Source: the human T2T-CHM13v2.0 reference genome, Homo sapiens
Length of the DNA: 64,000 nucleotides
Reading direction: 5' to 3' (one strand)
NCBI RefSeq assembly: GCF_009914755.1
Contig: NC_060925.1
Shown here: positions 1-64,000 of the stretch, piece after piece
Numbering within the stretch: position 1 is the first letter of the stretch
How the letters are laid out: each line of letters starts with the position of its first letter
Made by a program: the position numbers and the translations under genes
The notes under the pieces: model-generated
What the model saw: only the letters and a program-made list of their open reading frames with translations
Told to the model about the DNA's origin: nothing
Database searches by the model: none

Positions 1-3000
1 TTGACCGTAGCCAGAGGACTGTCCTGAGCGAGACTCTCGGTGACCTAAGCCAGAAGAGTGACCGGAGCCAGACTCATATGGGCCACGGCTGGAAGACCAC
101 CCTGAGCCAGACCCATATGGGCCGTAGCTGGAAGACTGCCCAGAACCAGACCCATGTCGGCCACGGCTAGGGCTAGGAGACTGGCCAGATCCAGACCCAT
201 GTTGGCCGTGGCCCAAAGACTGACGGGAGCCAGACCCATGCTGACCATAGCTGGAAGATGAACCTGAGCTAGATCCGTGTTGTTCACCCCTAGATGACTG
301 TCCTGACCTAGAGCCGTGTTGTTCGTAGCTGGAGGAGTGACCTGAGCCAGATCCATGCTGAGTGTAACCAGAGAACTGCCATGAGCTAGACTCATGGTGA
401 CCAAATCCAGAAGACTGACCTGAGCCAGACCCATGTCGGCCACTGCTGGAAGACCAACCGGAGCCAGACCCATGTTGGCCGTAGCTGGAAGAGTGCCCGG
501 AACCGGACCCATGTCGGCCGCGACTAGGAGACTGGCCAGATCCAGAGCCCTGTTGGCCATAGCTAGAAGACTGACTTGAGCCAGAGCCATGCTGACCGTG
601 GCTGGAAGACTGACCTGTGCTAGATCCCTCCTGGTCAAAGGTTGATGACTGTCCTGATGTAGAACCATGCTGTCCTTGGCTACAGAAGTGCCCTGAGCCA
701 CTACCATGCTGACTGTAAGCAGAGGAATGTCCTGAGCCAGACTCATGTTGACCAAAGACAGAAGAGTGACCCGAGCGAGACTCATATGGGCCACGGCTGG
801 AAGAACGACCTGAGCCAGACCCATGTTGGCCGTGGCTGGAGGAGTGCCCCAAACCGGACCCATGTCGGCCGCGGCTAGGGGACTGGCCAGATCCAGACCC
901 TTGTCGGCTGTGGCCCGAAGACTGACGGGAGCCAGACCCATGCTGACCATAGCGGGAAGACGAACCTGAGCTAGATCCGTGTCGTTCACCCCTAGATGAC
1001 TGTCCTGATCTAGAGCCGTGTTGTCCGTAGCCAGAGGAGTGACCTGAGCCAGACCCATGCTGACTGTAACTAGAGGACTGCCCTGAGCTAGACTCGTGGT
1101 GACCAAAGCCAGAAGACTCGCCTAAGCCAGACCCATGTTGGCCACTGGTGGAAGACCGACCGGAGCCAGACCCATGTCGGCCGTAGCTGGGAGACTGCCT
1201 TGACCCAGACCCACGCTGGCCGTGGCCTGGAGACTGGCCAGATCCAGAGCCCTGTCGGCCATAGCCAGAAGACTGACTTGAGCCAGAGCCATGCTGACCG
1301 TGGCTGGAAGACTGACCTGAGCTAGCTCCATGTTGGCCACAGCTCGATGACTGTCCTGATGTAGAACCATGTTGCCCATGGGTAGAGGAATGACCTGAGC
1401 TAGATCCATGTTGACCGTAGCCAGAGGACTGTCCTGAGTGAGACTCTCGGTGACCTAAGCCAGAAGAGTGACCGGAGCCAGACTCATATGGGCCACGGCT
1501 GGAAGACCACCCTGAGCCAGACCCATATGGGCCGTAGCTGGAAGACTGCCCAGAACCAGACCCATGTCGGCCACGGCTAGGGCTAGGAGACTGGCCAGAT
1601 CCAGACCCATGTTGGCCGTGGCCCAAAGACTGACGGGAGCCAGACCCATGCTGACCATAGCTGGAAGATGAACCTGAGCTAGATCCGTGTCGTTCACCCC
1701 TAGATGACTGTCCTGACCTAGAGCCGTGTTGTTCGTAGCTGGAGGAGTGACCTGAGCCAGATCCATGCTGAGTGTAACCAGAGGACTGCCATGAGCTAGA
1801 CTCGTGGTGACCAAATCCAGAAGACTGACCTGAGCCAGACCCATGTCGGCCACTGCTGGAAGACCAACCGGAGCCAGACCCATGTTGGCCGTAGCTGGAA
1901 GAGTGCCCGGAACCGGACCCATGTCGGCCGCGACTAGGAGACTGGCCAGATCCAGAGCCCTGTTGGCCATAGCTAGAAGACTGACTTGAGCCAGAGCCAT
2001 GCTGACCGTGGCTGGAAGACTGACCTGTGCTAGATCCCTCCTGGTCAAAGGTTGATGACTGTCCTGATGTAGAACCATGCTGTCCTTGGCTACAGAAGTG
2101 CCCTGAGCCACTACCATGCTGACTGTAAGCAGAGGAATGTCCTGAGCCAGACTCATGTTGACCAAAGACAGAAGAGTGACCCGAGCGAGACTCATATGGG
2201 CCACGGCTGGAAGAACGACCTGAGCCAGACCCATGTTGGCCGTGGCTGGAGGAGTGCCCCGAACCGGACCCATGTCGGCCGCGGTTAGGGGACTGGCCAG
2301 ATCCAGACCCTTGTCGGCCGTGGCCCGAAGACTGACGGGAGCCAGACCCATGCTGACCATAGCGGGAAGACGAACCTGAGCTAGATCCGTGTCGTTCACC
2401 CCTAGATGACTGTCCTGATCTAGAGCCGTGTTGTCCGTAGCCAGAGGAGTGACCTGAGCCAGACCCATGCTGACTGTAACTAGAGGACTGCCCTGAGCTA
2501 GACTCGTGGTGACCAAAGCCAGAAGACTCGCCTAAGCCAGACCCATGTTGGCCACTGCTGGAAGACCGACCGGAGCCAGACCCATGTCGGCCGTAGCTGG
2601 GAGACTGCCTTGACCCAGACCCACGCTGGCCGTGGCCTGGAGACTGGCCAGATCCAGAGCCCTGTCGGCCATAGCCAGAAGACTGACTTGAGCCAGAGCC
2701 ATGCTGACCGTGGCTGGAAGACTGACCTGAGCTAGCTCCATGTTGGCCACAGCTCGATGACTGTCCTGATGTAGAACCATGTTGCCCATGGGTAGAGGAA
2801 TGACCTGAGCTAGATCCATGTTGACCGTAGCCAGAGGACTGTCCTGAGCGAGACTCTCGGTGACCTAAGCCAGAAGAGTGACCGGAGCCAGACTCATATG
2901 GGCCACGGCTGGAAGACCACCCTGAGCCAGACCCATATGGGCTGTAGCTGGAAGACTGCCCAGAACCAGACCCATGTTGGCCACGGCTAGGGCTAGGAGA

Positions 3001-6000
3001 CTGGCCAGATCCAGACCCATGTTGGCCGTGGCCCAAAGACTGACGGGAGCCAGACCCATGCTGACCATAGCTGGAAGATGAACCTGAGCTAGATCCGTGT
3101 CGTTCACCCCTAGATGACTGTCCTGACCTAGAGCCGTGTTGTTCGTAGCTGGAGGAGTGACCTGAGCCAGATCCATGCTGAGTGTAACCAGAGGACTGCC
3201 ATGAGCTAGACTCGTGGTGACCAAATCCAGAAGACTGACCTGAGCCAGACCCATGTCGGCCACTGCTGGAAGACCAACCGGAGCCAGACCCATGTTGGCC
3301 GTAGCTGGAAGAGTGCCCGGAACAGGACCCATGTCGGCCGCGACTAGGAGACTGGCCAGATCCAGAGCCCTGTTGGCCATAGCTAGAAGACTGACTTGAG
3401 CCAGAGCCATGCTGACCGTGGCTGGAAGACTGACCTGAGCTAGCTCCATGTTGGCCACAGCTCGATGACTGTCCTGATGCAGAACCATGTTGCCCATGGG
3501 TAGAGGAATGACCTGAGCTAGATCCATGTTGACCGTAGCCAGAGGACAGTCCTGAGCGAGACTCTCGGTGACCTAAGCCAGAAGAGTGACCGGAGCCAGA
3601 CTCATATGGGCCACAGCTGGAAGACCACCCTGAGCCAGACCCATATGGGCTGTAGCTGGAAGACTGCCCAGAACCAGACCCATGTCGGCCACGGCTAGGG
3701 CTAGGAGACTGGCCAGATCCAGACCCATGTTGGCCGTGGCCCAAAGACTGACGGGAGTCAGACCCATGCTGACCATAGCTGGAAGATGAACCTGAGCTAG
3801 ATCCGTGTTGTTCACCCCTAGATGACTGTCCTGACCTAGAGCCGTGTTGTTCGTAGCTGGAGGAGTGACCTGAGCCAGATCCATGCTGAGTGTAACCAGA
3901 GGACTGCCATGAGCTAGACTCATGGTGACCAAATCCAGAAGACTGACCTGAGCCAGACCCATGTCGGCCACTGCTGGAAGACCAACCGGAGCCAGACCCA
4001 TGTTGGCCGTAGCTGGAAGAGTGCCCGGAACCGGACCCATGTCGGCCGCGACTAGGAGACTGGCCAGATCCAGAGCCCTGTTGGCCATAGCTAGAAGACT
4101 GACTTGAGCCAGAGCCATGCTGACCGTGGCTGGAAGACTGACCTGTGCTAGATCCCTCCTGGTCAAAGGTTGATGACTGTCCTGATGTAGAACCATGCTG
4201 TCCTTGGCTACAGAAGTGCCCTGAGCCACTACCATGCTGACTGTAAGCAGAGGAATGTCCTGAGCCAGACTCATGTTGACCAAAGACAGAAGAGTGACCC
4301 GAGCGAGACTCATATGGGCCACGGCTGGAAGAACGACCTGAGCCAGACCCATGTTGGCCGTGGCTGGAGGAGTGCCCCAAACCGGACCCATGTCGGCCGC
4401 GGCTAGGGGACTGGCCAGATCCAGACCCTTGTCGGCCGTGGCCCGAAGACTGACGGGAGCCAGACCCATGCTGACCATAGCGGGAAGACGAACCTGAGCT
4501 AGATCCGTGTCGTTCACCCCTAGATGACTGTCCTGATCTAGAGCCGTGTTGTCCGTAGCCAGAGGAGTGACCTGAGCCAGACCCATGCTGACTGTAACTA
4601 GAGGACTGCCCTGAGCTAGACTCGTGGTGACCAAAGCCAGAAGACTCGCCTAAGCCAGACCCATGTTGGCCACTGCTGGAAGACCGACCGGAGCCAGACC
4701 CGTGTCGGCCGTAGCTGGGAGACTGCCTTGACCCAGACCCACGCTGGCCGTGGCCTGGAGACTGGCCAGATCCAGAGCCCTGTCGGCCATAGCCAGAAGA
4801 CTGACTTGAGCCAGAGCCATGCTGACCGTGGCTGGAAGACTGACCTGAGCTAGCTCCATGTTGGCCACAGCTGGATGACTGTCCTGATGTAGAACCATGT
4901 TGCCCATGGGTAGAGGAATGACCTGAGCTAGATCCATGTTGACCGTAGCCAGAGGACTGTCCTGAGCGAGACTCTCGGTGACCTAAGCCAGAAGAGTGAC
5001 CGGAGCCAGACTCATATGGGCCACGGCTGGAAGACCACCCTGAGCCAGACCCATATGGGCTGTAGCTGGAAGACTGCCCAGAACCAGACCCATGTCGGCC
5101 ACGGCTAGGGCTAGGAGACTGGCCAGATCCAGACCCATGTTGGCCGTGGCCCAAAGACTGACGGGAGCCAGACCCATGCTGACCATAGCTGGAAGATGAA
5201 CCTGAGCTAGATCCGTGTCGTTCACCCCTAGATGACTGTCCTGACCTAGAGCCGTGTTGTTCGTAGCTGGAGGAGTGACCTGAGCCAGATCCATGCTGAG
5301 TGTAACCAGAGGACTGCCATGAGCTAGACTCGTGGTGACCAAATCCAGAAGACTGACCTGAGCCAGACCCATGTCGGCCACTGCTGGAAGACCAACCGGA
5401 GCCAGACCCATGTTGGCCGTAGCTGGAAGAGTGCCCGGAACAGGACCCATGTCGGCCGCGACTAGGAGACTGGCCAGATCCAGAGCCCTGTTGGCCATAG
5501 CTAGAAGACTGACTTGAGCCAGAGCCATGCTGACCGTGGCTGGAAGACTGACCTGAGCTAGCTCCATGTTGGCCACAGCTCGATGACTGTCCTGATGCAG
5601 AACCATGTTGCCCATGGGTAGAGGAATGACCTGAGCTAGATCCATGTTGACCGTAGCCAGAGGACAGTCCTGAGCGAGACTCTCGGTGACCTAAGCCAGA
5701 AGAGTGACCGGAGCCAGACTCATATGGGCCACAGCTGGAAGACCACCCTGAGCCAGACCCATATGGGCTGTAGCTGGAAGACTGCCCAGAACCAGACCCA
5801 TGTCGGCCACGGCTAGGGCTAGGAGACTGGCCAGATCCAGACCCATGTTGGCCGTGGCCCAAAGACTGACGGGAGCCAGACCCATGCTGACCATAGCTGG
5901 AAGATGAACCTGAGCTAGATCCGTGTTGTTCACCCCTAGATGACTGTCCTGACCTAGAGCCGTGTTGTTCGTAGCTGGAGGAGTGACCTGAGCCAGATCC

Positions 6001-9000
6001 ATGCTGAGTGTAACCAGAGGACTGCCATGAGCTAGACTCATGGTGACCAAATCCAGAAGACTGACCTGAGCCAGACCCATGTCGGCCACTGCTGGAAGAC
6101 CAACCGGAGCCAGACCCATGTTGGCCGTAGCTGGAAGAGTGCCCGGAACCGGACCCATGTCGGCCGCGACTAGGAGACTGGCCAGATCCAGAGCCCTGTT
6201 GGCCATAGCTAGAAGACTGACTTGAGCCAGAGCCATGCTGACCGTGGCTGGAAGACTGACCTGTGCTAGATCCCTCCTGGTCAAAGGTTGATGACTGTCC
6301 TGATGTAGAACCATGCTGTCCTTGGCTACAGAAGTGCCCTGAGCCACTACCATGCTGACTGTAAGCAGAGGAATGTCCTGAGCCAGACTCATGTTGACCA
6401 AAGACAGAAGAGTGACCCGAGCGAGACTCATATGGGCCACGGCTGGAAGAACGACCTGAGCCAGACCCATGTTGGCCGTGGCTGGAGGAGTGCCCCAAAC
6501 CGGACCCATGTCGGCCGCGGCTAGGGGACTGGCCAGATCCAGACCCTTGTCGGCCGTGGCCCGAAGACTGACGGGAGCCAGACCCATGCTGACCATAGCG
6601 GGAAGACGAACCTGAGCTAGATCCGTGTCGTTCACCCCTAGATGACTGTCCTGATCTAGAGCCGTGTTGTCCGTAGCCAGAGGAGTGACCTGAGCCAGAC
6701 CCATGCTGACTGTAACTAGAGGACTGCCCTGAGCTAGACTCGTGGTGACCAAAGCCAGAAGACTCGCCTAAGCCAGACCCATGTTGGCCACTGGTGGAAG
6801 ACCGACCGGAGCCAGACCCATGTCGGCCGTAGCTGGGAGACTGCCTTGACCCAGACCCACGCTGGCCGTGGCCTGGAGACTGGCCAGATCCAGAGCCCTG
6901 TCGGCCATAGCCAGAAGACTGACTTGAGCCAGAGCCATGCTGACCGTGGCTGGAAGACTGACCTGAGCTAGCTCCATGTTGGCCACAGCTCGATGACTGT
7001 CCTGATGTAGAACCATGTTGCCCATGGGTAGAGGAATGACCTGAGCTAGATCCATGTTGACCGTAGCCAGAGGACTGTCCTGAGCGAGACTCTCGGTGAC
7101 CTAAGCCAGAAGAGTGACCGGAGCCAGACTCATATGGGCCACGGCTGGAAGACCACCCTGAGCCAGACCCATATGGGCCGTAGCTGGAAGACTGCCCAGA
7201 ACCAGACCCATGTCGGCCACGGCTAGGGCTAGGAGACTGGCCAGATCCAGACCCATGTTGGCCGTGGCCCAAAGACTGACGGGAGCCAGACCCATGCTGA
7301 CCATAGCTGGAAGATGAACCTGAGCTAGATCCGTGTCGTTCACCCCTAGATGACTGTCCTGACCTAGAGCCGTGTTGTTCGTAGCTGGAGGAGTGACCTG
7401 AGCCAGATCCATGCTGAGTGTAACCAGAGGACTGCCATGAGCTAGACTCGTGGTGACCAAATCCAGAAGACTGACCTGAGCCAGACCCATGTCGGCCACT
7501 GCTGGAAGACCAACCGGAGCCAGACCCATGTTGGCCGTAGCTGGAAGAGTGCCCGGAACCGGACCCATGTCGGCCGCGACTAGGAGACTGGCCAGATCCA
7601 GAGCCCTGTTGGCCATAGCTAGAAGACTGACTTGAGCCAGAGCCATGCTGACCGTGGCTGGAAGACTGACCTGTGCTAGATCCCTCCTGGTCAAAGGTTG
7701 ATGACTGTCCTGATGTAGAACCATGCTGTCCTTGGCTACAGAAGTGCCCTGAGCCACTACCATGCTGACTGTAAGCAGAGGAATGTCCTGAGCCAGACTC
7801 ATGTTGACCAAAGACAGAAGAGTGACCCGAGCGAGACTCATATGGGCCACGGCTGGAAGAACGACCTGAGCCAGACCCATGTTGGCCGTGGCTGGAGGAG
7901 TGCCCCGAACCGGACCCATGTCGGCCGCGGCTAGGGGACTGGCCAGATCCAGACCCTTGTCGGCCGTGGCCCGAAGACTGACGGGAGCCAGACCCATGCT
8001 GACCATAGCGGGAAGACGAACCTGAGCTAGATCCGTGTCGTTCACCCCTAGATGACTGTCCTGATCTAGAGCCGTGTTGTCCGTAGCCAGAGGAGTGACC
8101 TGAGCCAGACCCATGCTGACTGTAACTAGAGGACTGCCCTGAGCTAGACTCGTGGTGACCAAAGCCAGAAGACTCGCCTAAGCCAGACCCATGTTGGCCA
8201 CTGCTGGAAGACCGACCGGAGCCAGACCCGTGTCGGCCGTAGCTGGGAGACTGCCTTGACCCAGACCCACGCTGGCCGTGGCCTGGAGACTGGCCAGATC
8301 CAGAGCCCTGTCGGCCATAGCCAGAAGACTGACTTGAGCCAGAGCCATGCTGACCGTGGCTGGAAGACTGACCTGAGCTAGCTCCATGTTGGCCACAGCT
8401 CGATGACTGTCCTGATGTAGAACCATGTTGCCCATGGGTAGAGGAATGACCTGAGCTAGATCCATGTTGACCGTAGCCAGAGGACTGTCCTGAGCGAGAC
8501 TCTCGGTGACCTAAGCCAGAAGAGTGACCGGAGCCAGACTCATATGGGCCACGGCTGGAAGACCACCCTGAGCCAGACCCATATGGGCTGTAGCTGGAAG
8601 ACTGCCCAGAACCAGACCCATGTCGGCCACGGCTAGGGCTAGGAGACTGGCCAGATCCAGACCCATGTTGGCCGTGGCCCAAAGACTGACGGGAGCCAGA
8701 CCCATGCTGACCATAGCTGGAAGATGAACCTGAGCTAGATCCGTGTCGTTCACCCCTAGATGACTGTCCTGACCTAGAGCCGTGTTGTTCGTAGCTGGAG
8801 GAGTGACCTGAGCCAGATCCATGCTGAGTGTAACCAGAGGACTGCCATGAGCTAGACTCGTGGTGACCAAATCCAGAAGACTGACCTGAGCCAGACCCAT
8901 GTCGGCCACTGCTGGAAGACCAACCGGAGCCAGACCCATGTTGGCCGTAGCTGGAAGAGTGCCCGGAACAGGACCCATGTCGGCCGCGACTAGGAGACTG

Positions 9001-12000
9001 GCCAGATCCAGAGCCCTGTTGGCCATAGCTAGAAGACTGACTTGAGCCAGAGCCATGCTGACCGTGGCTGGAAGACTGACCTGAGCTAGCTCCATGTTGG
9101 CCACAGCTCGATGACTGTCGTGATGCAGAACCATGTTGCCCATGGGTAGAGGAATGACCTGAGCTAGATCCATGTTGACCGTAGCCAGAGGACAGTCCTG
9201 AGCGAGACTCTCGGTGACCTAAGCCAGAAGAGTGACCGGAGCCAGACTCATATGGGCCACAGCTGGAAGACCACCCTGAGCCAGACCCATATGGGCTGTA
9301 GCTGGAAGACTGCCCAGAACCAGACCCATGTCGGCCACGGCTAGGGCTAGGAGACTGGCCAGATCCAGACCCATGTTGGCCGTGGCCCAAAGACTGACGG
9401 GAGCCAGACCCATGCTGACCATAGCTGGAAGATGAACCTGAGCTAGATCCGTGTTGTTCACCCCTAGATGACTGTCCTGACCTAGAGCCGTGTTGTTCGT
9501 AGCTGGAGGAGTGACCTGAGCCAGATCCATGCTGAGTGTAACCAGAGGACTGCCATGAGCTAGACTCATGGTGACCAAATCCAGAAGACTGACCTGAGCC
9601 AGACCCATGTCGGCCACTGCTGGAAGACCAACCGGAGCCAGACCCATGTTGGCCGTAGCTGGAAGAGTGCCCGGAACCGGACCCATGTCGGCCGCGACTA
9701 GGAGACTGGCCAGATCCAGAGCCCTGTTGGCCATAGCTAGAAGACTGACTTGAGCCAGAGCCATGCTGACCGTGGCTGGAAGACTGACCTGTGCTAGATC
9801 CCTCCTGGTCAAAGGTTGATGACTGTCCTGATGTAGAACCATGCTGTCCTTGGCTACAGAAGTGCCCTGAGCCACTACCATGCTGACTGTAAGCAGAGGA
9901 ATGTCCTGAGCCAGACTCATGTTGACCAAAGACAGAAGAGTGACCCGAGCGAGACTCATATGGGCCACGGCTGGAAGAACGACCTGAGCCAGACCCATGT
10001 TGGCCGTGGCTGGAGGAGTGCCCCAAACCGGACCCATGTCGGCCGCGGCTAGGGGACTGGCCAGATCCAGACCCTTGTCGGCCGTGGCCCGAAGACTGAC
10101 GGGAGCCAGACCCATGCTGACCATAGCGGGAAGACGAACCTGAGCTAGATCCGTGTCGTTCACCCCTAGATGACTGTCCTGATCTAGAGCCGTGTTGTCC
10201 GTAGCCAGAGGAGTGACCTGAGCCAGACCCATGCTGACTGTAACTAGAGGACTGCCCTGAGCTAGACTCGTGGTGACCAAAGCCAGAAGACTCGCCTAAG
10301 CCAGACCCATGTTGGCCACTGCTGGAAGACCGACCGGAGCCAGACCCATGTCGGCCGTAGCTGGGAGACTGCCTTGACCCAGACCCACGCTGGCCGTGGC
10401 CTGGAGACTGGCCAGATCCAGAGCCCTGTCGGCCATAGCCAGAAGACTGACTTGAGCCAGAGCCATGCTGACCGTGGCTGGAAGACTGACCTGAGCTAGC
10501 TCCATGTTGGCCACAGCTCGATGACTGTCCTGATGTAGAACCATGTTGCCCATGGGTAGAGGAATGACCTGAGCTAGATCCATGTTGACCGTAGCCAGAG
10601 GACTGTCCTGAGCGAGACTCTCGGTGACCTAAGCCAGAAGAGTGACCGGAGCCAGACTCATATGGGCCACGGCTGGAAGACCACCCTGAGCCAGACCCAT
10701 ATGGGCCGTAGCTGGAAGACTGCCCAGAACCAGACCCATGTCGGCCACGGCTAGGGCTAGGAGACTGGCCAGATCCAGACCCATGTTGGCCGTGGCCCAA
10801 AGACTGACGGGAGCCAGACCCATGCTGACCATAGCTGGAAGATGAACCTGAGCTAGATCCGTGTCGTTCACCCCTAGATGACTGTCCTGACCTAGAGCCG
10901 TGTTGTTCGTAGCTGGAGGAGTGACCTGAGCCAGATCCATGCTGAGTGTAACCAGAGGACTGCCATGAGCTAGACTCGTGGTGACCAAATCCAGAAGACT
11001 GACCTGAGCCAGACCCATGTCGGCCACTGCTGGAAGACCAACCGGAGCCAGACCCATGTTGGCCGTAGCTGGAAGAGTGCCCGGAACCGGACCCATGTCG
11101 GCCGCGACTAGGAGACTGGCCAGATCCAGAGCCCTGTTGGCCATAGCTAGAAGACTGACTTGAGCCAGAGCCATGCTGACCGTGGCTGGAAGACTGACCT
11201 GTGCTAGATCCCTCCTGGTCAAAGGTTGATGACTGTCCTGATGTAGAACCATGCTGTCCTTGGCTACAGAAGTGCCCTGAGCCACTACCATGCTGACTGT
11301 AAGCAGAGGAATGTCCTGAGCCAGACTCATGTTGACCAAAGACAGAAGAGTGACCCGAGCGAGACTCATATGGGCCACGGCTGGAAGAACGACCTGAGCC
11401 AGACCCATGTTGGCCGTGGCTGGAGGAGTGCCCCGAACCGGACCCATGTCGGCCGCGGCTAGGGGACTGGCCAGATCCAGACCCTTGTCGGCCGTGGCCC
11501 GAAGACTGACGGGAGCCAGACCCATGCTGACCATAGCGGGAAGACGAACCTGAGCTAGATCCGTGTCGTTCACCCCTAGATGACTGTCCTGATCTAGAGC
11601 CGTGTTGTCCGTAGCCAGAGGAGTGACCTGAGCCAGACCCATGCTGACTGTAACTAGAGGACTGCCCTGAGCTAGACTCGTGGTGACCAAAGCCAGAAGA
11701 CTCGCCTAAGCCAGACCCATGTTGGCCACTGCTGGAAGACCGACCGGAGCCAGACCCATGTCGGCCGTAGCTGGGAGACTGCCTTGACCCAGACCCACGC
11801 TGGCTGTGGCCTGGAGACTGGCCAGATCCAGAGCCCTGTCGGCCATAGCCAGAAGACTGACTTGAGCCAGAGCCATGCTGACCGTGGCTGGAAGACTGAC
11901 CTGAGCTAGCTCCATGTTGGCCACAGCTCGATGACTGTCCTGATGTAGAACCGTGTTGCCCATGGGTAGAGGAATGACCTGAGCTAGATCCATGTTGACC

Positions 12001-15000
12001 GTAGCCAGAGGACTGTCCTGAGCGAGACTCTCGGTGACCTAAGCCAGAAGAGTGACCGGAGCCAGACTCATATGGGCCACGGCTTGAAGACCACCCTGAG
12101 CCAGACCTATATGGGCCATAGCTGGAAGACTGCCCGGAACCAGACCCATGTCGGCCACGGCTAGGGCTAGGAGACTGGCCAGATCCAGACCCATGTTGGC
12201 CGTGGCCCAAAGACTGACGGGAGCCAGACCCATGCTGACCATAGCTGGAAGACGAACCTGAGCTAGATCCATGTTGTTCGCTCCTAGATGACTGTCCTGA
12301 CCTAGAGCCGTGTTGTTCGTAGCTGGAGGAGTGACCTGAGCCAGATCCATGCTGAGTGTAACCAGAGGACTGCCCTGAGCTAGACTTGTGACCAAAGCCA
12401 GAAGACTGGCCTGAGCCAGACCCATGTCGGCCACTGCTGGAAGACCGACCGGAGCCAGACCCATGTCGGCCATAGCTGGGAGACTGCCCTGACCCAGACC
12501 CACGCTGGCCGTGGCCTGGAGACTGGCCAGATCCAGAGCCATGTCGGCCGCGGCCCGAAGCGTGATGGGAGGCAGACTCATGCTGACCATAGCTGGAAGA
12601 TTGACCTGAGCTAGAGTCATGTTGGCCGGAGCTTGATGACTGCCCTGACGTAGATCCATGTCGTCCCTGGCTAGAGAAGTGACCTGAGGCAGAACCATGC
12701 TGACTATAGCCCTGTCCTGAGCCAGACTCGTGTTGCCCAAAACCAGAAGCCTGGCCTGAGCCAGACTCATAATGGCCACAGCTGGAAGAACAAGTTGTGC
12801 CAGACCCGTGTTGGCCGTGGCTGGAGGAGTGCCCTGAACTGGACCCATGTCGGACACGGCTAGGAGAGTGGCCAGATCCAGACCCTTGTCGGCCGTGGCC
12901 CGAAGATTGATGGGAGCCCGACCCATGCTGACCATAGCTGGAAGACAAACCTGAGCTAGATCCATGTTGTTCACTCCTAGATGACTGTCCTGACCTAGAG
13001 CCGTGTTTTCTGTAGCCGGAGGAGTGACTTGAGCCAGATCCATGCTGACTGTAACCAGAGGACTGCCCTGAGCCAGACTTGTGACCAAAGCCGGAAGACT
13101 GGCCTGAGACAGACCCATGTGGGCCATTGCTTGAAGACCAACCGGAGCCAGACCCATGTTGGCCGTAGCTGGAAGAGTGCCCAAAATCGGACCCATGTTG
13201 GCCGCGACTAGGAGACTGGCCAGATCCAGAGCCCTGTTGGCCATAGCGAGAAGACTGACTTGAGCCAGAGCCATGCTGACCGTGGCTGGAAGACTGACCT
13301 GAGGTAGCTCCATGTTGGCCACAGCTCGATGACTGTCCTGATGTAGAACCATGTTGCCCATGGGTAGAGGAATGACCTGAGCTAGATCCGTGTTGACCGT
13401 AGCCAGAGGACTGTCCTGAGCGAGACTCTTGGTGACCTAAGCCAGAAGAGTGACCGGAGCCAGACTCATATGGGCCACGGCTTGAAGACCTCCCTGAGCC
13501 ATACCCATGTGGGCCATAGCTGGAAGACTGCCTGGAACCAGACTCATGTCGGCCACGGCTAGGGCTAGGAGACTGGCCAGATCCAGACCCATGTCGGCTG
13601 TGTCCCAAAGATTGACGGGAGCCAGACCCATGCTGACCATAGCTGGAAGATGAACCTGCACTAGATCCTTGTCGTTCACCCCTAGATGACTGTCCTGACC
13701 TAGAGCCGTGTTGTCTGTGGCCGGAGGAGTGACCTGAGCCAGATCCATGCTGAGTGTAACCAGAGGAATGCCCTGAGCTAGACTCGTGGTGACCAAAGCC
13801 AGAAGAGTAGCCTGAACCAGACACATATGGGCCACTGCTGGAAGATCGACCAAAGCCAGTCCCATGTTGGCCGGAGCTGGGAGACTGCCCTGACCCAGAC
13901 CCACGCTGGTCGTGGCCTGGAGACTGGCCAGATCCAGAGCTGTGTTGGCCGCGGCCTGAAGAGTGACGGGAGGCAGACTCATGCTGACCATAGCTGGAAG
14001 ACTGACGTGAGCTGGAGCCATGTTGGCCAGAGCTTGATGCCTGCCCTGACGTAGATCCATGTCGTCCCTGGCTAGAGGAGTGACCTGAGCCAGAACCATG
14101 CTTACTATAGCCAGAGGACTGTCCTGAGCCAGACTCGTGTTGCCCAAAGCCAGAAGTCTGGCCTGAGCCAGACTCATAATGGCCACGGCTGTAAGAGTAA
14201 CTTGATCCAGACCCGTGTTGGCCGTGGCTGGAGGAGTGCCCCGAACCGGACCCATGTCGGACGTGGCTAGGAGACTGGCGAGATCCAGACCCTTGTCGGC
14301 CGTGGCCCAAAGACTGACGGGAACCAGACCCATGCTGACCATAGCTGGAAGACGAACCTGAGCTAGATCTTTGTCTTTCACCCCTAGATGACTGTCCTGA
14401 CCTAGAGCCGTGTTGTCCGTAGCCAGAGGAGTGACCTGAGCCAGATCCATGCTGACTGTAACCAGAGGACTGCCCTGAGCTAGACTTGTGTTGACTAAAG
14501 CCAGAAGACTGGCCTGAGCCAGACCCATGTGTGTCATTGCTGGAAGACTGTCCGGAGCCAGAGCCGTGTTGGCCATAGTTGGGAGACTGCCCTGACCCAG
14601 ACCCACATTGGCCGCGGCCTGAAGACTGGTGAGAGTCGGAGTTTTGCTCACCATAGCTGGAAGACTGACCTGAGTAGGAGTTATGTTGGCCAGAAAAGTC
14701 TCTTTGAAAACTCAGTCTTCTGGATATGGATTCAGTCCCAGGTTTAAGACTTCCTCTGACGTTTCTGGAATAGGAATCATTCTCTCCTGCACTCCAACTT
14801 GAATGACTAAAAGAGGATTCTTGCCGTTTGTTCTCCTCTTTTTCAGTTTCTTCTTGTTCCTCTTGGTGCTGGTGAGTGTCATCTCTCAGCTTTGACCCTG
14901 AAACTTGGCAGTAATCTTTGCCAATGATTTTATTATGAGCCTGAACCAGCTTGAATATCATCAGAAGATACTCAGTAAAATCCACTTTCTTGTTATGGTC

Positions 15001-15051
15001 TCGATCCAGACTTTGCAAGATGATATCCACAGTATCTGGATCGTTTGGATT
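1..15051 (-). CDS. HRNR: Hornerin exon 3 (second EF-hand, spacer, Gly/Ser/His/Gln-rich repeats); runs off the left edge of the window
   Basis: Acceptor CTTATACAG|AAT at 15051. Translation NPNDPDTVDIILQSLDRDHNKKVDFTEYLLMIFKLVQAHNKIIGKDYCQVSGSKLRDD... then GQHGSGSGQSS-type repeats. The same frame still reads ...GYGQ at bases 12-1. The ORF track lists no ORF in this frame, as expected if there is no stop before the edge. Confidence 0.97.
45..14680 (-). repeat. HRNR coding tandem array: seven 1410-bp units, three 708-bp units and two diverged 5' units, built from ~117-bp (39-aa) subunits
   Basis: The landmark gtgacctaagccagaagagtgacc recurs, with shadow-ORF stops at 45, 1455, 2865, 3573, 4983, 5691, 7101, 8511, 9219, 10629, 12039 and 13437 (spacings 1410, 1410, 708, 1410, 708, 1410, 1410, 708, 1410, 1410, 1398). 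Confidence 0.95.
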
Positions 15052-15419
15052 CTGTATAAGAGAAAGGTACAAAGGGTAGCTCTGTTAGTATGGACAATAC
15101 ATCTGGCTAACGAACTGAAGGAAAGATGTGAAAATGTAAATGTTTGGGTTATTTATATGGAACTCATTCACACAGTCCTTTAGGCTGCATTTCTGTATCC
15201 TGAGCAGAAAGAGAAAAAGGAATATGGAATGAATAATGTGGTGGGAAACAGCTAGAATAGGATGCAACTGGAAGATGAAAGGAAACAAGAGGGCTGATTA
15301 TTTTTGGTAAAGAATGGGTCAAATATGAATGATTAGCTAATTTATAAGTAATATGTTTTTATACCTACATTAATTATATCAACTTTATTTATCCAATTAA
15401 ATTAACTAGCTACTTAATT

Positions 15420-16270
15420 TACTCACTGAACAAAGATTTATTATTTTACTAGTTGCCTACCATTATGTCATATGAGAGTATAAAGAAGTGAACAAGTTTG
15501 CTTCCTGAAAAAAAATGGAATTTAAAGTTTAGTTGGCCAGATATACAAACTTAAAATTATAATTTATTGTGGTAAGGTTTCTACAAGAGTACATCAGAGA
15601 GGAAACATTGGGGGTCCTAGAAAGGTTAATGAGAGGAAATGATGCCTTTTGAAGGATGGATTAGGATTAGCCAAATGAAGAAGTAAGAAGAGAAAGAGAA
15701 GGGGAAAAGATTGTTCTAGGCAGAGGGAATTATATGAACAAAGGGCTAGAGGTGAGAGAAGTTATGGAGCATTCAAGGAACTGAAGGAAATTCAGGATTG
15801 CTAGATTTAGAGTTTGAAGAGTCAAGAAATGTGGATAGAGAGACAAATAGGGACTAGATTATGACTTTTAAGTTATGTTAAGGAACTTTGTACTTCATTT
15901 TAAGAGCAATTGGGAACTATTGAAGGATTTTTAGCTGAGGAGTGAAATGATTATATTTGCATCCAATGCTGAGAGTAGAAGTAGTAGGTGGCCTGAACCA
16001 GAGGACTAATAATAGTGATGAAGAGAAATGGGTTGTTTTGAGAGATTATTGATGAGTTAGATGGAGGTTAGAAGGTAGTGGTGTCTGCTGAGAGAGAGAC
16101 AATAAAAAATGACACCAGATTTTTGCTTTGGGCAAAAAGATGAAGGAAAAAGGTTAGTGGGGAAGATTATGAGATTCATAGCTGACACACTGAATATCTG
16201 ACATCTGATATCTGAATATCATATCTGAAATCCACAGAAATCCAAATTTAAGGAATTGAAACTCAGGAGT
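15420..16270 (-). mobile_element. Degraded L2 LINE in HRNR intron 2
   Basis: Resembles antisense L2 (ctcactgaacaaagatttatt..., aaggaactttgtacttcattttaagagcaattgggaactattgaagg). Confidence 0.6.
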
Positions 16271-16676
16271 CTGATATAAGGTCCCAAATATCTAAGCTAT
16301 CAAATCTAGACCTGACAGTTTTAAGGTGGTGGACACATTCTTTTGTGATTCAGGAGTAAATGCCAATTTCCTGAACTCAGAAATCTACTTCACAGTTTTT
16401 CTGAGGACTGTCTGGGTTTGTAGGAATTAGTCACTTAGATAGGGCATTATTTAACCTGTGGGTTTTGTTTGTTGTTTAGTAAGGTCACTTCCGTTAGTTA
16501 TGCTATGGAAACCATCACGGATCTGCTTTTGACCTTATCTCAAACTTTTACCAAACCCTGTTCTCTCTCACCAAGTAAGGACAATCCTCTAGGATGTTTG
16601 ACATATGTGACAAGAAGGTGGAAAGGGATAAAGAAGAAAATTCCTGCATAACTCCATCCTGGCGTGGAGTTCTTAC

Positions 16677-16814
16677 CTTCAGAATTTGATGAAACTCATT
16701 TTCCAGAAGTTCTTTCAGCTCTGCCTTGTTCAACGTATCATACTCCCCATGCTGGGTGGCATATTGGTAGAAAACATCGATGACAGTGATGACGCCTTGT
16801 AGGAGTTTAGGCAT
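16677..16814 (-). CDS. HRNR: Hornerin exon 2 coding part, 46 codons, first (S100-type) EF-hand
   Basis: MPKLLQGVITVIDVFYQYATQHGEYDTLNKAELKELLENEFHQILK followed by donor AAG|GTAAGA at 16677/16676. Acceptor TTTAG| at 16838, so the whole exon is 16677-16838. A 138-bp coding exon 2 is typical of S100-fused-type (SFTP) genes. Confidence 0.97.
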
Positions 16815-17698
16815 TTTTTTTTTGCAAGTTTGAGTAACCTAAAGGGAGGAAAAAGAGAGACCAACCCCTTACTATTCTTATTTCTTGTTTAAACACATAA
16901 ATAGTTCTAATTATTTATAATAATTGTTCAGAATTAGTCATGATTAAATTCATTCTGTTGTAATCAAGAACCAATTCAGAGTTGAATGACTTGTTCAAGC
17001 CATGTAGCAAGAGAGTGATGAAATTAGGAATATAATCCATAGGTCTTATTTCCATTCCTGAATGAATGTAGGAAAAATGACTTTCTGTTTTTGGCTTCCT
17101 GCCATTACCAGGGATAATATTAGCTTTGTTCTGGAGCTGTAGAAGTCCTGAGTGTTCCACTTCATCTGCTTCCTCTTTCTAGGTTCGAAGCATACTGTGG
17201 GCATAGGTCCATCATCTACATGACATGCCTTACTCAACCTAAGGAGCATCAATGGCTGAACTGAACTCTCAAGACTTCTAGGTCAGAGAAAATAGACAAT
17301 GTGAGCAAAGCCAACAAGCCTAGGTGATATGAAGCTAAGGGTAACTGCTATTAGATCCAGCTTCTGTTCTCATTCTCCAAGCAGGAAGTGACCCTCAGAC
17401 CTTATTACACAATAGAGAGGAAAAGCTCAGTTGTAAAGAAGGCAACCTGCCTGTGGATAATTAGAACCCCATGATATCCATGTTATAAGGGAAGCGACCT
17501 CAAAGAAAGGAGATAATATACATAGTCCTAGTCTTTGTTTCATTTTTCTTTTCAGTAAATTTAAACTTATACCAAAGTTCCCCAGAGTATACTAAAAAGA
17601 AGCCTTGTATCTAGTGCCTCTTTGCCTTAGAGCACATCCTGGACTTTCATAATTTATAGCCCTAAGTACCCTTGAGCGGAGTTGAACTGCTCACTTAC

Positions 17699-17752
17699 CT
17701 AGCTCACCAGAGGAACAAGTAGGGTAGAGACAGAAACAGCTTTCAGGGTGCT
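17699..17752 (-). other. HRNR: HRNR non-coding exon 1 (TSS approximate)
   Basis: Donor ...CTGGTGAGCTAG|GTAAGT at 17699, about 80 bp downstream of a TATA box; fits the three-exon SFTP layout. Confidence 0.85.
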
Positions 17753-17772
17753 GCGAGTTGGGCAGAGTGGCC

Positions 17773-17780
17773 TTTTTATA
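17773..17780 (-). promoter_or_regulatory. HRNR TATA box (TATAAAAA)
   Basis: CTATAAAAAGGCCACTCT on the minus strand, about 25-30 bp upstream of the inferred exon 1 start. Confidence 0.85.
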
Positions 17781-19629
17781 GAGGGAATAATGGTCCATCT
17801 TAGGGAGGAGTTGCTAATTTTGAGATGTCCTAATTTACTCCTAAACAAGCCCATCTCCACCTCTATCTCCACCTCCCAGGTGTTTACCTTCTTTCTGACT
17901 TCCTTACAGGTTCACCTAAGATTGCATTAGCAGTTCCCAAATCTGGGCTACTCTCAGCCCCACCTGCCAAAGGGTCAGGACACTGCAGAAAGGCCTGTTT
18001 TTGTATTCATCAAACTATCTAGCACAATATATTGACAACAAATTGTGTGGATTTTAATAGAAGTTGAATGGAGTGTGTGCAGGGACATCATGGCCCAAAT
18101 GTCAAAAAATCATGGAAATTGATGATTAAAAGGACTGTAAAGATCATCTAGTCAAACTCTCCCATTCTAAGCTAAATGTTCTTAAATGGTATTCCAGCCA
18201 AAGTGTCATCTTTGGTATTACCTTTTGAAATGGATAATGGCTCCAGGCCATCCTTTAACTCATTAAGTACCTCAACTTACCAGACCCCTTATTGGCCATT
18301 CATCACCATAGCTTTCATTTCAAACACCATATAACCTTAGGAAGAAATGCGTGCTTGTTAGCATGGTATCCATGGTTCCTCATGATCTGGGCTGTGGCTT
18401 TTTTCCAGCTCCATTTCTCCCCTCCATATTTCTCTTTGTACTCCAACAGTAATTAACTAGTAATATTTCAAACTTCCTCAATATACCATGGGATATGTTA
18501 TTTCATATTTTTTCTTAGAATGTCTTTCCTCATTGTCTGCCTAGTGAACTAATTATTCTTCAAAATCCAATTTAGGCTTCCCATAGAAAATCTTTCCTGA
18601 ATTACTCAAGAGGGAGTTGTAATTGTGTACCTTATTCATATTTATTGTTGTATCAATCATACTATATTGTAATCTTTAAAAATTGTTTTACTATACAATT
18701 ATTGTTTAATATAAAAATTAGAAAATATTGATAAGCAAATAAGATAAAATCAAAATACCTTTAAAGCCACTAGCCAAAAATAACTACTGTTAGTTATTTG
18801 TTGTATATCCTTGCCTTTCACAAACAAACACATTCACACACAGACACACACATTTGTCTATGGGCTTATTTCATTTCTAGGCTATGAGCTCCTTGAGAAT
18901 AAGGAATGGACATTATTTATCCTTATGTCATTTGGAGACCTAGTATACTGCTTGTCACATAACGGTCTCCAATAAATGTCAGTTTGAATTCATTTGAAAG
19001 AGAAGCAAGGATCAAGACTATAGTCCTCTGCATTGGCCAACTTCCATCTTTTCACAGGAGGACTAGGGTCTGCCCTCTCTCTTGCCATCTTTGCCTCAGA
19101 GGACATGATTTTACCTGAATATAAACGGAATCTTAGCATTGAGAATCAATGAGTGGCTTTCTGCTTTTTTCTGAGGCCCTCGCTCTGCATTTCTTCCATT
19201 GTGAACATATAACACAAATTTCACTGAAGGTGTGTGAAGTTACATGGACTTAAAACTTGTGCAATATGGTCATCAGGATTTGAGAAGGTGTGGTAGCAAC
19301 TGTTGGCAAGTGATAAATTACATGATTCCAAATTCAACTATTGTTAGGCTATGTGTTTTCTTTTAAGAATTGCCCAGAGGGCTGCAGAGTCAGTATCCAT
19401 TCTGTAGCCGTGTTTCCTCTGGACATCTGATTGGGCCAGGTTTTCATGCTTCATCAGAACAATGACTTTTTAAAGGTGTGGCTGAGACTGTGGGAGTAAA
19501 GGGGGGTGGAATTTGCTGAGTGAAGACTGATTTCCTGCAGGAACCAGCTGTTGTCACGAAGGGAGGAGAGGGTTGTGAGAGAAGACTATTCCAGGTGAAC
19601 GTGCTCTTGGGGCTAGTGTTCTCCTGAAA

Positions 19630-19948
19630 TAGGGGCCAGCAAACTTTTTTTTTTGTAAAGGGCCAGATGGTACAAAATATTATCTCTGCAGGACAGATAG
19701 TTTTTGTTGCAACTACTCAACTCTGCTGTTGTAGCATAAAAGCAGCCATAGATGATATGTAAACAAATGAGCATGGCTATGTTTCAGTAAAACTTATTTA
19801 TCAATACTGATCTTTGAATGTCATATAATTTCACATATCATATATTTTTTCAACCGCTTACAAATGTAGAAAACCTTTTTATCCTGTAGGCTACACAAAA
19901 ATGGATGACAAGCTAGCTATGAACTGCAGGCTGTAGTTTACCACTCTT
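19630..19948. mobile_element. MER58-type hAT DNA transposon
   Basis: aggggccagcaaactttttt...gtaaagggccagat...gttgcaactactcaactctgc...gctgtagttt, matching the MER58 pattern. Confidence 0.7.
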
Positions 19949-20699
19949 TGCTCCTCTTCTGTATTTGCTTTTCAGGAAGATTCTCTGGGAGAGGAGGATC
20001 TGAGAGAAAAGAAGGGCTGAAAAGTGTGGGACATCAGAACCACTAACTCTTGCATGAGAGAACAAGAGTGAAGGTGAATTTGTAAATATCAGCATGTGTG
20101 GGGTGGTGGGGAAAGGGAACAGAACAAGGGACCTTTGGCTGCTCGTAAAAGGGAGATAAATTTTGATTTGATGTAAGGGAGAAATATTTAATATTTGCAT
20201 TGACTGAAAATGCAGTGAGCTCTTTGTGAAGTAACTGAATTTATTGTCAAGTATCATATGAATAGTTTTTTACTATTAAAGAAAAAATTAATTCTTTCAT
20301 TACGTTGTTTTCTGGATATGCTCACCAACTAGAATTTTGTTGGGCTTTTTTTCCTCGTTTGTATCATGAAAATAAGAAGCATATTACATATGCGTCTTGG
20401 TCTCTTCTCTCCCCATTGAGAATTACTTATTAAGAGTAGGACTAGATTATCACAAAAGTCACTTTCAAAACAGTTTCTTGTTTTTTTTAGAGTGTGTGCT
20501 CCATAGTAACAGAGTTGGACATGAAGATTCCTCCATCATGGGTTTGGTTAGTGGTTTTTCCACTTGGAGATGACAGGTTTCAGGAGAAAAGCTTTTCTAT
20601 GGTATGTGCCATGTTCTAGGTTTTTGAGTGCCTTTCTCTGTGTGTTGGCAGAAGAATGAAAATTACATTCCTTTTTATGACAAGCACAGTGCTTTGTGT

Positions 20700-20870
20700 G
20701 TGGGTGTACATTGTTTCATTAATTCTTACAACAACCCTGTTATCTAGATATTATATTTCCATTTTGCAGATGAGAAAACTGAGGCTCAGATGAAATCTGT
20801 AACTTGTTTCAAGTCACTTAGCTGTTAAGTGGAGAAGACAGAATTCAAATTCAAATCTGCTTTTTCCTAG
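20700..20870. mobile_element. MIR SINE
   Basis: Core cattttgcagatgagaaaactgaggctcaga...aacttgtttcaagtcac. Confidence 0.7.
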
Positions 20871-21611
20871 GAATAGTCAGCAAGTAGGGAAATATTCATG
20901 TCTTGGTAAAGGAAGGGTTTTGGAAACAGTTCTTCAGGAATGGAGTGTTTCACCTAGGAAAAACAAACAAACAAAACTAGCAAGGATAAACAGTGAAGTT
21001 CCAGTACCATCTGTGTGCACTCATTTTTTTCTGCCTGTCTGGAAGGCAGAGTAATGTGCCTATTGCACCATCTGCTGGGTCATAGGGAAATTCTAAAGCA
21101 GATCTTTTCTTCATTGCCTTTTCTGCCCTTTTTCCTTACAGAAATTATTTCATGGAATTTCTATAGTTCTTTGTAGCCTAGTCTCTATAAATGAGGAGAC
21201 TATGTAAAAAATAGGGGTATGTATATAAGAGAAGGTTGATGGTCATGATTTTGGGTAAATGGAATCAAAAGAAGTTAGCTATAATATGAAACTGGTTAAA
21301 TAGTGCTTCCTTCTATATCCTCTTTTGAGTCCTTTTTACTGTTATCTCAAAAAATAAAAAATGGATTCGATATAATTTTACAGCTTAGTATATATTCCCT
21401 GGGGATGAGACAGGCATGGTGACATATCTTTCAGCTTCAGACCCACACCCTGGAATATATTCTGCTTCAGTACTGGTCTGCCTATTGAGTTGTTTCTTTC
21501 TCCCTTAATATCCTCCATTTTCTCTTCCGAGAACTCCAAAATGCTCCAAATGCTGGGAATCCAGAGCTCATTCATACATGTATCCTTTTATTTATTCCAT
21601 CAGTATCTTTC

Positions 21612-21615
<4 letters not shown>

Positions 21616-21657
<42 letters not shown>

Positions 21658-21875
21658 AAAAAATATATATATAGTTTTTTTTTTTTGGGTCTCACTGTTG
21701 CCCAGGCTAAAGTGCAGTGGTGCAACCATGGCTCACTGCAGCTTCCAACTCCAGGGCCCAAGTGATCCTCCCACTTTAGCTTCCCGAGTAGCTGAGATTA
21801 TAGGTGTATGCCACTGCATCTGTCTAATTTTTACATTTTTTTGTAGAGATGAGGTCTCACTGTGTTACTTAGGCT
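21616..21875 (-). mobile_element. (TA)n microsatellite plus partial old Alu (AluJ-like)
   Basis: (TA)n at 21616-21653; poly-T then gggtctcactgttgcccaggct...aagtgatcctcccac. Confidence 0.75.
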
Positions 21876-22700
21876 GTGTGTTCTTATCTTGATGTTTGAT
21901 GCTCTTACTGGCTTGGTATTCCTAGTCTCTATCCCTTAGTTCCTACTACCTGAAACATTCAGCATGCAGACCTGGTCCATTAAAGTGGACAAATGGAGAA
22001 GAGTGACTGGAAGCCATTCTCACAAACACTTCAAGTGTTAGAAATGGTACCAAAAAAAAAAAAAAAAAGCTGAGATATAAGGACCTTGATTGTTGGAAAT
22101 CAAATCCAGAACATTTGCCTTTCGATGTGCATGCGTGCGTGCGTGCGTGCATGTGTGTGTGGCAGGGGATAGTGGTGGGATAGCAGATAGAGAAGGGAGA
22201 GTGAGGCATTGTAGTATGAATGTAATGAGTAGCAAACTGATCAGACCTCTGTTTCCTTTCTGGCCTCATCTTTCACCACTCTCTCCCTCGTGGTACCCTG
22301 CTGAAGCCATATTAGCTTCCTTGCTATTCTCCAAAACCTCCAGGCATCCTTCTTTTTAAAAGAATTTTTGCCAGAAATGCTCTTCCCCTAAATGTCCATT
22401 TGGCTATATCACTTATCTCCTTCAAGTCTCTGCTCAAATACCACCTTCTCAATAAAGCCTACCCTGACCCTTCTATTTGATATATACTTCTAACATACCA
22501 TATGGTTGGCTTATTTACTAGGTAAGGTTTTGAGCAGAGGAGTGGCATGATCTGACTCACTGCTATGTTGATACTAGACTGAGAGGTAAGATAGAATAAG
22601 GAAGATGAGTCAGAAGACAGATGAAGGAACGGAAGTAATCAAGGCTTCTGACTTGGATGGCAGTATGTATGGTGGTAACATTCACGAAGAACAGCAATAC

Positions 22701-23013
<313 letters not shown>

Positions 23014-23259
23014 TTAATAACTGAACTCCTTAAAAGAGCAGTCAGCACTCCTTGTCTCTGACTCCCGTAACTTTCACTTACTCTTCAACACTTTATAGGT
23101 TGATTTTCACAGCTTCTTTCAGGCTTTTTGAAGGGCTTTTCTTCCATGGTCTGTGCTTAAATGTTTTTACTCTCCAAAGCTCCATCCTTAGCTCTTTGCC
23201 TGTTTGGATCAGTTTCCAGTCTTACCATTTATAAAGTAGGGTAATGGAGCAGAATAGAG

Positions 23260-23860
23260 ACAAGACACATTGTTAATTCATAAATTTTTGTTGGCAATAT
23301 TTATGCAATTGGAATGTCAAAACTAGAGCGTTAGAAGCTCTGTCTATAAACTCAAGCATATTGCAGTCAGTCACAGTGATCTGATGATACTATAAGACTT
23401 AATACATTTCTGTACAAGTTATGTAAAATATAAAATTTGGCAGAAACTTCAAAACTTGAACTTTCATATTTAATGCTCTAGTTGAAACCCAACAACAAAA
23501 TTTTTCTTTAATATTAAAATTTAAACTTACACCACTTACATATGCTAACTGAGGAGGGCAAGTATGCACTGTCCTTTAAAAGAAGATCAATATTAAGTAG
23601 AAGAATTAAGGTAGGATTACATTTTTAAAGAAAAGGTTAGAGCCAGATAACTTTGTCCTCAGAAAGAACTTGTCACAATAAATTCCTGTTTTTTATGTTT
23701 TTCTTCTCGTCTTGGTTTTTGAGTTAGTTCCTCTCCTGTTGGTGTCTCACTTATTAAGGTAATGGTCACATTGCTTGTCGATATATTTTTAGAGTGTAGC
23801 ATTGTTATAAAAAATAGTAAAAACTTGTTTTTGCTTGCTTTCATTGTTACTTGCCACAGA
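23260..23860 (-). pseudogene. Putative decayed SFTP C-terminus and 3' UTR
   Basis: 23806-23747 translates NNATL*KYIDKQCDHYLNK*, resembling the SFTP terminal motif SPLYEYIQEQR; downstream AT-rich non-repeat sequence. By-eye similarity only. Confidence 0.4.
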
Positions 23861-23919
23861 GCTTTTTTTTTTAAATTAGTATCTTCTGTGTACATGTCAA
23901 TGTGATTTATAGATATTTA

Positions 23920-24085
23920 GACATTAACTGTTCAAATCCTTAGGTGAAATATTAGTATTTCTGTCTTACAGACAGTGAAATTGAGGTTTGATGATGTTAA
24001 TTAACTTGCAAAATCACATCAATACTAAGTGGCAGAAGTAGAATTTGAACTCAGGTTTCTGACTTTAAATTAGGACTCTTAACTC
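23920..24085. mobile_element. MIR SINE
   Basis: ttacagacagtgaaattgagg...aacttgcaaaatcacatc...agtggcagaagtagaatttgaactcagg. Confidence 0.65.
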
Positions 24086-25902
24086 TTAAAAGACTCAACT
24101 CTTAAAGTGACAATTACACTGGGCAAGAATATTTAACACATGCAGAATGTTAGTCTGAATCAACAGTATTGTGTATGTGGAATTGTGTAATTATACATGT
24201 CTTATAAAACTATCATAATTAATGATAATAATAGGCTTTATAATTATAATTTACTAACCTAAGTTATATAATATAAATATGGAGTTACTATTTGATTAGC
24301 AAAAATGTTAATTCCAGTTGTTTTTGCTTGCTTCTTTTTATGGTGTTGGAATTTTGCAAGGCTCTGTTTTAGATACACTTAGCTTTTTTTTAATTTTTAA
24401 AATTGATACCTAATAATTGTACATATTTATTAGATACATGTGATATTTTGATACATGCATATGATGTGTAATAATCAAATTAGGGCAATCAGGGTATTTA
24501 TCACCTCTAACTTTTATTATTTATTTGTGTTGGGAACATTCCAAATCTCTTCTAGCTATGTTGAAATAAAGAATTAATTATTGTTAACTATACTCACCAT
24601 AGGATGGTATCAAACACTAGAACTATTCCTTCTAGCTGTATTGTTGTACTCATTAACCAATCTCTCTTTATCCTTCCTCCTTTTTACCTTTCCCAGCCTT
24701 TGGTAACCATCATTCTACTCTACTTCCATGAGATAAGCTTTTTTAGCTCCCACATTTAGTAAGAACATGCAATATTTGCCTTTCTGTGCCTGGCTTATTT
24801 CACTTAACATGTCCTCCAGTTTCATCCATGTTGCTGCAAATTTCATTCTTTCTTAATGGCTAAATAATATTCCATTGTGTATATATACCACTTTTCTTTA
24901 TCCATTCATCCTCTGATGGACACTTAGATTGATTCCATATTGTGACTATTGTGAACAGTGCCACAATAAATGTGGGTATGCCGATATCTCTTCAATAAAT
25001 TGATTTTCTTTCTTTTGGATAAACACCCAGGAGTGGGATTGCTGGATCATATGGTAGATCTATTTTTAGTGCTTTGAGGAACTTTCATACTGTTTTCCAT
25101 AGTGGCTGTACTAATATATATGCTACCAACAGTGTATAAGAGTTCTCTTTCCTCTGCATCCTTGCTAGCATCTGTTATTTTTTTCTTTTTAATAATAGAC
25201 ATTTTAACTGGGCTGAGATGATACCTCATTGTGGTTTTCCTTGATAATTAGTGATGTTGAGCATTTCTTCCTATGCATTTTGACCACTTAAATGTCTTTT
25301 GTGAAATATCTATTCAGCTAATTTGCTCACTTTTTAATTTTTTTCTTTGCTGTTGAGCTGTTTGGTTTCCTTATAAGTAATGGTTATTAATCCCTTGTCA
25401 GATGGATAGTTTGCAAATATTTCTTCCCATTCTGCAGGCTGTCTCTTCATTATGTTGATTGTTTCCTTTGCTGTGCAGAACTTTTTAATTCAATATAGTT
25501 CCATTTATCTATTTTTACTTTTGTTGCCTGTCCTTTTGAGGTCTTACCCCCCAAAAAATTTGCCTAGATGAATGTCTGAAAGTGTTTCCCCAATGTTTGC
25601 TGTCAGCAGTCTCCTGGTTTTAGGTATTACATTTAAGTCTTTAATCCATTTTGAGTTGACTTTTGTATATAGTGAGACATAGGGGTCTAGTTTCATTCTT
25701 CTGCATATGGATATCCAGTTTTCCCAGAACTATTTATTGAAAAAGATATTCTTTCCCCAATGTATGTTCTTGGCACATTTATGAAAATGATTTGGCTATA
25801 AATATGTGGATTTATTTCTGAGTTCTGTATTCTGTTCCACTGGTTTATGTGTCTGTTTTTGTGTCAATACCATGCTGTTTTGATTATAATAGACTTGTAG
25901 TA

Positions 25903-25993
25903 AATATATATTTTTAATTATACTTTAAGTTTTAGGGTACATGTGCACAATGTGCAGGTGTGTTACATATGTATAAATGTGCCATGTTGGTGT
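25903..25993 (-). mobile_element. ~90-bp 5'-truncated L1PA 3' end
   Basis: ttatactttaagttttagggtacatgtgcacaatgtgcagg, flanked by TSD gacttgtagta (25892-25902 and 25994-26004). Confidence 0.85.
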
Positions 25994-27556
25994 GACTTGT
26001 AGTATATTTGAAGTCAAGTAGTGTGATGCCTCCAGCTTTCTTCTTTTTGCTCAAGATTGCTTTGGCTATTTGGGGTCTTTTGTGGTTTCATACAAATTTT
26101 AGGAATGCTTTTTTCTATGTCTATGAAGGATGTCATTGGTATTTTCATAGGGATTGCATTGAATCTATAGATTTCTTGGAGTAGTATGGACATTTTAACA
26201 ATATTAATTCTTCTAATCCATGAGCATGGGATATTTTCCCATTATTTGTCTCCTCTTCAGTTTCTTTCATCAGTGTTTTATAGTTTTTATTGTAGAGAAC
26301 TTTCACTTCTTTGGTTAAATTAATTCCTAGACATTTAGGGTTTTTTTTGGTATTATTATAAATGGGATTATAAGATGGATTTCTTGGTTTCTTTTTCAGA
26401 TTGCTTGCTGCTGGTGTATATAAATACCACTGAATTTTCATGTCGATTTTGTATCCTGCAACTTTACTGAATTTGTTTATCAGTTCTAAGAATTTTTTGG
26501 TAGAGTCTTTAAGTTTTCCTAAATACAAGATCATGTTGTCTGCAAACAAGGATAAGTTGATTTCTTCCTTTCCAGTTTGGATGCCCTCTGTTTTTTTCTC
26601 CTACCTAATTGCTCTGGCTAGGACTTCCAGTACTATGTTGAATAGGAATTGTGAAAGTGGTCATCCTTGTTTTGTTCCAGAGCTTAGAGGAAAGCCTTTA
26701 TTTTTCCCCATTCATTATGATGTTAGCTGTGGATTTGTCATATATGGCCTTTATTGTTTCTTCTATACCCAGTTATTGAGAGTTTTTATCATGAAGCAGT
26801 GTTGAATTTTATCGAGTACTTTTTTTAGCATCTATTGAAATGATCATGGCTCTTGTTCTTGATTCTGTTCATGTGATGTATCACTTTTATTGATTTGCAT
26901 ATGTTGAAGCATATGCATAGGAAGCTTTTATTCCTAGGGTGAACCCCACTTAATCATGATAAATAATCTTTTTAATGTGTTGTTAAATTTGGTTTGCTAG
27001 TATTTTGTTCAGGATTTTTACATCTATGTTCATCAGGCATATTGGCCTGTAGTTTTCTTTTTTTGTTGTGTTTCTGTCTGGTTTGGGTATCAGAGTAATG
27101 CTGGCCTCATAGAATGAGTTAGAGAGAATTCCTTCCTCTTCAATTTTTGGGAACAGTTTTAGAAGAATTGATGTTTATACTTCTTGAAAAGTGTGGTTGA
27201 ATTTGGCAGTGAAGCTGTCTGGTCCTGGACTTTTCTTTGTTGAGAAATTTGTTATTACTGATTGAATCTCATTAATCATTATTGGTCTGTTCAAATTTTC
27301 TTTTTTTTTTCCTGATTCAATATTGGTAGGTTGTATGTTTCCGGGAATTTATCTGTTTCCTCTAGGTTTTCCAATTTGTTGGCATACAGTTGTTCATTAT
27401 GATCTCTAATAATCCTTTGTATGTATCTGTGGAATCAGTAATCAGTTGTAATGTCTTTTTTTCATCCTTGATTTTAACTGGGGTCTTTTCTTAGTCTAAC
27501 TAATGGCTTCTTGATTTTGTTTATCTTTCCAAAAAACCAAATTATCATTTCATTGA

Positions 27557-27733
27557 TTATATATATATATAGTTATATATAGTTATATATAGTTATATAT
27601 ATAGTTATATATATAGTTATATATAGTTATATATAGTTATATATATAGTTATATATAGTTATATATATATAGTTATATATATAGTTATATATATAGTTAT
27701 ATATATAGTTATATATATAGTTATATATATAGT
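27557..27733. repeat. (TATATATAGT)n AT-rich tandem repeat
   Basis: Direct reading: repeated agttatatat(at) units. Confidence 0.95.
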
Positions 27734-30196
27734 TTCAATGTCATTTTTCATTGATTATGTATATTATATATGCTCAATGTCATTTTTTCATTGATTATAT
27801 ATATAGTCTCAATGCCATTTCTTTCTGCTCTAATTTTTATTATTTCTTTTTTTCTACTAATTTTGGGTTTGGTTTGTTCTTGCTTTTCTAGTTTCTTGAA
27901 GTGCCTCATTAGATTGTTTATTTGGAGTCTTTCTACTTTTTTTGATGTAGGCCTTTATTGCTGTGACTTTACCTCTTAGAACTACTTTTGCCATATTCTC
28001 TAGATTTTCATACATTGTTTATTCATTTTTTCCTCAACAAATTTCTTATTTTCTTCATTGACCTATTCATTGTTGAGGAGCATGTTGTTTAATTTCCATG
28101 ATTTTGTGCAATTTCTATTGTTCCTTCTATTATTAATTTCTAGTTTTAATCCATTGTTGGAAAGATATTTGATATGATTTTGATTTTTAAAAATTTGTAA
28201 AGACTTGTTTTGTTCTTTGAAAGTTTAGTTGAATTTGTCAGTGAAGCCATCTGTCCTGGACTTTTCTTTGCTGGGAAACTTTTTATTACTGATTTAATCT
28301 CATTACTCATTAATTGACTGTTCAGGTTTTCTGTCTTCCTGATTCAATTTTGGTAAGTTGTATGTGTCCAGGAACTTACATATTTCGTCTAGGTTTTCTA
28401 GTTTGTTAGTGTATAGTTCATAATAGTCTCTGGTGAACATTTGTAATTTTGTGATATTAGTTGTAATGTCTCCTTTTTCATTTCTGATTTTACTTGGGTC
28501 TTTTTTCTTTTTTTCCTTGGTTAGTCTAGCAAGTGTTTTATTGATTTTGCTTATCTTTTCAAAAAACAACTTTTCATTTCATTGATCCTTTGTAACATTG
28601 TTTTAGTCTATATTTCATTTAGTTGTGCTCTGATCTTTACTATTTCTTTCTTTCTGCTGATTTGGGGTTTGGTTTGTTCTTACTTTTTAGTTCCCTGAGG
28701 TGCATTTTAGGATTATTTGAGATCTTTCTGTTTTTTTTTTTTTTGATGTAAGTGTTTATTGCTGTGAACTTATTTCTTATCACTGCTTTTGCTGTATCCC
28801 ACAGATCTTGGTATGTTTTGTTTCACTTTTCATTTGTTTGAAGAAATTTTTTATCTCATGTTAATTTCTTTCATGACCCAGTGGTCATTCAGGAGCATGT
28901 TGTTCAGTTTCCATGTATTTGTACAGTTTCCCAAGTTCCTCTTGTTATTGATTTCTAGTTTTATTCCTTTGTAGTCTGAAAATATACTTGATATGATTTT
29001 AGTTTTTAAAAATTTATTAAGACTTGTTTTTTATCCTAACATGATCCATCCTGGAGAATGTTTCTCGTGCTGATGAGAAGAATGTGTATTCTGTAGCTAT
29101 TGGATGGAATGTTCTGTAAATGTCTTTTAGGTCCATTTGATCTAGAGTGTAGCTTAACTCTGATGTTTATTGACTTTCTGTCTGCATGATCTGTCCATTG
29201 CTGAAGGTGGCATGTTTAAGCTCCCCACTATATTGTATTGCAGCGAATCTCCCTTTTAAATGTATTAATATTTGACTTATATATTTGGATGCTCTGGTGT
29301 TGGGTGCACATATATTTAAAATTGTTATATTGTTTGGTTGTATTGACTCCTTTATATCATTATGTAATGGTGTTTTTTGTCTTTTTTCAAAATCATTCGT
29401 TTTTTATTTTTTATTTTATTTTTTCACACATTTATTTCAGCAAAACATCATCCTTTGTATTAAGTTAACATTAATTTGGATTTTAGAGTTTATATGGTTT
29501 TGTTTTTATCTTTTATGTAAGTTAATTTTGGTTCTTCAGTTGTGTAAAAATTACAAGGGAAATGAATTTATATATAACTAGTTAAAACTGACACATACAG
29601 GATACACATTACAATAAAAACAATTTAAGTCAATCCTGGAAATGTCTGCAAAAATATCTTCATTGGAAGGGTTAACATAATAATTATATTTGAGAAGCAC
29701 CACTTTTTACTATTATCAGTAACCTTCTGCTTAAAAATTCACCAAAATACCCTATTGCATATATTCTTTATATTCAGTCCAAACAGCCCTTCCAATCCAC
29801 ACCCAAAGTCATCTTAGTTTTTTCTTTCCTTTCATCTACTTGCCCTCTGCTGAAGCCCCTGGATCTTCTCCCCTGTGCCCTCAGGAACTCCTACTCCTCC
29901 ATAAAGACCCAGCTCAAGTGCTACTTCCTCTGTGAAGTCTTTCTGGAATCCCCACAGGATTTAATGCTCCCACAATGTATCACTCAGGGCCTTGCAGGAA
30001 ACACACCACACATTCCAATGGGTAGTTGAAGGACTTTACTAGAAAGGCATTGTGACTTCTGAGAAACAGATACAGGTTGTGGAAGAGGCTGAGGACACAC
30101 TCAGTATCCCACCTCACACTTTTCCTTTCCTTTTATCTGCTACCAGGGTCCCCATTGGCTGAACCTAACTAGAAGCCAAAGGGCAAAGAAATCCTG

Positions 30197-30540
30197 ATGT
30201 TTAATTTTATGTGTCAACTTGACTGGGCTAAGGGAGTCCCACATAGCTGGTAAAACATTATTTCTCACTGTTTTACCAGAAACAGAATAAGAATGTTTCT
30301 GGAAAAGATGAGTATTTGAATCCGTAAACTGAATAGAAAAGGTCACCTTCACCAATGCAGCTGGGCATCATCCAATCTGTTGATGGCCACAATAGAACAA
30401 AAAGGCAGAGGAAGGAAGAATTTGCTTTCTGCTTGAGCTGGGACTTGCATCTTCTCTTGCCCTTGGACATTGCACTTCTGGTTCATAGGCCTTCAGAACT
30501 TGGACTAGGACTTACTCTCAGAGTTCTTAGGCCTTCGTGT
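30197..30540 (+). mobile_element. MLT2-family (HERV-L) LTR, partial
   Basis: tgatgtttaattttatgtgtcaacttgactgggctaag...gggcatcatccaatctgttga...agaacaaaaaggcagaggaagga. Confidence 0.8.
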
Positions 30541-30614
30541 ATGTGTGTGCATATATATATATATATTTATTTATTTATATTTATATATGAGAGAGAGAGA
30601 GGGATTATACATTG

Positions 30615-30820
30615 GTTTTTTCTGTAAAAGTTACGCTGAGTTTGTCTGCCTTCCTGCCTTTTCTTCTACCTCCTCCACCTCTTCTTCTGCCTCTGCTACC
30701 TCTGAGACGTCAAGACCAGCTCTTCTTCTACCTCTTCCTCCTCAGCCTACTCAACATGAAGGCAACAAGGATAAAGACCTTTATGATGATCCACTTCCAC
30801 TTGATGAATCGTATGTTTTC
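30615..30820. mobile_element. Tigger-family DNA transposon fragment
   Basis: cctcctcagcctactcaacatgaag...gacctttatgatgatccacttccactt is characteristic of Tigger3-like elements. Confidence 0.65.
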
Positions 30821-31091
30821 TCTTCCTTATTTTATTTTATTTTATTATTTATTTTTTTAGGGAACAAAATATAATTATTTAATAATTAATATTAATCAGT
30901 AAAATCTTAATACATGTAACAACATGGTTGTATCTCAAAACATTAGGAGAAAAAAGTTGAACAAAAGATTGCATAATTGTATTTACATAAAATTCTAGAA
31001 AGTCACAAAACAATAGAGACTGGAAGTAGATTGGAGTGGTGTGGTGCTGGGATGGAGGGAGGGGAGGGATCTAAGGCAAATTAGAAAAATC

Positions 31092-31478
31092 TGCTATGGT
31101 TTGGGACTGTGTCCACCCCGCTCCCTACATCTCATGTCAAATTGTAATTCTCAGTGTTGGAGGTGGGGTCTGGTGGGAGGTGATTGGATCATGGGGGTAG
31201 AATGTCCCTCTTGCTGTTCTCATAATAGTGAGTGAGTTCTCACGAGATCTGATTGTTTAAAATTGTGTAGTACCTCCCCCCATCTCTTTCTCCTGCCCCC
31301 GCCACGTAAGACATGCCTAGTCCCCTTTACCTTCTGCCGTGATTGTAAGTTTCCTGAGGTCTCTCTAGCCAGGCTCCCTGTACAACCTGTGGAACCGTGA
31401 GTCAATTAAACCTCTTTTCTTTATAAATTACCCAGTCTCAGGTAGTTCTTTATAGCAATGTGAGAACAGACTAATACA
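31092..31478 (+). mobile_element. MST (MaLR) solo LTR
   Basis: tgctatggtttgg...ctcatgtcaaattgtaa...gagtcaattaaacctcttttc...agactaataca. Confidence 0.85.
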
Positions 31479-31491
31479 AAAACTTTTTTAA

Positions 31492-32683
<1,192 letters not shown>

Positions 32684-32692
32684 ATCATTCTT

Positions 32693-34150
32693 AATTAAAA
32701 CCTCTTTTATCTAAGCATAGCTACTCCTGCTCTCTTTTGATTTCCATTTGCATAAAGTACCTTTTTCCATCTCCTCACTTTCAGTCTGTGCATATCTTTA
32801 TAGGTGAACTAAGTTTCTTATAGACAGCCTATAGTTTGGTCATTTAAAAAAATCCATTCAGCCACTCTATGTCATTTAATTTTAGAAATTAATTCATTTA
32901 TATTAAAAGTTATTAATGATAGGTAAGGGTTTACTATTGGCATTTTGTTACTTATTTTCTGGTTGTTTGGCAGAGTTTTCTCTCTCTTCTTGTTTACCTT
33001 TGTAGTTAAGTGGTTTTTTCCCATAGTATGTTTTGATTTTGTGCTATTTATTTGTAGTGTATTTATGATAGGTTTTTGCTTTTTGATTACCATAAGGCCT
33101 ACAAAAACATCTTATGTTATTACAGGTTATCTTAAGCTGATAATGACTTAACTTCATAGCAAAGAAAAGAAAAATAACAACAATAACAAAAACAACAATA
33201 AAAAACCCTCTGCAGAGGGTTTAACACTATTCTTTAACACTATTTCTTTAACACTATTTAACACTATTTTTTAACACTGTTTCCTCCCCATTTTTTGACT
33301 TTTTGATGTTTCAATTTACATTTTTATATTGCCTATCTCTTAACCAATTGTTTTAGTTATTGTTTTAATAAATTTTTCTTTTAGTCTTTATTCTTAAAAT
33401 ATAAGTGACTGACTGACTTCAATTACAGTTGAAGTAAGTAGACAGTCTGAGTCCACTCATGGACACGTGTGATCCAGCACAGGAGAAAATCAAGGATCCT
33501 GCCATGGGCAGTCAAGACATTTAGAGTATTCTGAATTTGTCTGTTTTTTTTTTTTTTTCTTTTAACAGTGAGTTTAATTACTTTAGATGTTTTCTTGTAC
33601 ATTAGCATCCATTTCTTTCAGATTGAAGAACTCCCTTTAGCATTTCCTGTAAGACAGGTCTGCTGTTAAGGAATTCTCTCAGCTTTGTTTGTCTGGAAAT
33701 TCTTTATCTCTTCTTCATGTTTGAAGGCTAACTTCGCTGGGTACAGAATTTTTGTTTGGCAATTCCTTTTTTCCTTTGTCACTTTGAATATAGCATCCTG
33801 TTCTCTCCCGGTCTGTAGAGTTTCTGCTGAGAATTCTGCTGAAAATTGTATTGGGGCTTCACTGAATATGATATATTTCTTTTCTTTTGCTGCTTTGAGT
33901 ATTCTTGCTTTGTCTTTAATTTTTGGTAATTTAATTATGATATGTCTTGGGGATTTCCTCTTTGGGTTGAATTTGATTAGTGACTTCTGAGCATCTTGTA
34001 CTTGGATGGCATCATCTTTCTCCAGATTTTGGAAACTTTCAGCCATTATTTCCTTAAATATGCTTTCTAGGCCCTTCTCTTTTTTGTCTCCTGGGAATTC
34101 TTGTTATATGGAGGTTAGTTCACTTGATGATGTCCCATAATTATTATAGG
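32693..34150 (-). mobile_element. Continuation of the old L1 (ORF2 start and ORF1)
   Basis: ORF1-like 33666-34046 (SPRHIIIKL..KARILKAAKEK..ILYPAKLAF); colinear with the L1 interrupted at 29400. Confidence 0.8.
33430..33520 (+). pseudogene. Inverted filaggrin-like fragment inserted in L1
   Basis: Plus strand reads SRQSESTHGHV*SSTGENQGSCHGQSRH; L1 flanks caattacagt | ttagagtattctg. Confidence 0.7.
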
Positions 34151-34216
34151 CCACTGATGGACTGTAACTAATTCATGGTCTTCTACCTCTGCTAGGTCCA
34201 GACTGATAATGAATAT

Positions 34217-34694
34217 TGACAGAGACTTTCCCCTTGACCTAACTATAACTAGTCAGGCTCTTCTGAACCCAACTAGAGCCCATTCTTGGGAATGTCCACA
34301 AGAGTCCAGTTTTAGCAAGAATCCTGTTAAATCAGTTTAGACAGAATCCTCCACCCTTAATATCTGATCACCTTCAGTATCTGACCAAATTCTTCCTCTC
34401 TCACCATCTCCCAGGTAATATGGGATCACTGTGGCCTGTCTTCAGTAAGAATCTTGTTAGGTCAGCTTATCAAGAATTATCTTACCCTTGCAGTAGTTTT
34501 TAAACTACTGACCCTCCACATTCTTCTTCTTGGCTATAAATTTCCTCTTTTCTTTGTTGCATTAGGAATTGAGCTCCATCTCTCTCCCCACTACAAAAAT
34601 CCCATTGCAGCAGTCCCTACACTTTTCAAGGTAGCCCTGAATAACACCTATCTTACCAGTTTAACAAGTGTTAGTGTATTCTTTTGCTTTAATA
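34217..34694 (+). mobile_element. MER31-type ERV1 solo LTR
   Basis: tgacagagactttccccttgacc...tagtcaggctc...agttttagcaagaatcctg...ggctataaatt...ctttaata. Confidence 0.75.
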
Positions 34695-34787
34695 GTATCA
34701 AATGATTGTTTATGGCTTATTCCTGAGTATCCAAGATTAAATCTTTGCCTTTCTGTCTTACCTGTTGATTCAGACCCTGAATGATCA

Positions 34788-35075
<288 letters not shown>

Positions 35076-36621
35076 TCAATGGACTGAAATCAAGGTTGAA
35101 TGGTCTATTGTTTTTCAGACTATACACAGCTGTATCAGCACTTCCATAGCTGCCATGTTTACAACTATAACCTGATCCTTGCACCATTACTATCACTCTG
35201 TATATGATTAGACCCAAATTCACCTTGGGTTTGACTTGTCTGGCTTCTGAGTGTGTTATCTATCTCCTGCTTGATTATGACTATGACTTGCTTGTCACTG
35301 GAGGGAACTTCCTCTGTCCATTGTTTTACTGATCATCACTTCTCATGACTAGACCCAAACTGTCCATGAATTTATATCTGGCTAGGAAAAGACATGGATT
35401 GTCTAGAGCTGTCTCATATCTATTCATGGGCCATCTATCTGCCTTTTTCTAGTGTTGGATCCTGATTGTTCATATATAGATTCAGACTAACCATTAGTGG
35501 ATGTTTGTCTGTGATAAGACCGAGCGTTTAGAGTTTATAGAAATATCTCTTATCAACCAACTGTCCATGGGCTGATTCTATCTCTGTGTCTCCAGATTGT
35601 ATTTTATGGCCACTGACCTAATTGTAACTTCATCCTTGAAGTCTGCTTATTTTGGGTCCAGAATATATTAATAGTGCTCATCTGTGAATTGACCCTGAAG
35701 GTCTAGTGCTGCCTTTTGATTGTCTGTAGTGAACCAATTTCTTTTCCTTATGTTGAACACAGATTCTTCTTGGAAGACTAGATTGCCTATGAGTAGATGT
35801 CCATCCTTGATGAGTTTCTGGCTTACCTTTTGACTGTCCATGGCTAGAACTATCTCTTTTTTTTTTTTCTGGATCCAGACTGCCCATGCCTATATACAAC
35901 TTGACCACAGGAGAAGGGTAACTGTCTATCCCAGCCTCCTAACTATGCTTCATTACTGGAAAGAGTAAATTTAGATCTCTGCTGTTTATGCTGGATGTAG
36001 ACTGTACAGGTGATGATTATCTATGAAAAGATCATGAATGTCCAGAGCTCTCTCCTTATTGACTGTAGCTGGATCCATGTCTTCTTATATTGGGTCCAGA
36101 TTTTCCATGTGTAGACCCAGACTGTCCATAAATCGATGTCTGTCCTGAGCATCTAATGCTATCTTATGATTATCTGTGGTGAGAGCCTTGTTTTCCTATT
36201 TTATCAGATTTCTGTTGTTTGTGGCCATACCCAGGCTATTCATGGGTTCATGCTGACTGTCTGAGTTTTCTGATTGTCTTTCAATATCATTAGATTGACT
36301 ATACCTGGGCACCTTGGTCCATTTGTACTGATTCCAGACTCTGTAGGTGATGATTGGTTATGAGATGACTTGGCACTCTCTCCTGACTGTCCATTGAATT
36401 CATGCAAACTGTCAATGACTGGTTATTTGGCCCTGCTGAGATACTGACTATCTGGAGCTTCTTCCTGTTTGACCATGACTAGGGTTTTGTTTTCCTCTTT
36501 TGCTGGATCGGTATTGCCTATGACCATATTTAGACTGGTCATGGGTAGATACTGACTGTTCTTTTGAATCTCTTGATTGTCCCTCACTGTCACTGGACTA
36601 ACTATAGTTAGAACTCCTGGC

Positions 36622-38160
<1,539 letters not shown>

Positions 38161-38930
38161 TTCCATCTGTGTAAAGTATCCTTCCTTCATTTTTCTTTAG
38201 CACATTGTTCACATTGTTTTCTTTGCATGCCTAGCACTCATTCTACATATAGCATGTAGTGTACTGAATTACAGTTGACATTTTATGGGATTGTCTCATA
38301 TGATAAGTGATCTTTGTCAGGCGAGGCCAGTGATTACAGCTTATTCATGTTAGTATCCGTGTCATGTGTCAAAGTACCTACTCAGCAGTAGGACTCAGTT
38401 ACATGAATCAATGGATGAATCATTCCATTAGAATTCAACCATCATGAATTCAGAAAATAGAGAATCAGAGGTTTGGTTTCCTGAAATCAGCTTCTGTCCT
38501 ACTGATATTGATCTAACTGATCTTACTGATCCTGTCTAAATTATCGTATATCAAAAAGGATGCAGGATATAAGCATCCTCTGCATCTAAAGATTCAACAA
38601 GATGTATGACTCATCCAGTCCACAGTAAGAGCTGCATGATATTTAGATAAAGCCCTCTGAAAATAGTGGAGACAATCAATAATGCTGTCTTTCTTTCAGC
38701 CTACCATGTCTTAGGGCTGTACAATGCAGCAATGCAAAGAGTACTGAGTAATCTCAGAGAAAGCACATTTCAATCTTCAATTTCTTTCTCTATTAGAGAA
38801 TCTTATGGTTACAGGGGACCTAAAATAACTTTTTAAGAAATCCAAGCATCCAGTAGTGTTTTGCAGAGTACGTCCCTAGATTTCCACTTTGGTTAACAAT
38901 AAGTAGGAATAGTTGGATGGGTTCTCTCTT

Positions 38931-39070
38931 ACCCAGTTCACCAACATACATGTAAGGATGTCGATTGAAGGAATGGCAGGATACTAAAGGTCAGGAGAGT
39001 GGCCTTTTATACCAGCTAAAGGTCCCTGCTCAGGAGAGGCCCCCTTTTGTGAATGGTCTGATTCATCACA
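38931..39070 (-). promoter_or_regulatory. Orphan SFTP-like promoter and non-coding exon 1
   Basis: Minus strand: TGAATCA (39065-39059), TATAAAAGGCCACTCT (TATA 39011-39005), and TTGGTGAACTGG|GTAAGAG donor at 38933; parallels the HRNR promoter/exon 1 in this window. Confidence 0.7.
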
Positions 39071-39759
39071 TTCTGATCCACCCATATGTCCACTTTTCTT
39101 TCTCTACTGTTTATTTCCTAACTTTTTCAAGTACTAGTTTCTGCTTATATTAGCAGCTTCCAGATTTAGGTTGACATTTGTCCTGGCTAGCATAAATTTT
39201 ACAGAAGGATCTCTTTGGAAATAATAGCCTCCTTGTGTACATCTGTCATTATTTATACTTTGTTTTATTTCCCATATTGACCTAACAAAGGCTTGAGGCA
39301 TATATGCTGAAAAGCAATGATCCTTGAGCTGAGGTAGTAGAATATGCATGTGTAAGAGGGATCTGAAATCCAAAATAGGTGAAGAGTTTTGGAGAGTTCC
39401 CAGCTAGGATTTAATCTCACCTAGTTTGTTACTGTGAATTCTATATGTGAGTATTATAGAAATATGCCTGGGAGTTAATGCACTACTAACTGTGATCTTT
39501 GATATATTGTTATAAATGGAAATGAGAGAACACTGGAGGTTGGCAGATTTAGTTGTATTATCCCAAATTGAAAAGTGAGGTCTATTTTTCTCTTTTTGTC
39601 ATGGTTATTAACCTGGAATATCAGACATATGCTGCACACTCTGCCTTTGTGAACCTTGAGACAGTATGTTTACTTCTATAGTAGCACCACTAACTCTGTG
39701 CAAGAGACTCTCATAGAGATTCTCACTAACTCTGTGCAGGAGATTCTCAACCCTGGACT

Positions 39760-40620
39760 TTTTGTTTCTAGTCCTTTGTATCTCACTGCATATATAATCT
39801 CGCCACGTGGATACTTAGATACTTAGATATCCCCGTCATCTCATACTGGACCCATTATAATCTTTCCCCCAGGTGTGTCTTTTCTTCTATTGTCTCCTGT
39901 CACATATCAGTGACATTCTTTTGTGTCTCAGACTAAGGACTCTATAGTCATTCTTCATTTCTTCCCTTTCTTCACCTTCACACTCACATGACCACCACAT
40001 TCTGTCAGTTTTACCACAGATTTATCTCCTGGATCTAAGCTTCCTCTCTGTCCTTGGCATGGCTTGTTTTATTCTGGCCCTGGCTACCTTGTATCTGGAT
40101 TATTTCCAGAATCTTCTTAATTAGTCTTTTTCTACCATCAAGATATCTTCATACCAGTCCTTCTACATTGCTGCAAGATTCATATTCCTATGAACAAATA
40201 TTATAACATTTTCTTGCCTTAAAGCTCCTGGTAGCTCTCCTTTGTCTATAATAAATTCCAAATTTCTTACCTTGGCATGCAAGCCTCCTGAAAATCAGGC
40301 ATGAAACTTCACTTTTTTAGCCTTCTCTACTACCACTTGTCTTTTATGGGATTGTTCCTTTGAATGTTAACAACAATCCTTGATCATTTCTTATCTAATT
40401 AATGTCTTTGCACATACTATTTTCTCTGCCATTTTTCTTCTCCACCAGACAAGCTCTCTTACAAATCCTATAAGATCTGCCTGGAAATGTCATCTCCTTT
40501 ATGATGCTTTCTGTGACATTCTCTGCAGTTTAAGCAATTCCTTCTAGTGAAGTTACTTGCATTGAAGTAGGGCCATCCCATAGCTCCTGTCACATTGTGT
40601 TACAATCGTTTGTTCATTTG
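39760..40620 (+). mobile_element. Degraded L2
   Basis: tagtcattcttcatttcttcc..., ctggattatttccagaatcttc, ttaaagctcc...aaattccaaatttcttaccttggcat. Confidence 0.55.
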
Positions 40621-42109
40621 CCTGTCGGTTACCCATCCCTATCACCTGGCCCCCATCTCTATGCCAATAGATATGGTTAATAGAGATTTTGCAAGCAATA
40701 ATCTCTAGTGGTTTGGGACCTTTAGGGAAGGCATAGATGGTCCTCCTCTTGGAGCCACAATGTACATTAGCCTATTAAAGGCTCTGACTCTGAGAAGCTC
40801 TGTAGAACCCAGGACCCTGTCTGTAACCAGGGTTTCCCAAATATTTCTAATCAGGGAACTCTTCTTTTGAAGAACATCTATTATTAATCAAGGAATTCAG
40901 TAAGGGAACTGTTGTTCTGTATCAAATACTCTCTGAAGCATTAAAAAATGATAGACAAAAAGCCATGTTTTTGCTTCATTGTCAGCATTAGCATCTTTAT
41001 CTCTCTTTATTTCTTCTCTTTTCCAGAGGATTTTATCACTTTATCACTCCAGCCACCTAGCTGAAAATGTATGATATGGGTAATGCCCTCAGGGGACTGG
41101 TACCCTGGTTTCTGTCCTTACAATGGATAGGCTTCCAAATCTTACTGATTCGTGGGTTGCTAACACAGCTTGCAGGGTGGTTAGCTATTATGTTGAAAGG
41201 CAATTTCTTTGAATGAATGTAGATCACCATTTTAATCAGTGACTTGAATGACAATGTGAATTGATGGCAAATATGTATAAGATTCAGGATGCATGAAGAA
41301 GATTTTATAGGCTGGGATGAAATGGTGGGAAAATCTAGAAGAAATAATTTTAACAATTGTATAAAAAAGTATCCTGAGCTGCGAACCTCTATATAACTAG
41401 AATAATCAGTGAAGTACAGTTCCAGAAGTCCTTCAAGTGTGGACTTGTGTCAGCGGTTATGCGCTTTTATGTTGAAGCCATAGATTTCTCAATCAATGCT
41501 GATCTTGTGGTGGTGAAGACTGGTTCAGTGTCTCCATCAGCATTTTAATACTTTTATTGGTGTGACCTACTTTTACAATTTCCTATAGTTTTCCAGGAAT
41601 TCATCTCTATTTTAGGATTGCCCAAACAACTTTGGGCAAAATCCTCCAAGGCTGGATCAGACATGTTAAATGCCATTCCCAGTAGTGGTAAGCATATCAG
41701 TGAAATTATGTGGAACACATACTTTTTGAGTTTTGACTGCTTCAGGGTGAATTTTTTTCTTCTCTGGCATACTTTTTAAGGGGTTAGGAGGTAGTCTTTG
41801 CTCTCTCCCTTTCTTCAAAATTTTTGATCTACATACCCTGGAATCAAACTCTTTTCCCCACTTTTTACTGTTTCTTTGTTGGAACCCATTAGTACTCATG
41901 CAAAGTGTACTCCTGTCAGTTAAAATAACTATCACTGAATTATGCATCATTCATTTGTAGTGTGGGTATATTTCAACTAATATTTGTATTCTTCTTATGC
42001 AATTTTTATTTTAAAAAAAAACCTTTTAAGGTAAGTATATATGATTGGGTTGACTTAAATAACACAATGGTTTTATGCTTCTTGAGTAGAACAGGTCACA
42101 AACTAGCCT

Positions 42110-42350
42110 GCAACTATGTCAGCTTCAAAGGTTTTGGAGTCTGGCTCACTTGAGTTTGCCTCCTGGCGCTTCCATTTACTGTTGTATGACCTTGGGTAAA
42201 TTACTTAGCCTTTCTGAGTCTGTTTCCTCATCATCAAAGTAAGGATGATAATGCCTATTTTAAAGGGCTGTTGAAGTATTAAGTAAGCTAATTATGTCAA
42301 TTATACAGCACATTGTGTAACATTTTAGTTACATTAAAACTCAGCTATTA
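42110..42350. mobile_element. MIR SINE
   Basis: tgaccttgggtaaattacttagcctttctgagtctgtttcctcatc. Confidence 0.75.
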
Positions 42351-43524
42351 TATAATTATCGCAGTTTAGTTGTTATTCTAATATTGGCTATATTAATTGT
42401 GTGAACTTTTGTACTTGTATGTATTTCCAGTAAGAGAGGATCTGGGAATGTAAATGTCTTTTTCTTTTTCCAGGATTTTTCCTCTTAGGATTTATTTCCC
42501 TGGAGACCTCATGAAGAATGATGTGGGTTCTATAGGGTACAGTGTGATCTGGGTCCTGCCTAATCTCCTTTCTAAACTTCAGAAAATCATGGTAGGTTTT
42601 CATGTCTTATAGATAAAGCAGAACTTCAGAGAAATTGTGACTTAAGAGTAGAGTTCCTTCAAATATTGTCTTTTGCCTTTTGATTTCCTCTGTATTTTTA
42701 CACCTGATGAATGAGAACCTTATTGGAAAAATGTAGCAAAAGTGCCAGGAACATGGTAAGAAGAAAGTAGTTAGGAGAATGGGATAGGGATGGGGGCAAA
42801 TAGTGCTACTAAATGGTTAAAAAAATGCATTTATCCCTTTCTCTTTTTGTACCCAGCTGACTTCAGGTGTACTATGTTCTGTGCTCTCTCTCCCTCAAAT
42901 GAAATATAGTCTTCTATCTAATGTCACATTGTAAATATTAATATTTAATGTGACTTTGTTTGGGAGGCTTAGTTAGGGACTTAGCCAGGATTTTGGCTAG
43001 CTTGAGCCTAGGGCTTGGAGCCTCCTCTGTAGCTTGAACACTAATGTTCCTTTTTTTTCTGGCTACACTCTCTGGCAATACTCTCTGGTTCCTTTCTTTC
43101 TGGCTACACTCTCTTCCTTTTCTATCAAGACTTTCAGATGTCAAGGTTCCCAAGCTCAATTCCTAGATGCCTTTTCTTCTCTTAAGCTTTCTCACCACGC
43201 TGGACTGTTCTCTTTCACTCCTAAAATTATTTCATGATCTTGCTGGGTTAGTCTTTACTTTGTGCTCTAAACTTTCTGGCATCTTGAGGTCTTCAGCATT
43301 CAGGCACTGAAGCCTAATTTTGACATGTGGAACTGAAAACAGAATTAGAAAGTAATTATCAAAGAGTCCTCAAATGGTTAGAGGATGTATAGGAGAGTGA
43401 AGCATGGGGAAAAATACAAGTCAGCCTTTGGAGGGGATGGACAGTAGGACAGGGAGAGTAGGGAAGAAGCATAAGGTATTCTACTTCTGACTGGCTGTCT
43501 GCATCCTAATCTGTTTTTTTCTGA

Positions 43525-44050
43525 GTTTTTCATTGAAGTAATATATATATAATACTTGACATATGTATGTATATATGTATATATACAGAAAAGTGTACAA
43601 ATCAGAAGTGTACAGATTGGTTAATTGTCTCAAACTGAACCATCCATGTAACCAACTCCCAGATTAAAAAAACGTAATGTTACTAGCACCCCCAGAAGCC
43701 CCCACCTCTTTTTCCATCCAGGCACTCCCCACTCTCTCAAAGAGTAATAATTATCTTGACTTCTAACATCATAAATTAGTTTTACCTATTTTTGGATTTT
43801 ATATAAAAGGAATCATACAGTGCTTTTATATCTGGCTTCTTTCACCTAACACCCATGTTTATGCATGTAGCCACTTTTCATTCATTCTCATTGTTCTATT
43901 GTATTACATTATATGAGTGTGGTACAAATGATATGTTCTTTCTCCTAGTGATGGCTATTTGAGTAATTTCCAGTTTTTGACTAGTAAAAATAGTGCTGCT
44001 ATGTACATTGTTTTATGCGTCTTTTGGTTAACATGTGTATGCATGTCTGT
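43525..44050 (-). mobile_element. Old L1 (L1MB/ME-type) 3' fragment
   Basis: aactgaaccatccatgtaacc...cttgacttctaacatcata...ggaatcatacagt...tagtgctgctatg. Confidence 0.65.
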
Positions 44051-45749
44051 TCCCTTCTCTTTCTAGTGTGCTGACAGCTTTTAATCACAGTTCAGTAATG
44101 AATTTAGTTATAACAATGAATATTTATTTGGTTATCAGCAAGTGGCTTATTGAGTATATTTCCAAGTGAATACATGGAAAGTGTGAGGCTAAGGCAGAGA
44201 AGCAGTAAGTCATAATATTAACCATTGGTTATTTATCAGTGTTGTTAATATTAACCATTGACTGTTTATTAATGTTGTTAATATTCTTGCAAATCCAGTC
44301 ATTTGAACTCCTGACAACAGAGATCATGTCAAAAAGTTCAAGTTTCTGAGTCCTGGAGGCCAGAGAATGGAGATAGTCTATATTCCTAACCAGAAATCTC
44401 TTCATCATCCGTGTATCACCTAAGGATGCAATATTGTATAGTGGACAGGAATAGAAGCTTTGGCATTTTACTGCCTGGGAATAAAATCTGGTACTATTGG
44501 GAAAGATTACTTTATTATGCTTTAATTTTCTCATCTCTAAAATATACATAGTAACAGTATCTACCTCAACATTATTAGAAGATTAAATTAGTTAATCCAT
44601 GTAAAATCCTCAGTAGAATACTTGGCATATAGTAAATAATCAACATTATATAAAACTCTATAGTGGAATGTGCTACAAGGTGTACAGCAGCAGTTTTAGG
44701 TTCCAGAATTATAAATCTAGGCCTGTAGTTTTTAATTCTTTGGAGAATTGTGGCCAGCTTTTATAAAATTAGGACACCTGAAAAAGCAAGAAATTTTAGC
44801 TCAGAAATTAAAAAAAAAACCTTTAGCTGAATCTCAAATGAAATAAGTGTATGTGCTCCTTCCAGCTTGGGAAATGGTGGGCTTGGTCAGTATTAGTTTA
44901 ATCGTATTTTTTCTCTCATTTTCTTCTATATTCATCCAAGAAGCTTGGGTACTTATAAAATGCCTAATGCCAAAGAATAAAGTTTAATTTTGGAATGAGC
45001 TAAAATTCTTTTTGGAAATAGCTGCAGTTTACATAAATAAAATAAGTACTTGAATTCAGTGCAGTGCCCTGGGAGATGGCAAGCTCTTAAGCACTTTATG
45101 CTCTGTGGGATCCTGAGGTAAATCTAGGAGCTTTATTCTCAAGGATATTACTGACTCATCCCCAGTTGACTTTGTTCCAAATTGGGTATTGAGTCTCAGT
45201 ATCTTATAGTTTACTGTTTTTTTCTTTGTAGTACCTTGGAGTTGTGGAGGCATGTTTATAAGCAGATCTGAGTTTTGCCACACTGGAATTTATTTATTCA
45301 TTGAACAAATATTTAATACCTACTACAATTCTTAGCCGTAAGTATTTGAAATTTATGATATGAGTTTGACCCGATTCCTGGTTTGGTTGCCACTGGTGAA
45401 ATTCTGATTTGTTTGTACTCTGTTTTGTCTACTTTGTTAGATATGTAGATTGGGACATTTTGTAATGTGTCTTGGTTCTGCTATTTTTATCTTGAAGAGT
45501 ATCCTTGTACTTCATTCTTAACTTTTTCCCTCAAAGTCTCCCAGCCAGGTCATCTGCATAATATCTTCTTTTTTCTTTCCTTCAGTAAAAAACTGAGCTA
45601 TATTTTCACCAGAAGAGGTGAAGTGAGAAGAGGGGTTGAAACTTCTGCTTTAGCCTCCTGAACATTCTTGGCTGTTCTAGGATGGTCAGGAGACCCAGCA
45701 GTGCTATCTATAGACTTCCCAATCCATGGTGTTTCTTCCTTCTCTCCAA

Positions 45750-46070
45750 GGGAAGTTTTTTGGTTGCTGTATAACAATCCCAAAACTTAGTGGTTAGAAA
45801 TTCCAGTCGTTCTACTATATTTCAGGATTCTATGGGTTAAGAATCTGGGGACAGCTCAGCTGGGTAAAACTTCTGGGTAAAACTTGGCTGGAGTCTGTAG
45901 CATTCAGCCATGGGCTAGGCTGGACTTGACTCACATACTCAGAGCTCTGGCACGATGACTAGAAGGTTGGGCTTGACTGAGTATCTCTCTTTATCTGTAT
46001 ATTCAGGAATTCTCCACATGATCTCTGCAGCAGGGTAGTCAGAATTTTTACGTGGCAGCTTAGGGAACCG
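45750..46070 (-). mobile_element. MLT1 (MaLR) LTR fragment
   Basis: gttgctgtataacaatcccaaaacttagtgg...ctatgggttaagaatctggggacagctcagctggg. Confidence 0.6.
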
Positions 46071-46151
46071 AGAAGGCTTAAAAATAAAGACCAACCAAAT
46101 GAAAATAAGCAAATGGTATTTATTCAGAGTTTGCTATAGCAAAAGAGTCAG

Positions 46152-47231
46152 CTACTGTGACTTTAAAAGCCCATTCCTCCATTCTGTCAATCCAGCTGTT
46201 TCAGGATGAAGGCGAACATGGTAAGACCAGTGAATTCCATGAGCATGAGCCCACTGCCACACTTCTTTAGCCATAAAGTGAGTGCCTTGGTCAGAGGCAA
46301 TGCTATATGTGACACTATGAGGATGGATAAGGCATTCTGTGAGTCCACGGATGGTAGTCTTGGCGGAGGCATTGCGTGCAGGACAGGCAAACCCACATCC
46401 AGAGTGTCTGTTCTGGTGAGGAAAAACTGCTGCCCTTTCCATGATGACAGAGGTCCAATATAATCAACCTGCCACCAACTGGCTGGCTGATAACCCCAAG
46501 GAATGGTGCCATATCGAGGGCACAGTGTTGGCAAATTGCTGCTGGCAAATTGGGCACTCAGCAGTGGCCATAGCTAGGTCAGCCTTGATGAGTGGAAGTT
46601 CATGTTGCTGAGCTCATATGTAACCTCCATCCTTGCCACCATGGACACTTTGTTCATGGGCCCACTGGGCGATGACGGGGTGTCTGGGTAAAGAGTCTGA
46701 GTGGTGTCCATAGAACGAATCATCCTATCCACTTGATTATTAAAATTCTCCTCCGCTGAGGTCGTCCTTTGGTGAGCACTCATATTAGATACAAATATCT
46801 TCGCAGTTTTGACCACTCAGAGAGGTCCATCCACATACCTCTTCCCCAGATTTCTTTGTCACCAATTTTCCAATCATGCTTCTTCCAAGTCCCTGACCAT
46901 CCAGCCAAACCATTGGCTATAGTCCATGAATCAGTATATATTCATACATCTGGCCATTTATCTTTCCAGGCAAAGTATACAACCAGGTGCACTGTTTGAA
47001 ATTCTGCCCACTGGGAAGATTTTCCTCACCGCTGTCCTTCAGGATGCCCTAGAAAGGGCCTGCAGTGCTACAGCTGTGTCCACTTTCAGGTAGTGCCTGC
47101 ATATTGTGCAGAGCTGTCTATAAACCAGGCCCTAGTCTTCGCTTTCTCTGTTAACTCATCATAGGGAGCTCCCCATGAGGCCATCAGTGCAGGCTGGGGG
47201 AGAGAAGGCAGGGTGGCAGGATTGGGGATGA
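46152..47231 (-). mobile_element. HERV-L internal pol fragment (RNase H and integrase), degraded
   Basis: ORF fragments AWFIDSSAQYAG, WQVDYIGPL and SIASDQGTHF..WAHAHGIHWSYH. Confidence 0.85.
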
Positions 47232-47450
47232 GGAAACTTAAAATCATGGCAGAAGGGGAAGCAAACGCATCCTTCTTCACATGGCAGCAGCAAGGAAAAG
47301 AATGTTTGCTTCCCCTTCCACTGTGATTGTGAGTTTCCTGGGATCTCCCCAGCCATGCTGAACTGTGAGTCAATTAAACCGCTTTCCTTTATAAATTATC
47401 CAGTCATGGGTATGTCTTTATTAGCAGCATAAGAATGGACTAATAAAACA
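47232..47450. mobile_element. THE1-type MaLR LTR pieces in opposite orientations
   Basis: Antisense ggaaacttaaaatcatggcagaaggggaagc, then sense tgtttgcttcccctt...gagtcaattaaacc...gactaataaaa. Confidence 0.75.
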
Positions 47451-49130
47451 GTAAATACTGCTCTGCTGTTTGCCTGGGTCGTGCAATGGTCTCCTACCTA
47501 GTCTTCTTGCCTCTGGTCTCATCTCCTTCCTGTCTTGCTGCCAAAATATTTATCATGTGACTTCTTATTAAAACCCTTTATTTCCTACTCTCAGATGATA
47601 GAGACCTAGCATCTTAGCATGGCTTATAAGCCTCCTTTTGATCTGGTTCTCATGTTTCTGGAATCATTTTTTGCCATGACCCTCACACTCACCTCATATC
47701 TTGGCTATACCGAACTGCTGCTATCAGTTTCTTGAGCCCACCTTTGTTTTTCTTTGGGATTTTGCACAAGTTGTTTAATCCCCCGGAATACTTTCCTTCC
47801 CAAATCAAGCTGGCACATTTCCAGCCATTTCTAGAGTTTCCATGCCCATGTCTGTTAAACTCAGAAGTATTATTTGAGCCATCTCTTCCTTACCACTAAA
47901 CATGGTTAGCTGGTACCACTATAATTTATACTACCACTGCATCTTAATAATATCTTTTTAAAATTATTTGTCACACTTTCCTCCCTGGTCAGTAAACTTC
48001 TGAAGGACAGATCTGTCTTTCCCATCTTTGTAAATTCATCTAGTGTAGAGCCTGACAATTAAATGTTCAATACTTTCCTTCTAATGAGAGAATGAAGTAA
48101 TATTGCATCAAGAGCCAGATATCCACATTATTTAGATTCTTATTAGTCTAAGCCTTATTTTCAGCCTTCTATTTGAAGATATGTGGAAGTGTGTTTGGCA
48201 CATAGCTAGAGCCCAGTCTCAGTCTTGTCCAGTCTTTCCTCACGTGATAGTGGATCAAGTCTTTGAAGGGAAAGAGCAATAAAAACTGATGGCAGTGTGG
48301 CCCAACTAAGAGCTAGGGACTATGTTGCTCATTTTCATATGAAACTATTTAGATTATTTGTTAAATTGTAAACCACAATCTTATTGCCAATAGCTGAGTC
48401 ACTTTTGTAAGAGCATAGGTGACAATTGTAAAGTTTTTTGTTTTAATACAATTTTATTTACAAAAGCAGATAACAAGCTGGATGGGCCTTTGGGCCATAG
48501 TTTGTCAACTCCTGTTCTAATCCATAAGCATGGTATATCTCTCCATTTATTTAGGACTTCTTAATTTCTTTTAGCAATATTTTGTACTTTTTGGTGTTGT
48601 GGTCTTATACATTTTTTGGTTAAATTTATTCCTAGGAATTTTATGTTTTTTAAATTGACACATAATATTTACATATTTATAGGGTATGTGTGATATTTTG
48701 TTACATGCATAAAATGCATAAAATGTGTAATTTTCAAGTCAGGGTATTTGGGGTAGCTATTACCTTGAGTATTTATCATTTCTATGTTTTGGGGACATTT
48801 TGAGTTCTGTCTCCTAGCTACTTTAAAATATATAATTCATTATTGCTAACTATAGTCGCCCTACTCTGCTATCAAACATTAGAACTTATACATATATCTG
48901 TATATTTATACCCATTGACCAACCTCACTTCATTCCCCCTTTCATCCACGCTTTTTTCTCAGACTCTAGTATCTATCATTCTACTCTCTATCTTCATGAG
49001 GTCACTGTTTTTACCTCCTACATATGAGTAGAACTCATATTTGTCTTTCTGTGTCTGGCTTATTTAATGTAACATAATGAGGTTTATTTCTACCCATCTT
49101 GCTGCAAATGACATTATTTCATTCATTTTT

Positions 49131-49150
49131 TTTTTAAGATGCTCTCTTTT

Positions 49151-49193
<43 letters not shown>

Positions 49194-50792
49194 TCATTCT
49201 TGGGTGTTTCTCGCAGAGGGGGATTTGGCAGGGTCATAGGACAATAGTGGAGGGAAGGTCAGCAGATAAACAAGTGAACAAAGGTCTCTGGTTTTCCTAG
49301 GCAGAGGACCCTGGGGCCCTCCGCAGTGTTTGTGTCCCTGGGTACTTGAGATTAGGGAGTGGTGATGACTCTTAACAAGCATGCTGCCTTCAAGCATCTG
49401 TTTAACAAAGTACATCTTGCACCGCCATAAATCCATTTAACCCTGAGTGGACACAGCACATGTTTCAGAGAGCACAGGGTTGGGGGTAAGGTCACAGATC
49501 AACAGGATCCCAAGGCAGAAGAATTTTTCTTAGTACAGAACCAAATGAAAAGTCTCCCATGTCTACTTCTTTCTACACAGACACGGCAACCATCCGATTT
49601 CTCAATCTTTTCCCCACCTTTCCCCCCTTTCCACTCCACAAAACCGCCATTGCCATCATGGCCCGTTCTCAATGAGCTGTTGGGTACACCTCCCAGACAG
49701 GGTGGTGGCCGGGCAGAGGGGCTCCTCACTTCCCAGTAGGGGCGGCCGGGCAGAGGCGCCCCTCACCTCCCAGACGGGGCGGCTGGCCCGGGGGGATGCT
49801 GACCCCCCCACCTCCCTCCCGGACGGGGCAGCTGGCCTGGCGGGGGCTGACCCCCACCTCCCTCCCGGACGGGGTGGCTGCCGGGCAGAGACGCTCCTCA
49901 CTTCCCAGATGGGGTGGCTGCCGGGCGGAGGGGCTCCTCACTTCTCAGATGGGGCGGCTGCCGGGTGGAGGGGCTCCTCACTTCTCAGACGGGGCGGTTG
50001 CCAGGCAGAGGGTCTCCTCACTTCTCAGACGGGGCGGCTGGGCAGTGACGCTCCTCACCTCCCAGGTGGGGTCGCAGCCTGGCAGAGGCGCTCCTCACAT
50101 CCCAGGGCAGAGGCGCTCCTCACATCCCAGACGGGGCGGCCGGGCAGAGATGCTCCTCACTTCCTAGATGGGATGGCGGCCGAGAAGAGGTGCTCCTCAC
50201 TTCCTAGATGGGGTGGCGGCCGGACAGAGATGCTCCTCACTTTCCAGACTGGGCAGCCAGGCAGAGGGGCTCCTCACGTCCCAGACGATGGGCAGCCAGG
50301 GAGAGACACTCCTCACTTCCCAGACGGGGTGGTGGCCGAGCAGAGGCTACAATCTTGGCCTTTTGGGAGGCCAAGGCAGGCGGCTGGGAGGTGGAGGTTG
50401 TAGTGAGCCGAGATCACGCCACTGCACTCCAGCCTGGGCACCATTGAGCACTGAGTGAACCAGACTCCGTCTGCAATCCCGGCACCTCGGGAGGCCGAGG
50501 CTGGCAGATCACTCGCCGTTAGGAGCTGGAGACCAGCCCGGCCAACACAGCGAAACCCCGTCTCCACCAAAAAAATACGAAAACCAGTCAGGCGTGGCGG
50601 CATGTGCCTGCAATCGCAGGCACTCGGCAGGCTGAGGCAGGAGAATCAGGCAGGGAGGTTGCAGTGAGCCGAGATGGCAGCAGTACAGTCCAGCTTCCGC
50701 TCAGCATCAGAGGGAGACCGTGGAGAGAGAGGGAGAGGGAGACCGTGGGGAGAGGGAGAGGGAGACCGTGGGGAGAGGGAGAGGGAGAGCGC
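49131..50792 (-). mobile_element. SVA retrotransposon, essentially full length
   Basis: Poly-T tail, SINE-R (tcttgggtgtttctcgcagaggggg), GC-rich VNTR, Alu-like region and CCCTCT hexamers; TSD tatttcattcattttt at 49115-49130 and 50793-50808. Confidence 0.95.
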
Positions 50793-50837
50793 TATTTCAT
50801 TCATTTTTATGGCTGAATAGTATTTCCTTGTGTATTT

Positions 50838-51214
50838 ATAAGTCAGGTTTCTCCAGAGGAACAGAACCAATAGTATACAAACATGTATACATATGTATAT
50901 GTATGTGTAGATGTATATTAGTATACATAAATATGTAAATACCTATATGTATATGTATGTATATATGTATATGTAGGTGTATATTATGTGTATATATGTA
51001 TACATCTATACATATATGTATAATGTACACATATATACATATGTATATATGTATGTATGCTATTGGCTTATTACAAAGCTATAGTAATCAAAACAGTATG
51101 GCATTGGTATAAAAACAGACACATAGACCAGTGGAACAAAGTAGAGAATCTGAATATATATATATGCATGTATGTAATATATGTGTACATATATACATAT
51201 ATATTACTACATAT

Positions 51215-51279
<65 letters not shown>

Positions 51280-51790
51280 TGTTTATTAGAAAGAATTAGC
51301 TTATATAATTACAAAAGCAAAGTCCCATGATAGGCCATTGGCAAGCTGGGGTTGAGAAAAGCTGCCAGCGTGGCACAGTTGAACTCCCAAAAGCCTCAAA
51401 ACCAGGGAAGCTGACAGTGCAGCTCCCAGTCTGAGGCTACAGGCCTGAGAGCCCCCAGACAACTGCTAGCGCAAGTTCCAGTGTCCAAAGACTGAAGAAA
51501 CTGGAGTCTGATGTCCAAGGGCAGGAGGCAAAAAGGTGACTTGCTCTGCAAGAGAGAGAGAAAGATAAAGCCAAGCAAGCTGAATATCCTCCTCTTCTGC
51601 CTGCTTTGTTCTAGCCCCAACAGCAGCCAATTGGATGGTGTCTGCTCACATTAAAGGCAAGTCTTCCCTCCCAATCTACTGTCATTCTCCTGTGGAAACA
51701 CCATAACACACATACCCAGAAAAAATGCTTCACCTGCCATCTTGGCATCCTTCAATTCAGTCAAGCTGACACATAATATTAACTGTCACA
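50838..51790 (-). mobile_element. MLT2A/B LTR with internal (TA/TG)n expansion
   Basis: agtcaggtttctccagaggaacagaaccaatag...gaagaaactggagtctgatgtccaagggcagg...caagctgacacataatattaactgtcaca. Confidence 0.8.
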
Positions 51791-52589
51791 GTATGTATGT
51801 ATATATATACCACATTTTCTTTATCCATTTGTCCATTGATGGACACTTAGGTTGGTTTCATATCTTTGCTATTACGAATAGTGCTACTATAAACATGTGA
51901 GTGCAGGCATCTCTTTGATATACTGATTTCTTTTCCCTTGGATAAATACCCAGCAGTGGAATTCCTGGATCATATGGTAGTTCTACTTTTAGTTTTTTGA
52001 GAAATGTCCATACTGTTTTCCATAGTGGCTATACCAATTTACATTTCTACCAACAGTGTGTAAGAGTTGCTTGTTTTCATCCTTGCTAGCATCTGTTATT
52101 TTTTGTCCTTTTCATAATGGTCATTCTAACTGGGGTAAAGTGATATCTCATTGTTGTTTTGAGTTGCATTTCCCTGATGGTTAGTGATGTTGAGCATTTT
52201 CTCGTATCCTTGTTGGCCATTTGTATGTCTTCTTTTGAGAAATACCTATTCATGTCTTTTGCTTACTTATTAATGAGATTATTTTTTATGTTGTTTTGTT
52301 TGAGTTTTTTGTAATTTTAGATATTAGTTCATTATCAGATGAATAGTTTGCAAATATTCTCTTTCATTCAACAGGTTGTCTCTTCACTCTGTTGTTTCCC
52401 TTGTTGTGCAGAAGGTTTTCAGTTTAACATAGTCCAATTTGTCTATTTTTGTTTTTACTGCCTGTGTTTTTGAGGTCTTAGCCATAAAATCTTTGCCTAG
52501 ATCAATGTCCTGAAAGGTTTTTCCATGTGTTTTCTTCTAGCAGTTTCATAGTTTTGGGTCTTAAATTTAAGTCTCTCTCTCTATATATA

Positions 52590-56441
<3,852 letters not shown>

Positions 56442-56450
56442 AGAAGGATA

Positions 56451-61045
<4,595 letters not shown>

Positions 61046-61049
61046 TGCA

Positions 61050-61272
61050 GTCCAAACTTTGTTTCATGCACAAAATTTTTTAAAATATTATATAAAATTA
61101 CCTTCAAGGTATGCATATAATGTATATATGCAACATACATGAATTCCATGTTAGACTTGGGTCTTATCCCCAGGATATCTCATGTATATGCAAATGTTTT
61201 AAAATCCAAAATTATCCAAAATCTGAAACACTTTTGGTCCCAAGCATTTTGGATAAGGGATACTCAGTGTGT
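61050..61272. mobile_element. MER2-type (Tigger-derived) fragment
   Basis: aaaatctgaaacacttttggtcccaagcattttggataagggatactca terminal motif. Confidence 0.7.
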
Positions 61273-61464
61273 AAAAGGCAAGTGAAGCATATAGTGAGGA
61301 CTTAATGTTTCTTTAACAAATAAACCATGTCCTCCAAGTCTTATATTCCTCACAACAACAGATACTGGGCTAAGAATACAGGATGTGTTTAATTTGAGGG
61401 CCAAAAATGTTTTGCTTTATTGATACTATCTCTTTATTTTCTTTGAATAAAATGTAAAAATATT

Positions 61465-61635
61465 AAAATATATATATATTTATATAAAGTATATATATTT
61501 TATATAAAATATAAATATACTTCACATAAACTATATATATTTATACTTTGTGTAAACTATATATATTTATACTTTACATAAAGTATATATATGAATATTT
61601 ATACTTTACATAAAGTATATATATGAATATATATA
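61465..61635. repeat. AT-rich low-complexity tandem repeat
   Basis: Repeated tatatatatttatactt(t)acataaa units. Confidence 0.8.
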
Positions 61636-64000
61636 CTTTAAGTTCTGGGATACATGTGTAGAATGTGCAGGTTTGTTACACATGTATCAGTCTGTGTCTT
61701 TTAACTGGGGCAATTAGCTCATTTACATTTAAGGTTAATATTGTTATGTGTGAATTTGATCCTGTCATCATGATGCTAGCTAGTTATTTTGCACATTAGT
61801 TGATGCAGTTGCTTCATAGTGTCGTTGGTCTTTATATTTTGGTATGTTTTTGCAGTAGCTGGTACCAGTTTTTCCTTTCCATATTTAGTCTTTCCTTCAG
61901 GAGCTCTTGTAAGGCAGGCCTGGTGTTGACAAAATCGCTCAACATTTGCTTGTCAGTAAAGGGTTTTATTTCTGCTTCCCTTATGAAGCTTAGATTGGCT
62001 GGATATGAAATTCTGGGTTGAAAATTCTTTAAGAATGTTGAATATTGGCCCCCTCTCTCTTCTGGCTTGTAGGGTTTCTGAAGAGATCCACTGTTAGTCT
62101 GATGTGCTTCCCTTTGTAGGTAACCTGACCCTTCTCTCTGGCTGCCCTTAACATTTTTTTCTTTATTTCAACCTTGGTGAATCTGATGATTATGTGTCTT
62201 GGGGTTGCTCTTCTTGAGGAGAATCTTAGTGGTGTTCTCTGTATTTCCTGAATTTGAATGTTGGCCTGTCTTGCTAGGTTGGGGAAGTTCTCCTGGATCA
62301 TATCCTGAAGTGTGTTTTCCAGCTTGGTTCCATTCTCCCCATCACTTTCAGGTACACCAATCAATCATAGGTTTGGTCTTTTCACATAGTCCCATATCTC
62401 TTGAAGGTTTTGTTCATTCCTTTTCATTCTTTTTTCTCTAATCTTGTCTTCATGCTTTATTTCATTCAGTTTATCTTCAATTTCTGATATCCTTCCTTCT
62501 GCTTGATCAATTTGGCTATTGATACTTGTGTATGCTTCACAAAGTTCTCATGCTGTGTTTTTCAGCTCCATTAGGTCATTTATGTTGTTCTCTAAACTAG
62601 TTATTCTAGTTAGCAGTTCCTGTAACTTTGTCAAGGTTCTTAGCTTCCTTGCATTGGGTTAGAACATGCTCCTTTAGCTCGGAGGAGTTTGTTATTACCC
62701 ACCTTCTGAAGCCTACTTCTGTCAATTCGTCAAACTCATTCTGTGTCCAGTTTTGTGTCCTTGCTGGCAAGGAGTTGTGATCCTTTGGAGGAGAAAAGGC
62801 ATTCTGGTTTTAGGAATTTTCAGCATTTTTGAGCTGATTTTTCCTCATCTTCATGGATTTATCTACCTTTGATCTTTGATGTTGAAGACCTTTGGATGGG
62901 GTTTTTGCACGGGCGTCCTTTTTGTTGACGTTAATGTTATTGCTTTCTGTTTGTTAGTTTTCCTTCTAACAGTCAAGCCCCTCTTCTGCAGGTCTGTTAG
63001 AGATTGCTGGAGGTCCACTACAGACACTGTTTGCCTGGATATCCCCAGCAGAGGCTACAGAACAGCAAAGATTCCTGCCTGCCCCTTCCTCTTGAAGGTT
63101 TGTTCCAGAGGGACACCTGCCAGATGCCAGCCAGAGCTCTCCTGTATGAGATATGTGTTGATCCCTGCTGGGAGGTGTCTCCAGTCAGGAGGCATGAGGG
63201 TCAGGGAACTACTTGAGGAGGCAGTCTGTCCCTTAGCAGAGCTCAAGTCCTATGCTGGGAGATCTGCTGCTCTCTTCAGAGCCAGCAGGCAGCAATGTTT
63301 AAGTCTGCTGAAGCTGCGCCCACAGCCGCCCCTTCACCCAGGTGCTCTGTCTCAGGGAGAAGGGAGTTTTATCTATAAGCCCCTGACTGGGTCTGCTGCC
63401 TTTCTTTCAGATATGCCCTGCCCAGTGAGGAGGAATGTAGAGAGGCAGTCTGGCCACAGCGGCTTTGCCATGCTGCAGTTAGTCTTGCCCAGTCCGAAAT
63501 TCCTGGCAGCTTTGTTTATACTGTGAGGGGAAAACCACCTATTCAAGCCTCAGTAATGGCAGGTGCCCTTCCCCCAATGAAGTCGTATCATCCAAGGTCG
63601 ACTTCAGACTGCTGTGCTGACAGCGAGAATTTCAAGCGAGTGGATCTTAGCTTGCTGGGCTCCATAGGGGTGCCACCAGTTGAGCAAGACCACTTGGCTC
63701 CCTGGCTTCAGTCCCCTTTCCAGGGGAGTGAACAGTTCTGTCTTGCTGGGGTTCCAGGTACCACTGGGGTATGGAAAAAAAATCTCCTGCAGCTAGCTCA
63801 GTGTCTGCCCAAACAGCCACCCAGTTTTGTGCTTGAAACCCAGGGCCCTAGCTGTACAGGCACCCGAGGGAATCTCCTGGTCTGTGGGATGTAGAAACTA
63901 TGGGAAAAGTGTAGTATCTGGGCCACAGAGCACAGTCCCTCATGACTTCCCTTGGCTAGGGGAGGAAGTTCTCCAGCCCCTTGTGCTTCCTGGGTGAGGC
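61630..64000 (-). mobile_element. L1PA (L1PA7-like): short 3' end joined to ORF2 start, ORF1 and 5' UTR
   Basis: ORF1 fragment 62029-62364 (IGVPESDGENGTKLENTLQD); 5' UTR-like sequence from ~62900 to the window end. Confidence 0.88.

What the first reader, a model, noticed from the sequence alone, without database searches (positions are those of the whole stretch)
1..16814. Giant in-frame HRNR allele: at least 5,063 aa, nearly double the reference hornerin
Seen: 46 codons in exon 2 plus 5,017 codons from 15051 to base 1 with the frame preserved (all unit lengths are multiples of 3) and the terminal domain not yet reached. Established, from memory: reference hornerin is about 2,850 aa with roughly six ~470-aa units. 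Inference: this haplotype carries a large coding VNTR expansion that short-read assemblies would collapse. It would change the dose of repeat-derived cornified-envelope and antimicrobial peptides per transcript.
Basis: partly seen in the sequence, partly recalled or inferred. Interest (0 to 1): 0.72.

Follow-up and report, generated by a model that had tools for sequence, protein, structure and literature searches.

The report
Long hornerin allele, 6,848 residues
The complete (T2T-CHM13) human genome carries a skin-protein gene, hornerin, whose repeat exon stays in frame for 6,848 amino acids instead of the textbook 2,850; this is a long version of an already published length polymorphism, and it would likely give more copies of the repeat-derived peptides per protein chain.

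Summary
Observation confirmed and extended. The minus-strand frame has 0 stops in 5,017 codons (15051 to 1), plus 46 codons in exon 2. Read into the adjacent DNA, it ends at window -5357: 6,848 aa, about 673 kDa, 2.4 times the 2,850-aa reference. The excess of 11,994 nt equals seven 1,410-nt units plus three 708-nt half-units, which carry a chimeric subunit. Young units differ by 0.4%. Frame preservation is built in, because every repeat offset found is a multiple of 3; the variants show no detectable selection.

It is not new. Lu et al. 2023 describe this exonic VNTR (7.8 kb in GRCh38, mean 13.5 kb in long-read assemblies, CHM13 among the haplotypes used) and its expression associations. Chiu et al. 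2026 translated HRNR alleles in silico. So GRCh38 is short, a mean allele implies about 4,750 aa, and this one (about 19.8 kb) is long.

The RefSeq model here (three exact unit-length 'introns', start at Met77) is likely a repeat-alignment artefact. Full-length protein and any dose effect are untested. One open lead: array length may underlie the reported East Asian HRNR sweep.

The parts
17774..17780 (-). TATA box (TATAAAA) upstream of HRNR exon 1
   Evidence: read directly from sequence
17699..17750 (-). HRNR non-coding exon 1 (3' end at a GTAAGT donor; 5' end approximate)
   Evidence: start inferred from TATA spacing and from the GRCh38 gene span
16677..16838 (-). HRNR exon 2; ATG at 16814, 46 codons, S100 domain
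   Evidence: Pfam S_100 PF01023 64.3 bits, cut-off 22; acceptor 15 of 15 pyrimidines
15052..16676 (-). intron 2 (GT...AG), treated as 5' UTR in the RefSeq model of the hub table
1..15051 (-). HRNR exon 3 open frame, 5,017 codons in the window; continues to the stop at -5357 and a 3' UTR of about 1,000 nt
14503..15051 (-). second EF-hand and unique spacer (aa 47-229)
   Evidence: weak Pfam EF-hand_7, 16.8 bits, below the cut-off of 30
12046..14502 (-). old, diverged part of the Gly/Ser/His/Gln array (aa 230-1048), about 82-97% identical to its best match elsewhere in the array
1..12045 (-). young array of 351/357-nt subunits e-f-g-h in 1,410-nt units; with the part outside the window, 10 complete units, 1 truncated terminal unit and 3 half-units; mean 0.40% difference between complete units
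8518..9225 (-). 708-nt half-unit 1 (chimeric subunit i at 9225-8875, then h)
4990..5697 (-). 708-nt half-unit 2 (i at 5697-5347, then h)
2872..3579 (-). 708-nt half-unit 3 (i at 3579-3229, then h)
9081..11198 (-). RefSeq 'intron' of 2,118 nt, likely a repeat-alignment gap and not an intron
   Evidence: 113-nt identical flanks; acceptor 6 of 15 pyrimidines
5553..7670 (-). RefSeq 'intron' of 2,118 nt, likely a repeat-alignment gap
3435..4142 (-). RefSeq 'intron' of 708 nt, likely a repeat-alignment gap

Best explanation
This is the hornerin (HRNR) gene of T2T-CHM13, whose exon 3 is one open frame giving 6,848 codons with exon 2; it is a long allele of the published HRNR coding VNTR, likely built by unequal crossing-over and likely translated unspliced into a precursor that would be cut into more repeat peptides than the reference form. 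Shown: the frame, exon borders, unit order, the 11,994-nt excess over a 2,850-aa allele, single copy in the genome. Inferred: (1) one 702-nt deletion between subunits e and g made the chimeric half-unit, which was then copied inside 2,118- and 3,528-nt blocks; (2) the frame survives because all homologous positions lie a multiple of 3 apart, so crossing-over cannot shift it; (3) by the published biology of hornerin, the S100-headed precursor is proteolysed in upper epidermis into cationic disordered fragments, so a longer array gives more fragments per chain (odds about 0.5 that this changes the amount in skin); (4) as DNA, the longer array is statistically tied to lower FLG-AS1 and FLG expression (published association, mechanism conjectural).
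For: 0 stops in 5,017 codons and a natural end with unique C-terminal tail, stop and poly(A) signals. 6,848 - 2,850 = 3,998 aa = 11,994 nt = 7 x 1,410 + 3 x 708 exactly. Independent checks of that offset: the gene span here minus the GRCh38 span of 12,112 nt listed in the Lu supplement is 11,995-12,001 for four trial start sites, and reference peptide 2656-2677 (HR1-18) sits at 6654-6675. Subunit i matches e at 32 diagnostic sites up to base 142 and g at 22 sites from base 196; all three copies share three further differences. Duplicated blocks of 5.2-5.8 kb at 0.3% divergence. The unique 5' part of exon 3 matches only itself and FLG2 (73%) in the genome, 2 matches from 2 candidates. VNTR 7.8 kb versus mean 13.5 kb, CHM13 among the haplotypes. 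HRNR among the longest and most polymorphic translated loci. Fragmentation and antimicrobial activity of hornerin peptides.
Against: No reads, transcripts or protein data could be examined. The RefSeq model in the hub table splices out 4,944 nt and starts at Met77 (5,124 aa); NCBI's evidence for it was not visible. No sign of purifying selection on the young units: 17 non-synonymous, 5 synonymous, 0 nonsense among 22 variants, p = 0.49-0.81 against neutral, so extra length need not matter.
Confidence: 0.88

Rival explanations
1. The DNA is right but the transcript is spliced as in RefSeq NM_001422216.1 (three exitrons of 708, 2,118 and 2,118 nt), giving 5,124 aa from Met77 or 5,200 aa from the true start.
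For: All three gaps can be placed at GT...AG, the donor CAG|GTCAGT fits the consensus well, and the spliced frame is open. The model carries an NM_ accession (hub table).
Against: Each gap is an exact sum of repeat units and has 113 nt of identical sequence at both ends, with one GT-AG placement. The same donor 9-mer occurs 40 times in exon 3; the acceptors have 6 of 15 pyrimidines against 15 and 12 of 15 for the two real introns. Each gap removes precisely the e-derived part of a chimeric subunit, leaving 2,850 + 5 x 470 = 5,200 aa, which is what aligning a half-unit-free allele would give. The model also lacks exon 1, retains intron 2 and has 26 ATGs ahead of its start.
Confidence: 0.06
2. 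The array is over-expanded by the assembly and the real allele is shorter.
For: Units are 99.6% identical, two pairs differ by 0 and others by 1 of 1,410 nt. 19.8 kb is well above the 13.5-kb mean; the published range is in a figure that I could not see.
Against: The longest exact repeat in the 20-kb array is 1,973 nt, far shorter than the long reads used for this assembly (recalled), so unit order is resolvable. There is no frameshift in 20.4 kb. Long alleles recur in other long-read assemblies.
Confidence: 0.04
3. The allele is real, but its length matters, if at all, as DNA (added CTCF-like sites acting on FLG-AS1 and FLG) or not at all; the protein dose in skin does not change.
For: VNTR length is associated with lower FLG-AS1 (slopes -0.52 to -0.71) and FLG (-0.48 to -0.64) in the 32 of 122 supplement rows seen; the authors conjecture added CTCF sites. 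Variants in young units look neutral. A recalled CTCF-like pattern recurs twice per ~705 nt.
Against: The pattern matches have two mismatches and the window total is not above chance (56 against 44.5 +/- 7.4; 11 of 100 shuffles reach it). This reading does not exclude a protein effect; it concerns consequence, not identity.
Confidence: 0.4

Closest known systems
HRNR exon 3 VNTR, GRCh38 chr1:152,213,243-152,221,044 (Lu et al., Genome Res 2023, PMC10234305; bioRxiv 10.1101/2022.03.17.484784)
   Same: Same locus; their example motif occurs 7 times in this allele; CHM13 is one of their haplotypes.
   Different: They report DNA length, motif counts and eQTLs. In the section and passages I read there is no protein length, unit map or mention of half-units for CHM13.
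Tandem repeat catalogue of Chiu et al. (Nat Commun 2026, PMC12855859; first author recalled)
   Same: HRNR alleles from long-read assemblies were translated in silico and named among the longest and most polymorphic.
   Different: No allele lengths in the text; HRNR not found in the 5 and 2 supplement files held; Fig. 2b not visible.
Reference hornerin, 2,850 aa, with 39 > 351 > ~700 > ~1,404-nt higher-order repeat (Romero et al. 2018, PMC6280949; Latendorf et al. 2019, PMC6399351, first author recalled)
   Same: Same hierarchy (39- and 351-nt periods; 1,410-nt units), same S100 head and C-terminal numbering after a 3,998-aa shift.
   Different: About 14 unit-lengths instead of 6; three tertiary-size half-units break the 1,410-nt period.
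FLG repeat copy-number variation (10-12 filaggrin units)
   Same: Neighbouring S100 fused-type gene with in-frame coding repeat variation; this haplotype has 11 units between 12 linkers, 4,385 aa.
   Different: FLG varies by about 20% with a reported dose effect on atopic dermatitis; HRNR varies at least 2.4-fold and no protein-level dose effect turned up in my searches.

Membership tests
S100 fused-type protein family | Three exons: non-coding exon 1, S100 start in exon 2, giant repeat exon 3 | tested here: met
S100 fused-type protein family | N-terminal S100/EF-hand domain | tested here: met
   Pfam S_100 64.3 bits over cut-off 22; second EF-hand only 16.8 bits, under its cut-off, when scanned without exon 2
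S100 fused-type protein family | Location in the epidermal differentiation complex between RPTN and FLG | tested here: met
   hub gene table; FLG and FLG2 frames read from the same chromosome
HRNR (hornerin) gene | Gly/Ser/His/Gln array with 39, 351 and ~1,404-nt hierarchy and hornerin peptide sequences | tested here: met
HRNR (hornerin) gene | Single-copy locus, not a paralogue | tested here: met
   only self and FLG2 (73%); the tool's counts are lower bounds
HRNR (hornerin) gene | Expression and proteolytic processing of the full-length product in epidermis | not testable with these tools
   no RNA or protein data; literature concerns the reference numbering
Published HRNR coding VNTR | Length differs from GRCh38 by whole repeat units, in frame | tested here: met
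   11,994 nt = 7 x 1,410 + 3 x 708, by arithmetic; GRCh38 sequence not aligned
Published HRNR coding VNTR | Allele falls within the range of other human haplotypes | not testable with these tools
   only the mean (13.5 kb) is in the text read; figures are not held
Spliceosomal introns/exitrons (RefSeq model gaps) | Polypyrimidine tract and unique junction | tested here: not met
   6 of 15 pyrimidines; junction slides over 113 identical nt

The most novel reading that the evidence does not exclude
HRNR array length is the hidden variant behind the East Asian 'Huxian' sweep: the swept haplogroup lowers HRNR read counts by over 50% and raises FLG-AS1, the mirror image of what a longer array does. 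The sweep would then have favoured a short hornerin, the HRNR 'expression' effect would be largely a transcript-length effect, and long alleles such as this 6,848-aa one would mark non-swept haplotypes. CHM13 fits (11 FLG units, full-length FLG2), but it is one haplotype, and GRCh38 is short with a FLG one unit shorter than CHM13's, so short alleles are not confined to the sweep.
Probability: 0.3. Interest if true: 0.6.

Novelty: already known. Interest (0 to 1): 0.24.

Why it matters
Work on hornerin numbers residues on a 2,850-aa protein, while the published mean array length implies about 4,750 aa and this reference genome encodes 6,848 aa. Short-read variant calls, read-count 'expression' and proteomic coverage at HRNR are affected by that. 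The T2T annotation lists the gene as LOC124905679 with a doubtful structure, and one transcriptome paper treated it as a novel gene. The polymorphism itself is published, so the gain here is a unit map, a corrected gene model and a testable link to the reported sweep.

Tried and rejected
Protein database search with exon 3 residues 1-160 among proteins of 2,759-8,780 aa: 189 candidates, none at E <= 0.001; no orthologue or other allele could be compared. Genome search with the repeat (window 1-300) returned only FLG2-region matches at 66-70%. Selection test on young units: neutral-like, no support for purifying selection. CTCF-like pattern scan: not above chance over the window. HRNR allele sizes were sought in supplements of PMC12855859 and PMC11213036 (no hit) and PMC10234305 (eQTL tables only; file 1 not searchable). 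Garg et al. preprint main text has no HRNR mention. Pfam has no model for the 470-aa unit. No structure prediction was run, as the array is a low-complexity disordered region. Rejected: in-frame stop between 15051 and 1 (none), a second HRNR copy, a coding frame on the plus strand (212-398 stops per frame).
Full report
Observation. The hub table places the window on T2T-CHM13 chr1, and the genome tool gives the same place. On the minus strand exon 2 codes 46 residues from the ATG at 16814 to a GT donor at 16676 (one search was one base off and was corrected). Exon 3 starts at 15051 behind a pyrimidine-rich acceptor. From there to base 1 the frame has 0 stops in 5,017 codons; the other five frames have 23 to 398. 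I fetched the adjacent 9 kb (600-nt overlap identical, no N) and read on. The frame ends at TGA, window -5355..-5357, after a unique tail ending CYFYQ, with poly(A) signals about 970-990 nt further on. The full product is 6,848 aa, 672.6 kDa.

Identity. Exon 2 is an S100 domain (Pfam 64.3 bits). Exon 1 ends at 17699 behind a TATA box at 17780. The array within the window is 36% Ser, 26% Gly, 10% His and 10% Gln, with 39- and 351-nt periods. The unique 5' part of exon 3 matches only itself and FLG2 in the genome. This is HRNR, single copy.

Anatomy. Residues 230-1048 are an older, diverged array. From residue 1049 (window 12045) the array consists of four subunit classes e, f, g, h (351, 351, 351, 357 nt) forming 1,410-nt units, plus a fifth class i. 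The order is efgh efgh ih efgh efgh ih efgh ih efgh efgh efgh efgh efgh ef and a final g-like piece: 10 complete units, one truncated terminal unit and three 708-nt half-units. Subunit i matches e at 32 diagnostic sites up to base 142 and g at 22 sites from base 196, and all three copies share three further differences. One 702-nt deletion within the identical stretch 143-195, later duplicated, explains this (inference). Complete units differ by 0-10 of 1,410 nt, mean 0.40%; blocks of 5.2-5.8 kb recur at offsets 2,820, 3,528 and 5,646 with about 0.3% divergence. 15 of 22 distinct variants involve CpG sites.

Comparison with the reference. Reference hornerin is 2,850 aa (PMC6399351, passages) with six longest units (PMC6280949, abstract, introduction and part of methods). 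The difference of 3,998 aa is 11,994 nt, exactly 7 x 1,410 + 3 x 708. The GRCh38 gene span in the Lu supplement is 12,112 nt; the span here is 11,995-12,001 nt longer for four trial start sites. Reference peptide HR1-18 (2656-2677) lies at 6654-6675. I could not align GRCh38 itself.

Is the open frame surprising? Not much. All 40 strongest self-match offsets are multiples of 3, so unequal crossing-over keeps the frame. Among 22 variants in young subunits 17 are non-synonymous, 5 synonymous and 0 nonsense; the neutral expectation is about 66-70%, 26-30% and 4.4%, p = 0.49-0.81, and no stop in 22 has probability 0.37. There is no detectable selection, and the test is weak.

Assembly. The longest exact repeat inside the array is 1,973 nt, well under the read lengths used for this assembly (recalled). 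Reads could not be inspected. I put over-expansion at 0.04.

The RefSeq model. NM_001422216.1 in the hub table removes 708, 2,118 and 2,118 nt. Each gap has 113 identical nt at both ends and one GT-AG placement. The donor 9-mer occurs 40 times in the exon, and the acceptors have 6 of 15 pyrimidines against 15 and 12 for the real introns. Each gap removes the e-derived part of one chimeric subunit; what remains is 2,850 + 5 x 470 = 5,200 aa once the missing 76 N-terminal residues are counted. The model starts at Met77, retains intron 2 and has 26 ATGs upstream. This looks like an allele without half-units aligned onto this one (inference; NCBI's evidence not seen).

What is known. Lu et al. (bioRxiv 10.1101/2022.03.17.484784, section 7 part 1 and passages; PMC10234305 supplement rows) describe this VNTR: 7.8 kb in GRCh38, mean 13.5 kb in assemblies, with 35 HGSVC and 47 HPRC assemblies and CHM13 used for folding predictions. 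Length is positively associated with HRNR read counts (slopes 0.46-0.73) and negatively with FLG-AS1 and FLG in the 32 of 122 rows I saw; they note that a longer exon is expected to raise read counts. The tandem repeat catalogue (PMC12855859 and its preprint PMC11213036, passages) translated coding repeat alleles and names HRNR among the longest and most polymorphic. Three other papers mention HRNR or hornerin in passing (passages), two of them as structurally polymorphic; a 2008 survey lists the 7.8-kb array (passages). On these numbers this allele's VNTR is about 19.8 kb and a mean allele implies about 4,750 aa. Nine paper searches were run; in the passages I then read there was no figure of 6,848 aa and no half-unit map. 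Figures, one supplement file and subscription papers were not visible and may hold both.

How it works. From published work on the reference form, hornerin is fragmented in stratum corneum, and His/Arg-rich fragments kill Pseudomonas at acid pH. This allele holds 6 exact and 11 near copies of HR1-18, so each chain would yield more such fragments. Whether the amount in skin rises is untested; I put it near 0.5. A DNA-level effect on neighbours is a published association with a conjectured CTCF mechanism; my scan with a recalled pattern found weak periodic matches but no excess over chance.

Most novel reading. Eaaswarkhanth et al. (PMC5174745, passages and section 8) proposed HRNR as the target of an East Asian sweep; the swept haplogroup lowers HRNR expression by over 50%, raises FLG-AS1, and in CHB carries 12 FLG units, and its Asian haplotypes carry a FLG2 loss-of-function variant. 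Those directions are what a shorter array gives. CHM13 has 11 FLG units and a 2,391-aa FLG2 frame (that this is full length is recalled), so this long allele is not on that haplogroup. Against: it is one haplotype, and GRCh38 is short although its FLG span (23,029 nt) is about one unit below CHM13's (24,049 nt, hub table). A search for Huxian with HRNR gave 4 papers; I read one and saw only listings of the other three. Probability 0.3.

Verdict. Real, correctly counted, larger than stated, and a long allele of a published coding VNTR in a public reference genome. Interest 0.24.

Noticed in passing
window 3435-4142, 5553-7670, 9081-11198, 14961-16814: The RefSeq T2T model LOC124905679 / NM_001422216.1 appears mis-built: repeat-length gaps called introns, intron 2 retained, start at Met77, exon 1 missing. 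One paper (PMC10594789) lists it among novel T2T genes differentially expressed in autism brain.
   Followed up: yes
L010-L011 (G000:C1:151438278-151451310): FLG on this haplotype is intact, 4,385 aa, 12 linkers and 11 full filaggrin units.
   Followed up: partly
L012-L013 (G000:C1:151487162-151494230): FLG2 frame is open to 2,391 aa, with no premature stop near the C-terminus.
   Followed up: partly
window 1-14600: The array is a GC- and CpG-rich island in AT-rich surroundings (GC 58%, CpG observed/expected 0.40-0.43, against 36% and 0.09-0.12 in intron 2 and upstream DNA); 15 of 22 unit variants are at CpG sites.
   Followed up: no
window 1-14400: Weak CTCF-like 12-mers in opposite orientation recur twice per ~705 nt; total count in the window is not above chance.
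   Followed up: partly
window 1-16814, + strand: HRNR lies inside the span of the antisense lncRNA CCDST (FLG-AS1, synonym recalled). The strongest HRNR length-eQTLs seen are in thyroid, nerve, testis and fat, so unstranded reads from the antisense pre-RNA over the array may contribute to 'HRNR expression' there.
   Followed up: no
young array, subunit g (e.g. 9583-9933): All 10 complete g subunits are identical over 351 nt, while e, f and h have 8, 6 and 7 variable sites.
   Followed up: no

What the first reader, a model, noticed from the sequence alone, without database searches (positions are those of the whole stretch)
38931..39070. Intact-looking orphan SFTP promoter and exon 1 that outlived its gene
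Seen: TATAAAAGGCCACTCT here versus TATAAAAAGGCCACTCT at HRNR; exon end TGGTGAACTGG|GTAAG versus TGGTGAGCTAG|GTAAG; TATA-to-donor distance 78 versus 81 bp; an upstream ATGAATCAGACCAT element that matches my recollection of the AP-1 site of the FLG promoter. These motifs look better preserved than the heavily decayed coding remnant. Inference: it may still fire in differentiating keratinocytes as a lncRNA promoter, as an enhancer, or as an alternative first exon spliced ~22 kb to HRNR exon 2 (acceptor 16838), which would yield normal hornerin because exon 1 is non-coding.
Basis: partly seen in the sequence, partly recalled or inferred. Interest (0 to 1): 0.75.

Follow-up and report, generated by a model that had tools for sequence, protein, structure and literature searches.

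The report
Fossil promoter of dead filaggrin-like gene
This is the leftover promoter and first exon of an ancient, dead sister copy of the human filaggrin gene, lying between hornerin and filaggrin; its key motifs survive, but the sequence shows decay and nothing here shows that it still works.

Summary
All quoted strings sit on the minus strand where stated, with TATA-to-exon-end spacing of 78 nt here and 81 nt at HRNR.

The origin is confirmed and refined. The nearest relative is FLG, not HRNR. A genome-wide search finds only the FLG promoter, and homology runs 38718-39481 (62.6% over 807 nt, E 2.5e-48). A tree groups orphan with FLG at 97% bootstrap.

Downstream on the same strand lie decayed filaggrin-type repeats (36609-35348) and the conserved SFTP C-terminal motif (35176-35134). 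No S100 exons were found. This is a roughly 4.3-kb relic of a whole FLG-sister gene. It is absent from the supplied annotation and was not found in print.

"Intact-looking" is only partly right.
- Retained: the TATA box, the TGAATCA heptamer and the GT donor.
- Decayed: identity to FLG is fairly flat, with only a mild peak near the heptamer.
- Decayed: exon 1 is the segment where the orphan has fallen behind the live genes. It carries two ATGs that no live paralogue has, and donor position -2 is changed.

Activity could not be tested here. The best reading is a largely neutral fossil, with about a 25% chance of residual regulatory activity.

The parts
38718..39481 (-). Whole block homologous to the FLG promoter, exon 1 and the first ~215 nt of intron 1
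   Evidence: blastn against FLG window-coordinates 119519-120284: 62.6% over 807 nt, E 2.5e-48. Core 38878-39218: 67% over 359 nt, E 1.5e-21. The only other genomic match is the FLG promoter.
39075..39087 (-). ATATGGGTGGATC, a 13-nt exact run shared with the FLG promoter; GGTGGA is shared by all four FLG-group promoters
   Evidence: Any factor assignment would rest on recall only.
39053..39066 (-). ATGAATCAGACCAT, holding the AP-1-like heptamer TGAATCA (39065-39059)
   Evidence: 14 of 14 identical to FLG at the aligned position. FLG2 has TGAATCA, RPTN has TGATTCA, HRNR has TAAATTA.
38996..39011 (-). TATA box with flank, TATAAAAGGCCACTCT
38933..38981 (-). Relic of non-coding exon 1. The start is inferred by alignment to the annotated FLG start, 30 nt after the TATA start. 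Holds two ATGs, at 38951 and 38947.
   Evidence: spacing, ATGs. (orphan 54-63% identical to the live genes here, against 65-75% among the live genes).
38927..38932 (-). Splice donor GTAAGA. The exon side reads TGG, whereas all four live paralogues read AG at -2/-1.
37160..37476 (.). Alu-type insertion between exon 1 and the coding relic (named Alu from its length, copy number and my recall; no repeat library was run)
   Evidence: Matches several other copies in the window at 69-78%. Masked in the hub's table (37157-37471).
35348..36609 (-). Decayed filaggrin-type repeat region (relic of exon 3): four partial units with in-frame stops
   Evidence: nhmmer with a profile of 11 FLG 972-nt units, E 5.9e-16, 4.5e-13, 8.6e-8 and 5.4e-7. 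tblastn with FLG exon 3 gives 46-50% identity with stops. Internal self-similarity 58% at an offset of about 320 nt. The only other genome hits are FLG repeats.
35134..35197 (-). Relic of the conserved SFTP C-terminal motif (reads ...KHGSYGSAD...)
   Evidence: 86% over 44 nt to the FLG 3' coding end, E 8.7e-6. FLG reads RHGSYGSADYDYG and FLG2 reads KHGSYGPAEYDYG. 74.6% to the FLG2 3' end.
39584..39659 (-). Collinear upstream piece homologous to FLG upstream (window-coordinates 120425-120501)
   Evidence: 70.5% over 78 nt, E 4.8e-4.
41231..41308 (-). Collinear upstream piece homologous to FLG upstream (window-coordinates 122264-122342)
   Evidence: 73% over about 80 nt, E 4.6e-7 to 8e-6.
17699..17780 (-).

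Best explanation
The element is the fossil promoter, non-coding exon 1 and intron start of an eighth human SFTP gene. That gene was a sister copy of FLG, lay between HRNR and FLG in the same orientation, and is now dead.

Shown:
- Homology to the FLG promoter and exon 1.
- A sister relation to FLG.
- A collinear downstream relic of filaggrin-type repeats and of the SFTP C-terminal motif.
- No detectable S100 exons.
- In-frame stops.

Inferred:
- A whole-gene tandem duplication took place long ago. The distance is about 0.5 substitutions per site. By recalled neutral rates this is on the order of the early placental or therian radiation.
- The copy lived for some time and was then inactivated, probably with physical loss of the S100 exons.
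- The relic has since drifted largely neutrally.

The TATA box, the TGAATCA heptamer and the GT donor survive because the gene was alive for part of its history, because they are short A/T-rich motifs without CpG (my own reasoning, no call tested it), and partly by chance. The element has no dedicated present function beyond whatever incidental factor binding such motifs allow.

My confidence in the origin part is at least 0.95. My confidence in the "no present function" part is about 0.6.
For: Origin:
- The genome-wide search returns only FLG.
- The homology block is 807 nt long, E 2.5e-48.
- The shuffle test gives z 66.9.
- The tree ((orphan,FLG),(HRNR,FLG2)) has 97% of 200 bootstraps with four sequences, and 72% with RPTN added.

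Whole-gene relic:
- Filaggrin-type repeats at 36609-35348.
- The C-terminal motif at 35176-35134.
- Both lie on the same strand and in the right order.

Dead:
- Stops in every frame of the relic.
- No S100 signal in 4 of 4 kinds of search over 18001-64000: tblastn with HRNR exon 2/3 (best E about 1); tblastn with FLG exon 2 (no hit); six-frame hmmsearch (best domain E 2.9); nhmmer (best E 0.11 for exon 2, and the exon 3 hits fall in the repeat relic).

Drift in the promoter:
- The orphan branch is 0.32 against 0.195 substitutions per site for FLG.
- Identity to FLG is 70/69/63/61% across upstream flank, TGAATCA-to-TATA, exon 1 and intron.
- A 60-nt sliding profile shows only a mild peak of 42-45 of 60 at 39160-39041, against 27-42 elsewhere.
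- In the exon 1 segment the live genes are 65-75% alike, but the orphan is only 54-63% like them. Polarised changes are 15 on the orphan branch and 5 on the FLG branch (p 0.04). For core plus exon 1 they are 24 against 10 (p 0.024).
- The orphan has two ATGs in exon 1 and G instead of A at donor -2, against 0 of 4 live paralogues.
- An exact run of 14 or more is expected in 33% of 397-column alignments at 66% identity.
- HRNR, a live gene, lacks the heptamer, so the heptamer is not diagnostic of a live promoter.
Against: - All 20 positions of TGAATCA, TATAAAA and GGTAAG are unchanged. Under uniform neutral decay along the whole orphan branch (0.32) the chance is 0.0017. It is 0.04 if only half the branch was neutral. 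So some past or present constraint is needed. The motifs were picked after the fact, though.
- The best-preserved 120 nt (39160-39041) include the heptamer.
- In the intron segment the orphan has changed less than FLG, 4 against 14, so the orphan is not uniformly fast.
- No expression, chromatin or cross-species data could be consulted, so inactivity is inferred, not shown.
- The relative-rate counts rest on outgroups that are only 54-59% identical.
Confidence: 0.6

Rival explanations
1. The relic promoter still fires or still binds AP-1 in differentiating keratinocytes. It would act as a promoter of an unannotated minus-strand lncRNA or eRNA, or as an enhancer within the HRNR-FLG interval.
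For: - The TATA box, the TGAATCA heptamer (identical to FLG and FLG2), the 78-nt spacing and a GTAAGA donor are all retained.
- Joint survival of these motifs is improbable under uniform neutral decay (0.0017-0.04).
- The orphan keeps homology to the whole stretch that corresponds to the FLG -343/+25 fragment. Passages of PMC9477237 describe that fragment as active in reporter assays and dependent on an AP1 site.
- The best-preserved stretch surrounds the heptamer.
Against: - The hub's RefSeq table lists no minus-strand transcript or functional element here.
- Exon 1 and the initiator region are the most decayed part relative to the live genes.
- The orphan branch is 1.6 times the FLG branch.
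- Late death of the gene explains the motif survival equally well.
- No data on activity were available.
Confidence: 0.25
2. The relic serves as an alternative first exon of HRNR, spliced from donor 38932 over about 22 kb to the exon 2 acceptor at 16838.
For: - The donor and acceptor are both present on the same strand.
- SFTP exon 1 is non-coding, and the HRNR ATG lies in exon 2.
Against: - No such transcript appears in the supplied annotation.
- HRNR has its own TATA promoter and exon 1 only about 860 nt from exon 2.
- The orphan exon 1 has two upstream ATGs. One opens a 16-codon out-of-frame ORF that overruns the HRNR start. The other lies in frame 13 codons upstream. The product or its translation would therefore not be normal.
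- The donor -2 position is weakened.
Confidence: 0.03
3. The element never belonged to a complete gene. Only fragments of FLG (its 5' end and some repeats) were copied here by partial duplication or patchy repair.
For: - No S100 exons were found.
- Only about 2.1 kb lies between the intron homology and the repeats, against about 11 kb in FLG.
- At least one FLG-like patch elsewhere (33441-33519) is clearly an inserted fragment inside another repeat.
Against: - Promoter, repeats and C-terminal motif lie in the correct order, on one strand, within 4.3 kb.
- Collinear upstream pieces reach 2.3 kb beyond the promoter.
- Much of FLG intron 1 (about 113.0-117.4 kb in window coordinates) matches L1-type repeats of the window. 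HRNR intron 1 is about 860 nt and FLG2 intron 1 about 1 kb. So the ancestral gene was probably compact, and a single deletion of about 1-2 kb would remove the S100 exons.
Confidence: 0.07
4. The resemblance to SFTP promoters is chance.
For: Plain blastn against HRNR gives only a 13-nt match at E 7.3.
Against:: E down to 2.5e-48 against FLG, and 0 of 500 shuffles reach the observed score for FLG, FLG2 or HRNR.
Confidence: 0.01

Closest known systems
Human FLG (profilaggrin) proximal promoter and non-coding exon 1
   Same: - The TATA box, the TGAATCA heptamer within an identical 14-mer, and a second identical 13-mer are shared.
- TATA-to-donor spacing is 78 nt against 80 nt, and both have a GTAAGA donor.
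- Identity is 66% over 397 aligned columns, and homology extends over 807 nt.
- The two are sister branches in the promoter tree.
   Different: - The orphan branch is 1.6 times longer.
- Exon 1 has two ATGs and donor -2 is G.
- The gene behind it is dead: stops, no S100 exons, and only about 1.3 kb of repeats against more than 10 kb.
Human HRNR promoter and exon 1
   Same: The TATA-box flank AAAAGGCCACTCT is shared, as are the exon end TGGTGA.CT.G|GTAAG and the spacing of 78 against 81 nt. Similarity is above chance, z 9.2.
   Different: - Identity is only 56%.
- HRNR lacks the heptamer, reading TAAATTA.
- HRNR groups with FLG2, not with the orphan.
- The coding relic gave no hit to the HRNR repeats in the window-wide blastn at E 1e-3 or better.
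Extra SFTP genes between FLG and HRNR in marsupials (opossum HRNR-like 1-3)
   Same: They occupy the same intergenic position between FLG and HRNR (passages of PMC10791643). This shows that additional SFTP genes have existed in this interval in therian mammals.
   Different: - Those are annotated as HRNR-like and apparently intact. The human relic is FLG-like and dead.
- Orthology was not tested, because no non-human mammalian sequence was available to these tools.
Pseudogene relics that keep a recognisable promoter (general class)
   Same: Core promoter motifs and a splice donor persist beside a decayed coding region.
   Different: Whether this one is transcribed is unknown. Comparison with the class rests on general knowledge, not on a call.

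Membership tests
SFTP (S100 fused-type protein) gene | TATA promoter followed by a short non-coding exon 1, with conserved spacing and a GT donor | tested here: met
   Alignment with FLG, FLG2 and HRNR. Spacing is 78 nt against 80, 81 and 81. Shuffle z is 9-67.
SFTP (S100 fused-type protein) gene | Exon 2 with the start codon and first EF-hand; start of exon 3 with the second EF-hand (the S100 domain) | tested here: not met
   No signal over 18001-64000 in tblastn, six-frame hmmsearch with profiles of 4 and 3 human paralogues (best E 2.9) or nhmmer (best E 0.11).
SFTP (S100 fused-type protein) gene | Long tandem-repeat domain in exon 3 | tested here: met
   A decayed filaggrin-type repeat relic at 36609-35348, nhmmer E down to 5.9e-16. 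Only about 1.3 kb survives, with stops. Tandem Repeats Finder reports no array.
SFTP (S100 fused-type protein) gene | Conserved short C-terminal motif | tested here: met
   KHGSYGSAD at 35176-35134, against FLG RHGSYGSADYDYG and FLG2 KHGSYGPAEYDYG. The existence of such a motif in most SFTPs is stated in a passage of PMC11039687.
SFTP (S100 fused-type protein) gene | Open reading frame (a functional gene) | tested here: not met
   Stops in all frames of the relic (115 stops in one frame of 33000-38932). It is therefore a pseudogene relic, not a gene.
SFTP (S100 fused-type protein) gene | Position and orientation within the SFTP cluster of the epidermal differentiation complex | tested here: met
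   It lies on the minus strand between HRNR and FLG, like both neighbours (hub annotation).
Active RNA polymerase II promoter | Transcription start, open chromatin and promoter histone marks in some tissue | not testable with these tools
   No CAGE, RNA-seq or chromatin data were available. The hub's table lists no transcript or functional element here.
Active RNA polymerase II promoter | Evolutionary constraint on the core motifs | tested here: inconclusive
   - For: the 20 motif positions are unchanged (p 0.0017-0.04 under uniform decay, chosen after the fact).
- Against: identity is fairly flat, with a mild peak at 39160-39041, and the core plus exon 1 carries an excess of orphan-branch changes, 24 against 10.
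- No cross-species data were available.
AP-1-dependent FLG-type promoter | AP-1 site upstream of the TATA box that binds JUN/FOS | tested here: inconclusive
   - The heptamer TGAATCA is present at the position aligned to FLG, about 54 nt upstream of the TATA box.
- That this heptamer is the published FLG AP-1 site is recalled (Jang et al. 1996, seen only as a reference entry).
- PMC9477237 passages place an AP1 site at -118/-106 in their own numbering, without giving the sequence in the text.
- Binding is not testable here.

The most novel reading that the evidence does not exclude
The relic is the human remnant of the extra SFTP genes that marsupials still keep between FLG and HRNR, so the therian ancestor had more filaggrin-group genes than the seven counted in humans. 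Its surviving AP-1/TATA module would still be used in differentiating keratinocytes as a pseudogene-derived promoter or enhancer inside the atopic-dermatitis-associated HRNR-FLG interval (that disease association is my recall; I read no passage on it).
Probability: 0.2. Interest if true: 0.55.

Novelty: new member of a known kind. Interest (0 to 1): 0.35.

Why it matters
- It adds an eighth, dead member to the human SFTP cluster and shows that FLG once had a tandem sister. This bears on how the filaggrin/hornerin group arose and was pruned in mammals.
- The relic is not in the supplied RefSeq table. Passages of a 2017 primate filaggrin study say that no filaggrin pseudogene with repeats was listed in NCBI Gene.
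- If the fossil promoter were still active, it would be a candidate regulatory element in a region tied to skin-barrier disease. The present evidence does not show that.
- For practical annotation, it explains a stretch of unique, unmasked, non-coding DNA with promoter-like motifs.

Tried and rejected
1. Plain blastn of the orphan against the window showed only a 13-nt match to HRNR. I would have called this chance, had the genome-wide search not found FLG.
2. The weak S100-like tblastn hits at 36419-36378 and 34398-34372 (E 1.3 and 3.1) were rejected. They are in the wrong order relative to the repeats and were not supported by the profiles.
It was replaced by profiles I built from the human paralogues.
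4. The apparent inverted collinearity of 26-37 kb with FLG intron 1 was rejected as paralogy. The same FLG stretches match L1-type copies elsewhere in the window in both orientations.
5. The 1.3-kb match 41351-42549 to FLG upstream was not counted as part of the relic. Part of it is an interspersed repeat with at least 38 other genomic matches listed.
6. Recent gene conversion with FLG was rejected. The longest exact runs are only 14 and 13 nt.
7. Tandem Repeats Finder found no array in the coding relic.
8. Literature:
   - The search for filaggrin, FLG, SFTP, hornerin or HRNR "pseudogene" phrases found 1 paper, which reports none.
   - The searches on FLG-AS1/HRNR/intergenic and on HRNR/FLG/enhancer/H3K27ac brought 8 rows (7 distinct works). 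I read passages of only one of them, and they gave no coordinates bearing on this site. The rest I saw only as listings.
10. Comparison with the opossum HRNR-like genes was left out, because their sequences are not among those that may be handed to the tools.

Full report
**The observation**

All features lie on the minus strand.
- TATAAAAGGCCACTCT occupies 39011-38996. The putative exon ends ...TGGTGAACTGG at 38933 and is followed by GTAAGA.
- The HRNR counterpart has TATAAAAAGGCCACTCT from 17780, and its exon ends at 17699 before GTAAGT.
- From TATA start to last exon base is 78 nt in the orphan. It is 81 in HRNR, 80 in FLG, 81 in FLG2 and 75 in RPTN.
- The upstream element ATGAATCAGACCAT lies at 39066-39053.
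- The HRNR exon 2 acceptor is at 16838 and its ATG at 16814.

**Is it more than chance?**

The quoted motifs alone are not significant. A blastn of the orphan with 1.5 kb on each side against the window gave only a 13-nt exact match to HRNR at E 7.3.

The picture changed with a search of the window's own genome. A 241-nt query returned two places, itself and chr1 positions that are window coordinates 119686-119914. That is the promoter and exon 1 of FLG, whose annotated start is 119789 (69% identity, E 6e-11). A 1201-nt query again found only FLG (E 3.9e-18).

Sensitive blastn against 66.5 kb spanning FLG and FLG2 extends the homology to 38718-39481 against 119519-120284 (62.6% over 807 nt, E 2.5e-48). 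Small collinear pieces lie further upstream, at 39584-39659 and 41231-41308.

In a shuffle test on 420 nt, the local score against FLG, FLG2 and HRNR had z 66.9, 13.2 and 9.2, with 0 of 500 shuffles reaching it in each case. RPTN had z 0.5, with 171 of 500 reaching it.

The FLG promoter contains ATGAATCAGACCAT letter for letter.

**Which paralogue?**

In a five-way alignment the orphan is:
- 66% identical to FLG (262 of 397 columns)
- 56% to HRNR
- 53.5% to FLG2
- 44% to RPTN

Maximum likelihood gives ((orphan,FLG),(HRNR,FLG2)). Support is 97% of 200 bootstraps with four sequences and 72% with RPTN included. Branch lengths are 0.32 for the orphan and 0.195 for FLG. The element is a sister of the FLG promoter, not an HRNR-like one.

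**What lies around it**

Downstream on the same strand, a profile of eleven FLG 972-nt units finds four partial units between 36609 and 35348 (E 5.9e-16 to 5.4e-7).
- At protein level they are 46-50% identical to filaggrin repeats and carry stops.
- They are 58% similar to each other at an offset of about 320 nt.
- Elsewhere in the genome they hit only FLG repeats.

Just beyond them, 35176-35134 matches the 3' coding end of FLG (86% over 44 nt, E 8.7e-6). It reads KHGSYGSAD, against RHGSYGSADYDYG in FLG and KHGSYGPAEYDYG in FLG2. This is the short C-terminal motif that a passage of PMC11039687 says is conserved in most SFTPs.

Nothing resembling the S100 exons was found anywhere in 18001-64000.
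- tblastn with HRNR exon 2 and the start of exon 3 gave a best E of about 1.
- tblastn with FLG exon 2 gave no hit.
- Six-frame hmmsearch with profiles of the human paralogues gave a best domain E of 2.9.
- nhmmer gave a best E of 0.11 for exon 2, and its exon 3 hits fell in the repeat relic.

The 2.1 kb between the intron homology (38718) and the repeats (36609) holds one Alu-type insertion (37160-37476). The rest is mostly unique DNA with no recognisable relative.

The whole therefore looks like a 4.3-kb relic of a complete FLG-sister gene: promoter, exon 1, start of intron 1, repeats and C-terminal end. The S100 part is most likely deleted. That last step is an inference. It rests on the S100 exons being the best-conserved part of live SFTP genes, while less conserved parts of the relic are still detectable.

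**Is the promoter better preserved than it should be?**

For:
- TGAATCA, TATAAAA and GGTAAG are all unchanged, 20 positions in all.
- With the orphan branch length and a uniform rate, the chance of this is 0.0017 if the whole branch was neutral. It is 0.04 if half of it was.
- The best-preserved 120 nt (39160-39041, 42-45 of 60 identical) include the heptamer.

Against:
- Identity to FLG is nearly flat: 70% in the upstream flank, 69% from the heptamer to the TATA box, 63% from the TATA box to the exon end, and 61% in the intron.
- An exact run of 14 is expected in 33% of such alignments.
- In the exon 1 segment the three live genes are 65-75% identical to each other, while the orphan is only 54-63% identical to them.
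- Changes polarised with HRNR and FLG2 as outgroups fall 15 on the orphan branch and 5 on the FLG branch (p 0.04). For core plus exon 1 they fall 24 against 10 (p 0.024).
- The orphan exon 1 has gained two ATGs, at 38951 and 38947, and its donor has G rather than A at -2. Each is a state seen in 0 of 4 live paralogues.
- HRNR, which is alive, has lost the heptamer and reads TAAATTA.

One result cuts the other way. In the intron segment FLG has changed more than the orphan, 14 against 4.

My reading is that the motifs needed constraint for part of the time since the duplication. A gene that lived for a while and then died supplies that constraint. The sequence gives no positive sign of present constraint, and these data cannot exclude it.

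**The proposed functions**

No expression, chromatin or conservation track can be consulted with these tools. The supplied annotation lists no minus-strand transcript or functional element here. The only overlapping gene is the plus-strand lncRNA CCDST, in whose intron the relic lies.

The idea of an alternative first exon for HRNR is weakened on sequence grounds. If joined to exon 2, the first ATG opens a 16-codon out-of-frame reading frame that overruns the HRNR start. The second lies in frame 13 codons upstream, with no stop between. The outcome would not simply be normal hornerin.

Passages of PMC9477237 report that a -343/+25 FLG fragment drives a reporter and depends on an AP1 site at -118/-106 in their numbering. 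The text does not print the site's sequence. The equation of TGAATCA with the published site therefore rests on my recollection of Jang et al. 1996, which I saw only as a reference entry.

**Age and relatives**

The orphan-FLG distance is about 0.52 substitutions per site. By recalled neutral rates for the human lineage, this suggests a duplication on the order of 100 million years ago or more. This is inference, not a computed date.

Passages of PMC10791643 state two things:
- Human, cattle and elephant share a conserved SFTP arrangement.
- The opossum has three extra HRNR-like genes between FLG and HRNR.

Additional genes in this very interval are therefore documented in therians. Orthology with the human relic could not be tested.

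**Is it known?**

PMC11039687 counts seven human SFTP genes (passage). PMC5225520 states that no filaggrin pseudogene with repeats was found in NCBI Gene (passage). My phrase search for filaggrin, FLG, SFTP, hornerin or HRNR pseudogene found only that paper.

I could not see GENCODE or the pseudogene catalogues. "Not described" therefore holds only for these searches and the supplied table.

**Verdict**

The origin is confirmed and sharpened: it is a FLG sister, part of a whole-gene relic. "Intact-looking" is partly right. Present activity is untested, and the sequence leans mildly against it. It is a new member of a known kind, a pseudogene relic with a fossil promoter, of modest interest.

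Noticed in passing
window 33441-33519 (+): An ~80-nt filaggrin-repeat-like piece (nhmmer E 2.4e-11; 80.5% to one FLG unit) lies in the orientation opposite to the relic. It sits inside an interspersed, L1-type repeat. In other genomic copies of that repeat the two flanks are adjacent, so the piece looks like a captured or templated insertion.
   Followed up: partly
window 19292-19609 against FLG upstream (window coordinates 123663-123962): A stretch 1.6-1.9 kb upstream of HRNR exon 1 matches a stretch about 4 kb upstream of FLG (65.6% over 323 nt, E 2e-23). It could be a shared old repeat or a conserved upstream element of the two genes.
   Followed up: no
window 14961-17780 (-): The supplied T2T RefSeq hornerin model starts at 16814, which is the ATG. 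It has no exon 1, and its last listed exon runs through what the sequence shows as intron 2 (donor after 16677, exon 3 reading NPNDPD from 15051). The sequence itself shows a canonical TATA box at 17780, an exon 1 ending at 17699 and an exon 2 acceptor at 16838.
   Followed up: partly
window 41351-42549 against FLG upstream (window coordinates 126858-128120): A 1.3-kb match (61.8%, E 2.9e-70) lies roughly collinear with the relic's upstream region and overlaps the CCDST exon at 42474-42591. Part of it is an interspersed repeat with many genomic copies. Whether the rest is paralogy is open.
   Followed up: partly
window 26086-29293, 32695-34070, 36648-36832: Old L1-type fragments match an L1-type stretch in FLG intron 1, and L1 copies at 53.6-62.3 kb of the window, in both orientations. 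They mimic an inverted collinear paralogy with FLG intron 1.
   Followed up: partly
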